In this document: piece after piece, positions 1 to 51,807 of the stretch
How positions within the stretch are numbered: the stretch's first letter is position 1
Layout of the letters: the number at the start of each line of letters is the position of its first letter
Source: Candidatus Eiseniibacteriota bacterium
GTDB lineage: Bacteria; Arandabacterota; Arandabacteria; Arandabacterales; Arandabacteraceae
Reading direction: 5' to 3'
NCBI GenBank assembly: GCA_043810925.1
Contig: JBDRNT010000162.1
Span: 1-51,807 of the forward strand
DNA length: 51,807 nt
Program-made: the position numbers and the translations under genes
Notes under the pieces: model-generated
What the model saw: only the letters and a program-made list of their open reading frames with translations
Databases searched by the model: none
What the model was told of the DNA's origin: nothing

Positions 1-152
1 GCAGTGAGGCACTGACACCAAAACCTGCGAAGTCCCGGCAATGGCTGGACGCTGATCACTCAGTTATAAGGGGTGAGATCACCCCACCCCGAGGGCGGCG
101 TATGCCCTATTGACAGGTGCCTCTTAATGGGTGACCCCATCTTTGACCCATC

Positions 153-181
153 TTGCATAGGAGCCTCATCTAGGGTATGAT
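153..181 (+). promoter_or_regulatory. Putative sigma70 promoter of the large regulator gene
   Basis: TTGCAT-17 nt-TATGAT, 20 nt upstream of the ATG at 202. Confidence 0.5.
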
Positions 182-201
182 CATACAGAGAGCGGTGATC
201 T

Positions 202-3200
202 ATGGACTATACAATCGACAGCAAGATCGGCAGCGGGAGCTTCGGCGTTGTCTATAAGGCCCACGACAGATCCGGGCGCAGGTGCGCCGTCAAGCTGGTC
301 AAGCCGGGTGGCAGCGGTGCCAAGCTCGGTGCGAGCCTGTTGCGAACTCAATATGAACTGCTTTCATCTCTGACCCACGCGCGAATAGTCAGAGCGCTGG
401 ACTTTGACGCTGATTCATCGCATGGTCCGATGCTTGTGACGGAGATGCTTGACGGTGTCGATCTCAAGACCTACGTTGAAACCCGAGGAATCGGGGATTT
501 AGTCCTCATAACCGCCATGGTGCTTGATGGCCTCCGCTATCTGCACAGTCTCGGAAAAGTCCACGGTGATCTGAAGCCCGATAGCATCATCGTCAGCGAC
601 CTCAGCGGAAGTATCGAGGTGACTCTGATTGATGCCGGCTTCGACTACGGCAGGGGTTCGAAGCTGCCTACGCTGGAGGGGACGCTTGCTTATCTTGCCC
701 CCGAGATAACCCGTCACATGCCGGGTGATGGGCGAAGTGATCTCTACTCGCTGGGGGTCATACTCCATGAGATGCTGACGGGACGTTGTCCATTCGGTGG
801 GGCGGGTGAGGAGGAGATACTCGAAAATCACCTTGAGCTGGTGCCGGATGATCCGAGCAGTCTCAACCCTGATGTCGAAGTAGCCTGGGACGAGTTCGTG
901 GGCACGCTGCTTAAGAAGGAAGCTTTCTTAAGGTACAATGATGCCGTCCACGCCGGACTTGAGCTCGAGAGGCTGTTTGGGCCTTCCACGGTCTTTCTCG
1001 ATAACGTACTGCCGCCGGACTCCGCAGTATTGGTGGGCAGGGACGAAGAGATCAAGGGACTCAAGCACTGCCTGCTGCCATCCCGCGGTAAGGGTGTGAT
1101 TGTCCGGAGTCAGCGCGGGTGGGGTGTGAGTCGCGTGCTCCACGAGATCGAATGCCTTGCCAGGTTGAGCGGTTACAAGGTTCATACGGTCTCGCTTGAT
1201 GAGAAAATGCCGGGCTTTGCCCAGGTTGTCGATGCGATCCTTGGTGACGGGGCTGCGGCTGCAGGAACGCCAGCCGGCCTTGAACCCGGCTCAGGCGGCA
1301 GTGAAGCTGACTACCTCGATAGACTTCTTGGTGCATGTTATTCGAATCTCTCGCCGGACAGGAAGCACCTGCTTGCCATAGACCGAGGCGAGGTGATGGA
1401 TCAGCGCGAGCTGCGGATGCTCGGTACGATAGCGGCGCGGCTCGGCGATCTTGTGAGTGTGGTCATCGGATACCAGACCGACGAACCTCCCGCAGAGAAG
1501 GTTGCCGGTCATGAGATCTTTGAGACAGTCCGTCTCGAGCCGCTCGACCGCGGCACGCTGAACGTATTGCTGAAGAGCTACTTCGGTGTGAGTGCTGTGC
1601 CGGATGATCTTCTCGAAGAGCTGCATAGCGTCAGCGGTGGCAATCCCGATTTCGTAGGTCTTATGCTCAAGCATCTCTGGAGCACAGGGAGTGTGAGGAT
1701 TGAGGCGAAGCAGGGGGTGCTCGAGGTCGTCTGGGACAGAACGATGGGGATACCCAACACAGTCAGAGATGTAATGCAGGAGAGGTTGCGCGGCCTGAGT
1801 CCCCAGGCATCGGAAGTCCTGAAGTTCATCTGCGTGGGTGTAGGACAGATCGAGACAACCCTGCTGGCGGGTGTATCATCCGAAGGTAAGGTTGACCGGG
1901 CCCTGCGGGAGCTGATCGGGAGCGGTCTGGTTGAGGTGAGCGAAGACAAGACCTCAGTGCGCCTCAAGTGGAAGAATCTCACCGAACTCATACGTGACAC
2001 GATACCGCCTGAGACCCTGAAGGATGCAAGCCTCAGACTTGCATCCTTTATCGAAGCGAAACCCGGGAGTTGCCGTGATTACTTCGTGCTGGGAACACTC
2101 TATCTTGATGGCGGTGAGCGTGAACGTGCCTTTGCATATCTGGTTCAGGCCGGAGACTACTTCGCGGGCTTCTCGGCCCGGGACGCGATCTCGGCCTATG
2201 CCAAAGCCCTGCAGTGCGGCGCGGGTTCCGATCAGGTTGCGGAAGTCGAGGAAAAGATCGGGACTATCAAGCTGGCCCGGGGTGATGCGGCCGATGCGGC
2301 AGTCCACTTTGAACGAGCTGCGACCTCCAGACCTTCGGCAGCCAGGAAGATGGGCTGGGTCGCGGCCCTACGGGGCGCTCTGGCCGAGGCCGCCGAGATT
2401 CTGTCACGCTGTGAGACCGCAGCCGGCCAGGCAGGTGATGTCATCGAAACAGCAATGATACGTTCCGATCTGGGGCACGTCCGCTCTCTCGAGTCACGCA
2501 AGGACCTGGCCCTGGACCTGCTAAGACAAGCGCGGGCCGTCTTTATTGAGCAGGGCATGCCGGGCGAAGCCGGCAGGGCTGCGAACCGCATAGGCATCGC
2601 CGAGATGCGCTCGGCCAACTTCAAAGGGGCTGCGCGTGCCTGGATCGAGGCGATTGCGGATTTCGAACAGGCCGGCGACAGCAAGACCGCAGCAGTTTGT
2701 CTCATGAACCTGGGTCTGTGCCATCGCAAGCAGATGGACTTCGACCGTGCAGATGACGCCTTGAAGCGCGCCCTGGCGGTTTTCGATGAATTGAAGGCTC
2801 TTCACGAGCGGGCAAGCTGCTGTCAGAACTACGCGATCTTGATGCTTGACCTCGGAAATCTGTCGGGTGCCCTTGGGCTTGCCGGGGAGGCGCTGAGCCT
2901 TAACACATTGCTGGGCAGGAGTGCGGGGGTCGTGGCCCCGACAATCCTGCTGTCCGCGATAGCGATTGAGTCGGGCAACTGGGTGGAGGCGGAGAAGAGA
3001 CTTTCGGAACTGCTTGAGGACGGTCCTTTCCTTGATGACTATCACCTGGCCATGGTTAAGCGGTATCTCGCTGCAACGAGTGCTATGCGTGGAAAGTGTG
3101 GACAGGCCGTCGAGCTCATAGACGAAAGCCACGATCTGGCCTGCAAGGCGGATGACGCCGAGGGGCAGGGGCAGGCGATGCTCCAGAAGGGTGAAATACT

Positions 3201-5250
3201 TCTCAGGTGTGACAGGCCGAAGGAGGCTCTTCGGGTTGCCAGGAAGGCACTGGTAACACTGGGTCTTGCCTCGTCGCCGCTTCTGGCGGATGAGGCCCAG
3301 CGTGTGGTGGGTGAGGCGCTTGCGGTGTGCGGGGATACGGAGGCGGCGATAGCGGAGCTGATGCAGGCAAGGCAGGGATTCGAGGGCCTACCGGAATCTC
3401 TCCATATCGGACGTGTATTTCGGGCGCTGGCGCTGGCGCTTTATCGGGAAGGGGACCACGAGTCGTTCACCGAGTACATCAATCGTTCGATAGAGATCTT
3501 CAGAAACGCGAATGCACGTTATGACTACGCCGTGGCATTACTGCTCGGTGGCAGCGAGGCGAGCGACCGGGGAAATCTCTTGCAGGCAAGGCACTACCTG
3601 CTTGAGGCTGCGCGGATTCTCGAGACACTTGACATAAAGGACCTCCATGAAAGGGCGGTGTGTGAGATGGACAGGATCCCGGCGGGTGATCTGGAAACAC
3701 GGGCTGTCTCGTCACTCAGCAAGATATCCGAAACTCTAAGCTCCAGCCACGATCTTACGACCGTGCTCAACCTCGCGATGGATCTTGCAATCGAGTATCT
3801 GGGTGCGGAGAGAGGCGCTCTCATGCTCGAAGATGATGGGACCGGTGATCTCAAGACTTTTGTCGAGCGAAAAATGGACCGCGAGTCACTGCGTGAGGTG
3901 ATGGGAATCAGCGGGTCGATCGTCGAATCAGTCAGATCGTCGGGGGAGTCTGTGATAGAGGGTGACGCCACCAAGGATCCCAGATTCAAGGACAGCCAGA
4001 GTGTGAGGATTCATAACGTGATGTCGGTGATGTGTGTTCCGCTCACGATGGGCAGCAAGTTTCTGGGGATAATATATCTCGACAGCCGGGGTGTGCCGTC
4101 GAGCCTCTCCACGCTTGAGAAGGCGTTCGTTGAGGCGTTTGCCAACCAGGTTTCGCTCGCGATTGAAAATGCCAGACTTGTGGGGAAGCTGCATGAAGAT
4201 GTTGCCGACCTCAAGACCAGAGCCAGAGAGAAGTACAGCCACGCAAATATAATAGGACCGGGCAAGAAGATGCAGGAGGTTTTCAGGAAGGTTGAAATAG
4301 CAGCCGGCAGCGAGATAAGGGTCATGCTGACAGGCGAGAACGGTACGGGCAAGGAGGAGATAGCGCGGCTCATTCATGAACGAAGCCAGTGGAGCGATAA
4401 ACCGCTTGTCATCGTCAATTGCGCTGCGATTCACCATGATCTGATCGAGACCGAGCTCTTTGGAATAGAAGAGCGTGTGGCCACAGGCGTATCCTCCCGG
4501 TCGGGCATCTTCGAACGGGCAGACGGAGGTACAGTTTTCCTTGACGAGATAGGCGACATGCCGCTTCCGACCCAGGCAAGAGTCCTCCGGGTTCTGGACC
4601 GTCACGAGTTCGAGAGAGTCGGTGGATCGAAGGTACTCAAGGTCAAGATCCGGGTCGTGAGTGCAACAAACAAGGATCTCAATGAACTGATCGAGAAGGG
4701 CCTCTTCAGATCAGACCTCTATTTCAGGCTCCATGGAATGCGGATACACCTTCCCGCTCTGCGCGAGAGAATGGAAGACCTGCCTGCTCTGATCGATTAC
4801 TTTGTCGGGAAGTACGCGTCTCAGAATTCAAAATCCAGAATGTCGGTGTCCGACCAGGCACTCGAGATTCTCAAGACCTATATCTGGCCGGGAAATGTCC
4901 GGGAGCTGGAGAGGTGCATAGAGCATGCAGTTGTTGTTGCCGAAGGGACCCGGATCCGCCCCGAGCATTTTCCGATCGAGATCCACGAGAGCCTGAGAGC
5001 GGCCGATATCGACGACAGGATCCGCGGGGCTCGCAGCTCGACACTTCCCGAGGCCGTCCGGCGCCTCGAGCAAGATCTGATCGCGGTGGCGCTGGAGGAG
5101 TGTGGTGGGGTTAAGACACTGGCTGCGGAGCGGCTCGGCATACATGAAAGCACACTGAGGAAGAAGATGAAGATCCTGGGCATAGGCCCGGGTCACAATT
5201 CCGGCAATCAAACGCCCGCAAGCAGTCGTGAGAACGTACGAATCGTATAA
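202..5250 (+). CDS. Multidomain sigma54-dependent activator: Ser/Thr kinase-like, degenerate STAND/AAA, TPR repeats, GAF, sigma54 AAA+, Fis HTH
   Basis: Kinase motifs IGSGSFGVV, AVK, HGDLKP, GTLAYLAPE, SDLYSLG; LVGRDEE...GGNP STAND-like region; helical TPR-like repeats; GAF (SVMCVPL...LGIIYLDS); GENGTGKE, GGTVFLDEIG, FRSDLYFRL, WPGNVRELE; C-terminal AAERLGIHESTLRKKM. Confidence 0.92.
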   Translation: MDYTIDSKIGSGSFGVVYKAHDRSGRRCAVKLVKPGGSGAKLGASLLRTQYELLSSLTHARIVRALDFDADSSHGPMLVTEMLDGVDLKTYVETRGIGDLVLITAMVLDGLRYLHSLGKVHGDLKPDSIIVSDLSGSIEVTLIDAGFDYGRGSKLPTLEGTLAYLAPEITRHMPGDGRSDLYSLGVILHEMLTGRCPFGGAGEEEILENHLELVPDDPSSLNPDVEVAWDEFVGTLLKKEAFLRYNDAVHAGLELERLFGPSTVFLDNVLPPDSAVLVGRDEEIKGLKHCLLPSRGKGVIVRSQRGWGVSRVLHEIECLARLSGYKVHTVSLDEKMPGFAQVVDAILGDGAAAAGTPAGLEPGSGGSEADYLDRLLGACYSNLSPDRKHLLAIDRGEVMDQRELRMLGTIAARLGDLVSVVIGYQTDEPPAEKVAGHEIFETVRLEPLDRGTLNVLLKSYFGVSAVPDDLLEELHSVSGGNPDFVGLMLKHLWSTGSVRIEAKQGVLEVVWDRTMGIPNTVRDVMQERLRGLSPQASEVLKFICVGVGQIETTLLAGVSSEGKVDRALRELIGSGLVEVSEDKTSVRLKWKNLTELIRDTIPPETLKDASLRLASFIEAKPGSCRDYFVLGTLYLDGGERERAFAYLVQAGDYFAGFSARDAISAYAKALQCGAGSDQVAEVEEKIGTIKLARGDAADAAVHFERAATSRPSAARKMGWVAALRGALAEAAEILSRCETAAGQAGDVIETAMIRSDLGHVRSLESRKDLALDLLRQARAVFIEQGMPGEAGRAANRIGIAEMRSANFKGAARAWIEAIADFEQAGDSKTAAVCLMNLGLCHRKQMDFDRADDALKRALAVFDELKALHERASCCQNYAILMLDLGNLSGALGLAGEALSLNTLLGRSAGVVAPTILLSAIAIESGNWVEAEKRLSELLEDGPFLDDYHLAMVKRYLAATSAMRGKCGQAVELIDESHDLACKADDAEGQGQAMLQKGEILLRCDRPKEALRVARKALVTLGLASSPLLADEAQRVVGEALAVCGDTEAAIAELMQARQGFEGLPESLHIGRVFRALALALYREGDHESFTEYINRSIEIFRNANARYDYAVALLLGGSEASDRGNLLQARHYLLEAARILETLDIKDLHERAVCEMDRIPAGDLETRAVSSLSKISETLSSSHDLTTVLNLAMDLAIEYLGAERGALMLEDDGTGDLKTFVERKMDRESLREVMGISGSIVESVRSSGESVIEGDATKDPRFKDSQSVRIHNVMSVMCVPLTMGSKFLGIIYLDSRGVPSSLSTLEKAFVEAFANQVSLAIENARLVGKLHEDVADLKTRAREKYSHANIIGPGKKMQEVFRKVEIAAGSEIRVMLTGENGTGKEEIARLIHERSQWSDKPLVIVNCAAIHHDLIETELFGIEERVATGVSSRSGIFERADGGTVFLDEIGDMPLPTQARVLRVLDRHEFERVGGSKVLKVKIRVVSATNKDLNELIEKGLFRSDLYFRLHGMRIHLPALRERMEDLPALIDYFVGKYASQNSKSRMSVSDQALEILKTYIWPGNVRELERCIEHAVVVAEGTRIRPEHFPIEIHESLRAADIDDRIRGARSSTLPEAVRRLEQDLIAVALEECGGVKTLAAERLGIHESTLRKKMKILGIGPGHNSGNQTPASSRENVRIV

Positions 5251-5258
5251 TCATACGA
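5243..5258. promoter_or_regulatory. Palindromic site TCGTA-N6-TACGA (candidate enhancer, distal copy)
   Basis: TCGTA TAATCA TACGA within the longer inverted repeat AATCGTAT..ATACGATT; preceded by GTACG like the second copy. Confidence 0.5.
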
Positions 5259-5406
5259 TTGGGTGATCATGAATTCCCACCTGCGGGTCCTTTCTGCCAT
5301 ATCGTTCTAACCTCAATCAAACCAATTGGAAATCAGCATTCATACTGAGATCGACTGCCTGCCTATCCTGTATCGATCCTACTGGAGGTCTGAAGAAAGT
5401 ACGCTG

Positions 5407-5422
5407 TCGTACATATATACGA
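5407..5422. promoter_or_regulatory. Palindromic site TCGTA-N6-TACGA (candidate enhancer, proximal copy)
   Basis: TCGTA CATATA TACGA, about 100 nt upstream of the -24 element, a typical bEBP UAS position. Confidence 0.55.
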
Positions 5423-5476
5423 GCGAGTCGTTTGGTTTCAGTTGAACTCAGATTCATCTTATGTTAAGCTTATAAA

Positions 5477-5489
5477 TAGCAAATAGTTA
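5477..5489 (+). promoter_or_regulatory. IHF-like binding site
   Basis: TAGCAA-ATAG-TTA, one mismatch to WATCAANNNNTTR, in an AT-rich tract between the candidate UAS and the sigma54 promoter. Confidence 0.4.
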
Positions 5490-5521
5490 CAGGGCCAACA
5501 AATTCTACGAACTTGTAGATA

Positions 5522-5537
5522 CGGAACAGGCCTTGCA
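5522..5537 (+). promoter_or_regulatory. sigma54 (-24/-12) promoter of the small peptide gene
   Basis: CGGAACAGGCCTTGCA = GG-N10-GC with TTGCA at -12. Confidence 0.7.
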
Positions 5538-5591
5538 GTAGAGGCCAGAGGGGCGAATGCGATCGGTGAGGGGAAGGGAGGAGGCTTAACG

Positions 5592-5804
5592 ATGCGGACA
5601 AAGCGTTTGCATTGGGCAGTGATCGCGCTCTTTGGCATTTTGGTACTGACTATGATGTCACCGTGCTTTGCGAGCGGTGAGGATGAAGAACCTGGAGATC
5701 CGTATGATCTTCCACCGGGAAGTGACTCCCTTGACCCGACGCCGCGCACTCTTAGCGATTTCTGGATGATCGTGATGGCCATGGCATTTCAGTTGGCGCT
5801 CTGA
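5592..5804 (+). CDS. 70-aa micro-protein with signal peptide, acidic Pro-rich core and hydrophobic C-terminus
   Basis: Strong RBS GGAGGAGG; basic N-terminus MRTKR, hydrophobic stretch, probable cleavage after CFA; sigma54 promoter upstream. Confidence 0.75.
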   Translation: MRTKRLHWAVIALFGILVLTMMSPCFASGEDEEPGDPYDLPPGSDSLDPTPRTLSDFWMIVMAMAFQLAL

Positions 5805-5846
5805 AGAGTGGTTTGTTTGTCTGAGCCCAGGGGCTAAGGTGCCGGC

Positions 5847-6596
5847 GTGGGCGAGGGGGGGGTGGTGATTGTGGTAACAATGAGTGAAGATCCGACTATG
5901 AAGCCTGTTGTTCGACTTGTGATCATGGCCGCGGCCTGTCATGCCAATGTCCTGCTTGTGGGTGAAAGCGGGGTCGGCAAGACTTATCTGGCACGACAGA
6001 TACACGAGGCTTCCACCTCGTGCCCGGGGGATTTCCGCGTTCTCTTCTGTGCCCCCGACGCGGCCACCGAAATGTCGACTGACAGACTGATGGACAAGCT
6101 TCTGTCGTTGGAACACGAAGGTGGAACAATCTATTTAAAGAACATCGATGTTCTGAGTGCCATAGGTCAGCGGAAACTGCTGGGCTACCTGGATTCAAGA
6201 GAGCGCAGGATGAAAGCAGGCTGTCTCTCGAGCGGGGGGTTTGCTCGACTGATCTTCTCCAGCGGGCGAGACCTGAGACTGGAGGCTGCGGCGGGAAGGT
6301 TTATGAGGCAACTCTACCTGAGGGCCTCAGTGATAACCATAGCCGTTCCCCCCTTAAGACAGCGAGAGGCAGACATAGTTAGCCTGGCAAGACACTTTGT
6401 CAGTCTGTATTCGGACCAGGAACGCAAAGGTCTGAAGGGCCTCAGCGATGATGCGGAGTGCATGCTGACAAGGGTTTCCTGGGAGGGCAACATCCACGAG
6501 CTCAAGAACACGATGAACCGGGCTGTGGTGTTCGCCGAAGATGGTCAGGTTTTAAGTGCCGTCCATCTGGAGGGTGTGCTCCAGCAGGTCGGTTGA
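5847..6596 (+). CDS. Stand-alone degenerate sigma54-activator-type AAA+ domain (no GAFTGA, no HTH); true start probably 5865-5880
   Basis: GESGVGKT Walker A, GRFMRQLYLR, PPLRQR, WEGNIHELKN; Walker B altered to IYLKNID. Confidence 0.8.
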   Translation: MGEGGVVIVVTMSEDPTMKPVVRLVIMAAACHANVLLVGESGVGKTYLARQIHEASTSCPGDFRVLFCAPDAATEMSTDRLMDKLLSLEHEGGTIYLKNIDVLSAIGQRKLLGYLDSRERRMKAGCLSSGGFARLIFSSGRDLRLEAAAGRFMRQLYLRASVITIAVPPLRQREADIVSLARHFVSLYSDQERKGLKGLSDDAECMLTRVSWEGNIHELKNTMNRAVVFAEDGQVLSAVHLEGVLQQVG

Positions 6597-6626
6597 CGGC
6601 CGGCACGGAGGCAGAAGCTAATCTAT

Positions 6627-7019
6627 ATGTTAAGAAGAGACCTGATTGAGGAGTCACTGCATTACTTGATGATCAATGTGCTCGTCGACAAGCTCGAGAA
6701 GGACGGTTTCACAGTACGGGCCGATCACGTGGGTGGTTTAAGGGATAGGCCGGAGTCCATCGAGGGGTATGTCCCTGACATAGAGGCCAAAAGGGGTGCC
6801 GAGGTACAACTGATCGAAGTGGAGACCGAGTCCACCCTGGACTCGGAGGAAGCTCGCGAGCAGCTGGCCAAACTGACCTCGGCATCCCGCGGCAAAGTCT
6901 ATCTGGCCGTGCCCCATGATTGCCTTGATAGGGCAAGGGGTGTCAGAGATGACCTCAAGGCCGGTGTCGTCATCCTGCCATGTTATCCCTTTGTCAGGTA
7001 CGTCGGGACGCCCAAATAG
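6627..7019 (+). CDS. Small hypothetical protein with a PD-(D/E)xK nuclease-like motif
   Basis: LEKDGFTV...YVPDIEAKRG...LIEVET pattern; 130 aa. Confidence 0.65.
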   Translation: MLRRDLIEESLHYLMINVLVDKLEKDGFTVRADHVGGLRDRPESIEGYVPDIEAKRGAEVQLIEVETESTLDSEEAREQLAKLTSASRGKVYLAVPHDCLDRARGVRDDLKAGVVILPCYPFVRYVGTPK

Positions 7020-7029
7020 GACCGGCGTA

Positions 7030-7072
7030 TGCCATGATGGCAAGTCCGGACTCCTGCCCTGCCATACAGGCA
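7030..7072. promoter_or_regulatory. Paired palindromes (candidate bEBP enhancer for dnaK)
   Basis: TGCCATGATGGCA (7030-7042) and TGCCATACAGGCA (7060-7072), 30 nt apart, about 105-150 nt upstream of a sigma54 promoter. Confidence 0.55.
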
Positions 7073-7175
7073 TAAGTCCCGCGCTCCACGCGCCTCATCA
7101 TACCGGTTGATGCGTCATCGTAACTCTTTATAAGTCAATTGATAAGCATGGAATCTCCCGACTGTTTACCTCCAA

Positions 7176-7191
7176 TGGCATGCCGCTTGCT
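7176..7191 (+). promoter_or_regulatory. sigma54 promoter of dnaK
   Basis: TGGCATGCCGCTTGCT, near-consensus TGGCAC-N5-TTGCW. Confidence 0.8.
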
Positions 7192-7293
7192 GTATAAGCG
7201 CTCGGACAGGTGAATAGCATGTGAGAAAACATACCGAGTGAAGTGCAGGCCCTTCATGGGATTGCCACTCTGCTCACAAGGGGGGAGATTCAA

Positions 7294-9201
7294 ATGGGAA
7301 AGATCATAGGAATTGACCTGGGAACAACCAATTCGTGTGTGGCAGTGATGGAAGGCGGGGAGCCGGTTATCGTTGCCAACCAGGAAGGTTCGAGGGTGAC
7401 GCCCTCGGTAGTTGCTTTCACCAAGGCGGGAGAGCGGCTTGTCGGGTTGACTGCCAAGCGGCAGGCGATCACAAATCCGGCCAACACCGTTTACTCCATC
7501 AAACGGTTCATGGGCCGGAAATACGACGAGGTGCGCGGTGAGATCGGCGAGGTCCCGTACACGGTCGTAAAGGGTCCAAATGGAGATGCGCGGGTAAAGG
7601 TCGGTGATAAAGAGTATTCACCGCCCGAGATCTCGGCGATGATACTACTCAAGATGAAGCAGACGGCCGAGGCCTATCTTGGCGAGAAGGTGACTGATGT
7701 CGTCGTAACAGTTCCGGCCTACTTCAACGATAGCCAGAGACAGGCGACCAAGGATGCCGGTAAGGTTGCCGGTCTCAACGTGAAGAGGATCATCAACGAG
7801 CCTACCGCAGCATCCCTGGGGTACGGTCTGGGCAAGAAGAAGGACGAGAGGATAGCCGTGTTCGACCTCGGTGGGGGCACATTCGATATATCGATTCTCG
7901 AGATCAGCGACGGCGTCTTCGAAGTCAAGTCGACCAATGGTGACACGCATCTCGGCGGTGACGACTTCGACCAGCGAGTGATCGACTGGCTTGCAGACCA
8001 GTTTCAGACGGAACAGGGTATAGATCTCAGAAACGACCCGATGGCGCTTCAGCGGCTCAAGGAGGCGGCGGAACGTGCCAAGTGTGAGCTTTCCTCGGCA
8101 CTCGAGACGGCGATCAACCTGCCGTTCATAACTGCTGATGCCAGTGGGCCGAAACATATGAACATCACGCTCACGAGATCGAAGCTCGAACAGCTTGTGG
8201 ACGAGCTGATCGAGAGAACCGTGGGACCCTGCCGGTCGGCGCTTGCGGATGCCAAGCTGGAAGCCTCTGCCATCGACGAGGTGGTTCTTGTCGGCGGACA
8301 GACGCGAATGCCGAAGGTCCAGGAAGTCGTGAAAAAGATGTTCGGCCGGGAACCGCACAAGGGCGTGAATCCCGACGAAGTAGTAGCCGCCGGCGCAGCG
8401 ATACAGGGCGGAGTGCTTGGTGGTGAGGTGAGGGACGTTCTTCTGCTCGACGTAACACCGCTTTCACTGGGTATCGAGACCAAGGGTGGGGTCTTTACAA
8501 AGATCATCGAGCGGAACACCACTATCCCGACCAAGAAGTCAGAGATCTTCACCACGGCGGAAGACAGCCAGACGGCGGTTGAGGTTCATGTCTTACAGGG
8601 TGAGCGAGAGCTTGCGACGGCGAACAAGTCCGTAGGCAAGTTCCACTTGACCGGGATCCCGCCGGCTCCGAGGAACGTACCTCAGATAGAGGTTGCCTTC
8701 GACATCGATGCCAATGGTATACTCAACGTGTCCGCCAAGGACATGGCTACGGGCAAGGCGCAGTCCATCAGGATAGAGGCGTCAAGCGGATTGACCCAGC
8801 AGGATATCGACAAGATGGTCCGTGACGCGGAAATGCACCAGGCTGATGACAGGCGCAGGAAGGAAGAGGTAGAGGCCAGGAACAAGGCGGACCAGCTCGT
8901 CTATGAGACGGAGAAGAACCTCAAAGAGATGGGCGACAAGGTTTCCCCCGACGGCAGGGCCAGGATCGAGGCCGGAATCGGTCGGGTCAAAGAAGCACTT
9001 GATGGAAGCGACGTCGATGAGGTAAAATCGAGTACGGAAGCTCTGGTTGGCCTGTGGAGTGACGTAGCCAAGACATTGTACGAGAAAGCGGCTACCGGAG
9101 CGAGTACTGCCGGTCAGACTGGCGGTTCGGCTGGTGCGGGGGAGAGTTCCGCGCAGGAACGGGAAGAGGCTGTCGAGGCCGACTACGAAGTCGTTGACTA
9201 G
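7294..9201 (+). CDS. dnaK: Molecular chaperone DnaK (Hsp70)
   Basis: [31 protein letters not shown]-terminal ADYEVVD; start moved to the ATG after the G-rich RBS. Confidence 0.99.
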
Positions 9202-9248
9202 CAGCGGATCATGCTTTTGACTCGCCCCGGCCGGTCGTGGAGGTTGAC

Positions 9249-9602
9249 ATGAACGAGTGTCCGACTTGCGGTCGTAAGGTCCGCGACGGCGGGTGTCCTT
9301 ATTGCGGTGAGGATCCGACACATTTCGGCTCTGCGGATCCCACGCCCGTCTCGGGCGAGTCCTTCGTCGGTGTATACAGCTCCAATAATGAGCGTCAAGC
9401 CGACTTCGTAATCAGCGCGCTTGAAGCCGAGGGCATACCCGTCCACCGCGAATCAAGTGAGACCGTAACGGGTCTGGATCATGAGGATGACGACACCGAT
9501 CTGACGGGTGACATAATCGTTTTGGTTGATGAGGAGGACGCCGACAGGGCGAGGGAGATAGTAAAGGCGTCCGAGCACGAGCTCGATACCGGGGACCATT
9601 GA
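9249..9602 (+). CDS. DUF2007-like protein with N-terminal zinc ribbon
   Basis: CPTC...CPYC, then ADFVISALEAEGIP...IIVLVDEEDADRAREIV; GGAGG RBS before ATG 9249. Confidence 0.7.
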   Translation: MNECPTCGRKVRDGGCPYCGEDPTHFGSADPTPVSGESFVGVYSSNNERQADFVISALEAEGIPVHRESSETVTGLDHEDDDTDLTGDIIVLVDEEDADRAREIVKASEHELDTGDH

Positions 9603-9610
9603 TTCCGATC

Positions 9611-10237
9611 TTACCTGGACCCTGTTGCCTCCAGTACGAGCGGCAGATCGATCCATGATTCCACCGGGGTGTAGCCCAGTTTTGCCGCCTCGAATCGGAA
9701 TCTCCAGGCACTCTCAAGCACTCGTTCCCTCACTTCAGGATTTTCCAGTGTGTCTTCTATGATTACCCTCCGGGGCAGTCCCTTTGCTGAAACGAGGATT
9801 CTGACATTGACCTCTATGGTCGAGATCCCGAGGTCCTCAAGGGTCGGGGGTACGATAAAGCGGGGGACCGGCGGGAAGAACTGAGGTTCAACATTGCCGG
9901 CGGGTATGTCGGCCCGTGCGATACCGGCACCCTCCGGCGAGCCACCGGGGGTCGCGGGTTCTCGAGTCGCCGTCGGCGCCGGGACCTCCTCCACGATCTC
10001 AAGCACTGCGCGGTCCACGGTCTCGGGCGTGCGTTCCACCTCAATGGGGATAACCTGCATCACCATATCGGAAAGACCGGACCAGGGATCCCTGGTTCTG
10101 CCCTCTCTCATGGCGGGCATCTCCCGGGGAAAGAAGATATGCAGGAACTGAGCGGGTAGAAGCACAAGACCGGCGTGTAACAAGATAGATATGATCACCC
10201 ACCTGCGAAGCGACGGATGTGTTCTCTTAACGGTCAT
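9611..10237 (-). CDS. TonB C-terminal-like membrane-anchored protein
   Basis: N-terminal TM (ISILLHAGLV), Pro/Glu-rich linker, C-terminal VRILVSAKG...WRFRFEAAK..G.PV.SW. Confidence 0.65.
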   Translation of the reverse strand: MTVKRTHPSLRRWVIISILLHAGLVLLPAQFLHIFFPREMPAMREGRTRDPWSGLSDMVMQVIPIEVERTPETVDRAVLEIVEEVPAPTATREPATPGGSPEGAGIARADIPAGNVEPQFFPPVPRFIVPPTLEDLGISTIEVNVRILVSAKGLPRRVIIEDTLENPEVRERVLESAWRFRFEAAKLGYTPVESWIDLPLVLEATGSR

Positions 10238-12309
10238 TGCTCAATCTCGGACACGATCTTAAAGCCGGTCGTGGCAGTTGTCATCCGCCCGCTTAAGGTA
10301 TCGGTCACATCGATCACGATGTCATAGTCGCCGGTCGAAAGGGAAGAGAGATCGACCCCGAGCACTTCGTGTCTCCGCGAACCCCTGCTCCTGAGCTCAT
10401 ACTTGCTCCAGATCGAGGTGAGGCCGCCGGACGTTTCATCATCCGCGGTTCCGGTCAGGGCCTTGAGAAGCCGCATGAACCGCGGCTCGACCTTTTCCCT
10501 CCCGACGATCCTGTAACTGACTTCGGCCTCACCCGTGCCGCGGGCGTCGGTCAAGAGGTTATAAATGCTGAATGCCAGATAGGCCTTGCCCCGTCCGAGA
10601 TAGACATGGGAGGGATTCGGCGGCCCGTCTGATGCGAACCGGATCTCTATGTCGCTGATCTCCAGGCTGTCTCCAAAACCGCGGGCCGTGACTGCTCTGT
10701 TGGTGAAGCCGACGGCACCCGTGGTCTTCGATTCCATTGACACCGCGGCAAGCGAGCCTCCAGGCGGGATCTGGACGGTGAGGCTTCCGATCAGCGGGTA
10801 CTCGGTCTGGTAAAGCGCGCTGGAATCCGCGCGCAGCTCGGCCGTGAACCTTGTGCGCGTGACATCCCCGTATATGCTGTCAAGCACCGCGACCTCGATG
10901 TCGAAATCACCAACCGGCCATTCGTAAAGAGGTTCATACTTGACGCCTCTTGTGTCGCATCCGTATATGATCTTCAGACCCGCTCTTCCCATGTCGTCCA
11001 CGACGTTCAGGGCATCGAGCACGACTCTCATCCGCTTCTTTATCTGGGATTCATAGATCTCGGGTACGTTCTTCTCGAGGTAGGCATAGACATACGCACT
11101 CCAGTCCTTCTCGTATGGGAATCTGAAATCACCGTTCATGAAGGTGTCCTCGAAGTTAAGCGAGAAACCGCTATACTGCCATTTCCACCTCCGCCTCGCC
11201 TGCCGGATCGGTCTGGCCCTGTACCGGCTCACGGGATCGCGCGAGTCGAAGTTCTCCCAGCCGTCCACCCCGGCCATGGCACTACTCATTTGGGCCGGAC
11301 GGGGCATTGATGTCTCATTAGCAAAGACATCCGACCCGAAGGGATCGTAGTACCAGGCAAGCGGCCTGCCGTAACGAATGTAGACCTCGCCACGCGCCGT
11401 CTCCGATCCCGTCTTGCCCAGTCTCGGGACCGTGAAGTGGAAGTCCGCGAATCCAACTCTTGCGAGATGCTCGACAAGCCTTTCGTTTACTTCCGTTGCG
11501 GGGTTGGGGTCCCGCTTCTTCCAGAGCATCCGGTTGGCTGATTTCATGTCACCGGTGAGCTGTGTTGCCGCAGCCTCCTTCAGCTCCTCCGGGGTAGCCA
11601 CAAGCTCCACCGACATGTACCGGTTGCGACGTGGTTCGTCCATGACACCGAGCGCCCTGGTGAAGGTCTCCGAGGAGGCTTCGATGTCCCTGATCTCGGA
11701 AAGCGCCATGGCCAGGAGCAGCAGATCGTCGACATTGAGACTGTCCTCGGGAAACGACTCAAGCAGGATGATTGATGAGTCGGGTCTGCCGAGATCAAAA
11801 TAGCATTGGGCCAGGTGCCTGCGCGCGCCCGGATAGGCCGGATGAGACTCCTCCACGAGCTGAAACTCATCTCGTGCATTCAAAAACGAGCTACGCTGCC
11901 ACTCGTCGACGCCGCGCTCAAGGTAGGCTTCACCCAATCTGAGATGCGCAAATCCGTTCTCCGGGTCCCATTCGAGAAGGGTCTTGAGTTCCTTCACCCC
12001 GTTGTTCCAGTAAGTGCTTTCGAAGTACATCTCCGCAAGGAGCAGCCGGTAATCCGGATTTCGACGATCGTGTTTGACGGCGAGCTTCATTTGCTTCACA
12101 GCGGCCGATCTTCCACTGGCGGTGCCTTCGGCAAAGTAGATCGCCGCCAGCTTGACATAGAGCATGGATGAGTCAGGATAGGTCCAGATCAGTTCCTTAA
12201 GAGTCCGCTCAGTGTGCACTTCACCACTCAGGGAGCGGCCGGCAGGGAGCAGTCCGGACAGGAACAGGACAACGGACAGCCCCGTCGCACAAAACCAGAC
12301 TTGCTTCAA
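10234..12309 (-). CDS. GWxTD-domain TPR protein (signal peptide)
   Basis: TPR-like N-terminal half; W.KRDPNPATEVNERLVEHLARV and GSETARGEVYIRYGRP. Confidence 0.8.
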   Translation of the reverse strand: MKQVWFCATGLSVVLFLSGLLPAGRSLSGEVHTERTLKELIWTYPDSSMLYVKLAAIYFAEGTASGRSAAVKQMKLAVKHDRRNPDYRLLLAEMYFESTYWNNGVKELKTLLEWDPENGFAHLRLGEAYLERGVDEWQRSSFLNARDEFQLVEESHPAYPGARRHLAQCYFDLGRPDSSIILLESFPEDSLNVDDLLLLAMALSEIRDIEASSETFTRALGVMDEPRRNRYMSVELVATPEELKEAAATQLTGDMKSANRMLWKKRDPNPATEVNERLVEHLARVGFADFHFTVPRLGKTGSETARGEVYIRYGRPLAWYYDPFGSDVFANETSMPRPAQMSSAMAGVDGWENFDSRDPVSRYRARPIRQARRRWKWQYSGFSLNFEDTFMNGDFRFPYEKDWSAYVYAYLEKNVPEIYESQIKKRMRVVLDALNVVDDMGRAGLKIIYGCDTRGVKYEPLYEWPVGDFDIEVAVLDSIYGDVTRTRFTAELRADSSALYQTEYPLIGSLTVQIPPGGSLAAVSMESKTTGAVGFTNRAVTARGFGDSLEISDIEIRFASDGPPNPSHVYLGRGKAYLAFSIYNLLTDARGTGEAEVSYRIVGREKVEPRFMRLLKALTGTADDETSGGLTSIWSKYELRSRGSRRHEVLGVDLSSLSTGDYDIVIDVTDTLSGRMTTATTGFKIVSEIEQ

Positions 12310-12341
12310 TGCTCATGCTCCTTGCTTCAGCTTCCGATCCA

Positions 12342-12369
12342 ATTATAGTAAACCCTCTGGGGATATCAA
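12342..12369 (-). promoter_or_regulatory. Putative sigma70 promoter of the GWxTD-TonB operon
   Basis: TTGATA-16 nt-TATAAT on the minus strand. Confidence 0.55.
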
Positions 12370-12448
12370 GTGATGAAAGGTCCGCCGGCCCGCGTCGGAG
12401 ACAGACCTCGCAGGGGGGCGTGAACGGTCCGGGTTTGAAGGAGTACGA

Positions 12449-13087
12449 ATGAGGAAGAAACTGTGGTACCTCTTTGTCTTTGCCCTGGCCATGGGATATC
12501 TGGAAGCAGCCGTCGTCGTTTACCTGAGACAGCTCTTCTATCCCGACGGTTTTGCATTTCCCATCAAACAGATAGACACCGGCCACGCCTTTGTAGAGCT
12601 TGGCAGGGAGGCGGCAACGGTTTTCATGCTGCTGGCCGTTGCGTTCATCGCCGAGCGGACGAAGAGGGGCAGGTTGATCTGTTTCATTTTGCTGTTCGGG
12701 ATCTGGGACATCGCCTACTACCTGTGGCTCTGGGTTACGATATCCTGGCCGGCCTCGCTTCTTACGTGGGATATCCTGTTTCTGATTCCCGTGATCTGGA
12801 CAGGTCCGGTTCTTGCGCCTGTGCTGGTATCCGTGCTGATGATTGTGACCGGGCTCGTCTACTATGTCCGCAAAGACCAGGCCGAAGTAGTGCGCATGTC
12901 AAAACTCGAGTGGGTCTTCACAATATCGGCTGCGGCGATCATCTTCGGGTCCTTCACGCTTAATCACGGTGTGGCGTTGGGGGGTGGGGTCCCTTCCAGG
13001 TTTGCCTGGGAGGTGTTCGCCGGAGGTATGGCTTTAGGTGTTGTGGTTCTTACAAGGGTGGTACGCCGGCTCACTTCCCCGGCGTGA
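12449..13087 (+). CDS. Hypothetical integral membrane protein
   Basis: Multiple hydrophobic helices; YLEAAVVVYLR, ELGREAAT, GIWDIAYY, WDILFLIP. Confidence 0.75.
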   Translation: MRKKLWYLFVFALAMGYLEAAVVVYLRQLFYPDGFAFPIKQIDTGHAFVELGREAATVFMLLAVAFIAERTKRGRLICFILLFGIWDIAYYLWLWVTISWPASLLTWDILFLIPVIWTGPVLAPVLVSVLMIVTGLVYYVRKDQAEVVRMSKLEWVFTISAAAIIFGSFTLNHGVALGGGVPSRFAWEVFAGGMALGVVVLTRVVRRLTSPA

Positions 13088-13583
13088 GATCAGGCCCGGG
13101 TCTCTCAGGCAGCTCGGCATGCCCGACATCTTCCGGAGCGTAACTGCGTTCGACGTCAAGCACCGCCCTGTCCCGCACGTAGGCATCGTCCCGGTCGAAG
13201 ATGAACGGGATCACCATGGTGGATGGGCAGGGGGAGCCGTCCTTTGTCGCCGGCATGAAGGACGACTTCCTGACCGCCGTAATGGCCTGGTCGCCCAGAA
13301 TCGGACTGGGTGATTCGAGAATCTCTATGCGGGCGATCTGACCGTTCTCAAGCACGAGCACCTTGAGTACGACCCTGCCGTGCACGCCGATCTGGCGAGC
13401 CATGTCAGGGTACTCCGGTCTCACCGTCACGACAAGCACCGGCGGCGTATCATAGTTGAGGACATCATCGACCTCGCCGACGTATCTTGCATTCTCCTGA
13501 CTGGTGAGAGTCGCGCCACATCCTGCGAAGAGACCGAGCAGGGCCACAAGGGCCAGAGCGCGTCCCAGGTTTCCGGCCTTCAC
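13071..13583 (-). CDS. TonB family C-terminal domain lipoprotein
   Basis: Lipobox FAGC; PEYPDMARQIGVHGRVVLKVLV...F.PATKDG. Confidence 0.8.
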   Translation of the reverse strand: MKAGNLGRALALVALLGLFAGCGATLTSQENARYVGEVDDVLNYDTPPVLVVTVRPEYPDMARQIGVHGRVVLKVLVLENGQIARIEILESPSPILGDQAITAVRKSSFMPATKDGSPCPSTMVIPFIFDRDDAYVRDRAVLDVERSYAPEDVGHAELPERPGPDLTPGK

Positions 13584-13714
13584 CTTAACGCACCTCTCAG
13601 AAATTCAGCCTACAATACAGCCCGCCACCATCAACAGACTGACTGAGCAAAAGGTGTTTGCGGGCTTTAAGTACAATTCGGCAGTCTCAAGGCGAAACTT
13701 GAGCCGCAATAGCG

Positions 13715-13798
13715 TGCCGAAGAGGGGAGTCGAACCCCTACGAGGATAACCCCACTGCGCCCTGAACGCAGCGCGTCTGCCAGTTCCGCCACTTCGGC
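13715..13798 (-). tRNA. tRNA-Leu(CAG), CCA not encoded
   Basis: GCCGAAG acceptor, CTGCG-TT-CAG-GG-CGCAG anticodon arm, long variable arm, GGTTCGACT. Confidence 0.95.
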
Positions 13799-13819
13799 AC
13801 TATATCATTTCTGTTGATA

Positions 13820-13848
13820 ATCCTATTTTACTCTGGCATCATTGTCAA
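13820..13848 (-). promoter_or_regulatory. sigma70 promoter of tRNA-Leu
   Basis: TTGACA-17 nt-TAGGAT on the minus strand. Confidence 0.65.
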
Positions 13849-13878
13849 CTGCCAAAGTAGCAAAAAAACGGAGAAGAC

Positions 13879-14748
13879 ATGGTGGATTTCCACGTGCACT
13901 GCGAATACTCGATAGATGGAGAGGGATCGGTCGACGAGTACGCACGTGCTGCGCTTGCCAAGGGCCTGAGCCACATCTGTTTCACTACCCACTACGACCT
14001 TGATCCTGAACGGCGCCACCATGACGGCAGGGTGAAGCTGAACGGCAAAATCATTGACGTTACCAAACCCTGGCTGGAGTCGTATATAGGGGAGGTGGAA
14101 GCGGTATCGAAAGCCTACGCAGGTCGGGGCCTGAAAGTGCTCTGTGGGTTGGAAGTGGGCTATGTGCCCGGGATTGAAGAGATGATAAGATCGGCTGTAG
14201 ATCCCTACGAATTCGATTTTCTGCTGGGTGGCGTACACACCCTGAGCAGTATCGACATCGTGTCGGCGAGGGAGGCCCCTGATTACTTCATGCCGAGAAG
14301 CCCGAGGCAGGTGTGCGAGGAGTACTACGGCTACCTCGAGGAGGCGGTCAGGTGCGGGCTCTTCGATTGCATCGCCCATATCGACATATACAAGAGGTGT
14401 GGTCTGGATTTCTATGGGGAGTCCTTAAACGAAGCCCACTACGGGTTTGTTGAGCCCGTTCTCGAAGCGATGGCAACGGCGAACCTGAGTCTCGAGATCA
14501 ACAGCGGGAGCCTGAGGAAAGGTCTGGACTCACCGTATCCAAGTCAGGATATCCTTCACGCCGCGAAGAGCGCGGGTGTCTCAAGCCTCACATTCGGCTC
14601 GGACTGCCATCTACCGGAAGATGTCGGCGATGGTCTCGATGTGTGCCTGGAAATCGCCCGGAGTGCCGGTTTCGACAGGATCGCCGTATTCGAAAAACGT
14701 CGCGCCGAGCAGATCCCCATTGAGGAACTCAATGTCCAGGACAGGTAA
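13879..14748 (+). CDS. PHP-family histidinol-phosphatase (HisJ-like)
   Basis: DFHVH, GLEVG, GGVH, IAHID, LEINSG, FGSDCH. Confidence 0.85.
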   Translation: MVDFHVHCEYSIDGEGSVDEYARAALAKGLSHICFTTHYDLDPERRHHDGRVKLNGKIIDVTKPWLESYIGEVEAVSKAYAGRGLKVLCGLEVGYVPGIEEMIRSAVDPYEFDFLLGGVHTLSSIDIVSAREAPDYFMPRSPRQVCEEYYGYLEEAVRCGLFDCIAHIDIYKRCGLDFYGESLNEAHYGFVEPVLEAMATANLSLEINSGSLRKGLDSPYPSQDILHAAKSAGVSSLTFGSDCHLPEDVGDGLDVCLEIARSAGFDRIAVFEKRRAEQIPIEELNVQDR

Positions 14749-15235
14749 ACCCAGAGAGACGGAGAACGCAAAGACAGGTGAGAGCCCTGAGAAAAATGTA
14801 TACCTGAATCGAAAAGCGAAGCACGAGTATTTCTTGATGAACAGCTTCGAGGCGGGCATAGCGCTGGTGGGCAGTGAAGTCAAGTCGGTCAGGCAGGGGA
14901 ATATCAGTCTTCAGGACTCTTACGCGGTGATCGAAAATGGTGAGGCACACATACTTAACATGCACATTTCCCCGTATGATAAGAGTTCCCACTTTCTTCC
15001 GGATCCGAAACGTAAGAGGAAACTGCTTCTGCATAAGTCTGAGATCAAGCGCCTGATGGGGAAGGTTGCCGAGAAGGGTCTTACGATGATACCAATGCGG
15101 GTGTACCTGGTCAGAGGAAGAGTCAAACTGGAAATCGCTCTGGCCAGGGGCAAACCCAAGCGTGACAGGCGTTATGACATAACCAAGCGGGATGCTGAAA
15201 GGGAGATACGAAAACTGAGGAGCGGCCGGTCTTGA
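14732..15235 (+). CDS. smpB: SsrA-binding protein
   Basis: NRKAKHEY, EAGIALVGSEVKS, RKLLLHK; start moved to ATG 14732 after GAGG. Confidence 0.97.
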   Translation: MSRTGKPRETENAKTGESPEKNVYLNRKAKHEYFLMNSFEAGIALVGSEVKSVRQGNISLQDSYAVIENGEAHILNMHISPYDKSSHFLPDPKRKRKLLLHKSEIKRLMGKVAEKGLTMIPMRVYLVRGRVKLEIALARGKPKRDRRYDITKRDAEREIRKLRSGRS

Positions 15236-15297
15236 TGTAATACCTTGAGTCCGACCGGATGGTGACGATCAATCAATCAGGGAGGAAAACAGCGGCA

Positions 15298-16782
15298 ATG
15301 AAGTACTGCCTCGGCATTCTGCTCGTCGTTTTGATGGCCGGCCCGTGTCTGGGTCAATCGGCCAGTGTCGCCTATTCCGATGGTCGGCCGTCCGAGTACG
15401 TTCCAATTATCGAAAAAGATGAAACGGCCCACATTTCGATTTCCCAGGTTGCGCGATTGCTCGGCCTGGAGAAGTCTGTCGACTTCGGCCAGCAGAAGGT
15501 GACCTTAAGTGGCGGAGGTCATGCCGTTGACATCCTGATAGGGGCGACTGTCTGGATCGTCGACGGTGAGACTGTAGCCGCCGGGGAGGTGAGCTTCACC
15601 GAAGAGGGTGAAGTCTACATCGGTGTTGGGTCCGCCGCAGATGTGCTCGCGCCCGCGCTGGACAAGAGCATGCGCTGGGACGAGAAGGGAAAGCGGATCA
15701 TAATAGGGCTGTCTGCTCCCAACATACTCGATATGGAGGTTCGTGCGGCCCGTGGACGTGTGAGCGCGACCATGGGGACCAGGGGTCTGCTCAAGTACAC
15801 GCTCATGCCCGCTACCGACGGCGGGTTTGAGATCTTCATAAGGGGTGGTGTTCTCGCGAAGCGGATCGGATTTGAATCCGAAGGTGGTTTGATCGAGAAA
15901 GTCTCGGCCAGACAGGAACCGGATGGCGCCAGGATCACTGTCACGCTTGGCGAAGGGAAACCATCCTACAGAGTGTTTCCCCGGTGGAGACCCGACGGCA
16001 TCGTCATGCTCGTCTGGGAGCGGGCGCTTACGGATATTCCCGACCCCGCATTCAAGCCGCCCAAGCATCTTGCCTGGCAGGAACGGTTCTCGGGAGAGAA
16101 AGCCAGGATAGATCTGGTGGTGATCGACCCGGGTCACGGTGGTGAGAATTTCGGTAGCATAGGTCCGTCGGGTTTCACCGAGAAGGAGTTCACACTCGGT
16201 GTTTCGAAGAAGCTCAAACAGGCGTTCAAACGCAGGGGCATCGACGTCATTCTCACACGTGATGATGATGTGTATGTTTCGCTCGAAACACGGACTGAAG
16301 TCGCAAACTCGGTCGGGGCCGACCTTTTCATAAGTATGCACGCCAACGGATTCCGAAGCCCGGAGGCAAAGGGTTTCGAGGTCTACTTCCTCTCACCTGC
16401 GCTCGATGATGGATCGCGGGTGGTCGCGGCGATGGAGAACGCAAGCCCTGCTATTGTCGCTGCCGCCGGTCTCGAGCCCGATGATGAAGTCGCCTTCATA
16501 CTCTGGGATACCGCGCAGAATGAATTCGTTGTCGAGAGCAGCCATCTGGCGCAGCTTATAGATGAGGAGCTGGCTACAAGGTTGACCATCCCGAACCGTG
16601 GTGTCAAGCAGGCCAACTTCATCGTTCTGACCGGGGCTTATCTTCCCGCCATCCTTGTTGAGACGGCTTTCGTAACAAATCACAATGAAGAAAGGCTTCT
16701 AAAGGATGAGGCTTTCCAGGAGATGGTCGCGGACGGGATAGTCTCAGCAGTGATGAGATTCAAAGAGGACTACAACAGGTAG
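15298..16782 (+). CDS. N-acetylmuramoyl-L-alanine amidase (Amidase_3)
   Basis: Signal peptide; VVIDPGHGG, FISMHAN, PAILVETAF. Confidence 0.93.
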   Translation: MKYCLGILLVVLMAGPCLGQSASVAYSDGRPSEYVPIIEKDETAHISISQVARLLGLEKSVDFGQQKVTLSGGGHAVDILIGATVWIVDGETVAAGEVSFTEEGEVYIGVGSAADVLAPALDKSMRWDEKGKRIIIGLSAPNILDMEVRAARGRVSATMGTRGLLKYTLMPATDGGFEIFIRGGVLAKRIGFESEGGLIEKVSARQEPDGARITVTLGEGKPSYRVFPRWRPDGIVMLVWERALTDIPDPAFKPPKHLAWQERFSGEKARIDLVVIDPGHGGENFGSIGPSGFTEKEFTLGVSKKLKQAFKRRGIDVILTRDDDVYVSLETRTEVANSVGADLFISMHANGFRSPEAKGFEVYFLSPALDDGSRVVAAMENASPAIVAAAGLEPDDEVAFILWDTAQNEFVVESSHLAQLIDEELATRLTIPNRGVKQANFIVLTGAYLPAILVETAFVTNHNEERLLKDEAFQEMVADGIVSAVMRFKEDYNR

Positions 16783-16789
16783 GTGACCG

Positions 16790-17317
16790 TTGAGAAGGAC
16801 CTTGATTGTCATAGTCATAGTTGTGATTGCCGTTCTGGCCGTGTGGCTCCTGATCAGGCAAAGACCGGGTCCTGCTCCGCCTGAGGAGTCGGGTGAGGTT
16901 GAGATGATAAAGGACGTGACTCTCTACTTCGGTTCGAACGATGCCGGTTCACTGGTCCCTGAATACAGACAGATAGGCTCAACCGGCAATATGCTCGAAA
17001 ACCTGAGAAAGGTGATCGAGGCGGTGATAGGCGGACCCGCAGGGGATGCGATCCCGACCGTTCCCTCATCGGTTCGCGTGCGGGCGGCTTACATTCACGA
17101 CAAGACGGCCTATCTTGATTTCTCACGCGATATCGTGGACGACTTCGCCGGGGGAAGTGCTGCAGAATACATGTTGGTGGCCTCCATCGTACAGACGGCG
17201 TGTGCGAATTTCACGGAGGTCGAATCTGTTCGTATCCTCGTCGAGGGTGAAGAGCGAGACACCCTGGGAGGACATCTCCGGATATCCAGGCTTCTGCGGC
17301 CCGAGGACTGGAGGTAA
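16790..17317 (+). CDS. GerMN domain protein
   Basis: N-terminal TM; VTLYF, AYLDFS, GGSAAE, V.ILVEG...TLGGH. Confidence 0.88.
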   Translation: MRRTLIVIVIVVIAVLAVWLLIRQRPGPAPPEESGEVEMIKDVTLYFGSNDAGSLVPEYRQIGSTGNMLENLRKVIEAVIGGPAGDAIPTVPSSVRVRAAYIHDKTAYLDFSRDIVDDFAGGSAAEYMLVASIVQTACANFTEVESVRILVEGEERDTLGGHLRISRLLRPEDWR

Positions 17318-17322
17318 GTGCG

Positions 17323-18153
17323 CTGGCTGACACGAGACCGATAGGTGTGTTCGATTCGGGCATCGGCGGGCTCACGGTGCTTAAGGCGATAATGGAGGGC
17401 CTGCCGCATGAGAGAGTGGTCTACTTCGGTGATACGGCACGCCTGCCTTATGGCACCAAGTCAAAGGGTACCGTAACCAGGTTCGCGCGCGAGATCGTCA
17501 GTTTCCTTATGGGCAGGGACCCCAAGATGATCGTCGTGGCGTGTAACACCGCCAGCGCGTACAGCCTGCCCGAGCTTCAGGCGGCACTCGATATTCCCGT
17601 CGTCGGCGTGATCGAGCCCGGGGCTGCCGCCGCCCTGAAGGCGACCCGTAACGGCACGATCGGTGTGATCGGTACACGGGCGACGATACAGAGCAATGCC
17701 TATCTCGAGGCGATACAGGCGAAGCAACCGGGGGCAAAGGTGTTCTCCAAAGCCTGTCCTCTGTTTGTCCCGCTTATCGAGGAGGGTTGGATAGACCGGA
17801 AGGAGACTCAAGACATCGCCGATGAGTATCTGAGGCACCTCGTTGAATGCGGAGTTGATACCCTGATACTGGGCTGCACCCATTATCCTTTGCTTAAACC
17901 TGTTTTAAGCGCGGTGATGGGAGACGGCGTTGTGCTCGTCGATTCAGCGGAGGCAACCGCCGCCGACGTCCGGGCACTCCTCGCGCAGAACGCCATGCTT
18001 TCGCCGTCGCTTGCAGGGGCGAGATGTGAGATCTATGTGAGTGACATGCATCTCAATCTGAGGCTCCAGGCCGAGAGGTTTCTGGGTCTGGGAATTCCGC
18101 GGATCAGAGTTGTCGATTCCGAGTTCGAAGAGGTTGAGCTTCAGGGGATCTGA
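17323..18153 (+). CDS. murI: Glutamate racemase (probable CTG start at 17323)
   Basis: PIGVFDSGIGG, PYGTKS, VACNTAS, LGCTHYP. Confidence 0.97.
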   Translation: MADTRPIGVFDSGIGGLTVLKAIMEGLPHERVVYFGDTARLPYGTKSKGTVTRFAREIVSFLMGRDPKMIVVACNTASAYSLPELQAALDIPVVGVIEPGAAAALKATRNGTIGVIGTRATIQSNAYLEAIQAKQPGAKVFSKACPLFVPLIEEGWIDRKETQDIADEYLRHLVECGVDTLILGCTHYPLLKPVLSAVMGDGVVLVDSAEATAADVRALLAQNAMLSPSLAGARCEIYVSDMHLNLRLQAERFLGLGIPRIRVVDSEFEEVELQGI

Positions 18154-18172
18154 TGGCACAGGAGGTTCTTAA

Positions 18173-18898
18173 GTGGAAGTGAGGAATGACGGCAGGAAGC
18201 CGGAAGAAATGCGCCGGGTCAAGATCAGGCCGAAGTATCTTAAACATGCGGAGGGTTCTGCACTGATAGAGGCGGGTGATACCCGTGTCCTGTGTGCGGT
18301 GACAATTGAAAACAGACTCCCGTTCTTTCTCCAGGGCAAGGGCCAGGGTTGGATCACTGCGGAGTATTCGCTGCTGCCGAGGAGCACTCATACGCGGACA
18401 CCGCGGGAAGCGTCAAGAGGCAAGCTGACCGGGAGAACCCAGGAGATACAACGCCTCATCGGGAGATCCTTGCGCGCTGTGGTGGACCTTAAAAAGATCG
18501 GTGACCGGCAGTTTGTGGTCGATTGTGATGTGCTTCAGGCCGACGGCGGGACCCGCACCCTCGCAATAACCGGTGCGTATGTCGCTCTGCATGAGGCGCT
18601 GAGCGGGCTTGTCAAGAGACGGATACTGGATGCACTTCCTCCCATGGAACCAGTTGCGGCAACAAGTGTCGGGATCGTCCGGGGGACACCGCTTCTCGAT
18701 CTCTGTTACGAAGAGGACGCCAACGCCGACGTGGACTTCAATGTAGTCATGACCGGCCGCGGTCGCTTTGTCGAGGTGCAGGGTACAGCCGAGGGCACCT
18801 GTTTCTCAAAATCGGATATGGACAAGATGCTGGCTCTCGCAAAGAACGGCATTCGCGAGTTAATGGATATCCAGAAGAAGACGCTCAAAATTGACTGA
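18173..18898 (+). CDS. rph: Ribonuclease PH
   Basis: AEGSAL, GWITAEY, EIQRLIGRSLR, QADGGTR, EVQGTAEG. Confidence 0.98.
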   Translation: MEVRNDGRKPEEMRRVKIRPKYLKHAEGSALIEAGDTRVLCAVTIENRLPFFLQGKGQGWITAEYSLLPRSTHTRTPREASRGKLTGRTQEIQRLIGRSLRAVVDLKKIGDRQFVVDCDVLQADGGTRTLAITGAYVALHEALSGLVKRRILDALPPMEPVAATSVGIVRGTPLLDLCYEEDANADVDFNVVMTGRGRFVEVQGTAEGTCFSKSDMDKMLALAKNGIRELMDIQKKTLKID

Positions 18899-19490
18899 AC
18901 CACTGCGGATCGTCCTCGCTACCGGGAACCAGGGCAAGGTAAAAGAGATAAAACACATCCTGGGTTCGGTACAGGTTGAGTTTAAGACCCTGCTTGATTT
19001 CCCAGATGTGGTTCCAGCCGAAGAGACGGGGTCCACGTTCGAAGACAATGCCTTGGCCAAGGCGCTGCACGTCTGGCGCGAGACGGGTCTGGCCTCGCTC
19101 GCGGATGACTCCGGTCTTGAAGTCGACGCCCTCGGCGGGGAACCCGGCGTACGCTCGGCGAGATTTGCAGGTGAGGATGGCTCCTACGCCGCCAACAATG
19201 AGAAGCTCATCCGCGTGCTCAGCGATGTCCCTAAAGACGAGCGTACGGCGCGATTCGTCTGTGTGGCCGTACTTGTCACGCCGGCGGGAAAGATGGTTCT
19301 CCAGAGGGGCGAGATGGAGGGTCTGATCGTCGATGAGCCGAGGGGGAGCGGAGGTTTCGGGTATGACCCCATCTTCTATGTGCCGCACCTCAAGAAGACG
19401 GTTGCCGAGCTCGACGAGGCAGAGAAGAACTCGATCAGCCACAGGGCGAAGGCGTTTGGGGCCATGAAGAGTTTCATCGCGGCGCTGTAG
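18891..19490 (+). CDS. rdgB: Non-canonical purine NTP pyrophosphatase (RdgB/HAM1)
   Basis: ATGNQGK, ADDSGL, GFGYDPIF, SHR. Confidence 0.95.
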   Translation: MTEPLRIVLATGNQGKVKEIKHILGSVQVEFKTLLDFPDVVPAEETGSTFEDNALAKALHVWRETGLASLADDSGLEVDALGGEPGVRSARFAGEDGSYAANNEKLIRVLSDVPKDERTARFVCVAVLVTPAGKMVLQRGEMEGLIVDEPRGSGGFGYDPIFYVPHLKKTVAELDEAEKNSISHRAKAFGAMKSFIAAL

Positions 19491-19596
19491 CGTCGGGTCT
19501 CCGCGCCCGACGAAGTGACGCATCGGCTGTAGCGTCGGGTCTCCGTGCCCGACGAATTGACGCGCAATCTGTAGCGTCGGGTCTCCGTGCCCGACG
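19487..19596 (+). repeat. Three direct copies of a GTAG-type REP-like hairpin at a 42-nt period
   Basis: GTAGCGTCGGGTCTCCG(T/C)GCCCGACG at 19487, 19529 and 19571; stem CGTCGGG/CCCGACG. Confidence 0.9.
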
Positions 19597-19615
19597 AATT
19601 GCGCCTCCTGCCCAG

Positions 19616-19644
19616 TTGACATGCTCCTGCCCGTGGGGTAAATT
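19616..19644 (+). promoter_or_regulatory. sigma70 promoter of the tRNA Pro-Arg-His cluster
   Basis: TTGACA-17 nt-TAAATT. Confidence 0.65.
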
Positions 19645-19686
19645 GTGTTGATTCGATTTGCCGGTCGTCTTAGGCTTGAAGTTGGA

Positions 19687-19764
<78 letters not shown>

Positions 19765-19772
19765 GTATTGAT

Positions 19773-19798
19773 ACAGCGTCGGGTCTCCGTGCCCGACG
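19773..19798 (+). repeat. GTAG-type REP-like copy 4 (ACAG variant)
   Basis: ACAGCGTCGGGTCTCCGTGCCCGACG between tRNA-Pro and tRNA-Arg. Confidence 0.85.
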
Positions 19799-19821
19799 GC
19801 CTTTGACATATGAATATCCGG

Positions 19822-19898
<77 letters not shown>

Positions 19899-19937
19899 GC
19901 TGATGCCGTAACATTGGTGTACGGACCGGCAGCTTCT

Positions 19938-19963
19938 GTAGCGTCGGGTCTCCGTGCCCGACG
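19938..19963 (+). repeat. GTAG-type REP-like copy 5
   Basis: GTAGCGTCGGGTCTCCGTGCCCGACG. Confidence 0.88.
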
Positions 19964-19970
19964 GCCGGTT

Positions 19971-20046
19971 GTCATCGCGAGCGCAGCGTGGCGATCCGAC
20001 ACATGGAGGTGTCGTTGCGAGGCTCCGAAGGAGCCGTGGCAATCTC
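19971..20046 (+). repeat. Two copies of a GTCATYGCGAG...GCRATC palindromic repeat
   Basis: GTCATCGCGAGCGCAGCGTGGCGATCC (19971-19997) and GTCGTTGCGAGGCTCCGAAGGAGCCGTGGCAATCTC (20011-20046). Confidence 0.75.
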
Positions 20047-20054
20047 ACCTTGGT

Positions 20055-20130
20055 GGTGGGTGTAGCTCAATGGTAGAGCCCTGGACTGTGGATCCAGTTG
20101 TTGGGGGTTCAAATCCCCTCACCCACCCCA
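20055..20130 (+). tRNA. tRNA-His(GTG)
   Basis: G-1 plus GTGGGTG...CACCCAC-C-CCA; CTGGA-CT-GTG-GA-TCCAG. Confidence 0.97.
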
Positions 20131-20193
20131 CCTGTTCCGGCCCGGTCTCGCTTTAACCTTGAAAAATCCCCAGCCTCTGCTTAAATCGCCCTG

Positions 20194-21723
20194 ATGAGGA
20201 ATCAATTCAGGCGAATCCACTGCACATTCCATTTTCTTGGCTACCTGCTTGAGACTCTGGGCGCGGTCTTTCTCCTGCCCCTCGCAGTGGTCTTCATTTA
20301 CTGGAAGACAACGGGTGAAGGATGGACCACCATCGTTGCCTTTGCTCTCCCTTCGGTAGCATCCTTTGCTGCCGGTCACAAGTTGCGGAAGGTTTTTCGA
20401 GCGGAACCTCCCGACATCACGGATTCAATGCTCATATGCACCCTTGGGTGGCTTATCGCATCCGCCTTCGGGGCTCTGCCTTTTGTAATCAGTCTCCGAC
20501 TGGGCTACCTCAATGCCTACTTCGAAGCGATAAGCGGTTTCACCACTACCGGATTCACAGTGCTTTCAGGTCTCGACGCCATGCCCCGAAGCATTCTCTT
20601 CTGGCGGGCACTCACCCAGTGGGTCGGCGGTATCGGGATCCTATCCTTCTTTCTTGCGATCACCTTCAGGGGTACAGGCGCCCACCATGTTTTCGGTGCC
20701 GAGAGCCACAAGATAGCCTCTACGAGACCGGTTCCTGGTATCTTCAATACACTCAAGATTCTCTGGGGCATTTACGGGGCCTTCACACTGATCGGTGCGA
20801 TGGTCCTCGCGCTCGAACAGGTGCCCGTCTTCGATGCGGTGTGTCACGCATTGACGACTTTGTCCACAGGTGGGTTCTCGCCCCATGATGCCAGCATCGG
20901 CTACTATGCGTTGACCGGACACCCTCATCACAAGCTGATAGAATACACCCTTACTCTCATGATGATGGTGGGGGCGATAAACTTCCTCATACACTATCGG
21001 GTGCTGACCGGAAACCTGAGAGCATTCTGGGACAACATGGAAATCCGCTACTGGTGGCGCTTCATAGCCGTATTCACCGCAGTTGTTCTCATAGACCATC
21101 TGTACAAGTCGGGTACCCTGGGCGTTCTGCTCACAAATCCCACCAGTATCGAGGCCGGCGGGCTGGAGCAATCATTCAGGCGCACCGTATTTCAGGTGAC
21201 GGCTATCCTGACCACGACCGGTTACGTCACTCAGGACATCGCGTCTGACTTCTTTCCCGCGCTTTCAAAGCAGTTGTTCCTCGTTATGATGGTCTTCGGC
21301 GGGTGTGTGGGTTCTACAAGCGGGGGCTTTAAGATGATGCGGGTCGTGCTGCTTACCCGGCTCATGATGCGAGAGATCCGCAAACTCTGGGTACCGGGCC
21401 GCGCCGTCACCACACTCATTGTCGACGGGAAGCCCGTGCCGAATGATGAAGTCCACCGGACGGCCGCGCTCTTCTTCACATGGATGGCGCTCGTTGCGAT
21501 CGGAGGCGGGATCACTGCGCTGTTTTCAAATCAGGGCACACTTTCGTCGCTCTCCGGGATGTTTTCCGCTTTGGGAAACATCGGTCCGTGTTATATTCGA
21601 GGCGGTGACCTGATAGAGATCAGTCCCATGGTCAAGATCACCTACATATTCGGTATGCTCGCGGGGAGGTTGGAGATACTGCCGGTTCTTCTCCTGTTTT
21701 CTAGAAGGGCCTGGAGGGGATAG
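20194..21723 (+). CDS. trkH: Trk potassium uptake membrane protein
   Basis: FEAISGFTTTG, TQWVGGIG, LSTGGFS, GSTSGG.K, GNIGP, GRLEI. Confidence 0.95.
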   Translation: MRNQFRRIHCTFHFLGYLLETLGAVFLLPLAVVFIYWKTTGEGWTTIVAFALPSVASFAAGHKLRKVFRAEPPDITDSMLICTLGWLIASAFGALPFVISLRLGYLNAYFEAISGFTTTGFTVLSGLDAMPRSILFWRALTQWVGGIGILSFFLAITFRGTGAHHVFGAESHKIASTRPVPGIFNTLKILWGIYGAFTLIGAMVLALEQVPVFDAVCHALTTLSTGGFSPHDASIGYYALTGHPHHKLIEYTLTLMMMVGAINFLIHYRVLTGNLRAFWDNMEIRYWWRFIAVFTAVVLIDHLYKSGTLGVLLTNPTSIEAGGLEQSFRRTVFQVTAILTTTGYVTQDIASDFFPALSKQLFLVMMVFGGCVGSTSGGFKMMRVVLLTRLMMREIRKLWVPGRAVTTLIVDGKPVPNDEVHRTAALFFTWMALVAIGGGITALFSNQGTLSSLSGMFSALGNIGPCYIRGGDLIEISPMVKITYIFGMLAGRLEILPVLLLFSRRAWRG

Positions 21724-21724
21724 G

Positions 21725-22396
21725 ATGTATATCATTATTGCAGGCATCGGACTGGTTGGTCGGGAGCTTGCCCGCAAGTTGGTTGATAACAAGCACGATG
21801 TCGTGGCCGTGGACACAGATAAAGAGATCTGCGATAAGCTCTACTCCGATCTTGGTGTGATCACATTAAACGGAAATATCGCCGATGTGGAAACCCTGCA
21901 GGAGGCCGGGGTAACCAAGGCCGATGTTCTTGTGGCGGCAACGGGGAGTGATACCGACAACCTCGCCGGTGCGATCCTGGCCAAGAGCTTCGGGGTGTCC
22001 CAGATAATTGTGAGAATGAGAAACTCCGCCTACGAGAAGGCGTACAATCTGGCGGGGGCGACATCGATCACGCGTACAACCGACCTCATGGTCAACCAGA
22101 TGATGGTGGAGATCGAGAAACCCCGGGTGCGCAAGGTCATGACGATCGCAGGCGGCAAGGCCGACATCTACTCCGTGATAATTCCTGAAAAAGCGAGGGT
22201 CGCGGGGCTTACGGTCGAGCACATAGCAGGGAGCCACAAGTTCCCGCCGGAGTGTGTCTTCATAGCGGTATTCGACCGCCGAACAAAGGAGCTATCCATA
22301 CCCCGGGGCAAACAGGTGATCAATGCAAACGATGAGTTGTTGCTGATATCACCTGCTGAGGACATCAGGAAGGTGACGGATTTTCTGTTAGGATGA
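21725..22396 (+). CDS. trkA: TrkA-family potassium uptake regulatory subunit (single RCK_N + RCK_C)
   Basis: MYIIIAGIGLVG Rossmann motif, ADVLVAAT, C-terminal IPRG. Confidence 0.9.
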   Translation: MYIIIAGIGLVGRELARKLVDNKHDVVAVDTDKEICDKLYSDLGVITLNGNIADVETLQEAGVTKADVLVAATGSDTDNLAGAILAKSFGVSQIIVRMRNSAYEKAYNLAGATSITRTTDLMVNQMMVEIEKPRVRKVMTIAGGKADIYSVIIPEKARVAGLTVEHIAGSHKFPPECVFIAVFDRRTKELSIPRGKQVINANDELLLISPAEDIRKVTDFLLG

Positions 22397-22407
22397 TCGC
22401 CTCGCCC

Positions 22408-22436
22408 TTGACACGGTGGGGGTTTGCGGATAGTAT
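22408..22436 (+). promoter_or_regulatory. sigma70 promoter of tRNA-Lys
   Basis: TTGACA-17 nt-TAGTAT. Confidence 0.65.
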
Positions 22437-22490
22437 TTGACATCACATCTTTGACATTTGTAGATGAGGCCGCTTCGGCGGCAGTCTGTA

Positions 22491-22567
22491 GCGCCGCTAG
22501 CTCAACTAGGTAGAGCAGCAGACTCTTAATCTGAAGGTTGAAGGTTCGATTCCTTCGCGGCGCACCA
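22491..22567 (+). tRNA. tRNA-Lys(CTT)
   Basis: GCGCCGC...GCGGCGC-A-CCA; anticodon loop CT-CTT-AA. Confidence 0.95.
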
Positions 22568-22572
22568 GTAGC

Positions 22573-22598
22573 GAAGCCCCGTGTTCTCACGGGGCTTC
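22573..22598 (+). terminator. Hairpin terminator after tRNA-Lys
   Basis: GAAGCCCCGTG-TTCT-CACGGGGCTTC perfect stem followed by a pyrimidine-rich tract. Confidence 0.65.
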
Positions 22599-22610
22599 TC
22601 CTGTTCCTAT

Positions 22611-22670
22611 GTCATTGCGCGGAACGTCCGTCTGGGTCATTGCGAGAAGCGTTAGCGACGCGGCAATCTC
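22611..22670 (+). repeat. GTCATTGCGAG...GCAATC repeat (one partial, one full copy)
   Basis: GTCATTGCGC (22611) and GTCATTGCGAGAAGCGTTAGCGACGCGGCAATCTC (22636-22670). Confidence 0.75.
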
Positions 22671-22676
22671 ATCGGC

Positions 22677-24515
22677 CTACCCGTGGTGACGTCGCCGCTT
22701 CCCCAGGAGAATCACATCACGCAGATCGCCTTTCCTGCGCGCAGCCATCCACCTGTCTTCAAAGTGAGGGTCCTGGACTATCTGGGCGATCGCCGCGAGC
22801 GAGCGAAGATGGAATGGTCTCTCGTCTCTCGTACCTGTCAGCACGAAGATCGCGTGTACATCAGGTGCGGTCCCGGGGAACTTCACACCCGGGCGACACC
22901 GGGCCAGCAGAATATCGAACTTATGCTCGCCGTCCAGTATGATGTGGGGTATGGCCAGATGAGCACTCAACACAGTGGTGCTTTCCTTCTCCCTTGCAAT
23001 GAAGAGGTTATAGAGGATGTCGGGCTCCATGCCGAGCCGGTCGGACATTCTGTCGGCAGCCAGCTGGAAGAAATCTTCCATCGTCACCGCCAAGTCGATA
23101 TCAAGCACCATGCAGTCCTCAATGATGTGGTCGAATCTGTCCTTGAGGATGTCATCCCGCTCTCTGATGATGTCCTTAAGCTCGGTCTCAAGCGAACGCG
23201 TGGTAATCTCCTTGGCCGTGATTCTCTCGATCAGATAGATCAGTGCAAACTCGCGGCTTGCTTTGATGCGCCCGTAGAACCAGTGAACGAAAAGCTCGCT
23301 CACCACGAGGATCGAGGTTACCACCAGTGCAGTGGTTCCGATCTTATAAAGAAGGAACACGAAACCGCAGATTCCGACGATCTGAATCCAGGGGTACCCC
23401 GGCGAACGGAAACGCGGCTGGTAGTTCTGGAGCCGGCTCTCCCTCAGGATCACAACCGACAGGCACGAGAGTATGTAGGTCAGGATCAGAACAGTGGAGG
23501 CCGTCTTGACAAGAACATCCAGTTTCAGAAATACCGCGACCACCATAAGCACTCCCGTAGCCAGAACCGCCATGTACGGTGTATTGAATCTGCTGCTGAT
23601 TCTGCTCAGAAACTCCGGCAGAAGACTATCTCTGCTTAAGGCCAATGGGTACCTTGAGGCCGCCATGATGCCTGCATTCGCAGTCGAGACGAATGCCAGA
23701 ATCGCGGCGACACTCAATACGGCCATGCCCCAGGGACCCATGAAGACCGCCGCACCGTCGGAGATCGGGGTGAGAGACTGGTGGAGTACGTCCGGAGCCA
23801 GGACACCGGAGGTCACGAAGACGACCAGCATATAAAGAGTCGTAACAACAATCAGCGAGAGTATCATGCCGAGCGGAACCACACGTGCAGGGTCCTTGAC
23901 TTCCTCCGCTATGCTTGCAGCCTTCAAGAGACCGCCGTAAGACACAAAGACAAACCCGGCAGTGTAGAAGATCGCGGCCGTCCCGTGGGGAGCAAAGGAT
24001 TGAGAGACCCCGATTGTAACGGCCGGCAGCCCACGCACTATGTACAGGATAAGAACCGCGAGAAGCCCCACCACCAGCCAGACCTGCAGGCGGCTGGCCT
24101 GCTTGCTTCCCACGAGATTTATGGCGGTAAAGACTACGCACAAGACCACGGCGATTATCCGTATGTCGATATTGATGATGAGCACCGCGAACGCGGCGGT
24201 ACCCACAAGCGCGAACGCACTCTTAAATGATAGCGAGAACCAGGTAATCAGACCGTCGATTGTGCCCATGGTCGGTCCCAGGGCCCGTGCCGTATAGAAG
24301 TAGGTTCCGCCAGCCTTGGGCATGGCCGACACCAGCTCGGCCTGACTCAGCATACCCGTCATCGCAAGCAGTCCGGCGATGAAGTATGAGAGGACGACCG
24401 CAGGTCCCGCCCTTGCATGTGCAAGACCCGGCAATATGAAGAGCCCCGAACTTATCATCGCGCCCGACGCGATGCAGAAGACATTAAGCAGGCTTAGTTC
24501 CTTCTTAAGTCTCAT
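22677..24515 (-). CDS. APC-superfamily amino acid permease fused to a PTS EIIA(Ntr/Fru)-like domain
   Basis: GAMISSGLFILPG, AEEVKDP, many TM helices; C-terminal ARE....LAIPH...HLRSLAAIA. Confidence 0.88.
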   Translation of the reverse strand: MRLKKELSLLNVFCIASGAMISSGLFILPGLAHARAGPAVVLSYFIAGLLAMTGMLSQAELVSAMPKAGGTYFYTARALGPTMGTIDGLITWFSLSFKSAFALVGTAAFAVLIINIDIRIIAVVLCVVFTAINLVGSKQASRLQVWLVVGLLAVLILYIVRGLPAVTIGVSQSFAPHGTAAIFYTAGFVFVSYGGLLKAASIAEEVKDPARVVPLGMILSLIVVTTLYMLVVFVTSGVLAPDVLHQSLTPISDGAAVFMGPWGMAVLSVAAILAFVSTANAGIMAASRYPLALSRDSLLPEFLSRISSRFNTPYMAVLATGVLMVVAVFLKLDVLVKTASTVLILTYILSCLSVVILRESRLQNYQPRFRSPGYPWIQIVGICGFVFLLYKIGTTALVVTSILVVSELFVHWFYGRIKASREFALIYLIERITAKEITTRSLETELKDIIRERDDILKDRFDHIIEDCMVLDIDLAVTMEDFFQLAADRMSDRLGMEPDILYNLFIAREKESTTVLSAHLAIPHIILDGEHKFDILLARCRPGVKFPGTAPDVHAIFVLTGTRDERPFHLRSLAAIAQIVQDPHFEDRWMAARRKGDLRDVILLGKRRRHHG

Positions 24516-24581
24516 GGTCCCTTTTTGCCATATCTGACAGTGATTTGCAACATAATGATCGGGGGCTTCCCGGTGTGAGCG

Positions 24582-24974
24582 TCAGCTGCCGAGGTAATCG
24601 AGCGTTGCAGGACAGCCCTGGCATTCGTGACCGTAGCAATGACACTGTCGGCAGTCCGTCCCACATGGGGCCGGATGGAGATTGGGTTTGACGTCACCCC
24701 GGCTCCAGGGGCTCGATGCGTCTATCGCCTCGGTCACAAGCGCCTCGGCGTTCTCGAAACCAAGCGTGCTTCCGGCGGTCTCCGCGATGTTATCCAGCCA
24801 CCAGCGGCGCTCGGGTGGGATGGCGAACATACCCATGGCCGACGGTCCCAAGGTTGTGAAGGAAGCGCAGTACGGACACCTGCCGTAGGTGTCGGCAATC
24901 TCCGCGGCCTTAGAAGGACTGGCCGCCTGTCCCAACACTACACCGACAAGGGGAGACGTTCTGTCCATTTCCAT
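24582..24974 (-). CDS. Cys-rich hypothetical protein
   Basis: GAGGAGG RBS; CPYC and PCGTDCRQCHCY...CQGCP. Confidence 0.65.
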   Translation of the reverse strand: MEMDRTSPLVGVVLGQAASPSKAAEIADTYGRCPYCASFTTLGPSAMGMFAIPPERRWWLDNIAETAGSTLGFENAEALVTEAIDASSPWSRGDVKPNLHPAPCGTDCRQCHCYGHECQGCPATLDYLGS

Positions 24975-25181
24975 CGGAATTCCTCCTCTGCGATACGCGA
25001 TTACTATTCTATGGAGGAATGAATCTCGGAAGGCCTCAAGCCCCCTTGCCTGTAGCGGTGGTAGGCGGGTGCTTTGCGGCCTATCGGTTGTTCTCTTTGT
25101 GAACTCACCAATTGAGGCCTTCTCATGAAGGCTATCATATATTGGATGGGATGTGAACCAGAATCTTAAAGTTTGTCCTTA

Positions 25182-25210
25182 TTGACACCGCGCGAACGTC
25201 AGCTTACAAT
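25182..25210 (+). promoter_or_regulatory. sigma70 promoter of ssrA
   Basis: TTGACA-17 nt-TACAAT. Confidence 0.8.
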
Positions 25211-25243
25211 AACAGTAGAGAGCAAACCTGCCGATAGAAAGAT

Positions 25244-25593
25244 GGGGGCGAATTGGATTCGACGAGGATGGAAGAGGCAGGGATCGCGTGCCGAGGTCCC
25301 GTTGGCTCGTTAAACAAACGGGAAACAACCAAATGCCAACAGCAATTTGGCTATGGCTGCTTAAGCAGCCACGTTCTCTCTGACCTCGCCTGCGTGGTTG
25401 GATGAGGGCGTCGCAAGAGCAGGCTGGCTCTGGGTGCCCGCCCCGGCACTCCGGGTGAGATTTTTGGGGCTGGCGTTGTAGGAATCCCGCCTGCCGGAGT
25501 CCTGCAAGGCGAGATTAAAAAGGCAGAAAACGCACGTAGTGATTCCTGAGGAAGCATCCACGGACGCGGGTTCGATCCCCGCCGCCTCCACCA
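25244..25593 (+). ncRNA. ssrA: tmRNA; tag reading frame 25335-25364 encodes ANSNLAMAA*
   Basis: 5' GGGGGCG..GGATTCGAC; 3' GACGCGGGTTCGATCCCCGCCGCCTCCACCA with G3-U70 pair; 350 nt; tag ends in AA-stop. Confidence 0.97.
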
Positions 25594-25594
25594 G

Positions 25595-25727
25595 CCTTCG
25601 CAGAGCGAAGGATGTCATGCCGTAGCCTTGGCGAAGGCAGACACCTCCCCCTTCAAGAAACTCCTGAATCACATGGCTGCTTCGGCTCGGCGGGCCAGCA
25701 TCCGGTCGAAGCTTTGGCGAAGACGGG
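25595..25727 (+). repeat. REP-like hairpins between ssrA and the GIY-YIG gene
   Basis: CCTTCGC-AGA-GCGAAGG; CCGTAGCCTTGGCGAAGGCAG (25620) and TCGAAGCTTTGGCGAAGACGG (25706). Confidence 0.6.
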
Positions 25728-25771
25728 CACCTCTATAGAACCTCCGAGTACTTTCTCACGCGGAGGCTATC

Positions 25772-26017
25772 ATGACCTTTTACTATGTCTACATCCTTCA
25801 ATCAGACTCCCACCCAAACCGCCACTACGTTGGCTTCACGAAGAACCTCGTAAAGCGGTTAAGGTCGCATAACTCCGGACAGAGCCATCACACCTCGAAG
25901 TACAGACCGTGGCATGTCAGGACCGCGGTTGCCTTCACCGATCCCAAGCGAACGCGGAGGTTTGAGCGATACCTCAAGACCGCATCGGGCCGCGCTTTTG
26001 CCAGGAAACGCTTGTAG
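25772..26017 (+). CDS. Small GIY-YIG nuclease family protein
   Basis: YYVYILQS...HYVGFT..L.KRL..HN.G...T..YRPW...FERYLK..SGR; GGAGG RBS. Confidence 0.9.
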   Translation: MTFYYVYILQSDSHPNRHYVGFTKNLVKRLRSHNSGQSHHTSKYRPWHVRTAVAFTDPKRTRRFERYLKTASGRAFARKRL

Positions 26018-26172
26018 CCTGTCGGATGCCTGATACTCTATCGGTTCAGTCTCGATGATCCGCCAGCCCGTCAATCAGAATCGATTGGCGCCACACCTTC
26101 CCCGTTTGAGCATTTCTTCACCGGGGTACGCCCACAGGTGACAGTGCTACTCTCACTTCTGTCTTCGAAGAT

Positions 26173-26198
26173 GGGTTCGATTCCGTCCGTGTCCACCA
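26173..26198 (+). repeat. Degenerate copy of the tmRNA 3' end (att-like remnant)
   Basis: GGGTTCGATTCCGTCCGTGTCCACCA, 21/26 identical to ssrA 25568-25593. Confidence 0.65.
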
Positions 26199-26258
26199 TT
26201 GACCTACCCCTTGGGACGGTAGCACGTGCCTCTATAGCTGTCCAGTCACCTGGACACG

Positions 26259-28742
26259 CTACCGGGTGAGAATGAGCTTGGTGGCGGCCACACGAGAAAG
26301 AGTTTCCACGGTGGCTATGTAAACTCCGCTTGAGACTTCTGATCCGCCAGATGAAACCCCATTCCAGACGAACTCATGGGTCCCAGGATAAAGAGTCCCG
26401 GCAAACACCTCAGCAACCAACCTTCCTCTCACGTCATAAACAGTGATATCCACTCGCTGACGAGCATGGACCTCGACCTGGAATGCGGTCTGGCTACTGA
26501 ATGGGTTCGGGCAGGTCGAGTTGACATGGATGAAGCTGTGATCAAGCGTGCTGCTTGTCCCTTTCTCACCAACACGCAAACTGAAATGGCCGAGTCTTGA
26601 GACAGTGGCAACGACCGTCTCCTTACTCGGATCGATGAATGACTCGAGCGGTCCGATCTCGTCATGTTCTATGTAAATCTGATCGGGGGTGCAGCCCTCG
26701 CCCAGATCACTCGCATGATAGCGCCACTCGAGGTGAGCGCTCTGGCCACTCAGCAAGCCAGTCGGACCTATATAGTATGAACTGGGTTTAATTCCCTCAG
26801 GGGCCAGGAACAGCAGCGTATCTGCACCGTTGGAAGGATCGATTTCGAGGTCTCTCTCATCGCTGTCTATGCACGGCACCACGATTACCACCGTGCTTCC
26901 GGCTGGCGCACCCCGCCTGACCTCGACTGTCAGGTTGTCGTCCGGGCTCGATATGGTTCCACCTTGTGCTGGGGCCAGCAGAGCGTAAGAGAACGCAGCG
27001 GCCACAGTATCAGGATTGGCAGACCAATCGATGCTATGGGCGATCAACGAAACAGTGCCCGTCGAATCTGGAAGTGTGTAATCAGCCAAGTAGATCCTCT
27101 CCTCAGTATCGACAGCCCTTGCAGTCAGCCGTTCCCGATCTGCCCTGACGTCTACAAAACCCGGAGGTAGAGGCTCCGAGCCTATGACGTAGACGTCAAT
27201 CTGTTGCGAGAGCTGCGGGTCCTGAAACAGAGCGAGTGTTAACACCGGAGGTGTAGAATCAGGTAGAGAGGTCTTCGCCCTAGCAGGTTCTGAGTAGTTG
27301 CCGAATACATCATATGCAAATGCGCAGTAATAGTAGTTCGTGTACTCTTCCAGCTCGGGGTGGGTAAAGCTACTGTCAGAACCGGGAGGGCCATCGAAAC
27401 AGCCGTCACTTGAATTAGGAACAGGCGATCCCCAATCCGGCTTCAGGGGATACGTTTTTGTCGCATACCGAATGTGCACACCGGTCGCATCCCAAACGGA
27501 GGGGACCGTCCACCGAAGTTCAACTGCTCCCTCGTGAGGAGTCGCTGTGAAATCCTCTGGAGGGGAAGGGGGTACCTCATCACTTGTCCTCATTACATAG
27601 AGGTTGGTACCGTTTCGTCCTAGGGAATTCGTCCAGCCCAGGATCAGAAGGCTGCCCTCTGAACTCTGTATGACGTCCGTCGCAACGTCCTCATCCTCCC
27701 ACGCGTAAATCTCCGACGACTTAAAGAACAAACGATAGTCGAGTTTCACGGCATACATGTTGTTATACCGTGTGCCTTTTATTGCCCCCACTGCCACAAA
27801 ACCGCCATCCTGTGTCGCCCACACCGAGTTTAACCAGTTATCCTGAGGACGATCGGTCATCCAGATCGCGTCAAGTCTTCCATTTCTATGAGACATGGCC
27901 ATGAAACTCAGCCTCGACGAGCTCGCCGCTACTTGCCTGTATCCCGCGAAGACGTAACCACCCTTCTGGGTCTGGCGAACACATTCGAAAACGTCGTTAC
28001 CGTCCGGTTGACCATAGGATTCTGTCCATTCGACATCTCCGTTCTGGGTCGTCTTCAGGGTGTAGAAGTCTTTGCCAGTGCCCGCAACTAACTCAGTCGA
28101 ACCAGCTACGATGAAGCCATCCACATCGCCTGCATACCAAACTTGCTGCACGGAACGAGCCTCGTCATCCCCTGCGCCTCCGTAGGTCCTCGTCCACACG
28201 GTATCTCCAGTATCATCTGTCTTGATCAAGTAGACGTCGGTGCTACCGGCACCAAAGGACTGTGTTCCTCCCGCTATGATGAAACCGCCATCACTGGCCA
28301 AGTCGACACTTCGCGCCCAGTCGTCACCCGGGCCGCCGTATGTTCTCTCCCAGCTTAGATTGCCGTCTCCATCAGTTCTTACGAGATACACGTCTGTATC
28401 ACCTGGACTGAATGAGCGAGTCATACCGGCGATTATGAAACCACCGTCTGCAGTCGTCGCCAGCGAATGCCCGGCATCGTAGTCAGGTCCCCCGTAGGAA
28501 CGAGTCCAAACAGTCTTGCCTGCCGAGCTGAGCTTCGTCAAATACACATCTGAGTAGTGCTCCCTGCGCCAGAGGATGGCGAAACCCCCGTCTGCGGTCT
28601 GCAGGATCGCCTCACTTCTGTCATCATAAAACTGGTCAATCACCCTGCTCCATTGGGTGTCCCATTGATCCGCGGAGAGGGCCGAAGCCCATAAGGTGGA
28701 GAATATGACGACAAGGACAGATTTGCGCAGCAATACCCACAT
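26259..28742 (-). CDS. Secreted protein with W-x-R-T-Y-G-G repeats, FN3-like domain and C-terminal FlgD-Ig/T9SS-like domain
   Basis: Signal peptide from ATG 28742; repeated WTRSYGG/WERTYGG/DGGFIIAG; C-terminal PNPF...VYDVRGRLV...WNG...SGVY. Confidence 0.82.
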   Translation of the reverse strand: MWVLLRKSVLVVIFSTLWASALSADQWDTQWSRVIDQFYDDRSEAILQTADGGFAILWRREHYSDVYLTKLSSAGKTVWTRSYGGPDYDAGHSLATTADGGFIIAGMTRSFSPGDTDVYLVRTDGDGNLSWERTYGGPGDDWARSVDLASDGGFIIAGGTQSFGAGSTDVYLIKTDDTGDTVWTRTYGGAGDDEARSVQQVWYAGDVDGFIVAGSTELVAGTGKDFYTLKTTQNGDVEWTESYGQPDGNDVFECVRQTQKGGYVFAGYRQVAASSSRLSFMAMSHRNGRLDAIWMTDRPQDNWLNSVWATQDGGFVAVGAIKGTRYNNMYAVKLDYRLFFKSSEIYAWEDEDVATDVIQSSEGSLLILGWTNSLGRNGTNLYVMRTSDEVPPSPPEDFTATPHEGAVELRWTVPSVWDATGVHIRYATKTYPLKPDWGSPVPNSSDGCFDGPPGSDSSFTHPELEEYTNYYYCAFAYDVFGNYSEPARAKTSLPDSTPPVLTLALFQDPQLSQQIDVYVIGSEPLPPGFVDVRADRERLTARAVDTEERIYLADYTLPDSTGTVSLIAHSIDWSANPDTVAAAFSYALLAPAQGGTISSPDDNLTVEVRRGAPAGSTVVIVVPCIDSDERDLEIDPSNGADTLLFLAPEGIKPSSYYIGPTGLLSGQSAHLEWRYHASDLGEGCTPDQIYIEHDEIGPLESFIDPSKETVVATVSRLGHFSLRVGEKGTSSTLDHSFIHVNSTCPNPFSSQTAFQVEVHARQRVDITVYDVRGRLVAEVFAGTLYPGTHEFVWNGVSSGGSEVSSGVYIATVETLSRVAATKLILTR

Positions 28743-29178
28743 AGCTCTTGTGTCCTCGCTCGGGTGCAGCCCCGATACAACCCAAGAGATATTATACCCC
28801 TGCAGACGGTGTGCAGTCCACACAAATCACCTTAGGTTTCGGGAACTGGACCGGACAGGATGAGCTCGTGGCTGACTGAGAAATGCGTGCCGCCTTTACT
28901 CCCATGCAAGGTCGCGGGCACAGGGAGATCAGAGTCGTGTGGAAAGCTCCCTACTCTGGGTGATCAGAGTGAAAGTAGGCTCAGGAGATCATTCTCCTGG
29001 CCGTCTGGATCCAGTTGATAGCCTTGCATACCGTTTTGTCGCTCGCCTTGAGGTCTCTGGCGATTGCGGAGTTATTGAGAGCTAACTCACTGAGATGCAG
29101 CGCTTTGCGGGCGATCTGCTGATAAATCGGGGTCTCCTCCGTCTTCATTTATGGTTATTTCCAAGAGCACCCCAGCCA

Positions 29179-29209
29179 CGGTTCGAATTGTCTGCGTCCG
29201 CCTCCACCA
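29179..29209 (+). repeat. Second degenerate copy of the tmRNA 3' end
   Basis: CGGTTCGA...CCGCCTCCACCA; the last 12 nt are identical to the ssrA 3' end. Confidence 0.6.
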
Positions 29210-29346
29210 ACGCAAACAATTCGAACCAGGACCTATCGATCATCCGTTGTGCATCTAGGACTTCGTATCGGCTGGTTACCGGGATCGTTCATGCGAATGA
29301 ACGTTTGTTCGTAGCGATGAATCTTGCGCGGCGAGTGGCTGGTCGC

Positions 29347-30555
29347 CTATAGAAGCTGAGAGAGGAAAGTCCGGGCTGGAACCACAACCGGGCCTCGCGG
29401 TTTGGCGAAGCAATCCGCGTCCACGTACTCGGAATCGATAACCACTTGGAATGCGAACGGGGCACTGAGTTGGTCTTGGTAGTACTTGAGGTTTCTACTG
29501 AGCGATTCGTCATGATGTTTGACTTCGACAAGGAACCAGGGCTTGCCGTCACGAACCACGATGAAGTCGACCTCGTGCTTCTCCTTGTCGCGTAAGTAGC
29601 CGACCTCGAACTTGCCCAGCCCCATGTCATTCCAACCCTCCACGGCCTTCAGAAGGTGACACCCCACAAACGTCTCGGCCTTGTCCCCCTTATCCTTGAT
29701 GGAAGCCCAGTCCCTCAGGAACCATTTGGGTTCCTTTCGCAACGATCTGGAAACGTTCTTGAACCACGGCCTGATCAAAAAACCGAGATGCAGGTTGCGT
29801 AGGATGTCGACCCATCGACTTACAGTATCGACGGACACGCGTACGTCCTTCGCTAGGCTGCCATAGACGAGCTGGTGAGCTGACCGATCGGCTAAGATTC
29901 TGACCAGCGTCTCCAGTTGATCGATCTGCTGGATCTGAGTCAGGTCGCGAATATCTTCCCGGACCAGTTGTTCGAGCCTGAGCGACTGCCATCGCCGACT
30001 GAAGCGTTTGTCACGCTTGAGAAACGGTTCCGGATATCCCCCATGGTGCCAGAGAGCGTCGAAATCGGACGTCTTGACTTTCTGGGGCGGTCGGACTATT
30101 CGTTTCTGATCGGGTAGGTCTTTGTTGAGCAACTCGGCAACCGAGAAGGGATGCATCCGGTAGTGGAAGTAACGGCCCATCAGGCTATCCCCACCGCGAC
30201 GATATACATCCAGGCGACTACTACCCGTTACGATGATTCTAACCTGATCGGCATGAGTGTCGAATAAGCCCTTCAGAAATTGCTTCCAGCGCGGATACTT
30301 GTGAAGCTCATCGAAGAGAGCAACCGGGGCAGTCTCCGGCAGCCGGTCCAGTTCGAACCGCTCCACCAGGCGCCGCGGACCCGCTAGAATCAGCTCACGG
30401 TCGTCGAGGTTATCCCAGTTGGCATAGACGTCGGCGTGATTCCGACATGTGGTCGTTTTGCCCACCTGCCTTGGACCGCTGACCAGGGCCATCTGCCGAT
30501 GCTTCGCCAGATGCTCGGCCAACAGGGTATCATATATGCGCTTCTTGGCCCTCAT
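29347..30555 (-). CDS. AAA_14 ATPase with DUF4143 domain
   Basis: GPRQVGKTT, FDELHK, TGSS, DSLMGR, GGYPEP, EVDF...LVEVK. Confidence 0.9.
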   Translation of the reverse strand: MRAKKRIYDTLLAEHLAKHRQMALVSGPRQVGKTTTCRNHADVYANWDNLDDRELILAGPRRLVERFELDRLPETAPVALFDELHKYPRWKQFLKGLFDTHADQVRIIVTGSSRLDVYRRGGDSLMGRYFHYRMHPFSVAELLNKDLPDQKRIVRPPQKVKTSDFDALWHHGGYPEPFLKRDKRFSRRWQSLRLEQLVREDIRDLTQIQQIDQLETLVRILADRSAHQLVYGSLAKDVRVSVDTVSRWVDILRNLHLGFLIRPWFKNVSRSLRKEPKWFLRDWASIKDKGDKAETFVGCHLLKAVEGWNDMGLGKFEVGYLRDKEKHEVDFIVVRDGKPWFLVEVKHHDESLSRNLKYYQDQLSAPFAFQVVIDSEYVDADCFAKPRGPVVVPARTFLSQLL

Positions 30556-30563
30556 ACTTGACC

Positions 30564-30598
30564 ATTATCGACAATATCGGAGAATAGTCAAGACTATT
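30564..30598 (-). promoter_or_regulatory. Promoter with overlapping palindromic operator; nearly leaderless
   Basis: TTGACT-16 nt-GATAAT, 8 nt before the ATG; palindrome AATAGTC-AA-GACTATT over the -35. Confidence 0.5.
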
Positions 30599-30663
30599 TT
30601 ACGACCTTGCTCATTTTGGTCAGGCTGAGGGACTGGAACGTCGTTGTTCATCCGTAGCCGGGG

Positions 30664-30692
30664 TTGACAATTTCTCATACGGTCCTTACAGT
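30664..30692 (+). promoter_or_regulatory. sigma70 promoter of the hydrolase gene
   Basis: TTGACA-17 nt-TACAGT. Confidence 0.55.
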
Positions 30693-30843
30693 GGGTACGC
30701 TAGGTCTGCGGCCCAAGACTAAGGCTCTGCGATTGGGTCTGGAGCAGTGTGCAGCCGATCCCCTGTTTATCAGCAAATGGTACAAGCACCTCAAGGTGAG
30801 AAACGACTGTGCTTCAGGACGCGCAATACAAGAGAGGAAAGGC

Positions 30844-33240
30844 ATGAACAGACATACTCATGGTCTCAGCAGTGAATTGTGTGCGGTGTTGGCGTTACTT
30901 ACAGTCATCTGTGTTGGACTCATGCCTCCCGAAGCTACTGCCAGGGTAGTGAAGGTGGAGGTCGTTAGCCGGGAAGTCGCAGGCGATTGGCCGGAGCAGA
31001 GCCCGACCGGTTCCTATGAGGTGATCAAGGGAATGATCTACCTTGAAGTCGACCCGGATGATCCTGCCAACCAGCTAATCGTAGATCTGAAGATTGCCGA
31101 CCGGAATGAGCGAGGCAAGGTGGAATTCTCGACGGAGTTCGAGCTCCACAAGCCTGTCGATGCGGGTCGCGGGAATCACCGGCTGATCTACTTCGTCAAT
31201 AACCGCGGCAGCAAGCTGGGTGATCGCATGTTCAACCGCTATGCGGGAACGAACTGGTTGTACGACAAGGGTTGGTCCTATTTGTGGTGTGGCTGGAATT
31301 GCGACGCGATTCAGGACGACCGAAGGGTGAATATCAATGTACCGGTGGTCAGGGCGAACGGCGAGACGATCACAGGCAGGATCTACGCGGAGATCTGCTC
31401 CCCTGACCTTGAGCCTGTCTACGGCCTGCCGTTCTACTGGGGTGGCTCTATCGCCTATCCGTCGGTCGATACAGACCCGTCACGCGCCACCTTGACGATG
31501 CGGCCCTATCGTTGGGCCGAGCCGGTGGAAGTGCCGAGTGAGCAATGGTCCTTTGCACGGCTGGAGGACGGGGAGGTAGTCCCGGATCCGCGTCACCTGT
31601 ACCTGCCGGAGGGCTTCAAACCGGGTTGGCTTTACGACCTGGTCTACATAGGCAAGGACCCGAAATTGACCGGCCTCGGCTTTGCCGCGATACGTGACGT
31701 CGTATCGTTCTTAAGATACGAAGCCACCGATGACCACGGTTTCGCCAATCCCCTGAGCGGTATTGTAGATTATGCCTATGCGTTCGGGCACTCACAGTCC
31801 GGTCGGGTGCTTTATCATTATGTTTATCAGGACTTCAACAATGATGAGGCAAGGAGGATCGTGTTCGACGGGATCATGCCCCACTGTAGCGGCGGCGGCA
31901 AAGGGCAGTTCAATTATCGCTTCGCACAGACCACCCGTCACGGCAGCCATCATGAAGACAACCTTTATCCTTCGGATTTCTTCCCGTTCACCACGGTCGA
32001 ACAGTACGATCCGTTAACTGGAGAACGTGGTGACGGGCTTGCCAGGGTGCGCAAGTCGGGTTTTCTTCCCAAGATGATGTTCATTAACACTTCAACCGAT
32101 TACTGGACACGTGCAGCATCCCTGCTTCATACCGACGTTGACGGGAAGAAGGACGCCGCGATTGATCCGAACGTAAGAATGTATTTCTTAGCAGGCTTAT
32201 CTCACGGCCACCCGCGCTGCGGCTATATCGACCGGGCTCTCTTGACTGCTCTGGATCTGTGGGTCAGTCAGGGGGTGGAACCACCGGAGTCGGAGTTACC
32301 GAAGATTTCTGACGGCTCGCTGGTCTCACTCGAAACCTACCTCAGTACTTTTCCTGAGGTCCCATGGGCCGAAACACCGGAATCCTTCTTCAGTCCGTAC
32401 CGGTTGGATCCAGGACCTCGATGGCAGACAGAGGGGACCGCCGACAACGTTCCCCCGGAGGTCGGGCCCCGCTATGTGTGTCTCGTGCCTCAGGTCAACG
32501 AGGATGGAAACGAAATCGCCGGTATTCAGCTCCCGGTTGTGGCGGTCCCGGTGGCGACCCGAGCGGGTTGGTACCTGCGTCCCGACTATTTTCCCGCCCC
32601 CGGCACGCTCACACGCTGGTCCGGTCGAAGCTGGCCTTTCCCACGGAGCGAAGAGGAGCGTGAAGAGCACAAGGATCCCAGACCTTCCATTCTTAAGCGG
32701 TATCCAACCAAAGCGGATTACCTGGCAGAGGTAGCGGAGTGCCTCCTGGAGCTACATCGCCGACGCTTCCTGCTTCCGGAGGATGTAACGATCCTCCTCA
32801 ACGAGGCGGCCGAGCAGGACTTCACCGTGGATGCACTGCCGTATTACGGTCCTCCAAAGATACCCGTCTATGTAGTTCTGATGGAGGAAGAGAAGGTGAA
32901 CGGCCTCGAATCGACCATCAGTATGTACCACGAGTTGAAGAAGAGCCGGCCTGATGACTATGACTTCTCTGAGGATCAACTGAACAGTCTTGGATACACC
33001 TTTCTAAATGGTGGGAAGCTGACTGAGGCACTTGCTGTTTTCAATCTGAATATCGAGATGTTTCCGGATGCGTCAAACCCCTATGACAGCTATGCTGAGG
33101 CCTGCATGGTGAACGGTGACTACGACAAGGCCATCACGTATTACAACAAGTCCCTCGAATTGAATCCGGACAATACGAACGCCACGATGATGTTGGATGA
33201 GATTGATCGCAGGATCAAAGCGGAAGAGACCGGACGCTGA
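30844..33240 (+). CDS. Secreted alpha/beta-hydrolase-domain protein with C-terminal TPR
   Basis: Signal peptide from ATG 30844; VNNRG, GLGFAAIRD, FGHSQSGR nucleophile elbow, DGNEIAGI; TPR tail LNSLGY...N.YDSYAEA...SLELNPDN. Confidence 0.82.
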   Translation: MNRHTHGLSSELCAVLALLTVICVGLMPPEATARVVKVEVVSREVAGDWPEQSPTGSYEVIKGMIYLEVDPDDPANQLIVDLKIADRNERGKVEFSTEFELHKPVDAGRGNHRLIYFVNNRGSKLGDRMFNRYAGTNWLYDKGWSYLWCGWNCDAIQDDRRVNINVPVVRANGETITGRIYAEICSPDLEPVYGLPFYWGGSIAYPSVDTDPSRATLTMRPYRWAEPVEVPSEQWSFARLEDGEVVPDPRHLYLPEGFKPGWLYDLVYIGKDPKLTGLGFAAIRDVVSFLRYEATDDHGFANPLSGIVDYAYAFGHSQSGRVLYHYVYQDFNNDEARRIVFDGIMPHCSGGGKGQFNYRFAQTTRHGSHHEDNLYPSDFFPFTTVEQYDPLTGERGDGLARVRKSGFLPKMMFINTSTDYWTRAASLLHTDVDGKKDAAIDPNVRMYFLAGLSHGHPRCGYIDRALLTALDLWVSQGVEPPESELPKISDGSLVSLETYLSTFPEVPWAETPESFFSPYRLDPGPRWQTEGTADNVPPEVGPRYVCLVPQVNEDGNEIAGIQLPVVAVPVATRAGWYLRPDYFPAPGTLTRWSGRSWPFPRSEEEREEHKDPRPSILKRYPTKADYLAEVAECLLELHRRRFLLPEDVTILLNEAAEQDFTVDALPYYGPPKIPVYVVLMEEEKVNGLESTISMYHELKKSRPDDYDFSEDQLNSLGYTFLNGGKLTEALAVFNLNIEMFPDASNPYDSYAEACMVNGDYDKAITYYNKSLELNPDNTNATMMLDEIDRRIKAEETGR

Positions 33241-33274
33241 GTGAGAGACCGCTCGTACCAATAAGGGCCACCTC

Positions 33275-33298
33275 TACGCATACAGTTACGCATACAGT
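33275..33298 (+). repeat. Perfect 12-nt tandem direct repeat
   Basis: TACGCATACAGT x2. Confidence 0.7.
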
Positions 33299-33412
33299 GG
33301 CCGGTGTATCTCTTGAGGTCCGGAGCCACGCAGCAGCCCTCGCCGGGAACCCCCACGAGCATAAGTTTCGCATGGACACGTAGGGGGCAAGGCAATAGAA
33401 TGCTGTGGAGGA

Positions 33413-34540
33413 ATGATAGCAACGGTCACGGGGGAACGTATGAAGAGGACTTGGATATCAAGGTCGATGAGGAAGGATGATCTACCTAATCTCGAGGAAT
33501 TCAGGCGGACCATTGGAAACGGCGATATCTACTCCCACGCGGAGATGGCCGACTACTACGAATGGAAGTACTTCACCGGCGCGCCCGAACCTGCCATTGC
33601 GCGAGTTGGTGATGACGGCGGCAAGATAGTCGGGAGCTTATGTGCGACGATCAAGCGTATAGCAATAAATGGCAAGATCTTCCCGTGCGGCGAGCTGGGC
33701 GACGGCTTCGTTCATCCTGACTACAGGAAACAGGGGATGTTCACAGTGCTTGGCCGCGAGGTTGTCGCCGAGCTTGCCGAGAAAGGCGTCAATTTCGTGT
33801 ATGGGCGGCCCAATCACAACTCGTATCCGGGTTTGAAGAGGAAGTTCGGTTTCGAGGAGGTGTTTTTCCTTAAGACCATGCGCCGGATCGTGAACATTGA
33901 CAACATCATAAAGAATAAGATCGGCGGGGGTATCCTCTACCACCTTTGCCGGCCGCTGGCATGGGTGCTGAGAAGCACCGTTTATGGAATCCGTGAGCAA
34001 AGCGATCATCCGGACATCACGATCTCCGAGGTATCGGCCTTCGACAAGCGTGTCGATCGCCTTTCTGAGAAGGTCTCAGCGGATTACGCCGTGATGGTCT
34101 CAAGAGATGCGGAGTACCTCAACTGGAGATACGTAGAGAAGCCCGCGGATTACAGGATCTTCACGGCTACCGAGGGGGATATCCTGCGCGGCTACGTGAT
34201 TGTAAGATGCGTGGAGTTCGAGCAGGGACGGCGCAAGTTCGGATACCTGATCGATATGCTTACCGCTAAGGATGATGTTGAGGCGATCACGCTTCTCATG
34301 GGCAGGGCCATGCAGTACTTCGCCGGTGAGAACGTGGATTTCGCCACAACCTGGGTGATAAAGGACCTAAGCGAAGCCACAAGCTCCTACTACGGGGGAC
34401 TCACAAGAGCCGGGTTCAAACCGGCCGGCGAAGATCTCTACTTTCTTGTTCGTACCGATCCGCCTGAGCTTAAGAAGGTGGTCGCCGAAAGCCGCCCCAC
34501 TGACTGGTTCTTCAGGATGGGCGATACGGATGGCATATGA
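33413..34540 (+). CDS. GNAT-family N-acetyltransferase (start may be ATG 33439)
   Basis: YYEWKY, VHPDYRKQGMF, YGRPN..SYPG, RDAEYLNWRY. Confidence 0.85.
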   Translation: MIATVTGERMKRTWISRSMRKDDLPNLEEFRRTIGNGDIYSHAEMADYYEWKYFTGAPEPAIARVGDDGGKIVGSLCATIKRIAINGKIFPCGELGDGFVHPDYRKQGMFTVLGREVVAELAEKGVNFVYGRPNHNSYPGLKRKFGFEEVFFLKTMRRIVNIDNIIKNKIGGGILYHLCRPLAWVLRSTVYGIREQSDHPDITISEVSAFDKRVDRLSEKVSADYAVMVSRDAEYLNWRYVEKPADYRIFTATEGDILRGYVIVRCVEFEQGRRKFGYLIDMLTAKDDVEAITLLMGRAMQYFAGENVDFATTWVIKDLSEATSSYYGGLTRAGFKPAGEDLYFLVRTDPPELKKVVAESRPTDWFFRMGDTDGI

Positions 34541-35334
34541 TTACTGATGACCCGATCTCCAACGAATCCGGCAGGGTGCAGAAAGCAGGTATCCGGGCTC
34601 TATTCGAAGCGAAGGCTGAATGGTACTTCGAGGAGCGGGAGCGTGATTTCGCCTTCGTCACACAGAAGGGAATCGTCCTGAGTCTATTCGATAAGGACGG
34701 CGGCAACGTCCTCGACATAGGCTGCGGTCCCGGGGTGATGGTGGCTGATCTCCTCAACCGTGGTTGCACGGTGCGGGGGATCGATACGTCCGAGAAGATG
34801 ATAGATCTGGCCCGGGCGAAGTTGGAGAAGACCGAGGGTAAGACCCGCGCGCAGTTCTCGGTCGGGGACATAGAGAACCTGCAGTTCCCGGACGCCGACT
34901 TCGATGCCGTGATCTGTATGGGAGTGCTCGAGTACTTGCTGTCGGACAGGCGGGCGATCAAAGAGATGGCCCGGGTGGTGAAACCGGGTGGTACCGTGAT
35001 AATCACTCAGCCGTCTGATGTCAGCGCGTATGAGTTGGTTGGAAAGTGTCTCGGGGCGGTGCTGAGCATAAGACGTAAGATTCTCGGTAAGACGCGGGAG
35101 GAACCCGCTGACTACACGAGGACGTGTTGCGTCCCCCGGCAGCTCGACGGACGACTCCTCGGGGAGGGAATAAAGAAGGTGGACTCCGCACACTGCAATG
35201 TTGTGTTGTGGCCCGGGACCCGGCTTCTTCCTGTCTTTCCTCCCGCTCTTACGAGGACGCTTGAACCTCTGAGCAGGGTCAGATTGCTGGGTTGGCTTGG
35301 GACCCAGTACATTTTCAAAGGGGAGCGACTCTGA
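34537..35334 (+). CDS. Class I SAM-dependent methyltransferase
   Basis: VLDIGCGPG, GDIENLQFPD..FD, EMARVVKPGG. Confidence 0.9.
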   Translation: MITDDPISNESGRVQKAGIRALFEAKAEWYFEERERDFAFVTQKGIVLSLFDKDGGNVLDIGCGPGVMVADLLNRGCTVRGIDTSEKMIDLARAKLEKTEGKTRAQFSVGDIENLQFPDADFDAVICMGVLEYLLSDRRAIKEMARVVKPGGTVIITQPSDVSAYELVGKCLGAVLSIRRKILGKTREEPADYTRTCCVPRQLDGRLLGEGIKKVDSAHCNVVLWPGTRLLPVFPPALTRTLEPLSRVRLLGWLGTQYIFKGERL

Positions 35335-36326
35335 ATAAGCCCGCCATCCTGATAACGATCGACACCGAAGGCGATAATCTCTGGACGAAGCCGAGCGAGA
35401 TCACGACCAGAAACGCCGAATACCTGCCACGGTTCCAAGAACTCTGTGAGAAACACCGTTTCAAGCCGACCTACCTTTGTGACTGGGACATGGTGCACTC
35501 GCCGGTTTTCAGAGAATTCGGGCTTGAGGTCCTCAGAAGAGGAACCGGAGAAATCGGCGCGCATCTTCATGGATGCAACACGCCGCCTGTAGAATATCTC
35601 ACCGAGAGCGACCTCACGTACAGGCCCTATGTAACCGAGTATCCTCCCCACCTCGTTCGTGAGAAGGTCAAGGTGCTTACCTCTGAGCTCGAAAACGCCT
35701 TCGGGATAAAGATGTGCAGCCATCGGGGTGGGCGTTGGGGTATGGATGAGACGTATGCACGGATTGTCGCCGAGCATGGCTACCGGGTTGAAAGCACGGT
35801 CACTCCGCATCTGTCATGGCGGAAACACCCAGGCGGCCCCACCGGCAAGGGGGGACCGGACTACAGCCGTTTTCCGGAGCATGCGTACTTCCTGGACCTG
35901 GACGCGCTCCAGCGACCTGGCGACTCCGCACTGCTTGAGATCCCGATGACGATAGTGGAACAGAGGTGGCCTTTGCCTGTAGAGGCACTCAGGCGCGTGA
36001 TCGGATGGCATGCAACCGGCGACCGGGCGATGAGAAAGTACTTCCCGGTGCATCATTGGTTCCGGCCCGACGGACATAACAGGGAGGAAATGCTCAAGGT
36101 CCTCAAGATCGTACTTGCCGAAAGGCGGGATTACGTCCAGTTCATGCTGCACTCATCAGAGTTTATGCCGGGCGGAAGCCCGAGGTTTCCGACGGCGGAG
36201 CGCATCGAAGCTCTCTATGAGGATATGGAAGTGGTATTCGCTGAGGCATCCCGGGATTTCGAAGGGCTTACGCTTAAGGAATATCACGACCGCTTCTCGG
36301 CCGCGAAAATCGGTCCTTCCGGGTAA
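35331..36326 (+). CDS. Polysaccharide deacetylase family protein (WalW-like); probable CTG start
   Basis: ITIDTEGD, EIGAHLH, SHRGGRWG, MLHSSE.MPGGSP. Confidence 0.82.
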   Translation: MNKPAILITIDTEGDNLWTKPSEITTRNAEYLPRFQELCEKHRFKPTYLCDWDMVHSPVFREFGLEVLRRGTGEIGAHLHGCNTPPVEYLTESDLTYRPYVTEYPPHLVREKVKVLTSELENAFGIKMCSHRGGRWGMDETYARIVAEHGYRVESTVTPHLSWRKHPGGPTGKGGPDYSRFPEHAYFLDLDALQRPGDSALLEIPMTIVEQRWPLPVEALRRVIGWHATGDRAMRKYFPVHHWFRPDGHNREEMLKVLKIVLAERRDYVQFMLHSSEFMPGGSPRFPTAERIEALYEDMEVVFAEASRDFEGLTLKEYHDRFSAAKIGPSG

Positions 36327-36339
36327 GGTCAGCGGGGAG

Positions 36340-37413
36340 CTACAAACCGTGGCATCTTGCGCACAACTTGATTTGCTTCTTATCGGTGGTTATCTGCTTC
36401 CTCAGGTTCCGGTAGCGCGCACCGTTCCATGCGTTAAAGATACCGTCATCGACATGTCCCAGCACGAGTTCAGCCCTTGGATCCAGACAGCACGGGACCA
36501 GTCGGCCGTCTGCAAGTATGGTAAGACCGGTCCATAAGGTCTGACAGAAGTTCGGGACCTCTTTATCCCAGCCCAGCGTGTCGTCGGCCATATGTGTGTA
36601 GATCCTGTACTTCTCCTGGGCGGGTTCAAACTTCCGGAACTCGCTTACTATCTCTTCCCGACCCCAATCCGCGTTATTAAATCCGACGGGCTTAAATGCC
36701 AGCCGATCAACGCCGATCTCATCCGCAAGCTCTCTTACCTTCTCTATGTCGCCTTCGTTATGCTTCATCACGAGGAATTGGAGTTCGATCAAGGGACTTG
36801 CGACCCGCAACTTGCGCTTGAGTTCAACCATCTTCTTGACGTTGTCCACCACCAGGGAGAAATCTCCCCGTCTTCTGTACATCTCATAGGTACGTTGCTC
36901 CGCGCCGTCCAGCGAGAAATAGATTTCATCCAGCCCCGACATCAAAAGTGCTCTGCGACTGTGATCGTCCTTGAGAAAATGAGCATTTGTTCCCATGATG
37001 ACCCTGAGGTTCCTCTGTTTTGCATAATAAACCATGTCGAAGATTTCTTTGTTTAAAAGCGGCTCGCCGTAGTTTGTCAGGTTCACCTCGACACAGTATG
37101 GTGCAATCTCGTCGATAATCTTCGTGAAGGTCTCGAACGACATGTTCTCCGGTTTCCTGTTAAGCGTGCGCTCTCCCGTGGGGCAGAGCGGGCACTCGAG
37201 ATTGCATATGTTCGTGACCTCAATCAGTGCGGAGTACGGTTTTCCCAGGTTCCTGTCGAGCTTAAGCCCATGGGACAGCCTCGCGAGCGCCATGTTAAAG
37301 AGCTTCCGGTAACCCCGCTCAGGGTCTCTTGAAGCTCTCGCAATCCGCCTGGCCATGTTGGCCAGCCTGGCGAACGCGTTGCCTCGCTCCCGGCCCTTCT
37401 TGAATTCTTCCAT
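36340..37413 (-). CDS. Radical SAM protein with SPASM/twitch domain
   Basis: CNLECPLC, GEPLL, FSLDG; C-terminal C...W...DG...PCC...CARC. Confidence 0.92.
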   Translation of the reverse strand: MEEFKKGRERGNAFARLANMARRIARASRDPERGYRKLFNMALARLSHGLKLDRNLGKPYSALIEVTNICNLECPLCPTGERTLNRKPENMSFETFTKIIDEIAPYCVEVNLTNYGEPLLNKEIFDMVYYAKQRNLRVIMGTNAHFLKDDHSRRALLMSGLDEIYFSLDGAEQRTYEMYRRRGDFSLVVDNVKKMVELKRKLRVASPLIELQFLVMKHNEGDIEKVRELADEIGVDRLAFKPVGFNNADWGREEIVSEFRKFEPAQEKYRIYTHMADDTLGWDKEVPNFCQTLWTGLTILADGRLVPCCLDPRAELVLGHVDDGIFNAWNGARYRNLRKQITTDKKQIKLCARCHGL

Positions 37414-37611
37414 CTCCGCCTTTCTGTCAGTCTCTCTCTAATATCGGGTCAATCGAGATGAATATCAAGAAAACATATGCAGGGCAAGCACGAACCGGTG
37501 ATATCGCGGAAACGCCGGATCTTGATATTGATGTGAGTGAGAGGTAGATTGTCCGTATGTTGGGAAAAAAGAGTCGCGGATTACGGCACTGAAGGCCTAA
37601 GGAGGATACAA

Positions 37612-37983
37612 GTGGCGACCATAACGATCAAGACGGCAGAGCCTTCCTACGGCAGGCAGAGGTTCTATACGGCCCTGCGGTTTGCGCTCACGGCACTTCA
37701 TGAGGGACACCAGGTGAACCTCTTTCTCTACGAGGACGCGGTCTTTGCGGCGAAGCAGGGTCAGGAGCCGGGGGATATGCCTGCGCTCCTGGATGAGAAG
37801 ATGCCCAGATGTGAAGGGCTGCTTGCGGCTGCGATCAGCCAGGGTGCGAAGGTGAAGATCTGCGGGGTGTGTGCGGCCGAGCGTGCGCTCAGGCAGGATG
37901 AAGTAATCGAAGGTGCCGAGATAGGTTCGATGCGGGAGCTGGTGAACTGGATTGTAGATTCCGACAAGGTGGTCACGTTTTAG
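37612..37983 (+). CDS. DsrE-family sulfur relay-like protein
   Basis: AAGGAGG RBS and GTG start; PSYG...ALRFA...LFLYEDAV..AK.GQ...CGVCA..R...W...SDKVVTF. Confidence 0.85.
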   Translation: MATITIKTAEPSYGRQRFYTALRFALTALHEGHQVNLFLYEDAVFAAKQGQEPGDMPALLDEKMPRCEGLLAAAISQGAKVKICGVCAAERALRQDEVIEGAEIGSMRELVNWIVDSDKVVTF

Positions 37984-37989
37984 GGAACT

Positions 37990-38066
37990 GAGATCGCCAC
38001 GCTTCGCTCGCGATGACATTGGAGTAGTCGTTCGCGATGACAGGGATCTACCGTCTCACGATGACA
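37990..38066 (-). repeat. GTCATCGCGAG-family repeat, one full and two partial copies
   Basis: Reverse complement of 37990-38017 is GTCATCGCGAGCGAAGCGTGGCGATCTC; CGATGACA recurs near 38035 and 38059. Confidence 0.7.
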
Positions 38067-38083
38067 CCGGCGGATGACTAATC

Positions 38084-38165
38084 TTGGTGTCACCGAAATT
38101 AGTGGACAATTAAGTTTGGTGTCACCGAAATTAGCGGACAATTAAGTTTGGTGTCACCGAAATTA
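38084..38165 (+). repeat. 32-nt tandem repeat, about 2.6 copies
   Basis: TTGGTGTCACCGAAATTAG(T/C)GGACAATTAAGT starting at 38084, 38116 and 38148. Confidence 0.9.
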
Positions 38166-38167
38166 CG

Positions 38168-38196
38168 TTGACTTGAAGTCAGGTGTTGACTACACT
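38168..38196 (+). promoter_or_regulatory. sigma70 promoter of the tdk operon
   Basis: TTGACT-17 nt-TACACT. Confidence 0.55.
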
Positions 38197-38285
38197 TTCT
38201 TATACCAATCTCGTTCTGAGAGGTTGTCCTAGTTTACGCATAGACCCACTCCGCGAAACGAAGGAAAAGTACAGAGGTCGTTATC

Positions 38286-38843
38286 ATGGATGGTGACGTA
38301 GGCTGGATAGAGGTCATCTGCGGCAGCATGTTCAGCGGCAAGAGTGAAGAGCTGATCAGACGACTCCGCCGGGCCACTATCGCGAAGCAGAAGGTACAGG
38401 CCTTTAAGCCAGTAATAGATGACAGGTACAGCCCCGATGACATCGTCTCGCACGACGAACGGCGGATCGAATGCCTTCAGATCAAACGGGCGAGCGATAT
38501 AGCCGGCCTAATAGAGAAAGACACGAAAGTCGTCGGTATCGATGAGGCCCAGTTCTTCGGCGATGATCTCGTCGAGTTATGCGAGCACCTCGCGGAGAGC
38601 GGCAGACGGGTGGTTGTTGCGGGTCTGGATCAGGACTACCGGGGAAAGCCGTTTGAACCGATTCCTCAATTGCTTGCCCTGGCAGAGAGCATCACCAAGA
38701 CGATGGCGGTATGCATGGTGTGCGGTGCGCCCGCTAACAAGACTCAGAGACTCATAGAAAGCGACGAGAGAATAGTAGTGGGCGCGGGCGAGGCTTACGA
38801 GCCGAGGTGCAGGAAGTGTTACGAGCCTCGGGAATCCAGGTAA
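38286..38843 (+). CDS. tdk: Thymidine kinase
   Basis: [25 protein letters not shown], Zn ligands CMVC/CRKC. Confidence 0.97.
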
Positions 38844-38908
38844 ACCCCGCGGCCTCCGTGAATCCGGCGGGGCCGGTCGAAGCTGTGTCCGCCGACGGTA
38901 ACCGGTTT

Positions 38909-39607
38909 ATGTCATCCATCGTTGAGAACATCAAGGACCTGAATGAGAGGATAGAAGACGCCTGCGCGAGGGTGTCGCGCGGCCCAAAGGAGATCACGGT
39001 AGTCGGTGTGACCAAGACGGTTGAACCGGCGAGAATCCAGCAGGCGGTCGATGCGGGGATGACCGTCCTGGGTGAGAATCGTATCCAGGAAGCCGCATCG
39101 AAGATCGACGCCGTACGCGGGCCCGTCACCTGGCACCTGGTCGGTCATCTTCAGCGAAACAAGGTGAAGAAAGCGATCACGATGTTCGATATGATTCAAT
39201 CCGTGGATTCGCTGGAGCTTGCACTGGAGATCGACAAGCGCAGCGAGCAAGTGGGCAAGGTGATGGACACACTAGTCGAGGTCAACACTTCGGGTGAGGA
39301 GACCAAGTACGGTATTGCACCGGAAAAGGCAGTTGACCTTATCGGAGAAATCTCGCACCTTAACAACATCACTGTCAGGGGCCTAATGACGATAGGGACT
39401 TTTACCGATGATGAAGGCCTGATCAGAGACTGCTTCAGAACCTTGCGTGAGCTCGGTGAACGCGTCGCCACGTCGGGAATCCGGCGTGCTGAAATGAAGT
39501 ACCTGTCCATGGGGATGACATCGGATTATGAATTGGCTATTGAAGAAGGTTCGAATATGATAAGGATCGGCACGGCGATATTCGGTGCCAGGTTTTGTCA
39601 GCCGTGA
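38909..39607 (+). CDS. yggS: YggS family PLP-binding protein
   Basis: VGVTK, GENRIQE, WHLVGHLQRNK, GLMTIG, LSMGMT.D, RIGTAIFG. Confidence 0.95.
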   Translation: MSSIVENIKDLNERIEDACARVSRGPKEITVVGVTKTVEPARIQQAVDAGMTVLGENRIQEAASKIDAVRGPVTWHLVGHLQRNKVKKAITMFDMIQSVDSLELALEIDKRSEQVGKVMDTLVEVNTSGEETKYGIAPEKAVDLIGEISHLNNITVRGLMTIGTFTDDEGLIRDCFRTLRELGERVATSGIRRAEMKYLSMGMTSDYELAIEEGSNMIRIGTAIFGARFCQP

Positions 39608-39637
39608 GTACAAAGCTCTGAAAGGGGGCGCGTCCAA

Positions 39638-40159
39638 TTGACTATCAGCCCGCTCGATGTAAGAAACCAGGTCTTCAAGCGCAGAGTCAGAGGCTTCGAC
39701 GTCGATGAGGTCCGGATGTTTCTGGATGTGGTGGCGGACCGGATGGAGGAGATGCTCAGAGAGAAGGAGACGCTTGAGAAGGACAACACCATACTGGGCG
39801 AGAAGGCCGACTGTTTCACCGATCTCGAATCATCACTGAGAGAGACGATGGTTACCGCACAGCGTATCAGTGACGAAGCCAAGATGCATGCCCAGAAGGA
39901 GGCGGACAGCATCATAAGGGAGGCTGAAATAGAGGCCAAGCGCAGGATCTCGGACGCGATGAGCCGGATGCATGACCTGGAGCGGTCCCGAGAGAGCGCA
40001 CGGAACGAGGCGTCCGTTTTTGTTGCGAAGGTGAAAAGTCTGCTTGAGTCGCAGCTCAGGTTCCTCGGCGACATCGAAAGTGAGATAAGAAGTGAGACAG
40101 GACAAGAGAGTCCCCCTGCGCAAGAGGGGGTGGAAGTCTGCGAAGATGTAAGTTCCTAG
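39638..40159 (+). CDS. DivIVA domain protein
   Basis: ISPLDVRNQVFKRRVRGFDVDEV followed by a coiled coil. Confidence 0.9.
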   Translation: MTISPLDVRNQVFKRRVRGFDVDEVRMFLDVVADRMEEMLREKETLEKDNTILGEKADCFTDLESSLRETMVTAQRISDEAKMHAQKEADSIIREAEIEAKRRISDAMSRMHDLERSRESARNEASVFVAKVKSLLESQLRFLGDIESEIRSETGQESPPAQEGVEVCEDVSS

Positions 40160-40217
40160 GTTTACAATGATAATCACTGTATTGGGATAGTGGTTCTAAC
40201 GGAGGGTCGGGTAAGAG

Positions 40218-40520
40218 ATGACAGACACGAATGAGGTTTCAGAAGCGCAGGAGAAAGCATCGTCCATCACGGTCCGGGTTTCACCCAAGTCTCAGAAGGG
40301 ATCGGTGGTCGGCTGGATGGATGACGGCGCTCTTAAAGTGAAGGTGCTCGCCGCACCGGAGGGTGGCCGGGCCAACATCGAGCTGTTGAGAGTTGTTGCG
40401 GAGGGGCTCAAGATCCCCGTACGCCACATAACCCTCAAGAGCGGAGCAGGTTCGACAACAAAGGTCCTCAAGATACTGGGACTGGATGATGAAGAGGTAA
40501 AGAGGAGGCTCACAAGATGA
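40218..40520 (+). CDS. DUF167 (YggU) family protein
   Basis: VRVSP, LKVKV.AAPEGGRAN, SG..S..K. Confidence 0.88.
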   Translation: MTDTNEVSEAQEKASSITVRVSPKSQKGSVVGWMDDGALKVKVLAAPEGGRANIELLRVVAEGLKIPVRHITLKSGAGSTTKVLKILGLDDEEVKRRLTR

Positions 40521-41338
40521 CGGACTTGAAGAGACGGATAAATGAAGCCCGCAGCTTCGTCCGGTCAAAGACATCCATCAAGCCGGACGTGGCGATCATT
40601 CTCGGTACGGGTCTCGGCGGGCTTGCGAAGGAGATAAAGCGGGCGGTTCGAATCCCGTACGATCAGATTCCGAATTTTCCCGTCTCGACGGTCATCGGGC
40701 ATTCGGGGGAGCTCGTTGTCGGGCAGCTCTCGGGCAAGAAGGTCGTCGCCATGAACGGGCGGTCGCATTACTACGAAGGCTATTCGATGGAAGAAGTCAC
40801 GTTCCCCTTAAGAGTGATGAAATTCCTCGGGGCCAGGACACTTGTCGTATCCAATGCAGTCGGCGGCATGAACCCGTTTCATAAACGCGGTGACATCTGC
40901 CTCATAGCCGACCACATAAACCTGATGGGTGATAACCCGCTCATCGGGCCCAACGACGACTCGATAGGGACGAGATTTCCGGACATGTCGGAGCCCTACA
41001 GCGAGAAGCTCCTGGATCTTGCCGATGAGGTCGCACTTGAACTCAGGATAAAGGTACACAGGGGAGTGTTTGTTGCGGTCGCCGGTCCGAATCTCGAGAC
41101 CAGGGCCGAGTACAGGTTCTTAAGAGGCATAGGCGCCGATACGGTCGGGATGTCGACCGTACCCGAGGTGCTGGTTGCACGCCACATGAACATGAAGGTC
41201 CTGGGGCTTTCGATTGTCACGGACCTGTGCCTTCCTGATGCGCTTCAGCCCGCCGATCACATCGTGATCATGAAGGCGGCCCAGCGCGCGGAACCCAATC
41301 TCACACGCATAGTCAAAGAGGTCTTAAGGAGACTATGA
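40517..41338 (+). CDS. Purine-nucleoside phosphorylase (trimeric type)
   Basis: ILGTGLG, GR.HYYEG, GPNLET.AE, VGMSTVPE. Confidence 0.95.
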   Translation: MTDLKRRINEARSFVRSKTSIKPDVAIILGTGLGGLAKEIKRAVRIPYDQIPNFPVSTVIGHSGELVVGQLSGKKVVAMNGRSHYYEGYSMEEVTFPLRVMKFLGARTLVVSNAVGGMNPFHKRGDICLIADHINLMGDNPLIGPNDDSIGTRFPDMSEPYSEKLLDLADEVALELRIKVHRGVFVAVAGPNLETRAEYRFLRGIGADTVGMSTVPEVLVARHMNMKVLGLSIVTDLCLPDALQPADHIVIMKAAQRAEPNLTRIVKEVLRRL

Positions 41339-44300
41339 AGTCAGGACAGCCGGTATTTGAGAGAGCGCCATCCAAGGTAGTCGCTCCCGAAGCTGAGGAG
41401 CGTATCCTCAAGTTCTGGGAAGATGAAGACATCTTCAGGCAGAGCATTTCCAGGCGGTCTCCCACAAAACGATTTGTATTCTACGAGGGCCCGCCCACGG
41501 CCAACGGCCAGCCGGGGGTGCATCATGTGATCACCAGGGTGCTCAAGGATCTCGTCTGCAGATTCAAGACGATGAAGGGGTACCAGGTTGTGCGAAAGGC
41601 GGGGTGGGACACGCATGGTCTGCCGGTTGAGATCGAGGTCGAGAAAGAGCTCGAATTCCAGAGGAAGGAAGACATCGAAGAGTTCGGGATCGAGGAGTTC
41701 AACAAGAGATGCAGAGAGAGCGTATTCAGATACAAGGACCAGTGGGTCGCGCTCACACGGCGCATCGGCTTCTGGCTCGATCTGGACAATCCATATATCA
41801 CGTGTACCAACGACTACATCGAGTCGATCTGGCACATCTTGAGGAAGATGTGGGATGCGGATCTGATCTACCGGGGTCACAAGGTACTTCCCTATTGTGC
41901 CAGGTGCGGAACACCGCTTTCCAGTCATGAGGTCTCCCAGGGGTACGCCGACAAGGAAGACCCGTCGATCTATGTGCGGCTCAAGATCGTGGATGATCCG
42001 GACACCAAACTGCTGGTGTGGACGACTACTCCCTGGACGCTGATATCCAATATCGCGGTCGCGGTCGATCCCGATCTTACGTATCTCACCGTACGCTATG
42101 GTGAGGAGACCCTGATCATCGCGGAGGACCGCGCAGAAGCGGTCCTGGGAGAGGATTTCGAAACCCTCAAAGCCATGAAGGGGGCCGATCTCGTGGGTCT
42201 TCGCTATGAGGCCCCATACTCATTCGTGAAGCCGGATGGCAAAGCATATGTGGTCGTCGCGGCCGGCTTCGTCACCGCGGAGGATGGAACCGGACTTGTC
42301 CATACGGCTCCCGCCTTCGGAGAGGATGACTACAATCTCGGGAGGCAGGAGAATCTTGCCTTCTTAAACCCGGTGCTCGATGACGGGACCTTCAGCGAGG
42401 ATATCACCCCCTGGAAGGGCCGCTTCGTCATAGACACCAACGATGACATCATAAAGGATCTCGATCAGAGGGGAATTCTCTTCAGAGCCGAGAAGGTGAT
42501 CCACACGTATCCGTTTTGCTGGAGATGTGATTCACCGCTGATCTACTACGCGCACCCGTCCTGGTACGTGAAGACGACGGCGTTCAAGGACGAGATGATC
42601 AAACTGAATGATACCATCAACTGGCATCCGGGTGAGTTCGGATACAACCGGTTCGGCCAGTGGCTTGAAAACAATGTCGACTGGGCCTTGAGCCGGGAGC
42701 GCTACTGGGGAACACCGCTCAATATCTGGGTATGCGAATCGTGTGCGAAGGAATACTCTGTCGGCAGCGTAGAGGATCTTAAAGCGCGGGCTCTTGAGCT
42801 TAAGGGTGAGATGGACCTTCACCGGCCCTGGATCGACAACGTTCATCTTAAATGTGAAGCATGCGGCGGCAGGATGGTCAGAACTCCCGAGGTGATCGAT
42901 TGCTGGTTCGACGCGGGCGCGATGCCGTATGCGCAGTATCACTATCCGTTCGATGAGGAAGGGCTGTTCGACGGGCAGTTCCCCGCCGACTTCATTTCCG
43001 AGGCGGTCGACCAGACACGCGGCTGGTTTTACTCGCTGCTTGCCATCTCGACCTTCATGTCACATGAACCGTGCTTTAAAAACGTGCTGGTCGCGGGACA
43101 CGTTCTCGATGAGAACGGCCAGAAGATGAGCAAGTCGAAGGGCAACGTCGTCGACACCCAGAGTGTCGTGGACAGGACCGGCGCCGATCCACTGCGCTGG
43201 TATCTCGTTGCCTCATCACCGGTGTGGCTCCCGACCAGGTTTAATGTCGATCACGTCGTGGAGGTTGCGAGAAAACTCCTCGGGACCTTGAGAAACGTAC
43301 ATTCCTTCTTTACTCTCTATGCGAACATAGACTGCTTCGATCCGCGCAAGCACACCGTAGCGATCGAGAAGCGATCACTGATGGACAGGTGGCTCGTGTC
43401 GAGGCTGAATTCGCTCATAGCCTATGTCGATGAGGAGCTGTCCGGTTACGAGATCACAAGGGCGGCGAGGGCGATCCAGGACTTCGTTATCGATGACCTG
43501 TCGAACTGGTATGTCAGGCGGTCGCGGAGACGGTACTGGCGCCACGAGATGAACGATGACAAGGCGTCTGCGTATGCGACGCTCTACGAGGTGCTCGAGT
43601 GCCTCTCGAGACTCGTCGCACCCTATCTTCCGTTCGTCGCCGATGAGATCTACAGGCATCTTGTCCTGCCGGTCGATGACAATGCCCCACGGAGCGTCCA
43701 CCTGTGCGATTATCCGGTGAGCGATCCCGGGTTGGTCGACAAGGACCTCGAGGCGGCGATGGACGCGGTGATGAGGTGTGTCACACTTGTACGCGCCGCC
43801 AGGAACCGGGCCCGAATAAAGGTGAAACAGCCGCTTGCGGGTGTGAGACTCAAGTTCCGGGAGAGGGTCGAGGGCGAATTGCTGTCCGCGCTCCTTCAGC
43901 ATCTTAAGGAAGAAGTAAATGTCAAAGAGGTGTCGATTGACCATGACATCTCCGACTTCGTCTCATACGAGGTGCTCCCGAGATTCGATGTCCTTGGTCC
44001 GAGGCTTGGGGATAAGGTAAAGGCCGTGAAGGACGAGCTTGCATCGATCGACATGGCTTCAATCGCAAAGATTGAAAGCGGCGGCACCATAACGGTACCG
44101 GTTGGCGGAAACGACATCGAACTGGGACCGGACGACCTCACCGTAAGAAAGAGCGAGAAGGACGGCTATCTGTTCGAATCCGACGGCGCCAATTCGATCG
44201 TGCTTGACGCCGGGATCACTCCCGAGCTTCTTGCGGAGGGGTGCGCACGCGAGATCGTCAGCGGAGTCCAGAACCTTCGAAAGAAATCCGGTTTCGACGT

Positions 44301-44487
44301 GACCGACAATGTGAAGATCTTTATTTCCGGTGGTGACCTTACGGCCAGGGCGATCGAGCTCTACGGTGAGCATATCAAGAGCGAGACGCTTGCCGTTACG
44401 ATAGTAAGCAGTCTCCCGGACGGCAAGGAACCGGCGGAACTGTCGGTGGGTGAGGAGAAGGTCGCAGTAGTGCTTGAGAAGGTATGA
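41335..44487 (+). CDS. ileS: Isoleucine-tRNA ligase, type 2
   Basis: EGPPTANG.PGVHH, GWDTHGLP, WTTTPWTL, SRERYWGTP, DQTRGWFY, KMSKS; long type-2 C-terminus. Confidence 0.98.
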   Translation: MKSGQPVFERAPSKVVAPEAEERILKFWEDEDIFRQSISRRSPTKRFVFYEGPPTANGQPGVHHVITRVLKDLVCRFKTMKGYQVVRKAGWDTHGLPVEIEVEKELEFQRKEDIEEFGIEEFNKRCRESVFRYKDQWVALTRRIGFWLDLDNPYITCTNDYIESIWHILRKMWDADLIYRGHKVLPYCARCGTPLSSHEVSQGYADKEDPSIYVRLKIVDDPDTKLLVWTTTPWTLISNIAVAVDPDLTYLTVRYGEETLIIAEDRAEAVLGEDFETLKAMKGADLVGLRYEAPYSFVKPDGKAYVVVAAGFVTAEDGTGLVHTAPAFGEDDYNLGRQENLAFLNPVLDDGTFSEDITPWKGRFVIDTNDDIIKDLDQRGILFRAEKVIHTYPFCWRCDSPLIYYAHPSWYVKTTAFKDEMIKLNDTINWHPGEFGYNRFGQWLENNVDWALSRERYWGTPLNIWVCESCAKEYSVGSVEDLKARALELKGEMDLHRPWIDNVHLKCEACGGRMVRTPEVIDCWFDAGAMPYAQYHYPFDEEGLFDGQFPADFISEAVDQTRGWFYSLLAISTFMSHEPCFKNVLVAGHVLDENGQKMSKSKGNVVDTQSVVDRTGADPLRWYLVASSPVWLPTRFNVDHVVEVARKLLGTLRNVHSFFTLYANIDCFDPRKHTVAIEKRSLMDRWLVSRLNSLIAYVDEELSGYEITRAARAIQDFVIDDLSNWYVRRSRRRYWRHEMNDDKASAYATLYEVLECLSRLVAPYLPFVADEIYRHLVLPVDDNAPRSVHLCDYPVSDPGLVDKDLEAAMDAVMRCVTLVRAARNRARIKVKQPLAGVRLKFRERVEGELLSALLQHLKEEVNVKEVSIDHDISDFVSYEVLPRFDVLGPRLGDKVKAVKDELASIDMASIAKIESGGTITVPVGGNDIELGPDDLTVRKSEKDGYLFESDGANSIVLDAGITPELLAEGCAREIVSGVQNLRKKSGFDVTDNVKIFISGGDLTARAIELYGEHIKSETLAVTIVSSLPDGKEPAELSVGEEKVAVVLEKV

Positions 44488-44885
44488 AGGAGGACCAGTT
44501 GAACCCGAAGGAGATGGACCGGTTCAGAAAACTCCTTGACGAGGAGCGCAAGAGGGTTCTCGAAGAACTTGGCTGGGTCGAGGAAAACTACGTCGGCAAG
44601 GCGAGAGAGGATTCCGCCGGTGGGGTATCCGCCTACTCGGTACACCCCTCCGAAGGGGCCAGCGATTCGATGGAGATGGAGAAGGCGTATATGATAGGGG
44701 CCTCCAGCGGTGGGGTCCTTGAGGACATAGATGAAGCCCTGGCGAGCATCGACGATGGCAGTTACGGGAAGTGCGAAGAGTGCGGTGAAGACATATCTGT
44801 GGCACGGCTCGAAGCCGTCCCGTATGCCAAGCTGTGTATCAAGTGCAAGACCAGTCGTGAAAACTCCGAAGGAGCTACCCGGTAG
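44484..44885 (+). CDS. TraR/DksA C4 zinc-finger family protein
   Basis: GSYGKCEECG..I...RLEAVPYA.LCIKC. Confidence 0.9.
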   Translation: MKEDQLNPKEMDRFRKLLDEERKRVLEELGWVEENYVGKAREDSAGGVSAYSVHPSEGASDSMEMEKAYMIGASSGGVLEDIDEALASIDDGSYGKCEECGEDISVARLEAVPYAKLCIKCKTSRENSEGATR

Positions 44886-45349
44886 TGCAGTCAGCAGCCG
44901 TTGCGGCGCTGGTGGTCTTGATCGATCAGGCCACTAAGTTCGCGGTCACAGAGAGGTTGACGATAGGTGAGAGCCTGCCCGTCGTGAGGAACCTCGTCTC
45001 GTTCAGACACATACGCAACACGGGTGCGGTGTTCGGGATAATGAGAGGGGCCGGGGGCTACTTCACAGTCTTTTCCATCGTGGCGGCGGCCATCCTCATA
45101 GTCGTTCTCTTTGTTTCGCGCAAGTCATCGTTGTTTGTCAAGGCCTCCCTCGGACTGATTCTTGGTGGTGCCGTCGGTAACCTGATAGACAGACTGCGGT
45201 ACGGAAACGTCGTCGACTTTGTTGATTTGGGAATAAGTGGGAAGCTTCGCTGGCCGTGTTTCAATGTAGCGGACGTGGCAATCACGGTGGGCGTCGCCCT
45301 TCTCGTCATAAACACGCTCAGAAAGCCGGAGACAGATAGCACGGGATGA
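44885..45349 (+). CDS. lspA: Lipoprotein signal peptidase II
   Basis: DQATK, NTGAVFG, GGAVGNLIDR, V.DF, FNVAD. Confidence 0.96.
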   Translation: MQSAAVAALVVLIDQATKFAVTERLTIGESLPVVRNLVSFRHIRNTGAVFGIMRGAGGYFTVFSIVAAAILIVVLFVSRKSSLFVKASLGLILGGAVGNLIDRLRYGNVVDFVDLGISGKLRWPCFNVADVAITVGVALLVINTLRKPETDSTG

Positions 45350-46323
45350 GGGAAATCGAGGTGCGTGTCGCCGCCCGGACAAGCGAGAGGATTGACAAGT
45401 ACCTCAGTGATGACAAACGCATAGCGACAAGGGCTCAGATTCAGAGACTGCTCAAGGGCGGGCTGATACTGGTTGAGGGAATGCCGGTCAAACCGAGCCA
45501 CCGGCTGCGGGGAGACGAGACGATCAAGATTACGATCCCCGATCCTGAGCCCTCCCGGCTCGAGCCCGAATCGGTCGCGCTCGACATAATATATGAAGAC
45601 CGGTTCATGGTGGTTGTAAACAAGCCGGCCGGGATGGTCGTCCATCCGGGTAGCGGGGTTAAGAGCGGTACGCTTGCAAACGCTTTGCTTTCGCACTGCA
45701 CGGACCTGTCGGGAATAGGCGGGGTGGTGAGGCCCGGGATCGTTCACAGGTTGGACAAGGGCACGACGGGATTGATAATGGTGGCGAAGGACGACAGGAC
45801 GCACCTTGCGCTGAGTGAGGCCCTCAAGGCAAGAGAGGTGAAGCGGACCTACCAGGCGATAGTGTGGGGAGTGCCGGCGGAGGGGACGACGATAGAGACG
45901 CTGATCGGTAGAAGCCGGGCTGACAGGAAGAAGATGGCGGTCCTGAAGCGGGATGGAAGAACGGCCATCACCACGTTTCGTGTTGCCGAGGAGTTTGAGT
46001 TCACGAGCAGGCTGGTTGTAAATCTCCAGACGGGACGGACGCACCAGATAAGAGTCCATCTATTACACACGGGACATCCCGTTTTCGGCGATCCGACCTA
46101 TGGCGGGCGGAGGCGGAAATACGGCGCGCTGAGCCCTGCTGCGATGGAGAGGGCAAGAGGCTATCTCAGTCTCGTGGACAGGCAGGCGCTGCATGCCCAA
46201 AGTCTGACCTTTACTCATCCGCGAACAGACGCTAAAATGACACTGGATGCACCATTGCCTGAGGACATGGAGTTATTACTTCATGCCCTGAGGCAGGGAA
46301 GCCAAAAAGGAGGGGAGAAGTGA
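45346..46323 (+). CDS. rluD: RluA/RluD-family pseudouridine synthase with S4 domain
   Basis: NKPAGMVVHP, HRLDKGTTG, TGRTHQIRVH, QALHA. Confidence 0.93.
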   Translation: MREIEVRVAARTSERIDKYLSDDKRIATRAQIQRLLKGGLILVEGMPVKPSHRLRGDETIKITIPDPEPSRLEPESVALDIIYEDRFMVVVNKPAGMVVHPGSGVKSGTLANALLSHCTDLSGIGGVVRPGIVHRLDKGTTGLIMVAKDDRTHLALSEALKAREVKRTYQAIVWGVPAEGTTIETLIGRSRADRKKMAVLKRDGRTAITTFRVAEEFEFTSRLVVNLQTGRTHQIRVHLLHTGHPVFGDPTYGGRRRKYGALSPAAMERARGYLSLVDRQALHAQSLTFTHPRTDAKMTLDAPLPEDMELLLHALRQGSQKGGEK

Positions 46324-46670
46324 AGATCAAAATCAGGAAGACCGAATCAGTTGCCATCATCGACCTGTCGGGGAAACTGATGGGTGGTCCGGATGCTGAT
46401 GTCTTCAAAGAGACCATCCGGGGGCTGATTCAGGAAGGTTACAAGAAGGTGCTTGTCAACCTCGCTCATGTTCCCTGGGTCAACAGTACTGGGCTTGGCA
46501 TTCTTATTGCGGGTTACACCACACTCAAGCGTGAAGGTGGAACGCTCAAGCTGACCCACGTGACGGACCGTATCGAGAGCATTCTGATGATCACGAAGCT
46601 GGGGACGATCTTTGAATCCTTCAGCGACGAGGAGGTTGCAATCAAGAGTTTCGAGACCTCCAAAGACTGA
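46320..46670 (+). CDS. STAS-domain anti-sigma-factor antagonist
   Basis: IDLSGKL, V.WVNSTGLG with the phospho-acceptor Ser position, GGTLKL. Confidence 0.9.
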   Translation: MKIKIRKTESVAIIDLSGKLMGGPDADVFKETIRGLIQEGYKKVLVNLAHVPWVNSTGLGILIAGYTTLKREGGTLKLTHVTDRIESILMITKLGTIFESFSDEEVAIKSFETSKD

Positions 46671-46688
46671 AGAGCAATCGAGGCTGAC

Positions 46689-47519
46689 ATGCTTGAAATA
46701 TGTCTTCCAAGCAATATCGAGTACCTGCCTCTGGTGGATACGATCTGCCAGGCGTTCTGTGTCTGGGCAGGGGTTCCTTCAGGCATGAGTGACGACATAT
46801 CCATGGCGGTGATCGAGGCCGCGACGAATGCGCTCGCCCACGGCAACAAGTATGACGAATCCAAGAAGGTCCGTGCGGTCTTCGAGAAGCGTGGTTGTGA
46901 GATCGTTTTCTCGGTGACCGATGAAGGATCCGGCTTTGATCCCGGGAAGGTCCCCAGCCCGGTAGATGAGTGCAATATGCTCAAGGACTGCGGGCGAGGC
47001 ATCTTCATAATGAAGCATGTGATGGACTCCGTGGAATTCGAACAGGCCAAGGGCGGCGGTACTACAATCCGCCTCACGAAGAGGATCAGCCGGATAAGCA
47101 ACGGCAGGATCCTTTGCATCGACTACGGTGAGAAACGTCTGGGAATGGCGCTGAGCGACGAGCTCGGCGTCACTGCACAACCGCTGGGCAAGATCGAAGC
47201 AGAGAACAGGGAAGAACAGATTAGGGAACTCAAGAAGGTGGCGGAGGAACGCGGGGTGTCCGAGGTCGTCGTGGGACTCCCGCTGACGATGAGGGGTGAC
47301 GTTTCCCACGCGGCCAGCCGGGTGACCGCTTTTGCTACCGATCTGAACAAGCATCTCGGCCTTCCCGTGGTCACATGGGACGAGAGGCTCTCCACCAAGC
47401 AGGGTGAGAGGGTCCTGATAGAGTCCGGGATGAGGAGGAAGAAGCGCAAGCAGGTCGTGGACTCCGTCGCAGCCGCCATCATCCTTCAGAGCTATCTTGA
47501 CGCGAGACGGAATAAGTGA
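46689..47519 (+). CDS. Fusion of RsbW-like anti-sigma/Ser kinase (HATPase_c) and YqgF/RuvX RNase H-like nuclease
   Basis: EAATNALAHGN, DEGSGFD, GRGIFIM, then in frame RILCIDYGEKRLG.A.SD, VVGLP, WDERLST, VDSVAA.IILQSYLD. Confidence 0.9.
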   Translation: MLEICLPSNIEYLPLVDTICQAFCVWAGVPSGMSDDISMAVIEAATNALAHGNKYDESKKVRAVFEKRGCEIVFSVTDEGSGFDPGKVPSPVDECNMLKDCGRGIFIMKHVMDSVEFEQAKGGGTTIRLTKRISRISNGRILCIDYGEKRLGMALSDELGVTAQPLGKIEAENREEQIRELKKVAEERGVSEVVVGLPLTMRGDVSHAASRVTAFATDLNKHLGLPVVTWDERLSTKQGERVLIESGMRRKKRKQVVDSVAAAIILQSYLDARRNK

Positions 47520-48676
47520 CGAGGCCATCCTTGCGAGTCCTCATAAGAGACGGGCTCGCCATGGGGGTTCTTACTGCAGTCTGTCTCGTAACCACAGGAA
47601 TCTTCAGCCAGGCCGGTTTCCATGAACCCCGGCATGTCTATGTCGTGATAGACCGGGGAATATCCTTCTCCGAGATCGGTGAGCGTTTTCAGTCCAGCGG
47701 GCTGATAAAGGACGGTCTGGTGTTTCTCGTGCTCGGCAGGGTCTTTGGAATCGAGCACAGGGCAAAGGCAGGCCGCTACCGCTTTGCCGGCGCCAGTAAC
47801 ATGATCGATATCCTGCACACCCTTTACAAGGGTGCTACCTACAGGGAGAAAGTGCTCGTTCGTCCGGGCAGGACGATCGAGGTGGTCGGAGGGATCTTGG
47901 GCGAGAAGGCTGCAATCGATTCGGTCTCGTTCGTCTCGCTCTGCTACGACTCGACCTTTGTCAGGGGTCTTGGCGTCCCGTCGATTACGGCCGAAGGCTA
48001 CCTCTTTCCGGATACATATGACATTGAATGGCAGGAGGATGCCGAGTCGGTGATGAGACGAATGGTCTCTGGTTTCTTCAGGGTCTTCGATGATTCCCTG
48101 CATGCCAGGGCCGGGCAGATGGGTATGACGGTCAACGAGGCGGTGACGCTCGCATCGATCATCGAAAGAGAGGCGATGCTTGATGAGGAAAGACCAAAGA
48201 TCTCCGCGGTCTTTCACAACAGGCTCCGGCGCGGTATGCGGCTTCAGGCCGATCCGACGGTGAGATACGCACTCAAGAAGTGGAGAGGCCGGGTGCTCTA
48301 TGAGGATCTCAAGTTCGACTCTCCCTACAATACCTACAGGGTCTATGGCCTGCCCCCGCGTCCGATATGTAACCCCGGGCTGGCCTCGATGATTGCCGCC
48401 CTGAATCCCATACCCGGTTCGGATGATCTTTACTTCGTTGCGCAGGGAGACGGCAGCCACTATTTCTCCACGAATTCAGGTGAGCACCTCCAGGCTAAGG
48501 GCAGGTACAAGAGCTATCTCAAGGCGGTGGAGACCAAACGCATGAAGACGGCCGAGGTGGCGCGCCAGGACAGTATCACAAGGGCCGAGACCGCTGGTGA
48601 TCCCGGCAGTCCAAAGAAGCCGGAGGGCATGAAGGAAACCATCCATCTAAAGGACGGGCCGGGTGGGGCGCGGTAG
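47516..48676 (+). CDS. mltG: Endolytic transglycosylase MltG
   Basis: EGYLFPDTY, LASIIERE, LQADPTV.Y, SPYNTY...GLPP.PI.NPG. Confidence 0.95.
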   Translation: MTRPSLRVLIRDGLAMGVLTAVCLVTTGIFSQAGFHEPRHVYVVIDRGISFSEIGERFQSSGLIKDGLVFLVLGRVFGIEHRAKAGRYRFAGASNMIDILHTLYKGATYREKVLVRPGRTIEVVGGILGEKAAIDSVSFVSLCYDSTFVRGLGVPSITAEGYLFPDTYDIEWQEDAESVMRRMVSGFFRVFDDSLHARAGQMGMTVNEAVTLASIIEREAMLDEERPKISAVFHNRLRRGMRLQADPTVRYALKKWRGRVLYEDLKFDSPYNTYRVYGLPPRPICNPGLASMIAALNPIPGSDDLYFVAQGDGSHYFSTNSGEHLQAKGRYKSYLKAVETKRMKTAEVARQDSITRAETAGDPGSPKKPEGMKETIHLKDGPGGAR

Positions 48677-48718
48677 AAAGTGGCGCGGCAGACAATCAAG
48701 AAGACGTGAAAGGTCCGG

Positions 48719-49549
48719 ATGGCGCTTAAGAAGATAAGCGAAGAGGCGAGAGGTCCCATTGCCGCCAAGGCGGAGAAGCTGCTCGAGATCTTAAAACCGC
48801 TCGGCAACGTGCTCGTTGCCTACTCAGGGGGCGTGGATTCAAGCCTGCTCCTTGCCGCCGCCTGCGAGGCCCTGGGTGCCGGTGTTCTTGCCGTGACCGC
48901 CTCTTCAGCGACATATCCGAGGCGGGAGCTTGACGAGGCAAGACGGATCGTCGCTCTTACCGGTGCCCGCCACCAGGTGATAAAGACGCAGGAGGTCGAC
49001 GATCCCCGCTTCGCCGAGAATCCGCTTGAGAGGTGTTATCACTGCAAACGGGAGCTCTTTGTCAGGCTTGCCGAGACCGCCGGGACCGAAGGCGTGGCGG
49101 CCCTGATAGAAGGTTCAACGGTTGAGGACCTCTCGGACTTCAGACCCGGCGAAAGGGCCCTGCGCGAGCTCGAGGTCTTAAGCCCCTTAAGACAGGCCGA
49201 CTTCAAGAAATCCGATGTCAGAGAACTTGCCCGCTTGATCGGACTTCCCAACTGGGACAAACCGGCGGCGGCATGCCTGGCGTCGCGGTTTCCCTATGGT
49301 GAGAAGATCACGCGTGAGGCGCTCGGGATGGTCGAAAGACTTGAGGATGCATTGCATGACATGGGCTTCAAACAGGTCCGGGCCCGGTGTCATGGGGATC
49401 TCGTCAGGATCGAGGTCGAGCGCGATATGCTCGAGACGGCCACCGGCCGGGAGATGAGGGACAGAATGGTCCAGGCCGCCAGGAGGGAGGGTTTTCGCTT
49501 CGTCGCTCTGGATCTTCAGGGCTACCGGATGGGGAGCTTCAATCCTTGA
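48719..49549 (+). CDS. larE: LarE-family ATP-dependent sulfur transferase
   Basis: PP-loop AYSGGVDS, RCYHCK, DFRPG, ACLASR.PYG, GYRMGS. Confidence 0.88.
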   Translation: MALKKISEEARGPIAAKAEKLLEILKPLGNVLVAYSGGVDSSLLLAAACEALGAGVLAVTASSATYPRRELDEARRIVALTGARHQVIKTQEVDDPRFAENPLERCYHCKRELFVRLAETAGTEGVAALIEGSTVEDLSDFRPGERALRELEVLSPLRQADFKKSDVRELARLIGLPNWDKPAAACLASRFPYGEKITREALGMVERLEDALHDMGFKQVRARCHGDLVRIEVERDMLETATGREMRDRMVQAARREGFRFVALDLQGYRMGSFNP

Positions 49550-49621
49550 CCGGGAACATTGATCGATCTCTTTTGTATTGTAATGTATGGTCTGAAAGGG
49601 TAGTCTAAGGCTTGGGAGGGA

Positions 49622-49897
49622 ATGATGGCACAACGTAAGAAAGGCAAGAAGCAGGTAAAAGCAGTTCAGCCTAAGCGCAAGCAACGGGAGGGCTCGCTGG
49701 TACTTGGCCGGCGAAACGTTCTATTGCTTGTGGCCGGTATTGTCGTCATTCTCATCGGGTATCTCCTACTGGGCCGGGGTAGCATAAGCGCAGCCCCTCT
49801 TCTCATAGTGATCGGGTATTGCGTGATGATACCGCTCTCGATTATCCTTTGGACAAAGAGATCAGACGATAAGCAGCAGTCTAAGCCGGGCGAATAG
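49622..49897 (+). CDS. Small two-TM membrane protein (DUF3098-like); last 10 nt overlap tRNA-Val
   Basis: GGGAGG RBS; basic N-terminus; N..LL..G..VI.IGY.LL...APLLIVIGY. Confidence 0.75.
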   Translation: MMAQRKKGKKQVKAVQPKRKQREGSLVLGRRNVLLLVAGIVVILIGYLLLGRGSISAAPLLIVIGYCVMIPLSIILWTKRSDDKQQSKPGE

Positions 49898-49964
49898 CTC
49901 AGTTGGTTAGAGCACCTGCCTTACAAGCAGGGGGTCAGAGGTTCAAGTCCTCTTTCGCCCACCA
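49888..49964 (+). tRNA. tRNA-Val(TAC)
   Basis: GGGCGAA...TTCGCCC-A-CCA; CCTGC-CT-TAC-AA-GCAGG. Confidence 0.97.
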
Positions 49965-49999
49965 TTTGCTTGAGATTTTCGGATTGTGAGGTAAGCCGA

Positions 50000-51676
50000 A
50001 TGAAGAGAATCCTTCTTGTTTTGATGGTGATGTGGGTTACGCCGCTCTGTGCGGCTCCGGCCGGAGTCCCTGCGGCGTCGATGGTGGTGGAGTGGGAAGG
50101 TGGCGGGATAAGCGTCGGTGACTTCGTAGCCTGGTGGGAGCGGATTGACCCGCCTGATCGCCCGCCGCTTTCGACCATCGAAGAGAAGACCGCCTTCCTC
50201 GAGAGCATGATTAGTGCGAGCCTGATGCTGGCCGAGGCCGAGTCGCTCGGGCTCGATCATGATCCCAACGTCGTTGACTGGATCAGAAGCAGAAGAACTT
50301 CGCTTCTGATGGATGAGCTCATGGCACAGGCAACCGCGGGCAGGCTGGGGATCGACGACGAAGAAGTCGAGCACTTATACCTGAGAAGACTCACGCAGGT
50401 GGTGGCACGGCACCTCATAACCCCGACTCTTGATGAGGCCGAGGCCATGATCGACTCGATAAACTCAGGCGTGCCGTTTGAGGATCTGGCGATGAGGCAC
50501 TCCACCTGTGCTTCGGCCGCCAGGGGTGGGGCTCTGGGAGCCGTCAGGTGGGGGGACTTCTCGGATAGATGGTCCGAACAGGCGTTTCGGCTCGAGCCCG
50601 GCGAGATCTCACCGCCGTTTAAGGTCGAGACCGGTTACGGGATCGTGAAGATTCAAAGCAAGACCCTTGTCGAGCCTCCCAACCCGGAAGCGGAGAGGCA
50701 GGCCATAAGGAATAGACTTGAGAAGCAGCTGCTTTTTGAGGAAAAGAAGGTTTTCACGGACTCGCTCAGACTGGCCTACGGGTTCGATATAGATGAGGAT
50801 GCTGTGATCGAGCTCTGCTCCAGGTACGCGGTCAAGCTCATGGAGTTGGGTGAGACCAGGGAGGTTGTGGATATCGATGTAATACCCGACCTCATGGATA
50901 GCGAGAAGGCGAGACCGGTTGCAACCTACGAGGGCGGCTCGCTCTCGACCGGCGAGCTTGTCGATATAATCTTGGGTTACCCGTACGCGGTGAGACCGGA
51001 ACTCGACAATCCCAACCAGATGATCCCGCTCGTCTGGAGACAGGCCAGGGATACGCTGCTTGTCATGGAAGCGGAGAAGCGCGAGCTGGATAAGCTCCCG
51101 AAGATTGCCGTACCACTCCTGAAGGTCAGGCAGAGAAAGCTGGCGGCGGTGCTGTTCCGGCATCTCACTCAGGATGCAGTGGTCCCCGAAGAGGAACTAC
51201 GCGCTCACTACGAAAGTGACCCGGAAGCTCAGCGGTTTCCGCGAGCCCATGTTGCGTCCAAGATCCTGCTCTCCAGCCGCGAAGCCGCCGACTCGTTGCT
51301 TGAGTTGATCGAGATGGGTGAGTCCTTTGAGGAGCTTGCGCGCGAGAACTCCCTTGATCCTTTCTCAGCACCCCACGGCGGCGACCTCGGACTGGTGAAG
51401 GAGGGCAAGGATGAGGAATTTGACGGGTTCTTCGCACAAATGGAGGTGGGCGATATCCGGTATTTCAGGAGCCTCGAAGGCCATCTGATCATGTGGTTGA
51501 GAGAGAGGCATGAAAGCAGGATCCCGACCTTCGAACAAGTGAGGCATGTCCTCACCACGTCGATGCTGCCGGTCTATAAGGATCAGATGCTGATGGACTG
51601 GATTGCCAAGAAACGTGAGGAGCTCGGTCTTACGATCAACCACTCGGTCTTAGAGCAGATCAAGTTAGGTTCCTGA
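50000..51676 (+). CDS. SurA/PrsA-like peptidyl-prolyl isomerase with two parvulin domains
   Basis: Signal peptide from ATG 50000; ARHL...FEDLA..HS...GGALG and KIL...FEELARENS.D...GGDLG. Confidence 0.88.
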   Translation: MKRILLVLMVMWVTPLCAAPAGVPAASMVVEWEGGGISVGDFVAWWERIDPPDRPPLSTIEEKTAFLESMISASLMLAEAESLGLDHDPNVVDWIRSRRTSLLMDELMAQATAGRLGIDDEEVEHLYLRRLTQVVARHLITPTLDEAEAMIDSINSGVPFEDLAMRHSTCASAARGGALGAVRWGDFSDRWSEQAFRLEPGEISPPFKVETGYGIVKIQSKTLVEPPNPEAERQAIRNRLEKQLLFEEKKVFTDSLRLAYGFDIDEDAVIELCSRYAVKLMELGETREVVDIDVIPDLMDSEKARPVATYEGGSLSTGELVDIILGYPYAVRPELDNPNQMIPLVWRQARDTLLVMEAEKRELDKLPKIAVPLLKVRQRKLAAVLFRHLTQDAVVPEEELRAHYESDPEAQRFPRAHVASKILLSSREAADSLLELIEMGESFEELARENSLDPFSAPHGGDLGLVKEGKDEEFDGFFAQMEVGDIRYFRSLEGHLIMWLRERHESRIPTFEQVRHVLTTSMLPVYKDQMLMDWIAKKREELGLTINHSVLEQIKLGS

Positions 51677-51807
51677 CGTCAGGTGCTGTCGGGCCTGTTG
51701 GGCAGGGGCGAAGTCGGGGTCGATGGTGAGTATCTTATCGAGTATGGCGATTGATTCCTCGTTCTTGCCTTCCTCGGCCTTCGTTGCGGCAAGTCCGAAG
51801 AGCGCGA
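51665..51807 (-). CDS. C-terminal end of a TPR-containing protein (partial, runs off the window)
   Basis: Manual translation ...ALFGLAATKAEEGKNEESIAILDKILTIDPDFAPAQQARQHLTSGT*. Confidence 0.6.
   Translation of the reverse strand, partial: ALFGLAATKAEEGKNEESIAILDKILTIDPDFAPAQQARQHLTSGT

Follow-up and report, generated by a model that had tools for sequence, protein, structure and literature searches.

The GAFTGA motif of the L1 loop is regarded as an invariant and essential feature of sigma54 activators (bEBPs; PMC12316311, PMC3467059). In the study of PspF reported in PMC3467059, every position of this motif is required for open-complex formation, and an equimolar mixture of the wild-type protein and an L1 variant (G83pBpa) yields approximately 55% of the wild-type output. 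Some activators work with a second subunit that consists of the AAA+ domain only, and in pairs of the FleQ/FleT type this subunit is believed to form mixed rings, as stated in PMC10084136. PMC12316311 reports an enrichment, in Bacteroidota and Planctomycetota, of chaperones with predicted sigma54 control.

Here, we describe five parts, namely a giant activator, a sigma54 promoter and three small genes, that form a fixed cassette just upstream of dnaK in one uncultured order of bacteria. The cassette was studied in the window, a 51,807-nt stretch of DNA, where a first-pass annotation had listed its features at positions 202–7019; all of them were found at these positions. Literature searches gave no description of such a composition, in agreement with the earlier claim of novelty. 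Gene content and order, motif conservation, the uniqueness of both enhancer types, the folds and the motif losses were observed directly.

The locus and its two predicted promoters

The order big activator, small ORF, AAA+ ORF, nuclease-fold ORF and dnaK is kept, up to the contig ends, in 14/14 genome loci and on 13/13 metagenome contigs. The upstream neighbours are purA and an aminotransferase gene, and the site is therefore a stable chromosomal one; the downstream neighbour is dnaK. In every genome of the order the cassette is present as a single copy between purA and dnaK, without mobile genes. The nuclease-fold protein was detected in 16 of the 18 phylum genomes examined, both misses belonging to another family (f3). 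The proposed layout (activator, enhancer sites, IHF-like site, sigma54 promoter and three downstream ORFs) is conserved across loci, and every activator homologue examined is followed by both a small ORF and a sigma54 motif. The refuting case named in the first-pass annotation, homologues without these two features, therefore did not arise. The source genome (3.85 Mb) encodes rpoN and four HU/IHF-family genes. Two short RNA-library contigs, identical, lie at 5653–5829 and 7228–7400; they are weak evidence, with DNA carry-over possible.

Genome-wide motif counting and locus alignment define two predicted enhancer palindromes, a distal one, TCGTATAATCATACGA (5243–5258), that overlaps the activator stop codon and a proximal one, TCGTACATATATACGA (5407–5422; from the locus alignment), approximately 117 nt upstream of the -24 GG. 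They are the only two matches to TCGTAY-N4-RTACGA in the whole genome (0.66 expected), and the 29 sites with one mismatch are scattered over it. The proximal palindrome, 170–188 nt from the start codon, is exact in 14/15 loci and has one mismatch in the remaining locus (L022), while 11 of the 14 loci whose upstream DNA extends far enough carry a copy of the distal one, once with N7 spacing. Between enhancer and promoter, conserved columns of the 15-locus alignment mark an IHF-like block, TTAA...CAA-N4-TTA (5461–5490, + strand). The predicted sigma54 promoter P1, CGGAACAGGCCTTGCA (5522–5537, + strand; -24 GG at 5523–5524 and -12 GC at 5535–5536), retains GG-N10-GC with TTGC in all 15 loci, 38–63 nt upstream of the small ORF. 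Footprints of the TCGTA-N6-TACGA palindrome, the IHF-like CAA-N4-TTA, GG-N10-GC and the GGAGG ribosome site recur in 15/15 loci, and the palindrome pair, IHF-like site and promoter first proposed from a single sequence are thus beyond chance, P1 being kept at every locus. Downstream of P1, the same alignment reveals a conserved 5′-leader motif, GCGATCGG (5559–5566, + strand; consensus gcGatCgg), each position of which is common to at least 10/15 loci and three positions to at least 13.

dnaK (7294–9201, + strand; HSP70, 881.8 bits), which starts at MGKIIG, is preceded by a predicted sigma54 promoter of its own, P2, TGGCATGCCGCTTGCT (7176–7191, + strand), with 10–12 of the 12 consensus positions matched in 14/14 aligned loci. 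A genome motif scan and the 14-locus alignment place a second enhancer type at 7030–7072, comprising TGCCATGATGGCA (7030–7042) and TGCCATACAGGCA (7060–7072). This is the sole TGCC-N5-GGCA pair within 80 nt in the genome; the alignment preserves the site nearer the promoter (consensus cTGcCA.at.GGCA), and the upstream site is recognisable in most, not all, of the 14 loci. The enhancer-plus-promoter pattern was found at the cassette-adjacent dnaK in 10/16 cassette genomes, with only two stray matches elsewhere, and visual inspection of the two genomes without the cassette showed no sigma54 promoter ahead of dnaK. No activator gene adjoins dnaK. No terminator-like hairpin was found between 7019 and 7294, and P1 transcripts may therefore reach dnaK. 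An hsp20 gene on contig C37 has a similar palindrome and sigma54 promoter. The close link to dnaK with its predicted sigma54 promoter had been overlooked in the first-pass annotation.

Proteins encoded by the cassette

The activator ORF (202–5250, + strand; 1682 aa) was analysed using Pfam, AlphaFold/Foldseek and ortholog alignment. Pfam assigns Pkinase to residues 3–241 (117.4 bits), TPR_12 to approximately 791–862, GAF to 1184–1321, Sigma54_activat to 1350–1515 (192.9 bits), AAA_lid_14 and HTH_8 to 1619–1657; the sigma54-type AAA+ region comprises residues 1350–1599 and the Fis-type HTH residues 1619–1657. The N-terminal domain carries all of the Hanks-type Ser/Thr kinase motifs, with G10, G12, G15, K31, H121-G-D123, D144 (as DAG) and A166-P-E168 invariant in 17 orthologues. 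A STAND NOD (residues ~262–640) and a MalT-like TPR arm (~640–1175) follow. AAA_16 scores only 19.4 bits, under the Pfam cut-off, and the STAND assignment was made by structure, from an AlphaFold model of residues 262–640 (pLDDT 78.6). Foldseek matched this model to MalT (8bob_C; TMq 0.65), Apaf-1 (0.61) and the STAND-TPR protein 6mfv (0.59), further fold matches being CED-4 and Avs3. The modelled NBD-HD-WHD fold, with a repeat sensor arm behind it, is that of a STAND protein, and PF17874 covers the TPR region in orthologues, pointing to a MalT-type STAND arm. The claimed order kinase-STAND-TPR-GAF-AAA+-HTH is thereby upheld, with the correction that the STAND P-loop has no lysine: the consensus across orthologues is GERGxGVxR, in which Val replaces the Lys of Walker A GxxxxGK[ST]. 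The best NCBIfam matches, NifA and NorR, are both under the cut-off, and no equivalog reaches it. The architecture of the activator was found in only eight other clusters of similar length; its more distant relatives in sequence combine AAA_16 and PF17874 with cyclase, GGDEF or kinase domains.

Both Walker motifs are present in the sigma54 AAA+ domain (GENGTGKE and VFLDEIG; the latter is FLNEIG in family f2). In the L1 loop (4474–4491, + strand), the ortholog alignment places R-V-A-T-G-V, in the context ERVATGV, where bEBPs have G-A-F-T-G-A. V1426, A1427, T1428 and G1429 are invariant in 17/17 orthologues. Of 18 sigma54-domain genes examined in the genome, 16 contain G[AS][FY]T[GD]x, the exceptions being the giant activator and a degenerate paralogue on contig C99. 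In PspF, substitutions at the positions that match the VATGV loop abolish activation, as reported in PMC3467059, and the ability of the activator to activate sigma54 is therefore not certain. Judged by sequence, a C-terminal HTH, a cognate predicted enhancer, a -24/-12 promoter and rpoN are all present. The non-canonical loop had escaped notice in the earlier annotation.

The micro-protein ORF (5592–5804, + strand; 70 aa) lies 341 nt downstream of the activator gene, is intact in 15/15 loci and, from its sequence, would qualify as a small exported-peptide gene of the RRNPP kind. GGAGG is located 8 nt upstream, and a G-rich Shine–Dalgarno-like stretch occurs at the chosen start in all 15 loci, which bears out the signal-peptide ORF with a strong ribosome-binding site that had been proposed here. 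By inspection, the N-terminus is signal-peptide-like, with an expected cleavage site behind A27. The chain continues through an acidic segment rich in proline (PGDP, LPPG, L[DE]PTP) to a hydrophobic C-terminal 13-mer, the most conserved part, which is identical across genera; the predicted mature peptide retains this hydrophobic C-terminal helix, and Lys and Arg are absent from the last 15 residues in 52/52 sequences. The family comprises 51 clusters among 5.8 billion proteins and has no Pfam family. Its dN/dS is 0.22–0.83, versus 0.06–0.17 in the neighbours. In the gap before the AAA+ ORF, an 18-locus alignment shows a conserved element, GAGCCCAGGGGC...TGCCGGCG...GAGGGGGGGG (5823–5862, + strand), which terminates in a G8 run (5855–5862). 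Its core, CCCAGGGGC, is exact in 16/18 aligned loci, with one substitution in each of the other two, and the element is not coding because its frame relative to the AAA+ ORF varies among loci.

The second small gene (5847/5880–6596, + strand) encodes a 249-aa sigma54-activator paralogue, the likely start being ATG 5880. Pfam finds Sigma54_activat and AAA_lid_14 only, without an N-terminal domain or HTH. Alignment with ZraR (1ojl) and NtrC1 confirms that this ORF is GAFTGA-less, as claimed, the FGHEKGAFTGA stretch being deleted; Walker A is intact, Walker B reads IYLKNID, with no DE, and the sensor GNIHELKN takes the place of GNVRELEN. Walker A is kept, L1 deleted and Walker B lost in 15/15 aligned sequences. 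The gene is under strong purifying selection (dN/dS 0.11–0.13) and is therefore no decaying pseudogene. Stand-alone sigma54-type AAA+ proteins of 192–337 aa form several Atlas clusters of 50–483 members. A damper or decoy role is plausible, and the target could be another of the ~17 activators in the genome.

The third gene (6627–7019, + strand) encodes a 130-aa XisH/Hjc-fold protein of PD-(D/E)xK type, assigned by structure model and alignment. The model (pLDDT 93) has a restriction-endonuclease-like fold, with XisH (2inb/2okf; TM 0.55–0.58) and Hjc (0.42) as its best PDB matches, and E9, H12, D33-H34, P50-D51 and E64-x-E66-T67 are present. The nuclease-like ORF that had been claimed is thus supported in its fold but not in its catalytic Lys: in the D...(D/E)-x-K pattern the Lys position is E66 (Arg in 2/15), followed by T67, and E-x-E-T replaces (D/E)xK throughout the ~330-member family. 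The protein is acidic (pI 4.6–6.1) and bears a clade-specific C-terminal tail, ILPCYPFVRYVG (PCYPF motif). Among 1.84 billion representatives it has 333 relatives at E<=1e-3 and three at E<=1e-30; Pfam AHJR-like scores 19.8 bits, under the cut-off, which relatives exceed.

A proposed self-tuned regulatory cassette and rival explanations

The reading that we prefer, at a little below an even chance, is a vertically inherited, lineage-specific and dedicated sigma54 regulatory cassette that tunes itself and is tied to proteostasis. A cytoplasmic multi-input activator, composed of an active-looking Ser/Thr kinase, a STAND/MalT-type module with a TPR arm, a GAF domain, an AAA+ motor and a Fis HTH, would bind the TCGTAY-N4-RTACGA enhancers, reach the promoter through an IHF-type bend in the DNA and open P1, the sole sigma54 promoter that it would serve. 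Of the three genes that P1 would transcribe, the first would yield a Sec-exported peptide of ~43 aa that probably stays membrane-associated via its hydrophobic C-terminal helix. The second would yield an ATP-binding, non-hydrolysing AAA+ paralogue, unable to contact sigma54, that co-assembles with the activator ring and tunes, most likely damps, it; the third would supply the XisH/Hjc-fold protein. The cassette directly abuts the predicted sigma54-dependent dnaK with its own enhancer pair. From the observed features we infer that the activator binds DNA and activates the promoter, that mixed rings form, that the peptide is exported and that the cassette is linked to stress.

The unique dnaK enhancer pair, the recurrence of the enhancer-plus-promoter pattern in 10/16 cassette genomes with two stray matches, the lack of a visible sigma54 promoter before dnaK in the two cassette-less genomes and the absence of an activator gene adjoining dnaK would also suit a two-tier cascade like that of FleQ and FleT. 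The activator alone would fire P1, and a mixed ring of activator and AAA+-only protein, with the nuclease-fold protein perhaps as its adaptor, would be needed at the second enhancers for the dnaK promoter. PMC10084136 describes FleQ alone as activating PfleT, other promoters as needing FleQ and FleT, and FleT as being without N-terminal and HTH domains. Such a cascade is nevertheless rather unlikely here. The AAA+-only product is without an L1 loop and a Walker B acid and would therefore add neither a sigma54 contact nor hydrolysis, the acidic nuclease-fold protein does not resemble a typical DNA binder, and the hsp20 palindrome and promoter fit a separate heat-shock activator equally well. 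We also regard as unlikely a feedback of the RRNPP type, in which the exported micro-protein is processed, re-enters the cytoplasm and docks onto a sensor domain of the activator, either the TPR arm or a different one. The earlier analogy of a TPR receptor with an exported peptide survives in the small signal-peptide ORF found at 15/15 loci but fails in the receptor, the TPR region being a MalT-type STAND arm and not an RRNPP-type peptide-binding domain. Behind the activator's promoter, the small ORF comes first in every case, and it evolves faster than its neighbours; the hydrophobic C-terminal tail of its product, preceded by an acidic residue, is reminiscent of SHP pheromones. With slowly evolving parts controlled, micro-protein divergence tracks TPR and NOD (partial r 0.58) more closely than the kinase (0.23); it tracks the AAA+ paralogue nearly as well (partial r 0.52), and fast-evolving parts correlate trivially. 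Against feedback of this type, the locus contains no peptide importer or processing gene, and the 13-mer does not vary between genera, in contrast to a divergent TPR region (mean p-distance 0.53), which is the opposite of pherotype co-diversification.

The small ORF might instead work mainly in cis, as a leader or as a monitor of secretion. Its translation, and possibly also whether its product is exported, would open an mRNA structure and thereby control how the AAA+ gene is translated. In 4/4 computable pairs the small ORF shows less synonymous divergence than the AAA+ and nuclease-fold genes, its last 13 codons are nearly identical in nucleotides in eight loci of different genera, and the conserved non-coding element with its near-exact core follows the stop codon. 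For a clade of eight loci, folding predicts an 8-bp helix between the last codons and this element, with an outer helix that extends to the G-rich stretch before the AAA+ start (-20.7 kcal/mol). SecM, MifM and VemP likewise combine a signal peptide with a conserved extreme C-terminus, but we know of no arrest motif that matches the micro-protein. Covariation of the helix is almost nil (2/24 pairs), no consensus structure emerges over all 18 loci (-0.99 kcal/mol), the Rfam search gave no match, and PGDP and L[DE]PTP are conserved as protein across clades with differing nucleotides, so control in cis appears very unlikely. Highly improbable, in our judgement, is a STAND-type conflict or cell-suicide module in which the kinase-STAND-TPR sensor induces a nuclease effector, joined in one family by a caspase-like protease. 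The sensor has a STAND fold like those of Avs3, CED-4 and Apaf-1, the nuclease-fold protein is near Pfam AHJR-like, a clostripain-family (C11) peptidase lies between the nuclease-fold gene and dnaK in family f2, and the kinase domain resembles PADLOC defence kinases. However, the PADLOC matches concern generic domains only, the catalytic Lys is missing in the whole nuclease-fold family, the STAND P-loop is degenerate, and the single-copy purA–dnaK site is fixed in every genome of the order, free of mobile genes.

The preferred self-tuned cassette can be extended to a peptide-gated proteostasis circuit that would be based on sigma54 and differ from control by HrcA or sigma32, although this joint proposal is unlikely to hold as a whole. 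The rewritten VATGV loop may be combined with an L1-less, hydrolysis-dead subunit so that the output depends on the subunit composition of the ring. Such a ring may relay the signal to the sigma54-dependent dnaK, the nuclease-fold protein perhaps acting as its guide, and the exported micro-protein may report export or envelope status to the cytoplasmic STAND/TPR sensor.

Significance and comparison with known systems

A conserved VATGV beside a conserved sigma54 promoter would mean either that another loop can engage sigma54 or that the AAA+ protein has another job there. The AAA+-only paralogue, which is under purifying selection and has neither loop nor hydrolysis, is a candidate for a natural poison or tuner of the ring; to our knowledge, such poisoning or tuning of bEBPs is known only from in vitro mixing. 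In a phylum about which little is known, the cassette puts dnaK under predicted sigma54 control through enhancers of its own, and it adds a family of 70-aa predicted exported proteins with an invariant hydrophobic tail.

The activator shares with NifA, NorR and the PspF-pspA-type promoters a sigma54 AAA+ domain followed by a Fis-type HTH, palindromic enhancers 100–300 nt upstream, an IHF-like site and a -24/-12 promoter, and with NifA and NorR a GAF sensor before the AAA+ domain. Unlike these classical bEBPs, it has ~1180 extra N-terminal residues (kinase, STAND, TPR), VATGV in L1 and a single predicted genomic target. As in FleQ/FleT of Rhodobacter (Cereibacter) sphaeroides and HrpR/HrpS, a second, AAA+-only subunit lies under the first activator's promoter, but, compared with ZraR and NtrC1, the partner here has lost the L1 loop, Walker B acid and sensor arginine and is therefore no working co-activator subunit in the usual sense. 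In PspF-PspA and HrpS-HrpV, a product of the target operon acts back on the activator AAA+ domain, as it would here, and a further likeness would be that the operon includes small membrane proteins, such as PspB, PspC and PspG; the proposed damper, however, is an AAA+ paralogue and neither PspA/ESCRT-III-like nor HrpV-like, and no Psp family match was found. The RRNPP systems (PlcR/PapR, NprR/NprX, Rgg/SHP) similarly pair a cytoplasmic repeat-domain regulator with an adjacent small exported-peptide gene under its own control, whereas in the cassette a STAND arm forms the repeat domain, the output runs through sigma54 and the host lies outside the Firmicutes; the locus encodes no importer, and the peptide keeps a hydrophobic helix with an invariant, not pherotype-variable, core. 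The NBD-HD-WHD fold is shared with MalT (TMq 0.65), PknK-type kinases and AAA_16-TPR adenylate cyclases; compared with MalT-type STAND ATPases, the activator has a sigma54 AAA+/HTH output module and lacks the Walker A Lys. Finally, the 130-aa protein has the fold, N-terminal Glu, PD motif and next-strand acidic residue of XisH (2inb, 2okf) and archaeal Hjc, but differs from them in its E-x-E-T in place of (D/E)-x-K, its clade-specific C-terminal PCYPF and a setting with no recombinase gene nearby.

Conservation and setting of the cassette

The activator gene opens the window (202–5250, + strand; 1682 aa) and is followed on the same strand by a small ORF of 70 aa encoding the micro-protein (5592–5804), an AAA+-plus-lid ORF of 249 aa (5847–6596, with a probable ATG start at 5880), a nuclease-fold ORF of 130 aa (6627–7019) and dnaK, which starts at 7294. 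This order is intact in all 14 fetched loci up to the contig limits, and a scan with the 130-aa alignment returned the identical order in 13 more metagenome contigs. An aminotransferase gene and purA are the upstream neighbours. The composition described in the first-pass annotation, namely an activator, palindromes, a promoter and three co-oriented ORFs, is present and conserved across 14 loci. Of the 15 other genomes in the order, 14 have a match to the 70-aa protein at E ≤ 0.005, and the one without is 57% complete; a search of 25 more distant genomes gave nothing better than E = 0.07. The 130-aa protein is present in 16 of the 18 genomes of the phylum examined, both misses belonging to a single family (f3). 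A profile search of genome contigs with the AAA+ alignment recovered generic activators alone (32–39% identity) and no orthologues. For the cassette proteins, NCBIfam offers no equivalog and PADLOC no specific system.

Insertions were observed at several loci. In L014, an inserted 619-aa DUF11-repeat gene on the opposite strand (4834–6693) separates the activator gene from the enhancers, which remain with the promoter. In the sister family f2, a clostripain-family Peptidase_C11 gene lies between the 130-aa gene and dnaK (L019, 7087–8463; L131, 9654–10934), and the dnaK promoter and palindromes still adjoin dnaK despite this insertion. In the window, two convergent minus-strand genes (9611–12309) follow dnaK and encode a 208-aa protein with no Pfam match and a 691-aa TPR protein.

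Architecture of the activator

Pfam assigns to the activator a protein kinase domain (residues 3–241), TPR repeats (around 791–862), a GAF domain (1184–1321), a sigma54-interaction AAA+ domain (1350–1515) with lid, and a Fis-type HTH (1619–1657). The sole Pfam match behind the STAND label is a sub-threshold one to AAA_16, and residues 262–640 were therefore modelled from 13 orthologues (pLDDT 78.6). The model resembles MalT (8bob_C, TMq 0.65), Apaf-1 (0.61) and the solved STAND-TPR protein 6mfv (0.59), with CED-4 and Avs3 as further structural matches. Judged from sequence and modelling, the repeats make up an arm of the MalT type. In the orthologue comparison, the STAND P-loop reads GERGxGVxR, without lysine, and the catalytic residues of the kinase are invariant. 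The architecture otherwise occurs in only eight other clusters, of about 1660–1690 aa; more distantly related are AAA_16/TPR proteins that carry a fused cyclase, GGDEF or kinase domain.

The L1 loop of the activator is ERVATGV, not GAFTGA, and its VATG shows no variation among the 17 orthologues. Eighteen sigma54-domain genes of the same genome were examined, five weak or fragmentary matches being left out, and 16 of them contain G[AS][FY]T[GD]x, which is missing from the activator itself and from one degenerate paralogue, on contig C99. Replacement of any GAFTGA position in PspF is reported to abolish open-complex formation (PMC3467059). The VATGV loop is the chief doubt over the whole activator/P1 scheme, P1 being the sigma54 promoter before the small ORF. 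The activator-like gene on C99 (30139–31011) is degenerate in both GAFTGA and Walker B. Another contig of this genome, C37, carries a 1032-aa TPR-GAF-AAA+-HTH paralogue without the kinase (57829–60780; loop GAFTDA), with a sigma54-like site just downstream at 61014.

The P1 and dnaK promoters

Upstream of P1 (5522–5537), at 170–188 nt from the start codon, 14 of 15 loci have an exact proximal TCGTA-N6-TACGA palindrome and the 15th has it with one mismatch; of the 14 loci whose sequence extends far enough, 11 also have a distal copy. Homologues of the activator, which were checked for a downstream small ORF and a sigma54 motif, have both, the GG-N10-GC/TTGC promoter being found in 15/15 loci, 38–63 nt before the start codon. 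Also conserved in the locus alignment are an IHF-like TTAA...CAA-N4-TTA block, GGAGG and a leader motif, GCGATCGG (5559–5566), which the predicted small-ORF transcript would carry in its 5′ leader, around +11 to +18. The genome contains rpoN and four HU/IHF genes. The pattern TCGTAY-N4-RTACGA has two matches in the 3.85 Mb genome (0.66 expected), both at the cassette, and 29 one-mismatch sites. Because the exact pattern is confined to the cassette and the one-mismatch sites are scattered, P1 appears to be the sole promoter served by the activator. Rfam at E ≤ 1 over 5100–7400 gave no matches. The best of the sequencing runs contained 16% of the sampled words, and the runs yielded short contigs only.

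A further layer may connect the small ORF with the AAA+ ORF. In one clade, eight loci of different genera are near-identical in nucleotides over the 13 codons that end the small ORF; these codons and the non-coding element behind them lie within 5765–5862. The synonymous divergence of the small ORF is below that of its neighbours in all four computable pairs. The small-ORF stop is followed by a non-coding element whose core, CCCAGGGGC (5826–5834), matches exactly in 16 of the 18 loci aligned and differs by a single substitution in each of the remaining two, and which ends in a G8 run (5855–5862) just before the AAA+ start. A clade-limited helix with almost no covariation is predicted at the junction of the two ORFs, where RNAalifold over 18 loci found no meaningful consensus (−0.99 kcal/mol). 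The codon-level identity, low synonymous divergence, conserved non-coding element and predicted helix suggest that translation of the two ORFs is coupled at the RNA level. That the intergenic element might extend the AAA+ ORF at its N-terminus was also considered; this reading was rejected, the frame of the element varying among loci.

A textbook sigma54 promoter, TGGCATGCCGCTTGCT (7176–7191), is located within the 275 nt before dnaK, together with TGCCA-N3-(T/A)GGCA palindromes at 7030–7042 and 7060–7072, a pair found nowhere else in the genome. The promoter and its proximal palindrome are conserved in 14/14 loci, those with the peptidase insertion included, and most loci also show a recognisable second palindrome upstream. 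Of 16 cassette genomes, 10 show the combined enhancer/promoter pattern at their cassette-adjacent dnaK, and two stray matches lie elsewhere; the two genomes that lack the cassette have hsp20-dnaK and, by eye, no such promoter before dnaK. No terminator-like hairpin was seen between the 130-aa gene and dnaK. A second dnaK, on contig C89 of the same genome (L162, 4469–9148), belongs to a classical hrcA-grpE-dnaK-dnaJ operon and is 64% identical to the window copy, and the cassette-adjacent dnaK is the only copy found in three genomes that are 93–99% complete. On C37, an hsp20 gene at about 50 986 on the minus strand (L164, 2432–2640) has a sigma54 promoter, TGGCACACCCATTGCA, with one palindrome resembling those of dnaK, TGCCATTATGGCA, 152 nt upstream; this gene and dnaK hint at a small sigma54 heat-shock regulon with a common dnaK-type enhancer. 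Predicted sigma54 control of chaperones has already been published for Bacteroidota and Planctomycetota (PMC12316311).

Products of P1 and the proposed circuit

The AAA+ ORF retains an intact Walker A. Its lack of GAFTGA, already proposed from the sequence, extends to the entire FGHEKGAFTGA stretch in comparison with ZraR and NtrC1; the D-E position of Walker B is K-N (or R-G, E-D) and the sensor Arg position is H. Its dN/dS is 0.11–0.13, and it is therefore under selection. Stand-alone AAA+-only relatives are common elsewhere. The model of the acidic 130-aa protein (pLDDT 93) resembles XisH (TM 0.55–0.58) and Hjc, and its family comprises about 330 small proteins, three of them close. The earlier PD-(D/E)xK-like label fits this fold and fails at the lysine, which is absent family-wide from the motif PD...E-x-E-T.

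At its N-terminus the micro-protein combines K/R residues with a hydrophobic core, and the Ala at the expected −1 position (A27) is invariant. Next comes an acidic stretch that contains PGDP, LPPG and L[DE]PTP, and the C-terminus is hydrophobic. Its family forms 51 clusters in 5.8 billion proteins, all of 51–100 aa and none with a functional name save one evident mislabel. Its dN/dS (0.22–0.83) is above that of neighbour genes. Two assignments were rejected: a lipoprotein, the Cys at −3 being absent in 3/15 sequences and no lipobox preceding it, and a PEP-CTERM-type sorting signal, there being no basic residue in the last 15 positions of any of 52 sequences and no NCBIfam match.

The first-pass annotation had proposed RRNPP-like feedback, in which the TPR region would be the receptor, the micro-protein the peptide and the AAA+ ORF a damper. 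In favour of this, the small ORF comes first behind the activator's promoter in every locus; against it, the conserved core of the micro-protein is invariant, whereas the TPR arm diverges. The premise of an RRNPP-type receptor does not hold, the repeats forming a MalT-type arm, and no peptide importer was found near the cassette. A single complex prediction for the TPR arm (600–1175) with the mature micro-protein (28–70), using 17-row and 15-row alignments, gave a score of 0.01 (mark 0.32), which counts neither for nor against binding. Distance-matrix covariation between the micro-protein and the activator domains over 13 loci is uninformative, because relatedness and shared fast rates suffice to explain raw correlations of 0.60–0.87 with every part; partial correlations favour the TPR, the NOD and the AAA+ paralogue alike. 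Peptide signalling of this type retains low odds.

In the circuit that we consider most likely, the activator would bind its private enhancers and fire P1, which would yield the exported micro-protein, the XisH-fold protein and an inert AAA+ subunit that would, most plausibly, enter or cap the activator ring and tune its output. This subunit may damp the output or, like FleT, be required at the dnaK promoter. PspF rings doped in vitro with one L1-variant subunit are reported to lose roughly half of their output (PMC3467059). We found no paper describing the composition of the cassette. A natural AAA+-only partner is reported in FleT, which serves FleQ (PMC10084136) and is in this respect like the AAA+ ORF of the cassette. 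The regulatory logic is of a known kind; the parts list and the VATGV loop variant are new.

Follow-up and report, generated by a model that had tools for sequence, protein, structure and literature searches.

Enhancer-dependent operons that encode a small envelope protein together with a modulator of their activator are known. The sigma-54-dependent phage-shock operon yields the small envelope proteins PspB and PspC; its activator is restrained by a product of the operon, and the activator gene lies next to it. The Psp proteins are uncleaved and single-pass, with cytoplasmic parts, and the brake is the coiled coil of PspA. The Rgg/SHP and RRNPP systems, found in Firmicutes, combine peptides devoid of a Sec signal peptide with HTH-TPR receptors and an oligopeptide importer. 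In Rhodobacter sphaeroides, the master sigma-54 activator FleQ turns on an operon with a truncated second activator, FleT, which forms a mixed complex with FleQ and is described as an activator (PMC7277832). Finally, the monitoring substrates SecM, MifM, VemP, ApcA, ApdA and ApdP are encoded immediately upstream of sec/yidC genes, and the criteria used to find such substrates are a length of 80-200 aa, an N-terminal topogenic signal and a hydrophilic region of at least 40 aa (PMC7897499).

Here we describe a locus of an uncultured phylum in which the components, and their combination, are new. It resembles the PspB/PspC system in having a small, in this case predicted, envelope protein, a sigma-54 operon, a presumed brake on the activator and the activator gene next door. 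However, the micro-protein is without sequence relation to PspB or PspC (no Pfam or NCBIfam match), and whereas the Psp proteins are uncleaved, its signal peptide looks cleavable and no part of it would remain in the cytoplasm; the presumed brake is a degenerate AAA+ domain. Neither the micro-protein nor its neighbours matched a Psp family (PspA, PspB or PspC), the only similarity being the generic AAA+ one to PspF. With the Rgg/SHP and RRNPP systems, the locus shares a peptide gene located beside a TPR regulator, an acidic residue followed by a hydrophobic C-terminal stretch, and a promoter that is probably controlled by the adjoining regulator; here, however, the regulator is a 1682-aa kinase/STAND/GAF/sigma-54 activator, and the organism belongs to a diderm candidate phylum.

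For a co-transcribed degenerate ATPase, FleQ/FleT is the closest precedent among the systems compared (PMC7277832). Whereas FleT is described as an activator, the ATPase of the present locus has neither a GAFTGA loop nor the Walker B Asp-Glu pair, and an exported micro-protein is not described for the FleQ/FleT system (PMC7277832). The likeness to the monitoring substrates consists in a small ORF directly in front of the next gene, with a signal for export at its N-terminus and conservation at its C-terminal end, but the downstream gene, the size and the spacer of the micro-protein all depart from the criteria for such substrates (PMC7897499). Moreover, the C-terminus of the micro-protein is a predicted hydrophobic helix as opposed to a polar arrest motif.

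The micro-protein gene and its orthologues

The window, that is, the whole stretch of DNA analysed, comprises 51,807 nucleotides from a Candidatus Eiseniibacteriota bacterium (GCA_043810925.1, JBDRNT010000162.1:1-51807). The micro-protein ORF occupies positions 5592-5804 on the plus strand, and its translation consists of exactly the 70 residues quoted in the preliminary description, followed by a stop codon. The size of the ORF alone is within chance, given that the first 14 kb of the window contain 112 ORFs of at least 40 aa. Because the ORF and the promoter-like site in front of it could each be explained by chance, the case rests on cross-genome comparison.

When 61 related genomes were searched with the protein, clear matches were obtained in 14 other genomes (E-values of 9.5e-44 to 4.6e-3), corresponding to 11 of 12 genomes of the same family and all 3 of the sister family. 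The remaining matches (E > 0.02) were located inside long unrelated frames or contained stop codons. A profile built from the 15 proteins and run against all 18 species genomes of the phylum detected a single copy in 15 of them (E-values of 3.6e-32 to 1.3e-21) and gave no match in the other three (G012, G016 and G017). G012, the 16th genome of the order, is 57% complete; there, the contig starts only within the second gene downstream of the micro-protein position, and the locus is thus truncated. G016 and G017 (both 96% complete) represent another order and also lack the neighbouring genes; in both, hsp20 lies directly upstream of dnaK in place of the cluster. Within the genome of the window there are no paralogues of the micro-protein, the next matches having E-values of 0.17 and 0.42. 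Positional homologues, on which the preliminary description had made its reading depend, are thus present in all 14 other loci.

Across the 15 loci, the ORF is 69-76 aa long, has no internal stop codons and starts with ATG or GTG, while the amino-acid identity of the orthologues to the protein of the window ranges from 26 to 94%. Substitutions at codon positions 1, 2 and 3, summed over six independent pairs, number 89, 54 and 127, respectively, a clear departure from equal thirds (chi-square 29.6, 2 df). The ORFs on the opposite strand are open to very unequal extents among the loci. Taken together, the preservation of the open frame, the codon-position pattern and the single-copy conservation indicate that 5592-5804 is a genuine lineage-specific protein-coding gene. 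The sequencing runs that contained the sequence all had small shares of it, and contigs from three DNA runs and two RNA-library contigs covered the region 5200-7300 only in part. One 177-nt contig from a single RNA-seq library is identical to positions 5653-5829, a weak hint of transcription, since carry-over of DNA is possible.

Architecture of the predicted precursor

The family alignment contained 72 small members, of which 68 were tabulated after removal of 4 fragments. The tripartite build, namely, a signal peptide, an anionic core and an uncharged 14-residue hydrophobic tail, is kept across the 68 relatives and is retained despite the divergence of the sequences. The predicted signal peptide (residues 1-27; 5592-5672, plus strand) consists of MRTKR, a hydrophobic core and SPCFA. 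Substrates of the Sec pathway and signal peptidase I are recognized by a basic N-region, a hydrophobic core of ~10-20 residues and small uncharged residues at positions -3 and -1, and all these elements were found here. The basic N-terminus and the hydrophobic core are visible in every aligned row. Position -3 is small in 67 of the 68 sequences (C in 59, G in 4, S in 3, T in 1 and L in 1), position -1 is Ala or Gly in 65 (A in 59, G in 6, V in 2 and L in 1), and position +1 is Asp in 49 and Asn in 9. Cleavage by signal peptidase I is predicted after Ala27. We also considered a bacterial lipoprotein processed by signal peptidase II, for which the lipobox L-[A/S/T]-[G/A/S]-C with an invariant Cys at +1 would be expected; this was rejected, given that the Cys is absent from 9 of the 68 sequences and the residue preceding it is mostly P, V or T.

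The anionic, proline-rich core (residues 28-56; 5673-5759, plus strand) carries G-D-P, P-P-G-(C/S) and P-T motifs. In the 15 loci, G35, P37 and P49 are invariant, and D36, P42 and T50 are conserved in at least 90%, which leaves G-D-P and P-T with little or no variation; P-P-G-(C/S) is common, with PPG being present in 8 of the 15 loci. Median values for the mature part are 44 aa, 7 acidic residues, 1 basic residue and 6 prolines (n=68); Cys is missing from it in 22 of the 68 members.

The hydrophobic tail FWMIVMAMAFQLAL (residues 57-70 plus the stop codon; 5760-5804, plus strand) has a mean hydrophobicity (H) of 0.76 and a hydrophobic moment (muH) of 0.10. The C-terminal 14 residues carry no charge and combine strong hydrophobicity with a low hydrophobic moment in 13 of the 15 loci; the exceptions are two members from the sister family, whose tails are milder and more amphipathic and include Asp. 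In 13 of the 15 loci, the tail follows an acidic residue. The tail is the best-conserved part of the protein, far above the signal peptide: MI(L/V)MAMAFQLAL was counted in 38 family sequences that differ in their signal peptides and acidic parts. The C-terminus is thus conserved within groups of genera; in other genera, the tail sequences differ completely and yet are equally hydrophobic, with the rest of the circuit being kept. Among three genera, even the synonymous sites of the tail are nearly frozen, with 7 of 8 degenerate codons identical compared to 5 of 14 elsewhere. A passive anchor, if this is what the tail provides, does not explain such conservation, synonymous sites included.

The preliminary description had regarded the product as exported or membrane-tethered, and the conserved anatomy, with its basic N-terminus, -3/-1 pattern and hydrophobic tail, is consistent with this proposal. 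The tail falls short of the length of a normal membrane span, and its retention in the membrane is uncertain because it has just 14 residues and no flanking basic residues. Sorting of the PEP-CTERM type, which involves a short motif, a full-length transmembrane helix, a C-terminal basic cluster and an exosortase gene, is unsupported: the tail has no terminal basic residue in any of the 15 loci, and the exosortase family PF09721 has no match in the genome, which is 91.7% complete. In the search with PF07589, the control matched nowhere.

An enhancer-dependent control region

Upstream of the ATG, at a distance of 7 nt, is the Shine-Dalgarno sequence GGAGGAGG (5577-5584, plus strand), and all 15 loci have a purine-rich sequence of this kind. 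The candidate sigma-54 -24/-12 element CGGAACAGGCCTTGCA (5522-5537, plus strand) has its GG doublet at 5523-5524 and its GC doublet at 5535-5536, with 2 mismatches to the scored consensus TGGCAC-N5-TTGCW (11 specified bases). Sites with up to 2 mismatches are no rarity in the window (12 observed versus 19.2 expected from shuffled sequences). Nevertheless, GG-N10-GC with 1-4 mismatches lies 45-63 nt before the start codon in all 15 loci, one of which (L031) has two equally good candidates, the second at 79 nt. Both the ribosome-binding site and the sigma-54 promoter of the preliminary description are therefore borne out by conservation.

Three palindromes related to TCGTA-N6-TACGA precede the promoter. 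Palindrome 2, TCGTATAATCATACGA (5243-5258), and palindrome 3, TCGTACATATATACGA (5407-5422), match perfectly, the latter being the proximal one, ~100 nt upstream of the -24 element. Palindrome 1, TCGTG-N6-TACGA (5226-5241), with 1 mismatch, is the distal site of the tandem and overlaps the 3' end of the regulator gene. The distal tandem pair, at about -345 and -365 from the start codon, was found in 14 of 15 loci; in the exception, L035, only 290 nt are available upstream before the contig ends. In all 15 loci, the proximal palindrome lies 170-188 nt before the start codon, with 0-1 mismatch. The palindrome core, CGTAy-N4-rTACG, occurs in 9 copies in the 3.85-Mb genome, 2 of them at the micro-protein locus; none of the 83 other strong candidates for sigma-54 promoters in the genome is preceded by it.

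Between the enhancer and the promoter is an AT-rich block, TTAAGC...CAAATAGTTAC (5464-5491, plus strand), which, in our estimation, resembles an IHF site; by eye, a CA(A)-N4-5-GTTA block can be aligned at this position in 12 of 15 loci. The 5'-UTR contains the motif GCGATCGG (5559-5566, plus strand), which is exact in 8 of 15 loci, with GATCGG being present in 10 of 15. With GG and GC doublets 10 nt apart, putative enhancers upstream and an rpoN gene in the genome, the layout appears to be that of a textbook enhancer-dependent promoter, seemingly dedicated to the micro-protein operon.

Genes surrounding the micro-protein

The order of genes is fixed: a giant sigma-54 activator, the micro-protein, a degenerate activator ATPase, a nuclease-fold protein and dnaK. 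The same neighbours flank the micro-protein gene in 14 of 14 other loci, as far as the contigs extend, although all 15 loci belong to one order, and the shared gene order may thus partly reflect inheritance. The regulator (1682 aa; 202-5250, plus strand) combines a Ser/Thr kinase, a STAND-like AAA_16 domain, TPR, GAF, a sigma-54 AAA+ domain and a Fis-type HTH (HTH_8). It is encoded upstream of the micro-protein in 12 of the 14 other loci, the remaining 2 being cut by contig ends, and is presumed to be the activator of the operon. Its L1 loop reads RVATGV (~4474-4491) where 16 other activators of the genome have a GAFTGA-type loop. Going by mutational work on GAFTGA, RVATGV should weaken the contact with sigma-54, so that the regulator may not activate sigma-54 itself.

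The degenerate activator ATPase (249 aa; 5847-6596, plus strand, with an ATG at 5880) adjoins the micro-protein gene in 14 of 14 loci. It has kept Walker A, with GESGVGK being invariant, but has no GAFTGA loop and no DNA-binding domain, and none of 13 orthologues has the canonical Asp-Glu pair of Walker B. The absence of the loop and of the Asp-Glu pair makes a role as a brake or adaptor more likely. A metagenome scan with the alignment of this ATPase recovered no more than two close relatives, each truncated by the beginning of its contig, whereas the other 78 loci encoded ordinary activators with 31-39% identity; hence, the scan added no new upstream contexts.

The third cistron (6627-7019, plus strand) encodes a 130-aa protein with a weak signature of PD-(D/E)xK or archaeal Hjc-like nucleases (PF18743 at 19.8 bits, which is below the cut-off; Hjc chains at E-values of 0.02-0.1). 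This family was found in 15 genomes among 185,579 species, all of the same lineage. It is followed by dnaK in 13 of 14 loci, and in L012 the contig ends first. Only 42 nt separate the stop codon of the micro-protein gene from the first possible start of the ATPase gene, and 30 nt separate the latter gene from that of the 130-aa protein. From these short spacers, we infer that the micro-protein, a mini-ORF behind it, the ATPase and the nuclease-fold protein are encoded on one transcript.

Hydropathy analysis revealed no convincing membrane segment in the regulator, the ATPase or the nuclease-fold protein; the best 19-residue windows of the regulator (1.66) and the ATPase (1.94) lie inside the GAF and P-loop folds. 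With the neighbours apparently soluble, the micro-protein would be the sole envelope-located product of the unit. A reading of the locus as a defence system was rejected, as PADLOC returned generic kinase and AAA matches only and the locus occupies a fixed core position.

Possible roles of the micro-protein

We consider it about an even bet that the micro-protein is an exported, membrane-tethered small protein and that a dedicated sigma-54 enhancer circuit has it as its first product. After entry into the Sec pathway, the precursor would be processed by signal peptidase I behind the conserved small-x-Ala site. The resulting mature peptide of ~43 residues would place its anionic, proline-rich part (net charge of about -6 to -8) in the periplasm, while the uncharged 14-residue C-terminal helix would keep it embedded in the membrane or attached to its surface. 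The neighbouring kinase/TPR/GAF regulator would bind the TCGTA-N6-TACGA palindromes and drive the operon, and the co-transcribed degenerate ATPase might feed back on the regulator by mixing into its ring. The micro-protein would then be the envelope-side product, a small membrane-tethered regulator or effector, whose logic would parallel that of small membrane proteins in other sigma-54 stress operons. In this scheme, export, cleavage, membrane retention and the identity of the activator are all deduced from sequence.

Small proteins are routinely missed by annotation, and this one would stand first among the outputs of a dedicated sigma-54 circuit, and be the best conserved of them, in a phylum without a cultured member. 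The circuit appears to couple a cytoplasmic kinase/STAND/GAF sensor to a predicted envelope micro-protein and includes two non-canonical activator ATPases, one with the RVATGV loop and the other with no loop, Walker B pair or DNA-binding domain. A role of the peptide as a sensor or signal, if established, would represent a new kind of link between enhancer-dependent transcription and the envelope; if it is simply a small membrane protein, the locus would still offer a clean natural case of degenerate subunits modulating sigma-54 activators.

The anatomy of the protein also accommodates an uncleaved two-helix hairpin, in which the signal anchor and the C-terminal helix would flank a periplasmic acidic loop and the basic N-terminus would touch cytoplasmic partners. 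Small hairpin proteins are common regulators, and hydrophobic ends, a basic N-terminus and an acidic loop are what the positive-inside rule predicts for this topology. Yet, the -3/-1 pattern and the Asp at +1 are far better conserved than the hydrophobic core, as would be the case for a cleavage site, and the 14-residue C-terminal segment could not span the bilayer as a regular helix, making the hairpin rather unlikely. That the product is instead a processed peptide signal, an idea raised in the preliminary description, seems to us doubtful. It would be exported and then cut a second time to free the tail or the acidic core for autocrine or cell-cell signalling, with positive autoregulation through the kinase/TPR regulator. 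The gene does adjoin a TPR-containing regulator and lies behind the presumed target promoter of that regulator; an acidic residue stands before what is also the most conserved part of the protein; and the logic would be analogous to that of the short hydrophobic pheromones encoded beside TPR receptors in Firmicutes. However, because the regulator appears to be cytoplasmic, reading of the signal would require a peptide importer, and the locus encodes none; nor is there an adjacent gene for a processing protease or an exporter. Furthermore, an all-hydrophobic peptide of 14 residues would be poorly soluble, and the complete change of the tail between genera, with the rest of the circuit kept, also speaks against such a signal. 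Prediction of a complex between regulator residues 440-1180 (TPR) and the mature peptide (residues 28-70) gave a score of 0.00 with controls that did not fold either, and so weighs on neither side. In a more elaborate version, the precursor would be trimmed at both ends, and the released tail or core would report on the envelope or on neighbouring cells and be read, either directly or after re-import, by the TPR/STAND sensor, with the dead ATPase as the brake; peptide-signalling loops of this kind are not known in diderms. We judge this version to be quite unlikely, and a freely diffusing signal is not favoured over the membrane-tethered product.

The nearly frozen synonymous sites in the last 14 codons would be accounted for by an export-monitoring leader peptide, with pausing at PPG or at the C-terminus controlling translation of the mini-ORF and the ATPase in cis. 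The N-terminal topogenic signal, the conserved C-terminal end and the gene directly downstream are three of the features that the known substrates have in common (PMC7897499), and the occurrence of PPG in 8 of 15 loci and of an invariant CCCAGGGGC with a mini-ORF between the micro-protein and ATPase genes also fits. Nevertheless, we regard this role as improbable: the downstream gene encodes a degenerate sigma-54 activator ATPase rather than a Sec or YidC component, and the micro-protein is 69-76 aa long with a hydrophilic part of ~29 aa, compared to 80-200 aa and at least 40 aa in the published criteria (PMC7897499). In addition, a tail that varies among genera but remains hydrophobic suits lipid better than the conserved ribosome tunnel, and no stable or covarying RNA structure was found in the region. 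A small Cys-containing peptide with a leader-like N-terminus might, in principle, be the precursor of a RiPP or a bacteriocin. The preliminary description deemed a RiPP less likely, noting that no modifying enzymes are adjacent, and we concur: none is encoded among the 8 neighbours and the 10 further ORFs scanned, and the conserved cluster and the next 15 kb contain no modifying enzyme, dedicated transporter or immunity gene. Moreover, the N-terminus is a Sec-type signal unlike a RiPP leader, the peptide is strongly anionic, with no Cys in the mature part of 22 of 68 members, and every genome carrying the gene has a single copy at a fixed core position, rendering such a precursor very improbable. 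Frames of this size are common in this G+C-rich DNA, and a chance ORF without a protein product, embedded in conserved non-coding DNA, was also considered. But all 15 loci preserve the frame, the length, the start with its ribosome-binding site and the stop, with 26-94% amino-acid identity to the protein of the window, substitutions are ordered 3 > 1 > 2 by codon position, and the tripartite architecture outlasts the divergence of the sequence, leaving a chance ORF barely credible. Among all these readings, the membrane-tethered product of the sigma-54 circuit is the one we prefer.

Distribution of the family

A word-indexed search of 5.8 billion clusters retrieved 51 proteins of 51-100 aa, none with a Pfam domain and nearly all unnamed or labelled 'hypothetical'. 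An exhaustive HMM search of 1.84 billion representatives produced 33 matches, 31 of which are standalone proteins of 51-103 aa; judging from the sequences, these 31 small proteins are the sole credible matches among the 1.84 billion representatives. The other two, long repetitive proteins of 439 and 949 aa (E-values of 6e-6 and 2.3e-5), were regarded as compositional matches. When all 15 members were compared with Pfam, just two single-member matches appeared (E-values of 0.061 and 0.15), and the micro-protein matched nothing in NCBIfam or PADLOC. The profile search of the PDB with the micro-protein gave nothing below an E-value of 1.5, and the best score in the ESM Atlas, 0.82, was under the useful range.

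The tail sequence of the micro-protein was absent from the literature searched. A literature search joining Eisenbacteria and sigma-54 found nothing, one on dnaK and sigma-54 found unrelated work only, and the Eisenbacteria papers, among the matches listed and judging by title and abstract, are ecology or genomics surveys. Thus, the micro-protein family is undescribed in the libraries and literature searched. Its range is restricted to a single order of an uncultured phylum.

The region between the micro-protein and ATPase genes

The possibility that this region forms a structured RNA was examined and rejected. Rfam gave 0 matches for 5250-7300 at E-values up to 1, the consensus structure of the intergenic alignment is weak (6 pairs, none compensatory; -0.29 kcal/mol), and the single folds of three loci had unremarkable z-scores (0.94, -1.39 and 1.08). 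The sequence CCCAGGGGC is not a genome-wide repeat either, as its 47 copies fall within the range of 29-115 obtained for composition-matched controls.

At the locus itself, CCCAGGGGC (5826-5834, plus strand) was found in 15 of 15 loci, in the form CCCGGGGGT in L012, 10-23 nt after the stop codon of the micro-protein gene. In the window, a GTG located 4 nt after the motif opens a 9-codon mini-ORF (5839-5868), which overlaps the start region of the ATPase gene. A start codon follows the motif by 3-4 nt in 13 of the 15 loci; in 10 loci, the start after the motif opens a mini-ORF of 9-15 codons, and in 5 it is in frame with the ATPase gene.

Sequence features of the two activator-type proteins

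The gene directly following that of the micro-protein, the predicted exported protein of 70 aa, encodes a conserved 'dead' sigma-54 activator ATPase (5847-6596). Its Walker A motif is intact, whereas the Asp-Glu of Walker B is changed to K-N in the window, with a basic residue occupying the first of these two positions in 12/13 sequences; furthermore, the GAFTGA loop is deleted and the protein carries no HTH. Judging from these sequence features, the dead ATPase is likely to join the neighbouring activator as a subunit that either poisons it or serves as an adaptor. This presumed activator, the large kinase/TPR/GAF protein encoded at 202-5250, is itself unusual in the corresponding loop: RVATGV (window positions about 4474-4491, residues about 1425-1430) replaces the G(A/S)(F/Y)T(G/D)x that the genome encodes in 16 other activator domains, and the VATGV core is kept in the 8 aligned orthologues of the protein.

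Conserved non-coding and synonymous sites around the micro-protein gene

The spacer between the micro-protein and ATPase genes contains CCCAGGGGC, which is invariant across the 15 micro-protein loci (15/15; a single variant, CCCGGGGGT) and lies 10-23 nt 3' of the micro-protein stop codon. In 13 of the 15 loci, a start codon is located 3-4 nt beyond this element. The start opens a mini-ORF of 9-15 codons in 10 loci and extends the ATPase gene N-terminally in 5. In the window, where the element and the mini-ORF region span 5826-5868, the mini-ORF and ATPase frames are split by a run of 8 G.

Conservation at the nucleotide level was also observed within the micro-protein gene itself: over its final 14 codons (5760-5801), synonymous positions are nearly frozen in comparisons across three genera. 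This segment includes an 8-bp palindrome, GCCATGGC, and no stable RNA fold is predicted over it. At the promoter, an inverted repeat, TCTAC-GAACTT-GTAGA (5504-5519), is positioned immediately 5' of the -24 element. At the matching position of locus L023, from a sister species in the same genus, both arms are altered with complementarity kept; in the remaining genera, the repeat was not seen.

The nuclease-fold gene and dnaK

The product of the gene that follows the ATPase gene (the nuclease-fold gene, 6627-7019; 130 aa) has conserved PD..E.E-type residues and shows weak Hjc-like similarity. Only 15 genomes among the 185,579 species scanned were positive for this family, and these are the micro-protein carriers. 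Between the nuclease-fold gene and dnaK, some 1.7-1.8 kb of extra DNA is present at loci L029 and L030, which represent two of the three genomes from the sister family; in all other loci, the gap is about 250-350 nt.

The near-consensus sigma-54 promoter in this gap (TGGCATGCCGCTTGCT; 7176-7191) belongs to dnaK itself, and a comparable sigma-54-type element, as judged by eye, precedes dnaK in 14/14 loci examined. Unlike the enhancer of the micro-protein operon, that of dnaK consists of two copies of TGCCA-N3-TGGCA (7030-7042 and 7060-7072). Only one further strong sigma-54 promoter in the genome has this motif (contig C37, around 50985-51137), 5' of an ORF encoding an Hsp20-like protein of 148 aa. 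This shared motif suggests that dnaK and the Hsp20-like ORF form a small sigma-54-dependent heat-shock regulon, distinct from the micro-protein operon.

Genes for TonB-like, GWxTD/TPR and family-less multi-pass membrane proteins (9611-12309, reverse strand, and 12449-13087, forward strand) retain their positions beside dnaK in most loci, which may merely reflect shared ancestry.
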